Part shown: one piece after another, positions 1-32,726 of the stretch
Layout: each line of letters begins with the position of its first letter
Numbering within the stretch: the first letter of the stretch is position 1
From: an uncultured virus (IMG/VR IMGVR_UViG_2049941000_000127)
Taxonomy: Duplodnaviria; Heunggongvirae; Uroviricota; Caudoviricetes
Direction: 5' to 3' (one strand)
IMG/VR virus record: IMGVR_UViG_2049941000_000127
Length of the DNA: 32,726 nucleotides
The notes under the pieces: model-generated
Told to the model about the DNA's origin: nothing
The model's database searches: none
What the model saw: only the letters and a program-made list of their open reading frames with translations
Made by a program: the position numbers and the translations under genes

Positions 1-45
1 CAAGTACGCGATTTATGTCCTCTCCGTTTGCAAATTCTTGTAGAT

Positions 46-249
46 TCATCCTATTCTCCCTATTATCCCGGCTAAAAATAAGTCCGTAAAGTGCTGTGCC
101 TGTGCCTTTGTAAATCCTTCGTCAATGAGTGCCGTATAATAACCCCTTGTGGCTCTTGCAAGTTGCTTTCCGGCTTCTTCCATATCGTTTACCATACTTT
201 CACCAACCATATACTGCAACATCTTCTTAAAGTTCTCTTTTCCGTCCAC
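46..249 (-). CDS. hypothetical phage protein (67 aa), strain-variant contig
   Basis: ORF with GTG start; its stop overlaps the ATG of a variant copy of the 4371-4583 gene (1-60 resembles 4535-4594). Confidence 0.6.
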   Translation of the reverse strand: MDGKENFKKMLQYMVGESMVNDMEEAGKQLARATRGYYTALIDEGFTKAQAQHFTDLFLAGIIGRIG

Positions 250-280
250 CGTTTATCATCCCGCCGCCCCNNNNNNNNNN

Positions 281-458
281 TCCCGTTTCGGGATCATAAC
301 CTTCGGGTCTGCGATCATCCTGCCAATCCGTAAATTTTTTACGGCACTTCTCACTACTGTAATGGTAGAAATAACATTGTACCGTGCTTACTGTTCTTTC
401 AAGTTCTCTGGCTATGTCTTCCCACTCCATGTGATCTTCTTTGCGCATCTTATAGATT
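281..458 (-). repeat. strain-variant duplicate of the 3' part of the HTH gene at about 3546-3722
   Basis: Near-identical sequence with scattered SNPs, flanked by 10-N gaps. Confidence 0.9.
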
Positions 459-468
459 NNNNNNNNNN

Positions 469-645
469 TGCCACTTTGCCGTTAATGTATGTTTTTACTT
501 GTATCGAGTCCGGGTCGATCCCGTAGCCGTTCACAAGATCACACGTTACTTTGATAATGTCTTGTGTATCATATACCGTGTATCGGAAAACAATATCACC
601 CGCCCGGCTTCCTTCTGCTATAATCTCATAATAGATTCTGTCCAT
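469..645 (-). CDS. hypothetical protein, truncated by gap (MDRIYYEIIAEG...)
   Basis: ATG overlaps the stop of the upstream gene; open until the gap at 468. Confidence 0.6.
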
Positions 646-1154
646 TATTCCGCGCCCCCTTCCTTCTCACATGGTATATCAGTAAGGACATAATCCCATG
701 ATGTACCATAATGAGTAACGCCCCAAATATAAACATCAAGTGTTTCGCAATAATAAACTAACTCGTTTGTGTAGTCCTTCAGGATATCCGCGCCATTATC
801 CGAGATAATATACCACTGGAAAACTTCAGGATAATTATATTCCTGCTCTTCGAGTTCTTCGATCTGTTCTTCAAGTTCACGAATTGCCGCGCTTGTCTGC
901 TCGTCCTGCTCCGTTGTCGTATCGTCTGTTATAGCGTCTTCAAGTTCTTCTATCTTTTCCCGGAGTTCTTCAATCTCTTCTGAATTATCAATTATCCCGT
1001 TGACCTGTTCAAGTTCTTCAGGGAACGCTTCAAAGATATTATTGCAAAGAACCGCATCAAAGCTTTTCGCAAGTGTCGCATAATCAATGTAGCCGTTTTC
1101 CCTGCCGTATTTGCTAATCTCGTTACCGCAAAAGTATTTACCAAATGTAATCAT
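645..1154 (-). CDS. highly acidic hypothetical protein (about 170 aa) with central coiled coil
   Basis: Clean ORF; likely ATG at 1154 (MITFGKY); about 44 D/E versus 11 K/R by hand count of the track translation; C-terminal YIWGVTHYGTSWDYV. Confidence 0.85.
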   Translation of the reverse strand: MITFGKYFCGNEISKYGRENGYIDYATLAKSFDAVLCNNIFEAFPEELEQVNGIIDNSEEIEELREKIEELEDAITDDTTTEQDEQTSAAIRELEEQIEELEEQEYNYPEVFQWYIISDNGADILKDYTNELVYYCETLDVYIWGVTHYGTSWDYVLTDIPCEKEGGAE

Positions 1155-1165
1155 CTTTTCACCTT

Positions 1166-1306
1166 TCAACCTTTCTTTTCTGCTTTCTTTCTGTCTGTCT
1201 TTGTCTGTCTGCCGTTACAAACTGCCGTTCGTGTGTTTTCACCGCAAGCCTTGAAATATACGCAACCCCGGCAGGGATTTTTAACCCGTTTGACCTGATC
1301 CGTCAT
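1166..1306 (-). CDS. small Cys-containing basic protein (MTDQVKRVKNPCRGCVYFKACG..., 46 aa)
   Basis: Manual translation; GGGGGTG SD-like sequence upstream; lies in the same operon. Confidence 0.55.
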   Translation of the reverse strand: MTDQVKRVKNPCRGCVYFKACGENTRTAVCNGRQTKTDRKKAEKKG

Positions 1307-1310
1307 TTAT

Positions 1311-1406
1311 TCACCCCCTTTTATAAGTCCATGCTCTTTTTGACCTTGCGCGATCTATTAAATATTGTGTTGCTGTCTTCTTTGCTTTCTTCTGCTGTTC
1401 TGTCAT
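1311..1406 (-). CDS. small basic peptide (MTEQQKKAKK..., 31 aa)
   Basis: Manual translation; AAGGAAGG upstream; first ORF after the promoter. Confidence 0.35.
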   Translation of the reverse strand: MTEQQKKAKKTATQYLIDRARSKRAWTYKRG

Positions 1407-1528
1407 TGTCTGCCGTCCTTCCTTTGTGCTATGTTCTGGACTTCCTATAATCAAAACCCCCGTAGTTTTTTATCCGTTTGCCTTGATCTTGTCGGCCGTT
1501 TTGCCGTCCGTCCTTGCTTCTTGACTAC

Positions 1529-1557
1529 ATATTACACCCGTTTTAGTATTTATGCAA
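1529..1557 (-). promoter_or_regulatory. sigma70/SigA-type promoter TTGCAT-17bp-TAATAT with A-rich UP element
   Basis: + strand ATGCAA at 1552-1557 and ATATTA at 1529-1534, 17 bp spacer, T-run at 1561-1567. Confidence 0.6.
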
Positions 1558-2193
1558 TACTTTTTTTAATATATTTACATAAATAGCATTATGCACAAGT
1601 CAAGNNNNNNNNNNNNNNNNNNNNNNNNNNNNNNNNNNNNNNNNNNNNNNNNNNNNNNNNNNNNNNNNNNNNNNNNNNNNNNNNNNNNNNNNNNNNNNNN
1701 NNNNNNNNNNNNNNNNNNNNNNNNNNNNNNNNNNNNNNNNNNNNNNNNNNNNNNNNNNNNNNNNNNNNNNNNNNNNNNNNNNNNNNNNNNNNNNNNNNNN
1801 NNNNNNNNNNNNNNNNNNNNNNNNNNNNNNNNNNNNNNNNNNNNNNNNNNNNNNNNNNNNNNNNNNNNNNNNNNNNNNNNNNNNNNNNNNNNNNNNNNNN
1901 NNNNNNNNNNNNNNNNNNNNNNNNNNNNNNNNNNNNNNNNNNNNNNNNNNNNNNNNNNNNNNNNNNNNNNNNNNNNNNNNNNNNNNNNNNNNNNNNNNNN
2001 NNNNNNNNNNNNNNNNNNNNNNNNNNNNNNNNNNNNNNNNNNNNNNNNNNNNNNNNNNNNNNNNNNNNNNNNNNNNNNNNNNNNNNNNNNNNNNNNNNNN
2101 NNNNNNNNNNNNNNNNNNNNNNNNNNNNNNNNNNNNNNNNNNNNNNNNNNNNNNNNNNNNNNNNNNNNNNNNNNNNNNNNNNNNNNNNNNNNN

Positions 2194-3074
2194 CTACAAT
2201 TCAAAAGTTAAAAACCCGTCTGAATGATATTATTATTGCAACGGGTCAACGGCTCGAACTTATACAAGATCAATCAGGGCTTTACATTCGAGAAAAGACA
2301 GCCGCAACGATATATAACTATTTCGATTATAACGGCTATATTGATTATAATAATCCAAATATACCTTTTATTGTGGGATTCAATCAATCCGGGATTGTTC
2401 TTGATAGTATGGACGCGGCGCGACATATACTGATAGCAGGGACAACGGGAAGCGGTAAAAGCGTGTTTTTACATAATCTGATAACTACTTTTTCTTGCAA
2501 TCCTAACTGCTATTTGTATTTGGTAGACTGCAAACAAGTGGAATTCGCTATATATGAAAAAAACGCTTTGATTGCTTCCGATGTTTTTGGGGATCAATCC
2601 GCGGGGAGCTTTACCGCCGCGCTCGTTGATATAATGCAGGATCGTTATGAACAAATGAAGCGCGCCGGGGTTAATGATTTTAAAGACTTTCAAAAGATCA
2701 ACCCAAACGAAAAAAGACATATTTTGATTATTGACGAATTATCCGACCTTTTGCACGACAAACAAAGTGAGCGGGTTATTGTTCCGCGGTTGTTACGTCT
2801 AGCGCAAAAAGGAAGGGCGGCGGGTGTTCATGTTATACTTGCAACGCAACGCCCGGATGCGTCCGTTATCAATGGAACGTTAAAAGGTAACATACCAACT
2901 CGAATAGCTTTTCGAACAATTTCAAACATGGACAGCCGTATAATTCTAGATCAATCAGGCGCGGAACGTCTAGCCGGGAACGGTGACGGGTTATATTTGC
3001 GAAACGGGGCTTTTAACCTTGAACGGGTACAAAGTCCGTATATATCCATTGACGATATCAGGACTAAAACATAA
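2194..3074 (+). CDS. FtsK/SpoIIIE-family ATPase, 5' end lost in gap
   Basis: Walker A AGTTGSGKS, Walker B ILIIDE, AQKGRAAGVHVILATQRP, GAERLAGNGDG. The frame stays open upstream of the called GTG back to the gap (TIQKLKTRLNDIIIATG...). Confidence 0.93.
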
Positions 3075-3089
3075 TAGGATCATCAGAAT

Positions 3090-3126
3090 AAAAAGAACCT
3101 TGATATAATATCAGGGTTCTTTTTTT
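3090..3126 (+). terminator. rho-independent terminator after the FtsK-like gene (possibly bidirectional)
   Basis: AAAAAGAACCTTGATA-TAA-TATCAGGGTTCTTTTTTT hairpin with T-tail. Confidence 0.8.
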
Positions 3127-3130
3127 GTGG

Positions 3131-3350
3131 GATCATCCCGGCGGCAGATCATCCGCGCAAACATCCGTTTGTCGAACATCCGTTTTTTGAACGGTCATTT
3201 TTTGACCTCAAAATGACGGGTGTTTTTTTACTCCGTTTGACTCGAACATCCATTCGCCAAAATTTTCGGTTTTTGATCCTGCCGTAATTTTTTACGGATT
3301 TTGCGCTAGTACGCGACTTTCGAATCAAAAATCATTAGTACGCGACTTTT
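3131..3350. repeat. largely non-coding convergence zone with short direct and inverted repeats
   Basis: Five CATCC-core repeats; TAGTACGCGACTTT at 3307-3320 and 3336-3349; GTCATTTT/AAAATGAC and CCGTAA/TTACGG inverted pairs. Confidence 0.7.
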
Positions 3351-3522
3351 CTATCGCTTTAATGAGCGCATTATATACGATCTTTGCCCTATCGTGTGAT
3401 ACCCATACATAAATAAAATCCTTATCATCAAAGCTCAATGAGTAGTTATGAAATCTCCCGTTTCTTGCTATATATCGCCTTAACAGAAACAGTATTGCCT
3501 TTTCAAGTAGTTTGTTTATCAT
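3325..3522 (-). CDS. hypothetical protein (65 aa)
   Basis: ORF with AAGGAGAG SD, last gene of the leftward operon. Confidence 0.6.
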   Translation of the reverse strand: MINKLLEKAILFLLRRYIARNGRFHNYSLSFDDKDFIYVWVSHDRAKIVYNALIKAIEKSRTNDF

Positions 3523-4033
3523 CTTTGCTCTCCTTCCTTATCAGCCCCGTTTCGGGATCATAACCTTCGGGTCTACGATCATCCTGCCAATCCGTAAATT
3601 TTTCACGGCACTTCTCGCTACTGTAATGGTAGAAATAACATTGTACCGTGCTTACTGTTCTGCCTAGTTCTTTGGCTATGTCTTCCCACTCCATGTGATC
3701 TTCTTTGCGCATCTTATAGATTTTCTGCGCCATGTCCTTACGTTTGCCGCCACGGGTTATGGGTCTTTTGGGCTTCTCCGGCGGTCTATAATCATCACGC
3801 AATTTGTAAAGGTCTGCGGTCTTAACGTATACCACCCAACCCCTGATGTTAAAACCGCCTTGCAGAAGGGTCTTATACAGCTTAAACGCGTGTACCTTGC
3901 TTCCATGCAACTGACTTACAAGGTGTTCCGCATCATCCCTATTCTCGTAAAATCCGTACAAGTCATACCCACGTTCTGCGGCGGTACGCTCTGATTGATT
4001 GTTGAATCCGAAGAATCCTTGTGAATCTCTCAT
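3503..4033 (-). CDS. helix-turn-helix domain protein
   Basis: MEWEDIAKELGRTVSTVQCYF HTH pattern; ATG at 4033 overlaps upstream TGA (ATGA). Confidence 0.75.
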   Translation of the reverse strand: MRDSQGFFGFNNQSERTAAERGYDLYGFYENRDDAEHLVSQLHGSKVHAFKLYKTLLQGGFNIRGWVVYVKTADLYKLRDDYRPPEKPKRPITRGGKRKDMAQKIYKMRKEDHMEWEDIAKELGRTVSTVQCYFYHYSSEKCREKFTDWQDDRRPEGYDPETGLIRKESKDDKQTT

Positions 4034-4203
4034 AATTCCTTCATCTCTTCCTTTTTGATTGCTCTTGAACAATAATCATCAGGTGAAGGACTAGATAAAA
4101 CGAGTTTGCTACACTCATATATCTGTCCGTGTTTCTCTGCACCTTCTAATGTTCTCCATGCGTTAAAGAATTTGCAGTCTTTGCACTTTATACAATCCTT
4201 CAT
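4030..4203 (-). CDS. small Cys-rich phage protein (MKDCIKCKDCKFF..., 57 aa)
   Basis: Manual translation; fills the space between neighbours with coupled start/stop. Confidence 0.7.
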   Translation of the reverse strand: MKDCIKCKDCKFFNAWRTLEGAEKHGQIYECSKLVLSSPSPDDYCSRAIKKEEMKEL

Positions 4204-4204
4204 C

Positions 4205-4369
4205 CTATATTTCCTTCATTTCATCCAAAATACTTTGCATAGTCTCTAAAAAAAGTCTGGCTATGAGCTTTTGATTTATGTTAGTATCTTTGGCAATTTT
4301 ATCTATTGCCGCACCACAAGCCATAGTTAATTTTTTCACTTCATCAATCATCAATTCCTTATCTGACAT
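4205..4369 (-). CDS. hypothetical protein (MSDKELMIDEVKK..., 54 aa)
   Basis: Manual translation; AAGGAG SD; tight packing. Confidence 0.65.
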   Translation of the reverse strand: MSDKELMIDEVKKLTMACGAAIDKIAKDTNINQKLIARLFLETMQSILDEMKEI

Positions 4370-4370
4370 T

Positions 4371-4583
4371 CTATATCTCCTTCATCCGCTGTCCGATCAT
4401 TGCCACAACCCTATTAAACACCGCCTGACCTTCTTCATGTGTCATAAAATTCATGCTCATAAGGTAGCGGATGTTCTTTACCGCCTGATTAACAAATCCC
4501 TGCGTGAGTACGTCTACTTTTAACCCTAAAGGCTCTAGTACGCGATTTATATCCTCTCCGTTTGCAAACTCTTGTAAATTCAT
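4371..4583 (-). CDS. hypothetical protein (70 aa)
   Basis: ORF with GGGAG SD; variant copy of its start at 1-49. Confidence 0.7.
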   Translation of the reverse strand: MNLQEFANGEDINRVLEPLGLKVDVLTQGFVNQAVKNIRYLMSMNFMTHEEGQAVFNRVVAMIGQRMKEI

Positions 4584-4595
4584 CCTATTCTCCCT

Positions 4596-4894
4596 TCATG
4601 GATTTTTGCTCTCTATGTTCCTGATGTACTCCTGCATCCGACTTATGATGCCGTTATCCACCGAAAGCCCTTCTTCCTTTGACCTCGTCAGATACCATTT
4701 AGCCTTATCCAAGTCCTCTGATCCGTTCTTGTGTTTCCACCGCCAAATGTACTTAAAAGCATTTAGTACGCAAAAATCGTACACCGCTTCGTTTCCGAAA
4801 ATCATCTCCATAGCTTCGATACATTCAAGAGAAGTTGAACTCTTGTAATGTGATCTGGGTTGATATTGTCTTTAATGATTGCCGTATCACTCAT
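4596..4894 (-). pseudogene. DUF3310 (SaV-like) protein with apparent 2-bp frameshift near 4850
   Basis: N-part MSDTAIIKDNINPDH and C-part YKSSTSLECIEAMEM...NAFKYIWRWKHKNGSEDLDKAKWYL are in different frames; removing a duplicated CA joins them. Confidence 0.75.
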
Positions 4895-5142
4895 CCTCTT
4901 ATCTCCTTGTAATAATCGCCTATATTGTTTGCTGTGTTCATCCATTGTCTTGTCATGCGTCCGATGTACTGATCCTTAACCCCGGGGGTATCTATGATCT
5001 CCTGCAACTTATCAAGTACGTCAAGTGCAAGTGCCGCCCGTGTCATTAGTTCAAGGGTTTCTTCATCCGGCATCTGCGAAACCATCAAATCTCGGATTTT
5101 ATCTGCACACTCCTTATGTGTCTGAATTGTTGTGTTTCTCAT
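4891..5142 (-). CDS. hypothetical protein (83 aa)
   Basis: ORF with ATGA overlaps at both ends. Confidence 0.7.
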   Translation of the reverse strand: MRNTTIQTHKECADKIRDLMVSQMPDEETLELMTRAALALDVLDKLQEIIDTPGVKDQYIGRMTRQWMNTANNIGDYYKEIRG

Positions 5143-5390
5143 TCTTTTTCGCTCCTTTTCTGCGGCTCAAAATCCTTGCACTCACCTATTGAATATCCTT
5201 GCGATGTTCCGCTTTCGTGTCCGTCTTTACCGCAAGGACAATTCTCAAATTCTCTGCAATCTCGACAATTCATCTCATTGTATGGGCTTGTCCAATATTC
5301 TTTGAATTGCTCCGCAAGTCCACTAAATACAATCATCTGTTGCCACGCATCTATACCGAATATTTGTATATATTTTTCTTGATTTGTCAT
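5139..5390 (-). CDS. hypothetical Cys-rich protein (83 aa)
   Basis: ORF with ATGA overlaps; CxxC/CPC cluster. Confidence 0.7.
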   Translation of the reverse strand: MTNQEKYIQIFGIDAWQQMIVFSGLAEQFKEYWTSPYNEMNCRDCREFENCPCGKDGHESGTSQGYSIGECKDFEPQKRSEKE

Positions 5391-6091
5391 TCCTTTTCCT
5401 CGCTTTCCTGTGGCTCATAGGGTTCGGGTAATGGCATCCATGCTTTCACTTCCATATCCGTTGCTTTCCACGTATCACCATTGTCATTGTGAAAGAATCC
5501 ACCCTCATACCAACTACTTCTTGCGTGTGCTATTCTGTTAGGTACTTTTATTGTGGTTAACACATAGGTTTTATCTTCGGGCAACCTCTCACTAATGGGT
5601 ATCCACTTCCCCGACTTCTGCTCCAACAACTTGCCGTACTTTGCCCCACACTCTCGGCAACGGTCTGCGAACTCTGTTACTGTTTCCGACTTCTGCGTGA
5701 CGGAAGGCATACCTTTGATACACTTAATCACATCGTCATAGTGTATGTATGGAACATAATGTGGTAGTGATAAATTATCCAAACGGAATAATGAATTTGT
5801 GTCATCAACACCAAACTTATCCCATGTATCTATTGCCTTTAATAATTCTTCTCGGTCTATCGCATCATCACACGGCTGTTGCTCTTTTATTTTGTCATAA
5901 ATCCTTCTTATTTCGTCCATCTTCTTGTTACAATCTTGGCAAGGTGGATAATATGTCGGCTCTTGCTCAAGTGTTTCTAACTCATTAACCGACTCAATGA
6001 TGTCCGACAATACCGCCTTTGTGTTCTTGTCCTCACCGTCCATGTGTGCCTTTATTACTTCCATTACCGCTGTCTTTATCTTCTCGCTCAT
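5387..6091 (-). CDS. mosaic phage protein with C-terminal DUF551-like domain
   Basis: KWIPISERLPE...VKAWMPLPEPY signature. Confidence 0.8.
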   Translation of the reverse strand: MSEKIKTAVMEVIKAHMDGEDKNTKAVLSDIIESVNELETLEQEPTYYPPCQDCNKKMDEIRRIYDKIKEQQPCDDAIDREELLKAIDTWDKFGVDDTNSLFRLDNLSLPHYVPYIHYDDVIKCIKGMPSVTQKSETVTEFADRCRECGAKYGKLLEQKSGKWIPISERLPEDKTYVLTTIKVPNRIAHARSSWYEGGFFHNDNGDTWKATDMEVKAWMPLPEPYEPQESEEKE

Positions 6092-6329
6092 GCTTCTTCT
6101 CCTTTAACCTCTCGTCTAACTCTTTCGCACACTTCTCGCAAAGGATTGCATCATCGTACTTCTTGCATCCGCAGTAATAGCAACGTCTCATTTCCAAATA
6201 CCGCCTTTCCTTTTCACTTATCCAATCCTTTACCGCATCCATTAGTGCCGCTCCGAGTCCTATTCCCAGAAAGAACACCATCATCGTTTGAACTATCGTG
6301 TATAGATTGTCTTTTATTACGTCTTTCAT
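6033..6329 (-). CDS. hypothetical membrane protein with CxxC pairs
   Basis: Hydrophobic segment MMVFFLGIGLGAALM followed by CYYC/CEKC. Confidence 0.55.
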   Translation of the reverse strand: MKDVIKDNLYTIVQTMMVFFLGIGLGAALMDAVKDWISEKERRYLEMRRCYYCGCKKYDDAILCEKCAKELDERLKEKKHEREDKDSGNGSNKGTHGR

Positions 6330-6385
6330 CCTTAATCAACCCTATCGATATGAGTGTAGTTATGACACCTGCCAACCACCCCATG

Positions 6386-6767
6386 CTAAAAACTATCGTT
6401 ATACTCTCGCTCATCTTCTGTCCCCTTCTCGTCAAGTCTGTCAGCCGCTTCGTTGACATATTCCTTTTCATCAGATAACAAGTTCGATGTNNNNNNNNNN
6501 TGGGATGAGCCGTCTTTGATCAGATATCCGTGCTCCCGGAGATATTTGAACATCCTTGTCTGTCCGATCTCGTACCCGTTCTGGGTGATGAGCTTCGCAA
6601 GCTCTCCGATCAGGATCGATGTCTTGCTTGCNNNNNNNNNNTGCTTCCTCATCGATGTCTTCCTGGGTGAACGACTGCGGGACTTCAAGAGCTACAAACT
6701 GACCGCAGAATCTGCATGCCCCCTGAACCTGTTTCAATTCGAATTCATTTTCTGTCTTCTTTGCCAT
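6386..6767 (-). CDS. hypothetical protein split by gaps (N-part 6642-6767, probable C-part 6386-6490)
   Basis: MAKKTENEF...CRFCGQ with AAGGAG SD; interrupted by an inserted duplicate contig. Confidence 0.5.
6501..6631 (-). repeat. strain-variant duplicate of antirepressor segment 7579-7707
   Basis: Near-identical sequence between N gaps. Confidence 0.9.
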
Positions 6768-6769
6768 GT

Positions 6770-7403
6770 TTAGTCTCCTTTCGCTTCATGGTATTTCATT
6801 CTCACTGTCCATCCGGTGCATCCGTATCGCTTGCCAAGCTGTTCGAATGTCATGTGTTCTTCGTCATGTAGCCTGATAACTTCATCCATCGGCAAATTCT
6901 TTTTCTTTCGTCCCGGATTGCGCCCGCTGCCCTTTTCCGGTTTTGGCTCTTCAGGATCCATCCGCTGTTGTGCTTCGGCTATCTGTTTTGATACTCTTTC
7001 GGACTTTTCCTTTTCCCTAGCTGCATAGTATGCCGCCTTGATGTCCGCGATGTCTTTGCGCTTCTTCAGGTCTTCGACGATNNNNNNNNNNTAAAATCTT
7101 TTTCTTTCGTCCCGGATTGCGCCCGCTGCCCTTTTCCGGTTTCGGCTCTTCAGGATCCATCCGCTGTTGTGCTTCGGCTATCTTTTTTGATACTCTTTCC
7201 GACTTTTCCTTTTCTCTGGCTGCATAATAGGCCGCCTTGATGTCCGCGATGTCTTTGCGCTTCTTCAGGTCTTCGACGATGGTTTCCTTCTTCTCGACCT
7301 TTTCCGTGATTTCAACCTCGTCCGTGATGTTCAGAGCGTTCATGACCGCCTTGATCTCTTCCTGTGTCGTGACTTCGATTATCACCTTCATTCTTGTGCT
7401 CAT
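6770..7403 (-). CDS. HTH-containing protein, assembled as two overlapping variant contigs (6770-7081, 7092-7403)
   Basis: About 6899-7081 duplicates about 7098-7280; C-terminal MTFEQLGKRYGCTGWTVR HTH-like motif. Confidence 0.7.
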
Positions 7404-7416
7404 TGTTTGTCCCCTT

Positions 7417-7707
7417 TCATGATGCATTCCCCAAAAACTTGTTGATGAAATATTGCTGTCCCTTGCCCGTGACCTTTGTCGTCTTCGTGATCCGGACAGA
7501 TCCGTCAGGATTCTGGACGTTGCTCTCTTTGATCTCGAAGAGTCCTTGCTGAACGTATCTCTGCATCGGCATATTCCGGGATGAGCCGTCTTTAATCAGA
7601 TATCCGTGCTCCCGGAGATATCTGAACATCCTTGTCTGTCCAATCTCGTACCCGTTTTGGGTGATGAGCTTCGCAAGCTCTCCGATCAGGATCGATGTCT
7701 TGCTTGC
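7417..7707 (-). CDS. phage antirepressor, C-terminal KilAC (ANT) domain, N-terminus in gap
   Basis: SILIGELAKLITQNG...GQTRMFRYLREHGYL...GLFEIKE...TTKVTGKGQQYFINKF. Confidence 0.92.
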   Translation of the reverse strand, partial: ASKTSILIGELAKLITQNGYEIGQTRMFRYLREHGYLIKDGSSRNMPMQRYVQQGLFEIKESNVQNPDGSVRITKTTKVTGKGQQYFINKFLGNAS

Positions 7708-7758
7708 NNNNNNNNNNNNNNNNNNNNNNNNNNNNNNNNNNNNNNNNNNNNNNNNNNN

Positions 7759-8130
7759 AAATAGGTGTCCTCGATTCTCCGTTGTCATACACATTCAACG
7801 TGTCGGCAATTTCTGTCTCTTCCCATCCTTGCCCCCCTAGAATTTCTAGGGTGTCCTTGCTTTCTGAATGTTTTGAAGTATGACTTTTCCGTCTGCGACA
7901 TATTGATTTCCGACTCCCTTATAATCACAAGCGCATAAAGCTCCTACTGTATCACAAGTGCTTCGCTGCCCCCCCCATAGATTCCGCCGCTAGCCTTTAA
8001 TGACGCGCTTTTATCGTTTTCTGTATATTTGTCATAAGCATCCTGACTCACACATATAGACGGATTGATTGTTGAAGGTTGACAGAGTGCCTGTTCTTTC
8101 TCGCTGTATGAGGATTCCTTTACCCCCCCC
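7759..8130 (-). other. array of short frame-staggered Gly-rich cassettes downstream of the C5 methyltransferase core (putative target-recognition modules)
   Basis: Peptides GGGKGILIQRERTGTLSTFNNQSV, SASLKASGGIYGGGSEALVIQ, TVGALCACDYKGVGNQYVADGKVI and FRKQGHPRNS/GQGWEETEIADTLNVYDNGESRTP lie in alternating frames; G-tracts at three of the frame junctions. Confidence 0.65.
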
Positions 8131-8759
8131 TCACATCCTGCGCGTTCAAGGAAGCTGATTGCTTCACAAGAGCCGTTCTGAGCTGTTCCGGTAATATCTT
8201 TCCCCGCTTCTCCGCTCTGTTCAGAATTCCCTGACAAGCTCTTTCGCTCAAAGAGTATTTCGGGTGCGGATTGTCCTGCAAAATCTGCGACAAGCGAGAT
8301 TCTCTTTCGTCTTTGGGGAGCTCCCCAAAACTGTGCATCATGAACTCGCCAAGCAATAGACCACCCATCTCCCAGAATGGCTCCTGAAGGACTCCACTTC
8401 GCCCCCCCCTCAAGTCTAGGAATAACGGCAGCTTCGTCCGCGATTTTTGCGGTTTCTTCAAGGACGGCTCGGAAGTCTTCTCCATTGTTTGAACTAAAGG
8501 CTCCGGGGACATTTTCCCAAACCATATATCTAGGTCGAACAGGCTCAGTTGCCCCTCGCATTGATAATTGTCGAATACACTCATTTCGCATCTCCTTAAT
8601 TATTCTTATTTGCTCCATGAATAGGCCGCTTCTTTCGCCTTCAAGTCCCTTGCGCCTTCCGGCGATCGACAAATCCTGACATGGACTTCCGCCGCATACT
8701 ATATCCACGATAGGCACTTCAGATCCTTTTATTTTTGTTATATCTCCATAATGTTTCAT
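7944..8759 (-). CDS. DNA (cytosine-5) methyltransferase catalytic chain lacking N-terminal motif I
   Basis: Motif IV GGSPCQDLS, motif VI WENVPG, motif VIII PQRRKR; starts at MKHYGDITKI. Confidence 0.93.
   Translation of the reverse strand: MKHYGDITKIKGSEVPIVDIVCGGSPCQDLSIAGRRKGLEGERSGLFMEQIRIIKEMRNECIRQLSMRGATEPVRPRYMVWENVPGAFSSNNGEDFRAVLEETAKIADEAAVIPRLEGGAKWSPSGAILGDGWSIAWRVHDAQFWGAPQRRKRISLVADFAGQSAPEILFERKSLSGNSEQSGEAGKDITGTAQNGSCEAISFLERAGCEGGVKESSYSEKEQALCQPSTINPSICVSQDAYDKYTENDKSASLKASGGIYGGGSEALVIQ
8120..8584 (-). CDS. overlapping alternative-frame gene, M.EcoHK31I beta-subunit-like
   Basis: 154-aa ORF nested in the MTase; SRLSQILQDNPHPKYSLSERACQGILNRAEKRGKILP; AAGGAG upstream of ATG. 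Confidence 0.75.
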   Translation of the reverse strand: MSVFDNYQCEGQLSLFDLDIWFGKMSPEPLVQTMEKTSEPSLKKPQKSRTKLPLFLDLRGGRSGVLQEPFWEMGGLLLGEFMMHSFGELPKDERESRLSQILQDNPHPKYSLSERACQGILNRAEKRGKILPEQLRTALVKQSASLNAQDVRGG

Positions 8760-8762
8760 ATT

Positions 8763-9092
8763 TCACCAATTTGTCGCGATATCTACAATGTCCTTTTCCG
8801 TTTCGTGATAGTCGATGACTATTCCTGTCCCCCTGGATGTCTCGATGATCGTCCCGTATGGAACCGATTTATCTGCTGCCAATATCACGAAGCCATTATA
8901 TGTCTTGATTCCGTCTTCCCTGACCGCATACGCGTCACGGATCCCGAAGTGTTCATCCGCCCGCTGCACAACCTTCTTCATGTTCAGGTTGTACCATGTC
9001 TCGGTGTGATCCATGAAGCGGTTGACCCCTTTTGCCGCCGTCAGGACTGTCAGTGCAAGAAGTGTCTGTGTTGCCATTGTTTTCAATCTCAT
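8763..9092 (-). CDS. hypothetical protein, possibly 3D/double-psi beta-barrel-like
   Basis: VILAADKSVPYGTIIETSRGTGIVID...DIATNW resembles the 3D-domain pattern. Confidence 0.6.
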   Translation of the reverse strand: MRLKTMATQTLLALTVLTAAKGVNRFMDHTETWYNLNMKKVVQRADEHFGIRDAYAVREDGIKTYNGFVILAADKSVPYGTIIETSRGTGIVIDYHETEKDIVDIATNW

Positions 9093-9213
9093 TGTTCCCC
9101 CTTTCTGCGGCCCCGGAAGGCCGCTTATGACTTTTGGTTTTGTGATACAATTTCAGGTATGCTTGAAGGTTTCTTTCGGCTTTCGCCCGGTGTTTCAACC
9201 GAACCTTTAAGGT

Positions 9214-9519
9214 TCAGAAGATCAGATAGTTCTTTCCGAAGATCTCCATCCACTTCTCATGGCTGTAAAGCTTCTCGAATCTGCCTTGAGCCACTTGCTG
9301 AAGAAAGAGCTCTTCCGCCCGGTTATTGTGTACGGCTTCCGGACCGTCCGTGTGATGCTTTTTGCATAAATACCCCCAGAGTCCCCAATGCTCCGCGAGT
9401 CGTCTGTTCGCCGTCCCCTTCATGAAGTGATGCTTTTCAAGGTCTTTTGTCGTTTCGATGTTATACTTGAAACGGCACAAGAAGCATTCCTTCGTTGCTT
9501 TCGGCTGAATAATACTCAT
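9214..9519 (-). CDS. HNH-like (Ref-type) zinc-binding phage protein
   Basis: CFLC...EKHH...LCKKHH...AVH...FGKNYL. Confidence 0.75.
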   Translation of the reverse strand: MSIIQPKATKECFLCRFKYNIETTKDLEKHHFMKGTANRRLAEHWGLWGYLCKKHHTDGPEAVHNNRAEELFLQQVAQGRFEKLYSHEKWMEIFGKNYLIF

Positions 9520-9947
9520 TGACATTTCTTTAACTCCGATCTCATGTATTCCCGATACGAATGATCCTCATCCGTTACCGTCCATGTGTGCTTTTCAAGT
9601 GCTCGTGCTACAATGTCCCACAAATGAGCGTTTTTTACCGCTTTTCCATCGCTTTTGAGCCATTTCTGACATATCCAATTATTGAATCTGCGCGTTTCGA
9701 GCGTGTTCAAAACCCCTTGCGCTTTCGTAAATATGCGGATTTCACATGCTTTATGGAAACGCATCAAGGATTCTGCCAGAAGTGTCAGGATGATCGCATC
9801 TTCCGTCGTCTCGGTAAAACTACACCCGCCCTGAAGCGTGACAAACTTGTTCGGATCCTTGTCCTGAACATATTCGACTATCCACATTCCGGACGCTTCG
9901 CCTTTTCTTGGCGGCTTGATTGTACTTTCGAGATATATGTTGACCAT
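9516..9947 (-). CDS. RNase H-like domain protein, active site apparently degenerate
   Basis: WICQKWLKSDGKAVKNAHLW matches the RNase HI basic-protrusion motif; the first catalytic DG is absent (VNIYLES). Confidence 0.75.
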   Translation of the reverse strand: MVNIYLESTIKPPRKGEASGMWIVEYVQDKDPNKFVTLQGGCSFTETTEDAIILTLLAESLMRFHKACEIRIFTKAQGVLNTLETRRFNNWICQKWLKSDGKAVKNAHLWDIVARALEKHTWTVTDEDHSYREYMRSELKKCQ

Positions 9948-10791
9948 GTTGTTTCCTTTGGCAGTCGCATTTTATTGAATCGATCGTGAACTGATGGCAT
10001 ACGGGGCATTCGTATATTTTCACCGGATCCGCCCGCTGCTCATTCTTCAGCTTGATCTCCTGATAATACAGATATCCTGTTCCCGTGAATGCATTCACTC
10101 CGCGCCTGATCGAGTTCTTATCGATGTAATATCCCTGTTCCGGGACTAGATCATGATTGAAGATCTGATGCATCGTCCTTCTTGAGAACTCTTTTGTCTC
10201 AGGAACGGGCCTTTTCAGGTTTCGGGAGCATGAATACTTGATCAGTCTCTTCGGATCCGATCCGTGAACCTTGATCTGTTTCTTTTGTTCGTCGTTTGGC
10301 AGCTTGACGATGTAGTCCGCAAGGTCTTCATAGGTCCCGTCATCCAATAATTCATGATGCGTCCATCCGTGAATCCAACATTTTTTGATTATTACGTCCA
10401 GATCGGGGATCCTGTTCATGACCATGTGAACGTGTATGCCGCCCTTGGATCCGATCTCGATCCGGTATATGTATTTGCACGGAGTCCCCGTCTTTTTGTA
10501 CTGATAGCGCATTTGTGCAAGGAATCGGGACACGTCCTTCGTGATCTCATCGATATCCTTTGTCTCACCCTTCTGATAACGGAGCGTGATCCAGAAGTCG
10601 TTTTCCTTGAAGTTCGCCTTGATCAGATGTCGGACCGTCTTCCTTCGCTGATATTGATTCTGTTTTGCTATCTCTTCAGGTGTTCTCTTGCTTCTGGGAC
10701 TCCTTTTTTCTCCTTTTGCTCCATAATTCCCGGCAAACTTATACTCATACTCCGTTGAGGTCGGGAAGCGAAAGATGTCAAGCTTATACAC
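9820..10791 (-). CDS. HUH-superfamily rolling-circle replication initiator-like protein
   Basis: Motif I FWITLRY, motif II IHVHMV, motif III LADYIVK. Confidence 0.85.
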   Translation of the reverse strand: MYKLDIFRFPTSTEYEYKFAGNYGAKGEKRSPRSKRTPEEIAKQNQYQRRKTVRHLIKANFKENDFWITLRYQKGETKDIDEITKDVSRFLAQMRYQYKKTGTPCKYIYRIEIGSKGGIHVHMVMNRIPDLDVIIKKCWIHGWTHHELLDDGTYEDLADYIVKLPNDEQKKQIKVHGSDPKRLIKYSCSRNLKRPVPETKEFSRRTMHQIFNHDLVPEQGYYIDKNSIRRGVNAFTGTGYLYYQEIKLKNEQRADPVKIYECPVCHQFTIDSIKCDCQRKQHGQHISRKYNQAAKKRRSVRNVDSRICSGQGSEQVCHASGRV

Positions 10792-10849
10792 TTTATTCTC
10801 CTAACTTTAATATCCATAATCATGTTTTTAAGAGCCTTCGTTCGCGGTT

Positions 10850-11104
10850 TTACGCGAATCGGATATGCGCCCGCTTGTGAGCCGTTTCGAGATCATAAAG
10901 CGGGATGATGCTCTTCTCGAGCTTGCGACCGCACATCGGACAGTATTTGATCTGGATGTCGCCCGCTGCCCCGTCAGGATCCTCGGAGAATACCCGGATC
11001 CGATCTTCCTGAATGTATGCATAGATTCTGTTGCTGAATCCGCCCAAATCCGTCCCAACTATGCCGAGTTCCCGCTCTCCGTAACATATGCATTTTTTTG
11101 TCAT
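10850..11104 (-). CDS. hypothetical zinc-ribbon protein
   Basis: AAGGAG SD; IKYCPMCGRKL. Confidence 0.7.
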   Translation of the reverse strand: MTKKCICYGERELGIVGTDLGGFSNRIYAYIQEDRIRVFSEDPDGAAGDIQIKYCPMCGRKLEKSIIPLYDLETAHKRAHIRFA

Positions 11105-11131
11105 GTTATTCTCCTTTTAATAAGAAGGAAC

Positions 11132-11329
11132 TCAATCGTCATCTTCCTCGATCTCTTCGAACTCAACGATCGGATTGATGTCCTTGTCTTGGAAGCGATG
11201 TTTCAGCTTGTCCGTTTCCCCGTCTGCGGTCAGCTCGTAAACGAACCGGTCTTTGTCCGGGATGATCGCTGTGACCTTCGCTTTGATGAGGACTGTTTCC
11301 CCTACTTCATAAATGTTGACTGTTTTCAT
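11132..11329 (-). CDS. hypothetical protein (65 aa)
   Basis: ORF with GGGAG SD. Confidence 0.7.
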   Translation of the reverse strand: MKTVNIYEVGETVLIKAKVTAIIPDKDRFVYELTADGETDKLKHRFQDKDINPIVEFEEIEEDDD

Positions 11330-11597
11330 GCCTTTTTCTCCCCTTCCTTGTTAATTCCATGATGTATTCTGCTATCACCTGTATATATGCGAGCGGATAT
11401 TTCCTTATAGCCGCGCAGCATACTGTTATCATTTCGCGCTTGTCCATGTTTCGGATCCGAACGTCAAGCTCCGTCTGATGCTCATCTTCGAAAAGTTCTT
11501 TCACTTCTTCGCTTGTCAGAAGCCTTCCCTTATAAATGAATTCTGTTCTGTTGATCACGGTCGGATTGATGAGTTCCGGATCCACTTCGTGCATCAT
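11307..11597 (-). CDS. hypothetical protein (MMHEVDPEL...)
   Basis: Likely ATG at 11597 overlapping upstream TGA, rather than the TTG called by the track. Confidence 0.65.
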   Translation of the reverse strand: MMHEVDPELINPTVINRTEFIYKGRLLTSEEVKELFEDEHQTELDVRIRNMDKREMITVCCAAIRKYPLAYIQVIAEYIMELTRKGRKRHENSQHL

Positions 11598-11761
11598 TTC
11601 GTATAACCTATGAGGACAGCTCCGAAGCTGATCCCGAATATGATCGCGCAGATCATGAACGAGCCGCGTCCGCTTGTGATGTGTTCTGCTATTCCAGACA
11701 GTGACAGAAGCGTTCCTATCACTCCGCAAACGTAGATCTTCCCCTTCAGTTTTCCCTTCAT
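11594..11761 (-). CDS. small two-helix membrane protein (MKGKLKGKIYVCGVIG..., 55 aa)
   Basis: Manual translation; ATGA overlaps at both ends; two hydrophobic stretches. Confidence 0.65.
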   Translation of the reverse strand: MKGKLKGKIYVCGVIGTLLSLSGIAEHITSGRGSFMICAIIFGISFGAVLIGYTK

Positions 11762-12150
11762 TTTTTCCCTTCCTCTCTGACTATCCGTTTTCCGTACAGA
11801 TTCAGTCTCATAAAATCGAAATAATTCGGATTGATCGCCTTGTCATCGATATACAGATCCGCGGAGATCTTCCTTGAATCGGATCCGTATGCTTCGATGA
11901 TCTCAGGCAGATTCTCGTTTACTGCATCGAATTCAAGTCCGAAGCATTTCATGACCTCAATCGCATCATTGAGAGCCGTTCCTGTTCTGTTCGAATTGAG
12001 GATAATCTTGCTGCCGTGTTCCTTCTGTTCCCGGATCAGATATTCGATGAGCTGAATGTTCATCTGTCCATCAAGATCGGGCCATGTGTTTCCGACTATC
12101 AGAGTTCCGTCAAAGTCGACTGCAAAGATATAATGTCCGTCAGGTGTCAT
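11758..12150 (-). CDS. HAD-superfamily phosphatase-like protein
   Basis: AVDFDGTL motif I; RKISADLYIDDK motifs III/IV; GGAG SD before ATG 12150. Confidence 0.88.
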   Translation of the reverse strand: MTPDGHYIFAVDFDGTLIVGNTWPDLDGQMNIQLIEYLIREQKEHGSKIILNSNRTGTALNDAIEVMKCFGLEFDAVNENLPEIIEAYGSDSRKISADLYIDDKAINPNYFDFMRLNLYGKRIVREEGKK

Positions 12151-12163
12151 GTCTTCTCCCTTC

Positions 12164-12439
12164 TCATCCGATGTCAATATGGTTCACAACGTCCTTGATC
12201 ATCGCCCATCCGGAATCCATCGCCACGTTAATGACGCGCCCGCTGCGCTGACACTCAAAATCCACATGCACAACTTCCTTTTCCGGATCGTACCGAAGAG
12301 CCGTCACGTCGTCCCCGGCTGATGTTGCCTGAATCGCCGGAAGAAGAAGGTCGAGAATCACCTGTTTGCTTCCCGCTGTTTTGCTTGCTGTTTCCGTTTT
12401 CTTCGTTGTTACCTTGATCATGTTTCCCCCTTTACTCAT
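12164..12439 (-). CDS. hypothetical protein (91 aa or 85 aa)
   Basis: ORF in operon. Confidence 0.7.
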   Translation of the reverse strand: MSKGGNMIKVTTKKTETASKTAGSKQVILDLLLPAIQATSAGDDVTALRYDPEKEVVHVDFECQRSGRVINVAMDSGWAMIKDVVNHIDIG

Positions 12440-12593
12440 CTACTCCGAGTCCGCAACAATTCCGACACATTTCGGATTCGGATCCGCCGTATGTATCGAT
12501 GAACGGACAGTGATAATGCCCGTCTTCGTCCATGTAGTCACATGGAGTGTGAGGATATTTCCCGTCATCCGGTGCTTTTTCATACCATTCCAT
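12432..12593 (-). CDS. small Cys/His-rich acidic protein (MEWYEKAPDDG..., 53 aa)
   Basis: Manual translation; fills the gap between neighbours. Confidence 0.6.
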   Translation of the reverse strand: MEWYEKAPDDGKYPHTPCDYMDEDGHYHCPFIDTYGGSESEMCRNCCGLGVDE

Positions 12594-12595
12594 GA

Positions 12596-12772
12596 TTATC
12601 CCTTTCCGCTGATCAGGCTTCTGATCTGCTCTTCATAGATGTAATATGTCCGTCTCGGAAGCTTCCCCGTGCAAAATGCCCCCGGGATCTTCCCGTTCTG
12701 GATCATAACGCGGACTTGTTGTTCTCCGCAGTTCATCATCTCGGCTGCTTCTTTTGGAGTGATTCTTTTCAT
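12596..12772 (-). CDS. excisionase-like HTH protein (58 aa)
   Basis: MKRITPKEAAEMMNCGEQQVRVMIQNGKIPGA...TYYIYEEQI; ATGA-coupled to cro. Confidence 0.75.
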   Translation of the reverse strand: MKRITPKEAAEMMNCGEQQVRVMIQNGKIPGAFCTGKLPRRTYYIYEEQIRSLISGKG

Positions 12773-12975
12773 ATTTCAGATTCTCCATCCGTCAAAAACG
12801 TCAAAAAATCGACTTTCAATGCCAGACATATTCTGTAATATTCCATAACCTCAATTTTTCGCTGTCCTGAGAGCATTGCTGACAAAATAGGATTTGGAAT
12901 ATCTGTTTTATCTGACAAAAAAGTTTGTTTTATGCCGTTTTCGGTAAGATATGCCTTAATTCGCTGTCCTACCAT
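12769..12975 (-). CDS. Cro-like XRE HTH regulator
   Basis: GIKQTFLSDKTDIPNPILSAMLSGQRKI; first gene of the divergent lytic operon. Confidence 0.85.
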   Translation of the reverse strand: MVGQRIKAYLTENGIKQTFLSDKTDIPNPILSAMLSGQRKIEVMEYYRICLALKVDFLTFLTDGESEI

Positions 12976-13025
12976 ATTTTGTAGCTCCTTTCTGTAAAGA
13001 CTTAATATTTAGTACCGATGTGGTT

Positions 13026-13061
13026 ATAATAGTCCTAATTTTTAATATTGTCAATATTAAA
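13026..13061 (-). promoter_or_regulatory. lytic promoter TTGACA-17bp-TATTAT overlapped by a palindromic operator candidate
   Basis: + strand TGTCAA at 13049-13054, ATAATA at 13026-13031; TTTAATATTG-T-CAATATTAAA at 13041-13061. Confidence 0.75.
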
Positions 13062-13160
13062 TTTTAATATTCGTTAATTATTTTTCAGATATTCCGATAT
13101 ATGATATTGAATTAGCAAGGTATTAAATGTTAATATTTAACAGAAAAGGAGTGAATTGCT

Positions 13161-13388
13161 ATGGTAAACAAGGAAACAGCCATAAGAGAAGCGATGCGAT
13201 TAAATATTATCAGCAAGAGAAAAGCTTTGAAGATGACGCAAAAGGATCTTGCGGAATATGTCGGCTTGAAAAAGAACACTGTCGCATCCTGGGAGCAGGG
13301 ATTGAGTTCTCCGGATATTGATACCATTGTTGTCCTTCTCAAGTTATTTGATATGAATTTTTATGAGTTTATAGGAGAACGATCATGA
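13161..13388 (+). CDS. CI-like XRE HTH repressor (HTH only)
   Basis: MTQKDLAEYVGLKKNTVASWEQGLSSPDI; AAGGAG SD; divergent from cro. Confidence 0.9.
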   Translation: MVNKETAIREAMRLNIISKRKALKMTQKDLAEYVGLKKNTVASWEQGLSSPDIDTIVVLLKLFDMNFYEFIGERS

Positions 13389-14347
13389 GACGACCAAACG
13401 GATCCGGACATATTACAAAGCTTTCCGGGAATAGGCGGCGACCTTATGCGATCAGAAAGGTTATCGGATATTCTGACGAAGGGAAACCCAGATATCAATA
13501 CATCTCATACCATCGGACGAAGCGTGAAGCTGAGCGTGTCCTGAATAGGCTCATGGATGATCCTTACACGCTTTCTCAATATACTTTGGAAGACGTTTTC
13601 AAGGAATGGTATGCAGACATGGAGCAGAAACGCTCCGAAAACACGCTGATCGGATATCGTTCGACATGGAACCGCATCGAGCGGCTGCATAAAGTGAAAG
13701 TTCATAAGATTGACCGCTTTGTCCTTCAGGACTGTTTGAATGACCTTGAGCGGTCCGAGATAACCTTGATGCGAGTGAAGATCTTGTTGAAAGCTTTGTT
13801 CAAGCATGCCGTGAAGCGCGGGATCATGCCGACATCGGCTCTGAGTTTGACGGATTCTGTCGATTATAAGGCTAAAAAGGACACGAAATCGAACCCACAT
13901 AACATTCTAAGCAAGGAAGAGCTTGATCATTTATGGAAGCATAAAGACAATGAGATCGCCAAGATCATCCTCGTGTATGTATACACGGGACTGCGATTTG
14001 CTGAACTGTATAATCTTGCGCCGGAGAACTGTTTTGATGATTATATTGAGATCACAGCATCAAAGACAAGCGCGGGGATCCGGACAGTCCCGCTCTCAGA
14101 TAAGGTCAAGAGCCTGCTGCCGATCGTTTCTGTTCCGAACTATTATCAATTCTTGAAGGACTTCTCGAAGGTTCTGCCGGGACACACTCCACATGACACC
14201 CGCCACACCTTCATTTCCTTAATGACGGAAGCAAAGGTCGACAAGCGGATCATTCGTGTCATCGTCGGACATAAGCCGGAAGACGTTACAGATCAATACA
14301 CTCATCTTTCTCTGGAAGTGATGCTCGAAGCAGTGAATCAGATCTGA
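13385..14347 (+). CDS. int: tyrosine recombinase/integrase
   Basis: YTGLRFAEL, SKTSAG, HDTRHTF, VGH, DQYTH catalytic motifs; N-terminal RRPNGSG arm-binding region. Confidence 0.96.
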   Translation: MRRPNGSGHITKLSGNRRRPYAIRKVIGYSDEGKPRYQYISYHRTKREAERVLNRLMDDPYTLSQYTLEDVFKEWYADMEQKRSENTLIGYRSTWNRIERLHKVKVHKIDRFVLQDCLNDLERSEITLMRVKILLKALFKHAVKRGIMPTSALSLTDSVDYKAKKDTKSNPHNILSKEELDHLWKHKDNEIAKIILVYVYTGLRFAELYNLAPENCFDDYIEITASKTSAGIRTVPLSDKVKSLLPIVSVPNYYQFLKDFSKVLPGHTPHDTRHTFISLMTEAKVDKRIIRVIVGHKPEDVTDQYTHLSLEVMLEAVNQI

Positions 14348-14530
14348 TTTGTCGGACAATGTGTCGGAGTATAAAACAATAACATATGGAATGATACGGA
14401 AGGAAATGCCCGTAAAACAAAGAAATCCGCATCTATACGGACAATGCGGATATTTCGTCAATGACTATCATTTTTCTTGTATTTTCGGCATCTTTCGCCA
14501 TTTTGTGCGAGTATAAGTACGAGCAATTAA
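14348..14530. other. probable attP region
   Basis: Non-coding interval between int and endolysin; TGTCGGA direct repeat just after int; TCCGCAT/ATGCGGA inverted repeat. Confidence 0.6.
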
Positions 14531-14564
14531 AAAACGGGCCGCTCGGATTATCTGAGACGGCCCG
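14529..14564 (-). terminator. terminator of the lysis operon
   Basis: CGGGCCG...CGGCCCG stem with an A-run on its left on the + strand. Confidence 0.7.
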
Positions 14565-14593
14565 AACGGGGGAAACAAATATAAAATTTATAT

Positions 14594-15454
14594 CTAATTT
14601 ATGAACGGCAAGCTTGCCCAGGTCTTCGGACCGATGATTCCATCGACCACAAGTCCGTGATTCTTCTGCCATTTCTTGACAGCTGTATCAGTCTTCGGTC
14701 CGAATATGCCGTCAGCGTTTCCACATGCATATCCGTGAAGATTCAAAAACATCTGCCAATTCCTGACATATTCATTCCGATCACCCTTCCGGAGTGTCGG
14801 ATAATTCTTCGGATCCGATGCAGAAGATTCAGGTTTCTTCCCTTGAGCATAATTCAGCCATTCTTCGGCTGATATATAAGCTTTGTCAAGATCAAGATCT
14901 TCCGGATATCCAGGCAACCTTCCATCCGATGAATACTGAAGGATTTTGCAGTCCTTCCACGGCCCAAATCCATAAACATCCGTCCACGGATCATCGACAT
15001 AAACTGTCGGAGCCTTCTTTTTGTACTGAGCGCACCAAAAAGGAAACGAAGGATCCCAGATATTCTTGTATTGTCTTGCGACGGACTTTGACATATAGAT
15101 GAACGGCTTGATGCCCGTTTTCTGTTCTACATATCGAAGCCATGAAAGAGCATATTCGGGATTTGAAAAGTTCGCATTGTCTTCTTTTTCCCAATCAAAG
15201 CACAGAATCGCTTTTCCGATGTAGTCCTTGACAGTTTTCAGGAATTTTTCCGCTTCCGCGATTGCTCCACCTGTCGATGCATAGTGATATACACCGAGAA
15301 GCTTCCCGAGATTTTCTGCCTGGGTGATCTGTTCCTTGAAAGTCGGATAAACATATGAAGAGGATCCTTGCGATGCCTTGACGATAACAAAATCGCAGGG
15401 AACCGCTGCAAGGTCTATTCCTTTCTGATATCTGGAAATATCAATTCCGTTCAT
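14594..15454 (-). CDS. endolysin: GH25 muramidase plus C-terminal peptidoglycan-binding domain
   Basis: GIDISRYQ, IVKASQG, GVYHY, FDWE, DLDLD; DGIFGPKT and DGIIGPKTW repeats. Confidence 0.95.
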   Translation of the reverse strand: MNGIDISRYQKGIDLAAVPCDFVIVKASQGSSSYVYPTFKEQITQAENLGKLLGVYHYASTGGAIAEAEKFLKTVKDYIGKAILCFDWEKEDNANFSNPEYALSWLRYVEQKTGIKPFIYMSKSVARQYKNIWDPSFPFWCAQYKKKAPTVYVDDPWTDVYGFGPWKDCKILQYSSDGRLPGYPEDLDLDKAYISAEEWLNYAQGKKPESSASDPKNYPTLRKGDRNEYVRNWQMFLNLHGYACGNADGIFGPKTDTAVKKWQKNHGLVVDGIIGPKTWASLPFIN

Positions 15455-15669
15455 TCATTTTGTCCTTTATTATACTGTATCGATGAAATACAAATCAAGC
15501 TTCCGATGAGTGTCGCGATTGCTGTGATCGTCTGTGAGATCATCCCGGCAAGTTCTTCGAAGTGATATATCTGACCGAGCACGACTGTGAACGTGCTCAA
15601 TGCCGGAAGACATATCACGCATATCCATTTGAGCCAATCATAAACCTTGGAACTGAAGATATTATTCAT
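15451..15669 (-). CDS. holin (Dp-1-like family)
   Basis: KVYDWLKWICVICLPAL...LIGSLICISSIQYNK, two TM helices, directly upstream of lysin. Confidence 0.88.
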   Translation of the reverse strand: MNNIFSSKVYDWLKWICVICLPALSTFTVVLGQIYHFEELAGMISQTITAIATLIGSLICISSIQYNKGQNE

Positions 15670-15769
15670 TTGTTCTCCTTCCTGAGCTTCCGCTCCATAC
15701 AACGAGACCGATTAAGGCATCGATTCCGAGTATTATATACAAAAGCATCAAAAATACAGCTGTTATCAT
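15662..15769 (-). CDS. small hydrophobic peptide (MITAVFLMLLYIILGIDALIGLVVW..., 35 aa)
   Basis: Manual translation; ATGA-coupled to the upstream gene and overlapping the holin start. Confidence 0.5.
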   Translation of the reverse strand: MITAVFLMLLYIILGIDALIGLVVWSGSSGRRTNE

Positions 15770-16014
15770 TTTCTTTTCAACTCCTTGATATCAGCTTCGC
15801 AAACGTTTATTCTGTTTTCAAGAACAGGGATCTTAACTGCAAAATCATTGTGTTTGCGAACTTCCGCCGTCAAGTTTTCAAGCTTTGTCTCTGTCACGGC
15901 CTGATGAACTTCAAGTTGATGTTCGACCTTCCTATTGCTTGAGACATTTGTGATAATTATTCCGGCAAGACTCAATGCTCCGGTTATAATCGACACCCAT
16001 ATAGATGAATCCAT
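15766..16014 (-). CDS. holin-like membrane protein with coiled coil
   Basis: N-terminal TM helix then LENLTAEVRKHN coiled coil; first gene of the lysis cassette. Confidence 0.75.
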   Translation of the reverse strand: MDSSIWVSIITGALSLAGIIITNVSSNRKVEHQLEVHQAVTETKLENLTAEVRKHNDFAVKIPVLENRINVCEADIKELKRK

Positions 16015-16029
16015 CCTTTTTCTCCCATC

Positions 16030-16052
16030 AAAAAGGCATCCCGAAGGATGCC
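16030..16052 (-). terminator. rho-independent terminator after the tail genes
   Basis: AAAAA-GGCATCC-CGAA-GGATGCC. Confidence 0.8.
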
Positions 16053-16078
16053 GAATTATTTCGCTTACGTTTCAGTTA

Positions 16079-16420
16079 TCATGTTCCCGTGACAAATAAA
16101 TCTATCGTTGTTGCGCTTCCCCAATAAAAGGTTATTGTATTCCCGCTAAAACTTCTCGCACCGCTTGTACTGTATTGAGTCGGGTTTTGGTACATATAGG
16201 TTGAGTTAGCAATTAGATAATCACTTGTATGGAGCGATTTCACGCAACTACCAAAAAAAGCATTGTCATTTCCTTGAACACCAGTATTTAATTGCCAAGC
16301 CACGCTCTCTATGTCTGTTAATTCGGGAATGGTAATAGTATTCGTTCCGCTTGTTATTGCTACGGATTCTTTATGAATACCGCCACCACCACCACTTCCG
16401 CTACTCGCTCTTATTAACAT
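16079..16420 (-). CDS. small beta-rich protein, candidate tail-tip/receptor-binding module
   Basis: MLIRASSGSGGGGG linker then Ser/Thr/Gly-rich body; end of the tail operon. Confidence 0.7.
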   Translation of the reverse strand: MLIRASSGSGGGGGIHKESVAITSGTNTITIPELTDIESVAWQLNTGVQGNDNAFFGSCVKSLHTSDYLIANSTYMYQNPTQYSTSGARSFSGNTITFYWGSATTIDLFVTGT

Positions 16421-16599
16421 CTTTATCTCCTATCCTACTTGCAATATACCCGACTAGGACACCCATGCAAAATGCAAAGAACAAGCCATAGCCGAATATG
16501 TAACCGATGTTTCCCATATTGTTTGTTTCGCTTTCCGTATAGTAGCCGCCATAGCGATCAGCTAAAGCTGACCGCATGGAAGGTTAGAAAATGATTTTG

Positions 16600-16854
16600 T
16601 TATGCTTCTGCGTTCGGTTCGGGTTCGGGCGCAACACGGCTATCACGGAATATGCTCTCTTTGCTGTTGCCGTATGTGTCCTGAAGCTGAACGAGAACAA
16701 AGTCATAATCCTGTGAATTGATCAGTCTTGAGACTTCTGAGCCATATTTTGCAACGGCTGTCCAATAGTCGGAATACTGCGCAACAAATGCGTTTGCCCA
16801 CTGATCATTTTTTGTGTCATGAAGTTTGTAGCGTACTGTGTAATTCTGTTCCAT
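16600..16854 (-). CDS. hypothetical protein downstream of tail fibre
   Basis: AAGGAG SD; 84-aa ORF. Confidence 0.8.
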   Translation of the reverse strand: MEQNYTVRYKLHDTKNDQWANAFVAQYSDYWTAVAKYGSEVSRLINSQDYDFVLVQLQDTYGNSKESIFRDSRVAPEPEPNAEA

Positions 16855-16866
16855 AGTTTTACTCCT

Positions 16867-18231
16867 TTACTTTTCTATTCTTAGATAAACCGTTGATCCG
16901 GCATCACAAACAACGTCATAGACCACTGTCATATTTGACGTTCCCGCCCCTGTTATTGAATTGATGGTTGCGCTTGGATTTTTATTCGTCGTTGTATCGT
17001 CAACATTGAACCACGGATAATATCCCCATCCCTGAGTGTCATCAAGTCCCGTAAAAGTGACCTGACCGCTCGATTCTGTCTGGGGAGATGTCCATCCGTC
17101 CAATTCTGTCTTGTCTGCTTTGCCTGATATGTCAACATAACCGCCAAAATCATCAAATTGATATACTCCCGGCGATGTTTCAATTACGGTGATGTGACTG
17201 TCAGGCGGAATGACTGACCCAACAGAAAGAATCCAATTCGCAGCGTCCGCGCTTGATATTGTTCCGCCGTCCGTACATAAATAGAACTTATCTACATTTG
17301 CGGCGACGAGAAGCGAGGATGTCAACTGTGAGAATGTTTTTGAACCCGCATATCTTACAAAGTCCTTTATGTTTTCGGCATTTTTCCACTTGCTCGCGGA
17401 TCCGTCATATTCGAGAATCTGACCATCTGAAGGACTTGAAAGCTGAACATCGGTCAGTCCCGATAATGTAGTGGATCCCGTTGTCGGTGTCTGAGCTACC
17501 CATGCAGATCCGTTCCATGTGAGGACCTGACCGTTTGACTTTGTTGTGGGATCGTTGATCTTGCTTGTATTCAGCACTCTTCCCTGATTCGCTGAAAGAG
17601 CATCAGTTCCGGATGTTGAATTCAGATTGTCGACGACCGTGATCGAGGATCCACCGCCGCCCGTCAGCGTCATTACATAGTCCCATGTCGCTGTCGTTGC
17701 GTCTCCGGAAGCCGTACAGGTGTAAACATATCCATCAGTCGAATTCAGATAAAAGTCGTTAATATTTCCCGGGAATCCCGTGATACCTGTTCCGGTTCCC
17801 GTGAGTGCGGTTCCTTTATACCACTTTGAGCCGTCAGCTCCGTTTGTTCCGGGAGCTCCATTCGTGACCGTGAATGTGTCCGGAGTGCTGCCGTCATCAT
17901 AGGTGATTGTGTATGTGTCCACCAATCCGGATGATGATGTCAACGTGATCGACGAGATTCCTCTTCCATCTGCACCCTTCAGAGTTCCCATGCTTGCCCA
18001 TGAATTAGTTCCGATGCATTTCCAGAGCTCCATCGTGTTTGTATTCAGATAAAGCGAATCTGTGAAAAATCCTGTTGATGAGCTTGTCGGTCCTGTCACG
18101 GCTGTTCCGGTCGTCAATATGACTTCAGAGACTTCATTGATGATCTCAATAGCATCATGAATTGATGATCTCACGTCCTGACCATATACCGCCGCCATGA
18201 TCGCAGCCAAATATGCTGATATGTTAGCCAT
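16867..18231 (-). CDS. tail fibre-like protein
   Basis: Gly/Thr/Ser-rich; KGADG and GAPGTNGADG collagen-like pieces; NGQVLTWNG and DGQILEYDG fibre repeats. Confidence 0.85.
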   Translation of the reverse strand: MANISAYLAAIMAAVYGQDVRSSIHDAIEIINEVSEVILTTGTAVTGPTSSSTGFFTDSLYLNTNTMELWKCIGTNSWASMGTLKGADGRGISSITLTSSSGLVDTYTITYDDGSTPDTFTVTNGAPGTNGADGSKWYKGTALTGTGTGITGFPGNINDFYLNSTDGYVYTCTASGDATTATWDYVMTLTGGGGSSITVVDNLNSTSGTDALSANQGRVLNTSKINDPTTKSNGQVLTWNGSAWVAQTPTTGSTTLSGLTDVQLSSPSDGQILEYDGSASKWKNAENIKDFVRYAGSKTFSQLTSSLLVAANVDKFYLCTDGGTISSADAANWILSVGSVIPPDSHITVIETSPGVYQFDDFGGYVDISGKADKTELDGWTSPQTESSGQVTFTGLDDTQGWGYYPWFNVDDTTTNKNPSATINSITGAGTSNMTVVYDVVCDAGSTVYLRIEK

Positions 18232-20230
18232 TTCTTTCCCCTTTCAATTTATCAATTTCCTCATACAGATCCTGAACTGTATTGACCAGATGAGCGATGA
18301 AATCCTGATAGTTGATCTCCCGTTCGCCTTTTCGTCTTATACTTTCGCGCTCAATAGCTGAATGATCTTTGATCTTGTCAAGTGATTCTCGGAGTTCCTG
18401 GGCGATGAATCCGCTTCGGATCCCGCCTTCGATATCCTTTTTGAACTCAAAATATTTCGGCTTTGCGTTCAGGATGATCTCTTTGCTTCGTTTTTTAGGA
18501 ATCGGCTTGATCTTTTTTTTGCGTTTTCTGTCAGATGAATGTGCATCGTGTGCATCTTTTAAGGCCCACCCAAAATATGTTGGTCGTGCCTGATAATATA
18601 TGTCTCCATTGACAGAAATCAACGGACCGAATGTAACTGATTCTCCGCCGCCCGTAATTTTCAGGAAATTATATCCGTCCGAATTGATATCAACTGATCC
18701 GCCGCTAATAACTGTGGATGTTCCGCTGTTTGCTCCGGGAGATGTTATCGTTCCACCTGATATTGTCGCACCGGTTATCGTTCCGCCGTTAATGGTCTGA
18801 CCGTTTATCGTGCCGCCGTTGAGACGATCGCAATTAAGGCTTCCGACTGTGATGAAATTCGCATCGACTTCGCCGTCCATTGTCATCGCGACGGATGCCG
18901 TCCAGGGATCCGATGTATTGTCTCGCTGCATATATGCAAGGCCGCCAAGATTCCATCTCCAAGCTTTTGTGGCCTGTTCAAAGTCGAGATTATTCGCGAT
19001 TCGGATATCCGTGATCTGATCGTCTGCATTTGTCTCAAAAGTCACATATCCGCCGTCAATTCCATTTATCAGCGCAAGCACGTTCTTGAAAGCTGCATCA
19101 AGGATGGATGACTTGCTCGGCAGATTTTTCACAGCATCAGAAGTTCCGAGCGTCTGTGATGTCAGTGTTTTTCCCCGGATGACGTTTCCGGACAGTGTGA
19201 TCGAGTTCTTGTCGATGTTCTGGATGTCGCGTGTGATCGATGTCAGATAAAGCCATTGATCGACCGCAAAAGGTTTTGCGATTATCCTGACTGAATCTCC
19301 GATCGATATTGCATCGACCGATTCAATTCCGGCAAGATCCACCGCTTTTACTTCCATTGTGAGTTGTGGCTGTGAATATCTTGTCAGGTATGAAGCCGCC
19401 AGAGTGTTCAGATCTGACAGATTATCGACTCCATCAAAAATGACCGCTTTTGCATGGCGGCCATATACTGAAATCGATGTATTTTCTGAAATCGTCGTTC
19501 CTGCGAGCCTTTGATTGTAACCGTCATAAACTTCGGAATCGAGCTCGTCTCCATACGGAGTCAGGACATTGACGAGGTTTTCATAATCGCTGTTTTTTAC
19601 ATAATCGAGAAGATTATATCCATATTCAATCGGCTGTGTAGCCTGAATGCCATAATCACTTAACTTGACTATATCAATATATCTTGTGACCGTTCCCCCG
19701 GATGTGACCCTTCTGACCCTTATATAACCGGGATCACTTGAAGCATTACAGATGCATTCCCGGAGTGAGTCAAGAATGCTCATGCCGTATTCAGTCGTCC
19801 AATTACACAGATCAGAGCTCGAAACATTTGTAATATATCCCGCCGTGAACTGTCTGTCAGATGGTCGATTCAGATTATATGCATCAATGGCAGCCTGAAA
19901 ACGCTGCGCGAATGTCTCATTTGTGATCTGTGCAGGTGGCAAGAATTCATCTCCAAGCCATGCCAGATCCTCAAGACAATAAACATTTGCGATTTTTGCG
20001 AAGTCAGTCTTGATCTCACGGATCTCACCGCGCCAGAACTCATCTCCATCCCGAAATATCGTGAAAAGTTCACCTTGGGTGAGCTGTGAATAAAGCGGAT
20101 TTTGCGGGGGAACTTTGGATGAGAATTCCCCGGCCTGTCCTATATCTTCAGTGAGCTTTGTGTCATATATGCAAGCACTATCCGATGACGGATAATACAA
20201 AACTTTGTTTCCGAGGTTTATCTGATACAT
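18224..20230 (-). CDS. tail spike/baseplate hub protein with C-terminal S74 intramolecular chaperone
   Basis: Follows Dit; ISIGDSVRI hub motif; C-terminal SSDRKRKKKI...GFIAQEL...INYQDFIAHLV. Confidence 0.88.
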   Translation of the reverse strand: MYQINLGNKVLYYPSSDSACIYDTKLTEDIGQAGEFSSKVPPQNPLYSQLTQGELFTIFRDGDEFWRGEIREIKTDFAKIANVYCLEDLAWLGDEFLPPAQITNETFAQRFQAAIDAYNLNRPSDRQFTAGYITNVSSSDLCNWTTEYGMSILDSLRECICNASSDPGYIRVRRVTSGGTVTRYIDIVKLSDYGIQATQPIEYGYNLLDYVKNSDYENLVNVLTPYGDELDSEVYDGYNQRLAGTTISENTSISVYGRHAKAVIFDGVDNLSDLNTLAASYLTRYSQPQLTMEVKAVDLAGIESVDAISIGDSVRIIAKPFAVDQWLYLTSITRDIQNIDKNSITLSGNVIRGKTLTSQTLGTSDAVKNLPSKSSILDAAFKNVLALINGIDGGYVTFETNADDQITDIRIANNLDFEQATKAWRWNLGGLAYMQRDNTSDPWTASVAMTMDGEVDANFITVGSLNCDRLNGGTINGQTINGGTITGATISGGTITSPGANSGTSTVISGGSVDINSDGYNFLKITGGGESVTFGPLISVNGDIYYQARPTYFGWALKDAHDAHSSDRKRKKKIKPIPKKRSKEIILNAKPKYFEFKKDIEGGIRSGFIAQELRESLDKIKDHSAIERESIRRKGEREINYQDFIAHLVNTVQDLYEEIDKLKGERNG

Positions 20231-20973
20231 TAAAGCGATCCGCTCCTGTAAACTATCTGAACTTCCGCATTCCCATCAAACACGAGCTCAACATCATCAT
20301 CGCCGCCCACCATGACAGCGGGGATTCTGTTTGATCCGGATGTGAGCGTGTATGTTATCGATTCGACTGTCAATGTCAGGGTTCCGATGACATTTGACGC
20401 TACAATATCCGGTGTGACGAGCATATTCCCGTGCGGGATCGTGACGCTTGTCGGTCCGGCGACCGTTATTGAATCCAGATATGTGATCATATCCGTGTTG
20501 AAATTGAACGGATCCCAGAGCCACGGCTCCGCGGATGATATGACTGAATATTTGTACGGATCCGCCGACGGGATTGAAAGCGTAAATCTTCCAAGATCGC
20601 GGAATCTGTCGAATCCTTCAACAAATACTCTTCCGCGCCAATAATATCCTTTGTCATTATCAAGAATAAGCTGACATGTTCTTCCGTGAATCTCATTCCT
20701 GAAAGCGGATATTATTCCATCCCATGACAGACGGGGATTTTTCCCGCCTAATTCAAAGGATAATGCTCTTTTTGTGAATACTCTTCGACCGCTGACGGCT
20801 TCTGATGCATCTATCAGGCCGTTCCGTCCGGGGACTTTGATATATGTCGTCTCCATCTTGGGATCACCGATATAATTGTTATTTCCGAGTGCGAGATCCC
20901 AATCATCGAGCGTGTGGAATGTTTTCCCCGTATCTTCAACATATATCGAGATTCCGTATGTCAATTCGTTCAT
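20230..20973 (-). CDS. distal tail protein (Dit)
   Basis: Position after TMP; KVPGRNGLID, YYWRGR, ADPYKY. Confidence 0.85.
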   Translation of the reverse strand: MNELTYGISIYVEDTGKTFHTLDDWDLALGNNNYIGDPKMETTYIKVPGRNGLIDASEAVSGRRVFTKRALSFELGGKNPRLSWDGIISAFRNEIHGRTCQLILDNDKGYYWRGRVFVEGFDRFRDLGRFTLSIPSADPYKYSVISSAEPWLWDPFNFNTDMITYLDSITVAGPTSVTIPHGNMLVTPDIVASNVIGTLTLTVESITYTLTSGSNRIPAVMVGGDDDVELVFDGNAEVQIVYRSGSL

Positions 20974-22314
20974 CTGTTTCCGCTCCGTAATGATATTGTT
21001 CCGAGAGCCGTGTTCATATCGGGAGCGATTCCCCCGACAAGTGCGCCTGAGTCAAGGACCATCTGCGTCCCTGCTGCCAAATACGGCAAATATGTCTGCA
21101 AAAGTCCGATCAGATCCCCGTCACCTGTCAATGGCTGAACCATCGCATTTCCGTTTGACACCGAGACAAGCTCCGGACCCGCTTCACCGACTACGGCTGT
21201 TCCGCTTGTCAGAACTCCACCTTCTGCCAAATATGCAATCTGTCCGAGATTCACTGAGCCGCCTGTCACTTTACTGATTCCACTTGAAACCCTGTTCAAG
21301 CCGCTGATGAATCCATTGATCACATCGACAAAAGCTGATTTTATCGAATTCCAAATCGAAGTAAATGTTGATTTCATGGCATTCCATGTTTTCGTCCATG
21401 CATTGCTCATCAAAGTACAAACCGCATCAAATGCCTGCGAAAGTGCGTCGAAGTTCTTTTTCTCGTTCTTCACGATATCTTCCCATGTCATCACGAAGAA
21501 ATCCTTCAAAGCGATTCCGAGATCCTTCAGCATATTGAAAGTGCCTTCGAGTCCCGAATAAGACTCATATAATTCCGCATCATCCGGGAAGATATATGCT
21601 CCGATTGTCTTTCCGAGTTCCATTCCGGCAAGTGCTGCTATTATTGAGCCGCCGATCGCAGCCGCTGCCATTGCACCCGCTTGTGCTCCGCCCGCTGCCA
21701 ATGTTGCCCCGATATCCTGAGTCATAAAAGTCGTGAGACTATTTAATGCCGTACTCAATCCGGGAGCGATATTTTTTGCCATATCTGTGACAGATGAGAA
21801 AAAGGTTGATATTTTAGGAATCAGACCCACAAGGGATCCGAATCCGCTCACAAGTCCGCTGATTATAGTCAAAACGGGTGACAGAGCCGATGAAACCGCA
21901 AGAACCGCTCCGACAATGGCGATTGTTTCCGGTGATACATTTTTTAATACTTCGAGAACCTTTTCAATTCCCGCCTGAATCTGTGGAATATATGGCATAA
22001 TCGCATCTGCGATCTGAACTCCGAGCTGTGCGATAACCGGAAGAACTTCCGCTTTGAGCTTGTCGAGCGTATCATTGAGCTCGTTCGCCTTGTCAAGATC
22101 ATCCTGAGAGATTATGACTCCCATGTTTTCAGCTTCTGCACCCAACCGTTTAAGGGCCGCGCCGCCGTCGTCTATTATCCCGGCAAGCTCGTCTGCTGAT
22201 TTGCCAAACAGATCCATTGCAAGAGTGTCGCGCTCCGTTTCGTTCTCAATATTTCCGAGAGCTTCCACCGTATCATAAAAGATATCCGTGATATCGCGAT
22301 ATTCTCCGTTTGCG
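20970..22314 (-). CDS. tape measure protein, C-terminal part
   Basis: Ala/Gly-rich, Trp-spaced repeats, LAEGG...VVGEAGPEL; about 22222-22314 overlaps the N-terminal contig at about 24677-24771. Confidence 0.9.
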
Positions 22315-22518
22315 NNNNNNNNNNTCTCGTGAGAATAGCCTTGCCGCTAATATTCCAACGGCTGATTGCTGTTGCTTGTGAAAGGTCGGCATTGTTCGAG
22401 AATCCCTGCTCGATTATTTTTCCGTCGTTATCGAAAACAAAATNNNNNNNNNNCTCATCAAGGATGGCTTGTGAGAGTTCATCCGGCTTTATTGTTTTGC
22501 TCATCTGGTTATTCCCTT

Positions 22519-22866
22519 TTACGTTGTTGCGATTACGGGGATATAAGGTGCTGTATGCCATGCTGCAAGGATTGCATCAGCCGTGTTGTCTGTCGTCATC
22601 GCCATAACGCGACCGCTTGAGAGCGGAGCGAATGAGATGTCGAGTTCCTGAGTTGACGGCTCTTTGCTTTCCGTTGTGGTTGACTTGTTGAGTGCGGGAC
22701 GGGAAGCTGTTCCGTTGTAGAGAACGAACTTCGTGCCTGTCTGATCTCCGTCTTCCTCAAAAGTCATCGCAAAATGATTCGGCTCGACGATATCTTCCAC
22801 CAAAACGTCGTTTTGGTCCGTCTTGTAACCGAGAATCTTTGTCCTGAACTCATCAGGAATGACAGC
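22519..22866 (-). CDS. major tail protein, C-terminal part
   Basis: IPDEFRTKILG...FAMTFEEDGD...FVLYNGTASRP (phi13-type MTP). Confidence 0.88.
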   Translation of the reverse strand, partial: AVIPDEFRTKILGYKTDQNDVLVEDIVEPNHFAMTFEEDGDQTGTKFVLYNGTASRPALNKSTTTESKEPSTQELDISFAPLSSGRVMAMTTDNTADAILAAWHTAPYIPVIATT

Positions 22867-23196
22867 NNNNNNNNNNNNNNNNNNNNNNNNNNNNNNNNNN
22901 NNNNNNNNNNNNNNNNNNNNNNNNNNNNNNNNNNNNNNNNNNNNNNNNNNNNNNNNNNNNNNNNNNNNNNNNNNNNNNNNNNNNNNNNNNNNNNNNNNNN
23001 NNNNNNNNNNNNNNNNNNNNNNNNNNNNNNNNNNNNNNNNNNNNNNNNNNNNNNNNNNNNNNNNNNNNNNNNNNNNNNNNNNNNNNNNNNNNNNNNNNNN
23101 NNNNNNNNNNNNNNNNNNNNNNNNNNNNNNNNNNNNNNNNNNNNNNNNNNNNNNNNNNNNNNNNNNNNNNNNNNNNNNNNNNNNNNNNNNNNNNNN

Positions 23197-23469
23197 CTCA
23201 TACTTCTCCCATGAGAGATGGTATTCGGCAAGCATCGCCTCGATCGCTCTTTCGCTCGCTTCGTCTTTCTTGGCTGTATATAGCTCGATGTCGACTCCCT
23301 GAATGACCTGATAAACAGAATCATCAGCATTGAAATTGTCTGTGTTCGTGCATAGATAGCAGATGAACGGAAGCTTCGGAGCTTTTCCGACCGGGAATGC
23401 TCTGTATGCGACCTTTTTATTGAATCCGGGGATCGCATTCAAGGCCGCATTAAGGTCCTGAAGTGTCAT
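23197..23469 (-). CDS. tail completion/terminator protein, N-part (C-part at 24590-24664)
   Basis: VAYRAFP...PKLPFICY...FNADDSVY...IELYTAKKD; C-part directly precedes the MTP start. Confidence 0.8.
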
Positions 23470-23776
23470 TGTCTTCGTCCCCCTTCCTCTCGGTCACATA
23501 GAGTTCAATCCGCCCGTCATCGCGCCGATATGTCCGATAGACGGTATATGATTTTGAATCATATTCAGCGATCTTCTGTCCGCTGTATTCCGTCTGCCAT
23601 ATCAAGAAGCGATATTCCGGCTTGAATCCTTGGAGTCCCGCCTGATAGAACTCATTCTGGGTGACGGAATCAATAATGGCGAAGACTTCTGTCTCCGCCC
23701 TTGTTTCTTCCCAATCCCCGATGTCGTTCTGGGTGTATTCTATTGTGACGAGCTTGATCTTTTCCGCGAGATTCAT
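23450..23776 (-). CDS. head-tail adaptor/head closure protein
   Basis: SVTQNEFYQAGLQGFKPE...YTVYRTY...IELY. Confidence 0.85.
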   Translation of the reverse strand: MNLAEKIKLVTIEYTQNDIGDWEETRAETEVFAIIDSVTQNEFYQAGLQGFKPEYRFLIWQTEYSGQKIAEYDSKSYTVYRTYRRDDGRIELYVTERKGDEDNDTSGP

Positions 23777-23780
23777 CGAA

Positions 23781-23984
23781 TCACCATGTTGTATAGCCTG
23801 TCGCCATGCTCATTTGAGCCTTCTGTTCGTCATATGACTTCTTGAATGCTGCCGCTCTGTCCATTGATCCGTGTATGATTTCAAACTGATAACCGACATA
23901 TGTGATTATTGCCCTTATCACGAGAGCATCATTTGTGTCTGTCGTGACTACAAGCGCATCCACTCCGGCTATTCCCAGATCCAT
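23781..23984 (-). CDS. head-tail connector, C-part (N-part at 26861-26944)
   Basis: DLGIAGV...LVIRAIITY...SYDEQKAQMSMATGY; N-part MLDRVKLALLISGNDFDSELTDLIKAA. Confidence 0.8.
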   Translation of the reverse strand: MDLGIAGVDALVVTTDTNDALVIRAIITYVGYQFEIIHGSMDRAAAFKKSYDEQKAQMSMATGYTTW

Positions 23985-23994
23985 NNNNNNNNNN

Positions 23995-24355
23995 GAACTG
24001 ATAACCGACATATGTGATTATTGCCCGTATCACGAGAGCATCATTCGTGTCTGTCGTGACTACAAGCGCATCCACTCCGGCTATTCCCAGATCCATNNNN
24101 NNNNNNTTTCCGATATGTTTCCTGATATTCAGGATAGACGACAAAATGCCCGACATGTCCCACCCGGGCATGTGGCTCGGCCCATATCTGATAACCGAGA
24201 TCCGCCGCCCTTTNNNNNNNNNNTTCATACTTCTCCCATGAGAGATGATATTCGGCAAGCATCGCCTCGACCGCTCTTTCGCTCGCTTCGTCCTTTTGGG
24301 CTGTGTATAGCTCGATGTCGACTCCCTGAATGACCTGATAAACAGAATCATCAGC
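23995..24355 (-). repeat. three stacked strain-variant fragments (connector, glycosyltransferase, tail terminator)
   Basis: 23995-24096 resembles 23883-23984; 24107-24213 resembles 26965-27070; 24224-24355 resembles 23197-23327. Confidence 0.9.
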
Positions 24356-24365
24356 NNNNNNNNNN

Positions 24366-24578
24366 AACTTCAAGTGTTCCCGCATATCCGTTGTTTGCGA
24401 CGGATGTATAATACTTGATGTTGTCTGCGTAAAAGTCGTTCGTGTCTCCCTGCTGATCAAGTGAGAGATTGACCGTTCCCGGAACATTTATCACGTTCCC
24501 GAATATGGGATCCGCTCCGTTCCATCCGGTTATAGGAAAGACATGGACGTTTTTGATACCGAATTTAACTTTATCCAT
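24366..24578 (-). CDS. major tail protein, N-terminal part
   Basis: KVKFGIKNVH...PGTVNLSLD...FYADNIKYY...NNGYAGTLE. Confidence 0.9.
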
Positions 24579-24674
24579 CTTTGATCTCCTTATGTGGTAG
24601 TCTGTGTTATCACGATCTCAATCGAATATGTGATCATGTAGCAATTCTCTGAATCGATGTAGTCNNNNNNNNNN

Positions 24675-25457
24675 CGCGAGAGTGTCTCGCTCCGTTTCGT
24701 TCTCAATATTTCCGAGAGCTGCCACCGTATCATAAAAGATATCCGTGATATCGCGATATTCTCCGTTTGCGTTCTTGACATTGACACCGAGCTTTTTCCA
24801 TGTCTTCTCCTGTCCGTCAAGATTCTTCTTGAGTTTTCGGATCCCGCTGACGATAGTGTCTGTATCGACATCGATCAGATCCGATGCATATTGCATCTTC
24901 TGAAGTTCTTTTGTAGAAAGTCCCGTCTGCTTTGCGAGAGTGTACAGATCGTCCGCATCTTTTGCCGCCTTGACCGCTATTCCGGCAAGTCCGGAAATTG
25001 CTCCGGTGGCTGCCATTGACAGACCGCGTGTCTTGTCAGCCATGTTCCCGATACTTTGAGAGATTTTCCCGGCTGATGTGGATATCCTTTCAGCTGTGGC
25101 ATTGAATCCGGCTGCCGCCTGTTCTGCCTGTTTGAGTTCGTTCTCGCATGATACTATCTCGCGAGTGAGTGCGTCATATTGTCTCTGACCTTCTTCTGTG
25201 GACAGATCAATAGATTCCTGGGCCTGTTTAAGTGCATCAAGCTTTGTCTTTGTCTCTTCCACGCGATCGCTTAACAACCTTTGCTTCTGGGCAAGAAGCT
25301 CGACATTCGTCGGATCCAATTTGAGAAGACGCTCAACGTCCTTCAGATCCTTGCTCGTGTTTTTGATCTCGGTATTGATCCCCTTCAGAGCCTTTGACAG
25401 TCCTGAAGTGTCTGCCCCTAATTCGATTGTTATTCCGCGAACTCTAGTAGATGCCAT
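24675..25457 (-). CDS. tape measure protein, N-terminal part
   Basis: RVRGITIELGADTSGLSKALK...LLKLDPTNVELLAQKQ. Confidence 0.92.
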
Positions 25458-25458
25458 T

Positions 25459-25671
25459 CTATTCACCCAAATCAAGGCTTCCTTGGAAGAATGCTTTCAT
25501 GCTTCCGGCGGGAGCTTTGATGTCATATTTTTCATGATCGTTGCCTTTTTCAATGATCATGTCGTAAACCATGCCGATCGTCATGTCGTCAAGGTCTTCT
25601 TTGGTCAGATGCAGCTCCGCACACCGGAGCATGAAGATCGCTCCGTTCGGCTGTCTGTCCCTTGGTGCTAT
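25459..25671 (-). CDS. tail assembly chaperone -1 frameshift extension (gpT-like)
   Basis: -1 frame after the A9 run reads IAPRDRQPNGAIFMLRCAELHL...LDDMTIGMVYDMIIE up to the TMP start. Confidence 0.8.
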   Translation of the reverse strand: MAPRDRQPNGAIFMLRCAELHLTKEDLDDMTIGMVYDMIIEKGNDHEKYDIKAPAGSMKAFFQGSLDLGE

Positions 25672-26021
25672 TTTTTTTTACTTTGAGATGTCTGTTTTGT
25701 GTTCAGATTCCATAATTCAAGAATGTGTGGTAATACGGTAAATATTGAAAACATATTGAACGTATCAAGCCATTCTTCTGGAGTTCTCTGTTCGATATCA
25801 GGATCCGCATGTCGTGCCATGACATATGATACGTCCTCAAATGTCTGCAAACTTATGATGTCAAGACTTTCGTCTGTTTTTTTCGCTTTTTCATAGGCTT
25901 TGATCAGATTATTCATGTCAATGATCATGTCTCTTCCGATGATCATTCTGTAAAGCCTTGGAGTTCGGGCCGTTGCTCGGAACTTTACTTCTCTTCCGTC
26001 GATTTCGATTGTCTTATCCAT
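25668..26021 (-). CDS. tail assembly chaperone (gpG-like)
   Basis: KTIEIDGREVKFRATARTPRLYR...EEWLDTFNMFSI; ends AAA AAA AAA TAG. Confidence 0.88.
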   Translation of the reverse strand: MDKTIEIDGREVKFRATARTPRLYRMIIGRDMIIDMNNLIKAYEKAKKTDESLDIISLQTFEDVSYVMARHADPDIEQRTPEEWLDTFNMFSIFTVLPHILELWNLNTKQTSQSKKK

Positions 26022-26030
26022 GTTTTCCCC

Positions 26031-26414
26031 CTAGATGTGTTTCTTTATATTGTTTAATAGCTCCGTATCGCATTTATCCGCTACCGGATCGATATGAACG
26101 AACGCTTGTGATCTTCCACCGTCCCGAAGGGCATGTCCCTTTTCGAGTAAATGCGTGAGCTGATAATCAGTCGCGTTATGGATCTGAGCCGTTTTATCCC
26201 TTTTTGTCTTCTTAACGGTCCATCCTCTGTTATATTTATCCCAGGATCTGTACTTCCCGGATCCTGATGGATGAGCATTCCGGAGCTGCTGAAGAGCATC
26301 GTTCGATGTTTCAACAACCCCTTCCCATGCCGCTTCCTCTGTGACATCTTTGAAGTTTTCCAGTTCATCAAGGATGGCTTGTGAGAGTTCATCCGGCTTG
26401 ATTGTTTTGCTCAT
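26031..26414 (-). CDS. HK97 gp10-like tail-completion protein
   Basis: YNRGW...YQLTHLLEKGHALRDGGR...HIDP. Confidence 0.88.
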   Translation of the reverse strand: MSKTIKPDELSQAILDELENFKDVTEEAAWEGVVETSNDALQQLRNAHPSGSGKYRSWDKYNRGWTVKKTKRDKTAQIHNATDYQLTHLLEKGHALRDGGRSQAFVHIDPVADKCDTELLNNIKKHI

Positions 26415-26505
26415 CTGTTTATTCCCTTTTACGTCGTTGCGATTACGGGGATATAAGGTGCTGTGTGCCATGCTGCAAGGATTGCATCAGCCGTGNNNNN
26501 NNNNN

Positions 26506-26661
26506 AGAAGGCGGCGGACTTTTACTCTTTCCGAATACATACAGCAACATCAATCAGGTCAAATCGCAGCCGTACACGGTAGAAGCAAACGAGATGAAGC
26601 TGATCGAGCAAAATGTCTATCAATATTTCATGGTAAATGAAGACATTATGCAGAATAAAGC
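26506..26661 (+). CDS. portal protein internal fragment
   Basis: GGGLLLFPNTYSNINQV...IEQNVYQYFMVNEDIMQNK; would fit the gap after 31259. Confidence 0.7.
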
Positions 26662-26671
26662 NNNNNNNNNN

Positions 26672-26850
26672 GGATATCTTTGTTATCGTCCGCGTCGGAT
26701 GATCAGATTCGATATCATCCCATTTATCCCCATCAACCGAGAACATGAAGGACATTCCGTCCAGATCGCCCCTGTCAACGGCTGAATATAGGCTTTTTGA
26801 TTCGGCATTGTTTTCCGTGTCAAGGTCAACACGGATCTCCATGCCCTGAT
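26672..26850 (-). CDS. HK97-type prohead protease fragment
   Basis: LYSAVDRGDLDGMSFMFSVDGDKW...RTITKI. Confidence 0.85.
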
Positions 26851-26936
26851 NNNNNNNNNNCACGGCGGCTTTTATTAAGTCGGTCAGCTCTGAATCGAAG
26901 TCGTTTCCCGATATGAGAAGTGCAAGTTTTACTCTA

Positions 26937-27566
26937 TCAAGCATGGTTTACCTCTGTTATGCTCTTCCGATATGTTTCCTGATATTCAGGATAGACGACA
27001 AAATGCCCAACATGTCCCACCCGGGCATGTGGCTCGGCCCATATCTGATATCCGAGATCCGCCGCCCTTTTGCAGAACGTCAGGTCTTCTCCGAGTTCTC
27101 TGTTCGGGAAGAATGCCGTGCTGTGATGTGACCATACGTCATGGATCACGTCCACGCTCATGAGAACGCAAGCCATTCCGCATCCCGCCACCTTGAATGC
27201 TGCCGAAGGATATTCCCCTTCGAATCTGCGTACTCCCGGATATATTTCCGAGAACAGGCAGCTCGGATATGGAGCTCTCCGGCTGTGAGCGATCCCGGTG
27301 ACAAACTTTTTTCTGCTGTCTGCCAGGACTTCAAACAGATCATCCGTGAATACCATGTCCGAATCGAGCCATAATACATGGCTGAATCCCCCTGACATAG
27401 CTTTCAAGGATAATTTGTCGCGTCCGACATATACAAGCGTTCCGGTCTGGAATGCGACCTCAAAATCTATCTCATCCGCTTCAAGCTTTCTGACAAGCTT
27501 TGTCAGGCTTTCCACGAACTGAACGGGCATCTGATCATTTGTCGGAATTGCAATCAATAGTTTCAT
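26937..27566 (-). CDS. GT-A fold (GT2-like) glycosyltransferase
   Basis: LLIAIPT, HVLWLDSDMVF (DxD), GCGMACVL, GEDLTFC, VGHVG. Confidence 0.85.
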   Translation of the reverse strand: MKLLIAIPTNDQMPVQFVESLTKLVRKLEADEIDFEVAFQTGTLVYVGRDKLSLKAMSGGFSHVLWLDSDMVFTDDLFEVLADSRKKFVTGIAHSRRAPYPSCLFSEIYPGVRRFEGEYPSAAFKVAGCGMACVLMSVDVIHDVWSHHSTAFFPNRELGEDLTFCKRAADLGYQIWAEPHARVGHVGHFVVYPEYQETYRKSITEVNHA

Positions 27567-27802
27567 TTTTTCCTTGTAACAGGCTTTTTGACAGCCGTTC
27601 TGACTGTTTTGACCTTCTTTTCAGGAACTTCCTCTTCGAAAGTCTTGTCTTCCGGTGTTTCAACGACTTTATCAGCTTTGACCGCATCAATGATAATCGC
27701 GCCGTCTGTTGACACCAAAAAACCGCACTCAGTCGGGGAAACCTCAAGGATTTCCCCGGCTTTGTGCATAATTCTTGCGTCTCTTAAAAGCTTAACCTTC
27801 AT
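27563..27802 (-). CDS. small protein downstream of major capsid
   Basis: MKVKLLRDARIMHKAGEILEV with Lys-rich tail. Confidence 0.75.
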   Translation of the reverse strand: MKVKLLRDARIMHKAGEILEVSPTECGFLVSTDGAIIIDAVKADKVVETPEDKTFEEEVPEKKVKTVRTAVKKPVTRKK

Positions 27803-27805
27803 AGA

Positions 27806-28036
27806 TTACGCTGTTTTCTTGATGTTGCAGAACATGTTGCATGCGGTCAGTGCATGTGCTGCGTACTGTCTGCCGACTATCTTGACAAGATCGTCCTCAG
27901 CTTCGGAAAGGTCATCATACTTGATAGCCACTCCGTCACCTTCAGGATAGTTGACCTGTGCGCCGCGAAGATCCCCGACGATAGCATATACTGCGTTTGC
28001 GGATGCTGCCGAATATGCAGGGAGTGCGGATGTGAA
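27806..28036 (-). CDS. major capsid protein, C-terminal fragment
   Basis: YAIVGDL...IKYDDLSEAEDDLVKIVGRQYAAH, HK97-fold C-terminus. Confidence 0.82.
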   Translation of the reverse strand, partial: FTSALPAYSAASANAVYAIVGDLRGAQVNYPEGDGVAIKYDDLSEAEDDLVKIVGRQYAAHALTACNMFCNIKKTA

Positions 28037-28046
28037 NNNNNNNNNN

Positions 28047-28440
28047 CCATAATTCATATTGCATATGGAGCAAGCCGAATCCGATGCCATCACTCTCAAA
28101 AAGGCATTGGACATGGAACACAGAGATTATATGTTATGCAACACGAGGTAAGCACACCTTCAACTTCCCAAAAAAAGGACATGCGCTGTCAACATGGACG
28201 ATAAATAAGCGGAACGGAGATTCAGGACATCCGACAGAAAAACCTATCGAAGTTCCTGCAATGGCAATCTCGCATTCAAGCAAAAAGGGAGATATTGTCG
28301 CGGATCTGTTCGGCGGATCCGGTTCGACTCTCATTGCATGTGAAGAATTAGGACGAAAGTGCTACACATGCGAGATTGATGAGCATTATTGCGATGTCAT
28401 CATTCAGAGATGGGAAGATTATACCGGACAGCAGGCGCAA
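28047..28440 (+). CDS. N6-adenine/N4-cytosine (beta-class) DNA methyltransferase, C-terminal fragment
   Basis: HPTEKP, DLFGGSGSTLIACE, EIDEHYCDVIIQRWE. Confidence 0.9.
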
Positions 28441-28450
28441 NNNNNNNNNN

Positions 28451-28775
28451 GCAGGCGGATGAAATACTGAAACAGGCGGAAGAGCGCGGAGTCAATTCGA
28501 ACTTCTTCTTCGTCACTACATTTAAGCGGTATCAAGTCCAGATGAAGATCCTGATGGACCTTGAGAAAGCCATTGCTGAACACGGAATGGTCATATCCAA
28601 GGAATACGTCAAAGGCCGTCAGAATCTCGTTACGAATCCGGCGATCACGGAATATAACAAGACCGCAACAGCAGCGAACGGAACAGTCTCGACGCTGATT
28701 AACATAATCAAGACACTTTCGAATGAGCCTGATGCTGTGGATGCCCTGTCCGAGTTCCTGAAGGACAATGGATAA
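28451..28775 (+). CDS. terS: terminase small subunit (partial)
   Basis: EYVKGRQNLVTNPAITEYNKT (P27-like); overlaps the terL start. Confidence 0.85.
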
Positions 28776-30673
28776 AAAAAATTATATCTTCGCGTACTAC
28801 CAGAAGATCAAGGACGGCTCGATCGAGGTCGGACAGTGGGTGCAGATGTTTTATGAGCTGATCATCGCCGGGATTGAGGACAAGACGTATATCTTCGATC
28901 AGCAGCGGGCGAACAGGGCGATCAAGTTCATTGAGACATTTTGTAGACATAACAAGGGAAAGCTCGCTCCGAAACCTCTCAAGCTTTCGCTCTGGGAAAA
29001 AGCGTTCATTTCCTGTATTTACGGAATATTAGACAAAACACGCAAGCGGCAATTCCGCGAAGTTGCGCTATTTGTTGGGAGAAAATGCGGGAAAACATTA
29101 CTAGCTTCCGCCATTATGACGTATGAAGCATACGTTGACGGAGAGTTCGGATCCGAAATCTATTGCGTCGCTCCGAAGCTCGATCAGGCGGATCTTGTAT
29201 ATTCGGCATTCGAGTTCACAAAAGACAAGAATCCGGATCTNNNNNNNNNNTATTTCCTGTCTTTACGGAATATTAGACAAGACACGCAAGCGGCAATTCC
29301 GCCAAGTTGCGCTATTTGTTGGAAGAAAATGCGGGAAAACATTACTAGCATCCGCCATTCTGACGTATGAAGCATACGTTGACGGAGAGTTCGGATCCGA
29401 AATATATTGCGTCGCTCCGAAGCTCGACCAGGCTGATCTTGTATATTCGGCATTCGAGTTCACAAAAGACAAGAATCCGGATCTCGCAAAGCGGACGAGA
29501 AAAAGAAAAACCGATTATATCATTGACGCAACAAACACAACGATCAAGAAGATCGCGTTCAACGAGAAAAAGGCTGACGGATATTCCCCGATGCTGACAG
29601 TAGCTGACGAGATGTCATCATGGCCCGCAGAACGTGGCCTGAAGCAGTGGGAAGCAATGACATCCGGAACGGGTGCCAGATCCGAGCCGATAACACTTGC
29701 CATCTCAAGTGGCGGTTACGTCAATGACGGCATATATGACGAATTATTCAAGCGCGGAACACGCTTTCTGAAAGGAGAAGGAGCTGACAAGCATCTTCTC
29801 CCTTTGTTTTATACGATCGATGATATTGACAAATGGGATGATGTAAACGAATTGCGGAAATCACTTCCGCAGCTCGGGGAATCAATTTCGGTTCAGTTCA
29901 TTCTTGATGAAATAGATGTCGCCCGGGAATCTCTCTCGAAAAAGACGGAATTTCTCTGTAAATATTGCAACGTCAAGCAGAACAGTTCTCAGGCATGGCT
30001 TGACACGAAGACAATCGCCAAGTGCTTCGGTGATCATCTCGAGCTTGAGGACTTTCGGTCAAGTTATTGTGTCGCCGGGATCGACCTGTCCCAGACGACG
30101 GACCTGACGGCAGCAACTATCATCATCGAAAAGAACAGGGAACTCTATGTCTTTGCCAAGTTTTGGCTACCGGCTGAAAAGATAGACGATGCCATTGCAA
30201 AAGATGGGATCCCTTACAACCTCTATATCAAGCGCGGGTTATTGGAACTGTCCGGGGATAATTTTATTGATTATCACGACTGTTATCAATGGCTTGTTGA
30301 TATGGTCGAAAAATATGAGATTTTGCCGTTAAAAGTGGGATATGACAGATATTCCGCACAATATCTCGTTCAGGACCTCAAAACATACGGATTTCAGACA
30401 GATGATGTATATCAGGGTGACAATCTCTGGGGTGTCCTTCAGGAGATGGAAGGACTTTTCAAGGATGGAACCGTTCACATGGGTGACAACGACCTTTTGA
30501 AGATCCATCTTCTCAATTCCGCGATCAAAATGAATGCGGAGCGCGGAAGAGGTCGATTGATAAAACTATCAGCAAAAGATCACATCGACGGATGCGCGGC
30601 TCTGGCTGATGCTTTTTGCGTCCGTCAAAAATGGTTCAATGAGATCGGAGACAGACTCGCAAATAAGGATTGA
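28768..30673 (+). CDS. terL: terminase large subunit (two overlapping variant contigs)
   Basis: LSLWEK, Walker A GRKCGKT, Walker B VADE, nuclease GIDLSQTTDLTA, HIDG; 29009-29240 duplicated at 29251-29483. Confidence 0.95.
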
Positions 30674-30675
30674 AA

Positions 30676-31259
30676 ATGGGACTTTTTGATTTATTTCTGA
30701 AAAACAGACCGAAGACACAGGGACAGTACAAGGGCAAATTCGCCATGCTCAACGGCTATGAGCCGAGGTTCACGACTTGGAATGGCGGTATCTATGAGTC
30801 AGAGCTGATCCGTTCCGCGATCAATGCCAGGGCGATCCATATCTCAAAGCTGAAGTTCGAGAGTGAAGGCGCAGCACGTCCGGCTCTTCAGGGCAAGTTG
30901 AAAAAAGGCCCGAATCAGCTCCAGACATGGAGTCAGTTCCTTTATCGGCTGTCAACGGTGCTCGATGTCCATAATACGGCATTCATCATCCCGATATATG
31001 ACAAGTTCGGAGAGATCAGCGGAATATTCTGTCCGCTTCCGGCAAATTGTGAAGTCGTTCAGTATGATGAAACACCTTATCTCCGCTATGAGTTCAGATG
31101 GGGCGAAAAGGCCGCAATCGAACTCGAATACTGCGGAATTATGACGAAGTTTCAATACCGGAATGACCTGATGGGTGAGAATAATCACGCTCTTTATCCG
31201 ACAATGGACCTCATTCACATTCAGAATCAGGGGATTCAGGAAGCCGTCAAGTCATCCGC
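30676..31259 (+). CDS. portal protein, N-terminal part
   Basis: Follows terL; MGLFD...IRSAINARA...GPNQLQTWSQFLYRL. Confidence 0.9.
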
Positions 31260-31884
31260 NNNNNNNNNNNNNNNNNNNNNNNNNNNNNNNNNNNNNNNNN
31301 NNNNNNNNNNNNNNNNNNNNNNNNNNNNNNNNNNNNNNNNNNNNNNNNNNNNNNNNNNNNNNNNNNNNNNNNNNNNNNNNNNNNNNNNNNNNNNNNNNNN
31401 NNNNNNNNNNNNNNNNNNNNNNNNNNNNNNNNNNNNNNNNNNNNNNNNNNNNNNNNNNNNNNNNNNNNNNNNNNNNNNNNNNNNNNNNNNNNNNNNNNNN
31501 NNNNNNNNNNNNNNNNNNNNNNNNNNNNNNNNNNNNNNNNNNNNNNNNNNNNNNNNNNNNNNNNNNNNNNNNNNNNNNNNNNNNNNNNNNNNNNNNNNNN
31601 NNNNNNNNNNNNNNNNNNNNNNNNNNNNNNNNNNNNNNNNNNNNNNNNNNNNNNNNNNNNNNNNNNNNNNNNNNNNNNNNNNNNNNNNNNNNNNNNNNNN
31701 NNNNNNNNNNNNNNNNNNNNNNNNNNNNNNNNNNNNNNNNNNNNNNNNNNNNNNNNNNNNNNNNNNNNNNNNNNNNNNNNNNNNNNNNNNNNNNNNNNNN
31801 NNNNNNNNNNNNNNNNNNNNNNNNNNNNNNNNNNNNNNNNNNNNNNNNNNNNNNNNNNNNNNNNNNNNNNNNNNNNNNNNNNNN

Positions 31885-32091
31885 CGAAACTATCATCCCA
31901 TGTTCGGCAATAGCCGCTTCGAGATCTGTCAGAATCTTCATTTGTACCTGATAACGCTTGAAAGTCGTCACGAAGAAAAAGTTTGAATTGACTCCGCGAG
32001 CTTCCGCTTGTTTAAGGATTTCGTTCGCCTGCTGCTGAAGCGTGAGCTTCTTTTCCGGCTCTTTTTTTCTTGTTCTTGGTCTTCCCGCCAT
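31885..32091 (-). CDS. terS: terminase small subunit N-terminus, second variant
   Basis: MAGRPRTRKK...QANEILKQAEARGVNSNFFFVTTFKRYQVQ matches 28451 onward. Confidence 0.85.
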
Positions 32092-32398
32092 AGTCACTCT
32101 CCCTTGTGGGTTTCTCGACATCGATCGGTTGATTGCTATATAGATATTCCGTCCGCTTCTGTCCATTTGTTGTGGCTCCGATCAGCGACATAACGTCCTT
32201 GATCTTGATCTTGTAGAAGCTTTCGTCTGATATCTCATAACTTGAAAAGAACACTTGATATGGCTGCGCTTTTGCCCATGCATAAAATGCAAGGGAGTCA
32301 AATTCCACACCATAATCACTACACTTTTTATCTTTTATGACTTCATACGGGACATCACAATATACGACATCCCCGTCCTGATAAACATATTGCTGATA
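32012..32398 (-). CDS. Dam-like adenine methyltransferase, C-terminal fragment
   Basis: Frame open to the gap: YQQYVYQDGDVVYCDVPY...FDSLAFYAWA...VFFSSY...EYLY (DPPY-like motif IV). Confidence 0.75.
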   Translation of the reverse strand, partial: YQQYVYQDGDVVYCDVPYEVIKDKKCSDYGVEFDSLAFYAWAKAQPYQVFFSSYEISDESFYKIKIKDVMSLIGATTNGQKRTEYLYSNQPIDVEKPTRESDYGGKTKNKKKRAGKEAHASAAGERNP

Positions 32399-32408
32399 NN
32401 NNNNNNNN

Positions 32409-32726
32409 GATGATCATGTCTCTTCCGATGATCATTCTGTAAAGCCTTGGTGTTCGGGCCGTTGCCCGGAACTTCACTTCTCTTCCGTCGATTTCGATCG
32501 TTTTATCCATGTTTTCCCCCTAGATGTGTTTCTTTATGTTGTTTAATAGCTCCGTATCGCATTTATCCGCTACCGGAGCGATATGAACAAACGCTTGTGA
32601 TCTTCCGCCGTCCCGAAGGGCATGTCCCTTTTCGAGCAAATGCGTGAGCTGATAATCAGTCGCGTTATGGATCTGGGCCGTTTTATCCCTTTTTGTCTTC
32701 TTAACGGTCCATCCTCTGTTATATTT
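32409..32726 (-). repeat. strain-variant duplicate of about 25921-26238 (gp10-like/TAC junction)
   Basis: Near-identical sequence with scattered SNPs. Confidence 0.9.

Follow-up and report, generated by a model that had tools for sequence, protein, structure and literature searches.

The window, by which we mean the whole stretch of 32,726 nucleotides analysed here, is a siphovirus-type phage scaffold carrying a C5 DNA methyltransferase (MTase) gene on its minus strand, together with an overlapping reading frame (alt), several recognition modules and four poly-G tracts, T1 to T4 (Table 1). Chain A, the main chain, starts as MKHYGDITKI just ahead of motif IV (GGSPCQDLS), continues through motif VI (ENVPG) and motifs VII-VIII (WRVHDAQFWGAPQRRKR) and then enters a poorly conserved linker. 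On the 3' side of T2 comes a segment that can be read in two ways, taken by chain A in its 'Y' version, and then a TLK-type module. The catalytic motifs IV (PCQ), VI (ENV) and VIII (QxRxR) appear as GGSPCQDLS, ENVPG and QRRKR, all in one frame. The match to PF00145 (E 8.3e-25, score 88.3 against a cut-off of 22 bits) covers only profile positions 46-130 of 324, and chain A also matches the DNA methyltransferase family phrog_116 at E 5.7e-44. An earlier note on this DNA had called the gene a phage C5 methyltransferase, an identity that the PF00145 match and the siphovirus-type scaffold bear out.

A search of the window for motifs IX, X, I and II found none of them, and at 7758 the gene is cut off by an N gap. 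Past this gap lies the C-terminal part of an unrelated antirepressor with an ANT/KilAC domain (PF03374, E 6.8e-29, 7417-7794). The gap, 7708-7758, could not be bridged: a 29-base word from the TLN module had no match in metagenome contigs or viral contigs. The nearest record (G001, 9.6 kb) had no match to the methylase gene. The scaffold contains 23 N runs in all, as well as duplicated stretches. In relatives, motifs IX, X, I and II lie downstream of the recognition modules. The gene is probably circularly permuted, in that it opens at motif IV, directly after an unrelated ORF, and relatives close with motifs I-II; its own 3' end lies in the gap. It is spread over at least three ORFs in the window and does not follow the canonical single-chain order of motifs I to X. 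The earlier note had missed both the probable permutation and the assembly gap at the 3' end.

Table 1. Features of the methyltransferase locus, by position in the window
Feature	Positions	Strand	Description
Chain A	7944..8759	(-)	271 aa; from ORF list, PF00145 and phrog_116
AAGGAG hexamer	8592..8597	(-)	Shine-Dalgarno-like; 7 nt ahead of the alt ATG (8582-8584)
alt	8120..8584	(-)	+1 ORF, 'beta-like', 154 aa; wholly inside the chain A gene; tblastn
T1	8402-8409	(-)	G8 (+ strand C8); within chain A and alt, between motifs VI and VII
T2	8123-8130	(-)	G8 (+ strand C8); end of alt; three-state junction
X segment	8032..8121	(-)	GKGILIQRERTGTLSTFNNQSVYMCESGCL, then stop; TRD-like TL module, third frame
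T3	7969-7976	(-)	G8 (+ strand C8); end of chain A
DYKG module	7846..7968	(-)	QRSTCDTVGALCACDYKGVGNQYVADGKVILQNIQKARTP, then stop; TRD-like cassette, silent in present state
Chain C start	7785..7901	(-)	MSQTEKSYFKTFRKQGHPRNSRG...; ATG inside the NQYV codons of the DYKG module
T4	7832-7837	(-)	G6 (+ strand C6); within chain C; tract seen varying
TLN module	7760..7831	(-)	QGWEETEIADTLNVYDNGESRTPI...; runs into N gap
N run	7708..7758		51 b; cuts the methylase gene, 3' end in assembly gap

Putative recognition modules and the overlapping frame

Many phages carry members of this gene family, whose target-recognition region is modular and whose genes routine annotation calls fragments or pseudogenes. 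We counted four modules of the TL/TI type here, and up to about eight in one relative (L007). With T2 at G8, as at present, the X segment cannot be reached from any start codon; the module is found in frame in FP_Toutatis ORF2, L007, P0004 and P0147. The DYKG module is in frame in L010, P0121, P0159 and P0207, and is also present in L036 and L018. With T4 at G6, chain C loses its frame and meets a stop at a total length of 38 aa; an overlapping chain C start is also found in L010 (NMSETGSALF) and L036 (NMCQTENVSF). The TLN module is contiguous with RKQGHPQN in P0128, P0214 and L036, and relatives continue from it into one more module before motifs IX, X, I and II. Partial mosaic matches between phages indicate that modules have been shuffled. 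The cassettes described in the earlier note are conserved, TRD-like and found in frame in relatives. They are not alternatives for a single slot as had been proposed, being instead serial pieces of one variable region laid out across several chains. The enzymes of Bacillus phages, to which the earlier note had pointed, showed no sequence similarity to this region, none of the 24 matching records being from Bacillus.

The second reading frame, alt, has its own translation signals. The AAGGAG hexamer ahead of it doubles as the MTase codons for K-E of 'IKEM', and a ribosome-binding site with a start codon was present in 26 of the 29 loci examined (starts: 24 ATG, 5 GTG). In the G8 state its stop lies inside T2. 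The N-terminal ~95 aa are predicted to be disordered, whereas a conserved helical module (LSQIL..PKY.LS..ACQGIL.RA.KRGK.LP..L..AL) makes up the C-terminal ~50 aa. AF2 gave this module a pLDDT of 82-87 in a fused relative, residues 1-92 scoring below 50.

Matches to alt were found by tblastn in 102 phage records, and two protein searches matched 505 and 534 clusters. In relatives its frame is always +1 to the annotated MTase CDS, including in Vibrio, Aeromonas, Mycobacterium and Streptococcus phages and in P7/P1, so that the family reaches as far as coliphage P1. Annotation overlooks alt even in phages P1 and P7. Over the ~50 codons past motif VIII, mean pairwise identity is 0.547 in the alt frame versus 0.306 in the MTase frame, and across the loci compared there the third frame holds 40 stops and the MTase frame none. 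To judge from these sequence comparisons, the alt frame is under selection. With an overlap of ~150 codons in which the hidden frame is better conserved than the annotated one, this is a clean case of natural dual coding. The earlier note had described a 'beta-like' ORF at this site; the ORF is real and overlapping, but its own start and its family-wide conservation were absent from that description.

Searches for a known counterpart of alt gave no match to any Pfam family at E 10 (16 members searched, with PF00145 among the families not matched), none to PHROGs, only matches with E above 1 among PDB sequences, and only unnamed viral clusters in the ESM Atlas. A reading of alt as a diverged motif IX, based on an L-S/T-x-R/K-x-C pattern, was rejected when hhalign against the MTase profile returned a probability of 0.5%. 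Another candidate reading is that alt corresponds to the segment following motif VIII in canonical enzymes. In some VIA rows, model residues 88-140 align with the DRM residues that precede motif IX, with an rmsd of 4.6-7.1 A. Natural alt-TRD-IX-X-I-II fusions exist among relatives, and one of them (L079) is a stable, tract-free form in which alt, the TRDs and motifs IX, X, I and II share one ORF that overlaps the chain A ORF by ~440 nt. Seventeen loci have motif IX in the frame of alt, and 3 have it in the third frame. By analogy with the beta chain of M.EcoHK31I, alt is probably a partner piece of the enzyme, which it may bind; for such binding the natural fusions are indirect support.

Poly-G tracts in the gene and in its relatives

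A run scan of the 32.7-kb window found only four C/G runs of at least 6, all of them C on the plus strand, where G runs reach a maximum of 5. All four are G runs on the coding (minus) strand of a single C5 methyltransferase gene, within a span of 578 bases. This agrees with the earlier note, which had listed the same four tracts and no other run of this length. The three G8 matches compare with 0.44 expected, and 2 of 100 dinucleotide-preserving shuffles reach three. The tract count alone is only moderately unusual, and the signal is the clustering on one strand of one gene. Enrichment across the family supports this. In 74 related loci we counted 91 coding-strand G runs of at least 7 in methylase zones (235,392 b) versus 9 in the flanks (260,953 b), at nearly equal G content (0.298 v 0.282). 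The other homopolymers in the same loci, zones versus flanks, numbered 28 v 45 for A, 5 v 20 for T and 2 v 8 for C. At least one such G run occurs in 43 of the 74 distinct loci. Frame junctions coincide with 41 of 87 family tracts, versus 217 of 1523 random positions (~3x), and poly-G of at least 6 was found at 30 of the 53 frame breaks in homology chains. The tracts are not essential to the family, because 31 of the 74 loci have no G run of at least 7 in the gene and 20 of the 53 breaks have no homopolymer. About half of the family tracts are out of phase, which would fit decay as well.

The consequences of each tract length were read by three-frame translation, in which one base fewer moves frame f to f+1 and one more moves it to f-1. 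At T1, G8 leaves chain A and alt both intact; the loss of one G would fuse motifs IV-VI to the alt module, and the gain of one would fuse the alt N-terminus to motifs VII-VIII. At T2, G8 lets chain A continue into Y and the TLK module while alt stops, G9 sends chain A into the X segment (GKGILIQRERTGTLST...) and alt into Y and the TLK module, and G7 sends alt into the X segment and stops the MTase chain. At T3, G8 ends chain A at ...GGGSEALVIQ, an ...IQ terminus found identically in seven homologous proteins, G9 would lengthen it by the DYKG module (...GALCACDYKG...), and G7 places an ATG directly ahead of that module. At T4, G5 or G8 joins MSQTEKSYF..RKQGHPRNSRG to QGWEETEIADTLN... and so takes chain C into the QGWEETEIADTLNVYDNGESRTP module, whereas G6 and G7 give no join. 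All peptides quoted in the earlier note were recovered by this translation, the frame consequences that it had given were correct, and three of the tracts do sit at frame junctions as it had stated.

Near-identical relatives (~97-99% identity) were found in three non-source runs from independent gut studies, X5, X6 and X19. The 20 runs listed are all assembled contigs, which drop minority variants, and none is recorded as an RNA run. Across the four studies compared, the G6 seen at T4 in the source-sample run becomes G7 in X5 and G8 in both X6 and X19. Apart from these length changes, no indels are listed for the three non-source runs over 1341 bases, and G8 restores the frame that is broken at G6 in the window. 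Heritable slippage switching is supported because T4 differs in this way, as G7 or G8 versus G6, in the sole indels listed and with G8 restoring frame. One relative (L036) reads EQGQG at the T4 site, with no tract and with the same length as the G8 form. By contrast, T1 was unchanged (G8) in X5 and X6, T2 in X5 and X19, and T3 in all three runs, so of the four tracts in this lineage one varies among near-identical contigs. The length variation that the earlier note had predicted thus holds for T4 and does not hold for T1-T3 where these are covered. Two contigs of the source-sample run agree with the window: one, of word depth 61.7, has T4 G6, T3 G8 and T2 G8, and the other, of word depth 58.5, has T1 G8. 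No listed contig of run X6 spans T2, the pieces ending at 8101 and starting at 8130. In X19 the only pieces that cover T1 are ~90 bases long and differ at 7-9 further letters, so they may belong to other phages.

Among more distant homologues, the tract positions recur with differing lengths, which is what the earlier note had proposed to look for in homologous phage loci. FP_Toutatis has G9 at the site homologous to T1, and its annotated ORF passes from motifs IV-VI into the alt module, breaking the gene. Restoring its frame needs +1 or -2, and tract lengths are therefore not comparable across loci with different flanks. The T1 position holds G7 in 15 IMG/VR loci and G8 in 4. Tracts of G7-G9 are found again at the T2 position, +90 to +119 from the alt motif; in L018 (79% nt identity) the tract is G9, with alt in frame with the X segment, and in homologous proteins the segment following alt is X in 72 and Y in 22. 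T3 is G9 in L010, which reads into ...TVGALCAVDYKG..., and the readings at this site in 19 homologous proteins were SE.L.IQ in 10, DYKG in 3, a short third reading in 5 and a variant in 1. The sequenced isolates of mycobacteriophages Omega and Porcelain have G8 versus G9 between identical flanks.

Interpretation and comparison with known systems

We favour the reading, with a probability of about 0.6, that the locus of a temperate rumen phage encodes a modular C5 DNA methyltransferase which is circularly permuted and made up of several chains, with hypermutable poly-G tracts as the joints between its frames. Chain A would supply motifs IV-VIII and one recognition module. The second protein, alt, would have a separate ribosome-binding site, be read in the +1 frame of the chain A gene and contribute a small helical module. 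Chain C would start inside the preceding module in another frame and, by homology, run on to motifs IX, X, I and II; its putative role is taken from relatives, the 3' part of the gene lying behind the N gap. Slippage during replication would add or remove one or two Gs, and the tract length would then set which downstream frame is read. A G run encodes glycine whichever frame is used, so that any tract length would serve as a flexible joint. The three G8 tracts are in a coherent setting, with chain A and alt intact and chain A ending at the common ...LVIQ, and this setting is apparently stable. T4, with its G6, G7 and G8 forms, would be the live switch in this lineage. The window copy (G6) is most likely OFF and one slip from ON, because only G8 (or G5) links the chain C start to the rest of the enzyme. 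Slippage may be frequent within the population, and switching may alter the methylation of phage DNA and hence survival against host restriction systems.

Three other explanations have to be weighed against this reading. The four tracts could all switch often and independently, each combination giving different modules and different methylated sites in the progeny. Every tract borders a TRD-like module conserved in relatives, T2 can connect the downstream modules with either chain A or alt, or leave both without them, with relatives occupying all of these states, and some relatives have many tracts between modules (10 in L034, 7 in L071 and 6 in L030); the mosaic matches also point to shuffling between phages. 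On the other hand, T1-T3 do not vary among near-identical relatives, the X and DYKG modules stop after ~30-40 aa with motifs IX-X unreachable in any single-tract state, and there is no similarity to the characterised multispecific enzymes of Bacillus phages (0 of 24 records). We consider a combinatorial switch rather unlikely.

If the DNA lengths were instead fixed, slippage of RNA polymerase or of the ribosome could produce a constant mixture of short and long chains. The constancy of T1-T3 in all near-identical contigs would fit, as would the persistence of out-of-phase tracts in the isolate genomes Toutatis and Porcelain and the fact that at T2 and T3 both frames are open and conserved. This is nevertheless improbable as the explanation of the locus, given that DNA lengths do differ at T4, between Omega and Porcelain, and between the window and both L018 and L010. 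Equally hard to sustain is the view that the frameshifts are homopolymer errors of sequencing or assembly, or marks of gene decay. The gapped scaffold with its duplicated stretches, source data from 2011-2015, a present state that yields no chain reaching motifs IX-X, and the out-of-phase half of the family tracts all lend it something. However, the two source-sample contigs repeat the same four tract lengths, the modules between the tracts are all open and conserved, and the three non-source runs have listed indels at one tract only. In addition, the enrichment in the gene family is specific to G and to the coding strand, which random error or decay would not yield. We therefore regard an artefact or a broken gene as very unlikely.

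Within the favoured reading of a split enzyme joined at poly-G tracts, there is a bolder version, which we put forward tentatively and hold to be less likely than not. Poly-G might act as a heritable routing device that decides which overlapping gene receives which modules and whether the SAM-binding chain is made, giving many specificities per population, with alt as an obligatory, unannotated subunit of a very large methylase family that includes Dmt of coliphage P1. Phage methylases are a main escape route from host restriction. If parts of the enzyme switch, gut and rumen phages could hedge between hosts whose enzymes cut unmethylated DNA and those whose enzymes cut the methylated form, and such hedging would help to account for changes of host range in these communities. 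C5 enzymes that are split and modular by nature also offer a starting point for building tools of targeted DNA methylation. A literature search, with most subscription journals outside its scope, found no paper on poly-G-switched modular phage C5 methylases or on the hidden frame.

The closest parallel to alt that we discuss is M.EcoHK31I of E. coli, which recognises YGGCCR. In the accounts given in PMC2836561 and PMC3404938, this is a two-polypeptide C5 methyltransferase whose second chain lies in another frame, is required for activity, has an N-terminal part of ~40 residues that matters little, and is said to carry motif IX; PMC2836561 also presents it as starting material for targeted methylation tools. 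By its described organisation it resembles the present locus in having a second chain in another frame wholly inside the main-chain gene, and alt likewise starts independently, is predicted to be disordered towards its N-terminus and carries a small conserved module at the other end. Unlike in M.EcoHK31I, motif IX lies in the main frame or in chain C of relatives, alt has no profile similarity to motif IX, and the enzyme is probably circularly permuted, with many modules and poly-G tracts. M.AquI, as described in PMC3404938, is a C5 enzyme divided within its variable region, and its two chains have to associate. Chain C likewise starts in the variable region in the window and in L010, whereas M.AquI has two chains in canonical order and no switches.

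In plant DRM2/ntDRM, motifs IX-X are followed by I-II in one chain, as in relatives of the present gene. These two proteins were the best structural matches to the model of a fused relative (Foldseek E 6.5e-3 over 114 columns; VIA Z 6.0-6.8), with good rmsd only for model residues 192-302. The permutation point differs, lying just before motif IV here, and DRM has neither an overlapping gene nor tracts. The multispecific C5 enzymes of Bacillus phages are single chains with canonical motif order and are not known to carry slippery tracts. The enzymes of SPR, phi3T, rho11 and H2, known from the Trautner group, share with ours the status of phage-borne orphan C5 enzymes, serial short modules between motifs VIII and IX (putative recognition modules in our case), and a T-L/T-I type dipeptide in each module. 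Unlike them, the present enzyme is split, probably permuted and interrupted by tracts, and its variable region showed no sequence similarity to theirs, with no Bacillus phage among the 24 matching phage records.

Repeat length sets ON/OFF state or specificity in Type III mod phasevarions and Type I hsdS poly-G loci, and the present locus similarly places a simple repeat of varying length inside a methyltransferase gene. Phase-variable bacterial methyltransferases are among the subjects covered by the review PMC13076061. They belong to cellular restriction-modification and affect host expression, whereas ours is an orphan C5 enzyme of a phage, which presumably protects phage DNA. In the contingency loci of phages T2 and T4 and in the poly-G receptor-binding proteins of Fletchervirus, slippage frameshifts are described as reversible and as a form of bet-hedging (PMC12633550); the same preprint mentions a Bordetella phage methylase gene with poly-G, as a passing example rather than as an object of study in its account. 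The likeness to these loci is that a homopolymer in coding sequence sets the frame by its length, with differing lengths at tract T4 (G6/G7/G8) and between Omega and Porcelain, and with tracts T1-T3 not differing in the same runs. Unlike the single on/off tract in one frame of phages T2 and T4 and of Fletchervirus, several tracts are placed here in one gene, at the junctions of modules and of overlapping genes, in a family that spans hundreds of uncultivated gut and rumen phages.

Poly-G tracts in a putatively permuted methyltransferase gene

We identified four poly-G tracts, all on the coding (-) strand of one C5 methyltransferase gene, and a run scan of the whole window found no further G or C run of at least six, as the earlier note had listed. 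Three runs of eight, against 0.44 per window in shuffles (2/100 shuffles reached three), are by themselves modest evidence; what stands out is the clustering within one gene rather than the count. Frame effects were derived by rule from three-frame translation, a lost base moving frame f to f+1 and a gained base f to f-1. Under this rule the frame outcomes that the earlier note gave for each tract length are all correct, and every peptide it quoted is present.

Coordinates of the gene's tracts, frames and modules, and of features in related loci and the scaffold
Feature	Location	Window	Relatives
T1	8402-8409 (C8, + strand)	G8, both frames intact	FP_Toutatis G9: annotated ORF goes from IV-VI into +1 module
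T2	8123-8130 (C8, + strand)	G8, +1 ORF stops	L018 G9: X segment joined to +1 ORF
T3	7969-7976 (C8, + strand)	G8, chain stops at LVIQ	L010 G9: reading enters DYKG module
T4	7832-7837 (C6, + strand)	G6	
Chain A ORF	7944-8759 (-)		
+1 ORF	8120-8584 (-)		
X segment	8032-8121		
DYKG module	7846-7968		
TLN module	7760-7831		
Third chain start	within 7785-7901		
N run cutting the gene	7708-7758		
ORF upstream of methylase	8763-9092 (-)		
Tandem near-duplicates	6386-6688 and 7417-7707; 7017-7100 and 7100-7290		
Terminase large subunit ORFs	28768-29370 and 29123-30673	10-N run 29241-29250	
Motif IV frame break	~3370-3390 in L040, L048, L061, L063, L069, L084	motif IV intact	also L035, L039, L045, L055
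Hint/intein-like insert	L012 ~2560-3100		same contig as L060
Omega methylase	L098 1089-2393		G8
Porcelain methylase	L004 1589-2789		G9

The chain A ORF matches PF00145 (E 8e-25), restricted to profile positions 46-130; it begins MKHYGDITKI just ahead of motif IV, follows immediately on an unrelated ORF and contains motifs IV, VI, VII and VIII. A motif search found no match to motifs IX, X or I anywhere in the window, where the gene is truncated by an N run followed by an antirepressor fragment, its 3' part being absent. Motif order in Faecalibacterium phage FP_Toutatis, as in many IMG/VR loci, is circularly permuted: IV-VI-VII-VIII come first, followed by a variable region, IX and X, with I and II at the C-terminus. 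Structural searches with the model of a relative gave the permuted plant DRM enzymes as best matches (Foldseek E 6.5e-3, 114 columns; VIA Z 6.0-6.8). The neighbouring genes, which encode integrase, endolysin, tape measure, Dit, terminase, portal and replication initiator, mark a temperate siphovirus-type phage. The runs containing the window's sequence are ruminant-gut metagenomes.

In about 11/69 relatives the methylase frame is broken exactly inside catalytic motif IV by a 4-nt insert with a stop (TAGA or TAGC) between the Cys and Gln codons of GGSPC/QDLS, without a homopolymer. In the IMG/VR locus L012 a Hint/intein-like insert (CLIADALIT...VANGIICHN) splits motif VI (ENV/.../CGAFSS) of a homologous methylase. 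A helix-turn-helix-like insert (...ISIREISERLNKPKTLVEHWFRKDKCFAIPDADIW...) lies among the recognition modules of some relatives and is common to the variable regions of L012 and the 727-aa protein P0239. No Pfam or PHROG family matches the ORF just upstream of the window's methylase, and a different small ORF lies just downstream in FP_Toutatis; by eye, both resemble 3D/RlpA-like domains.

The window holds 23 N runs. The near-duplicates, with 10-N runs between, comprise a C-terminal piece of an antirepressor and an ORF rich in lysine; variants from different strains seem to stand next to one another in the scaffold, and gene order near the methylase 3' end is therefore unreliable. The terminase large subunit is spread over two overlapping ORFs, which probably reflects how the scaffold was joined rather than a biological split.

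The overlapping +1 frame and two gene architectures

The +1 ORF lies wholly within the methylase gene and is matched in 102 phage records (tblastn). In all five phages checked, Streptococcus phage Javan422, P7 (P1 dmt/dam gene), Mycobacterium phage Porcelain, Aeromonas phage BUCT552 and Vibrio phage 138, it is offset +1 from the annotated methylase CDS and open for 130-180 codons. Over ~50 codons after motif VIII in 14 diverse loci, mean pairwise identity was 0.547 in the +1 frame, 0.306 in the methylase frame and 0.296 in the third frame, with 0 stops in the methylase frame and 40 in the third. Over motifs VII-VIII the methylase frame is more conserved (0.595 vs 0.324), the +1 frame still lacking a stop. 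As each stays stop-free and each leads in identity over its own part, we conclude that both frames are read. AAGGAG or AGGGAG lies 6-10 nt ahead of the +1 start in 26/29 loci, with ATG used in 24 loci and GTG in 5; the window's start, AAGGAG-N7-ATG, is built from methylase IKEM codons. AlphaFold left the first ~92 residues without a confident structure and modelled the last ~50 as two to three helices (pLDDT 65-77 alone, 82-87 within a naturally fused relative). Pfam, PHROG, PDB and Atlas searches gave no named family for this ORF.

The methylase family has two stable architectures. Thirty loci have a single-chain methylase with a free-standing +1 ORF; in others, among them L079 (without a G run of at least six), the +1 ORF stays in frame across the recognition modules as far as IX, X, I and II. 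In this fused form, of which hundreds of +1/recognition/IX-X-I-II proteins are on record, chain A (IV-VIII) ends ~45 residues past motif VIII and the ORFs overlap by ~440 nt. Motif IX shares the frame of the +1 ORF in 17 loci; only 3 have it in the remaining frame.

Tract lengths and a putative switch at T4

In 74 distinct IMG/VR loci we found 91 coding-strand G runs of at least 7 in 235 kb of methylase zones vs 9 in 261 kb of flanks (93 vs 10 with duplicates); A, T and C runs were not enriched in the zones, and G content was similar. At least one such run occurs in 43/74 loci, some having six to ten tracts. Sites recur between motifs VI and VII (T1 of the window), at the +1 ORF end (T2) and between recognition modules, and 41/87 tracts lie at frame junctions, vs 217/1523 random positions in the same zones. 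Homology chaining gave 53 frame breaks, 20 with no homopolymer, 3 with another homopolymer and 30 with poly-G, the last count being generous because of the width of some junction intervals. The use of G tracts in preference to A or T may be due to a G run encoding glycine whatever the frame.

Among homologous loci, tract positions recur at fixed places and lengths differ, as the earlier note had anticipated. All three T3 readings occur among 19 homologous proteins (in 10, 3 and 5, plus one variant), and mycobacteriophages Omega and Porcelain differ in tract length between identical flanks. Porcelain's tract leads into a ...VAALTANGVG.CG.DDNQ... module, which BUCT552 carries in frame. Even at G8, Omega's motifs VIII and IX share a frame with one in-frame stop between, and the two parts are annotated as separate 'DNA methyltransferase' genes, gp127 and gp128.

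Contigs of near-identical phages from four runs in four studies, aligned to 7760-9100, carry T4 as G6 in the source-sample run, G7 in X5 and G8 in X6 and X19 (non-source metagenome runs); all are assembled contigs, compared between runs. These differences are the sole indels listed, vs 4-24 substitutions per contig. T1-T3 kept the window's lengths wherever these contigs covered them. At G8, T4 links MSQTEKSYF...RKQGHPRNSRG to QGWEETEIADTLN..., with the same length as the tract-free relative L036 (EQGQG at that site).

With T1-T3 all at G8, the locus would yield three products: chain A (271 aa, its terminus common to seven relatives), the +1 protein (154 aa) and a third chain whose ATG lies within the module before it, likewise in L010 and L036. 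By homology, the TLN module of the third chain would be followed by one more module and by motifs IX, X, I and II. The length of T4 would set whether this chain is made: with G6, the copy in the window is most likely OFF, and those with G8 from two other studies would be ON. At the present setting, X and DYKG stay silent.

Alternative explanations and known systems

The earlier note proposed a combinatorial, slippage-controlled specificity switch. In the window's copy the X and DYKG modules are reachable solely as short extensions ending in stops (three-frame translation); the fully combinatorial reading is therefore weaker here, and we consider it rather unlikely. Slippage during expression, which may act at T1-T3, is improbable as the explanation; elsewhere, length differences are seen directly at the DNA level. 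Artefact or decay would agree with the gapped scaffold; however, source-sample contigs at word depth 58.5-61.7 show the window's tract lengths, the modules between tracts are intact and the enrichment is specific to G and to the coding strand, and we consider this explanation improbable. We favor a switch at T4 governing the third chain.

Multispecific phage methylases are known, as are phase-variable methylases, permuted methylases, phage contingency loci (PMC12633550) and split and two-frame methylases (PMC2836561, PMC3404938), each separately. Our literature search, outside which most subscription journals lay, found no paper uniting these features or reporting the hidden +1 frame. According to PMC2836561 and PMC3404938, M.EcoHK31I has a beta chain whose coding sequence lies within the alpha gene in another frame; this chain is required for activity and is said to contain motif IX. 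The window's +1 ORF, unlike that chain, has no motif IX, so kinship is not proven and the likeness is one of arrangement, a second chain lying in another frame within the gene of the main chain.
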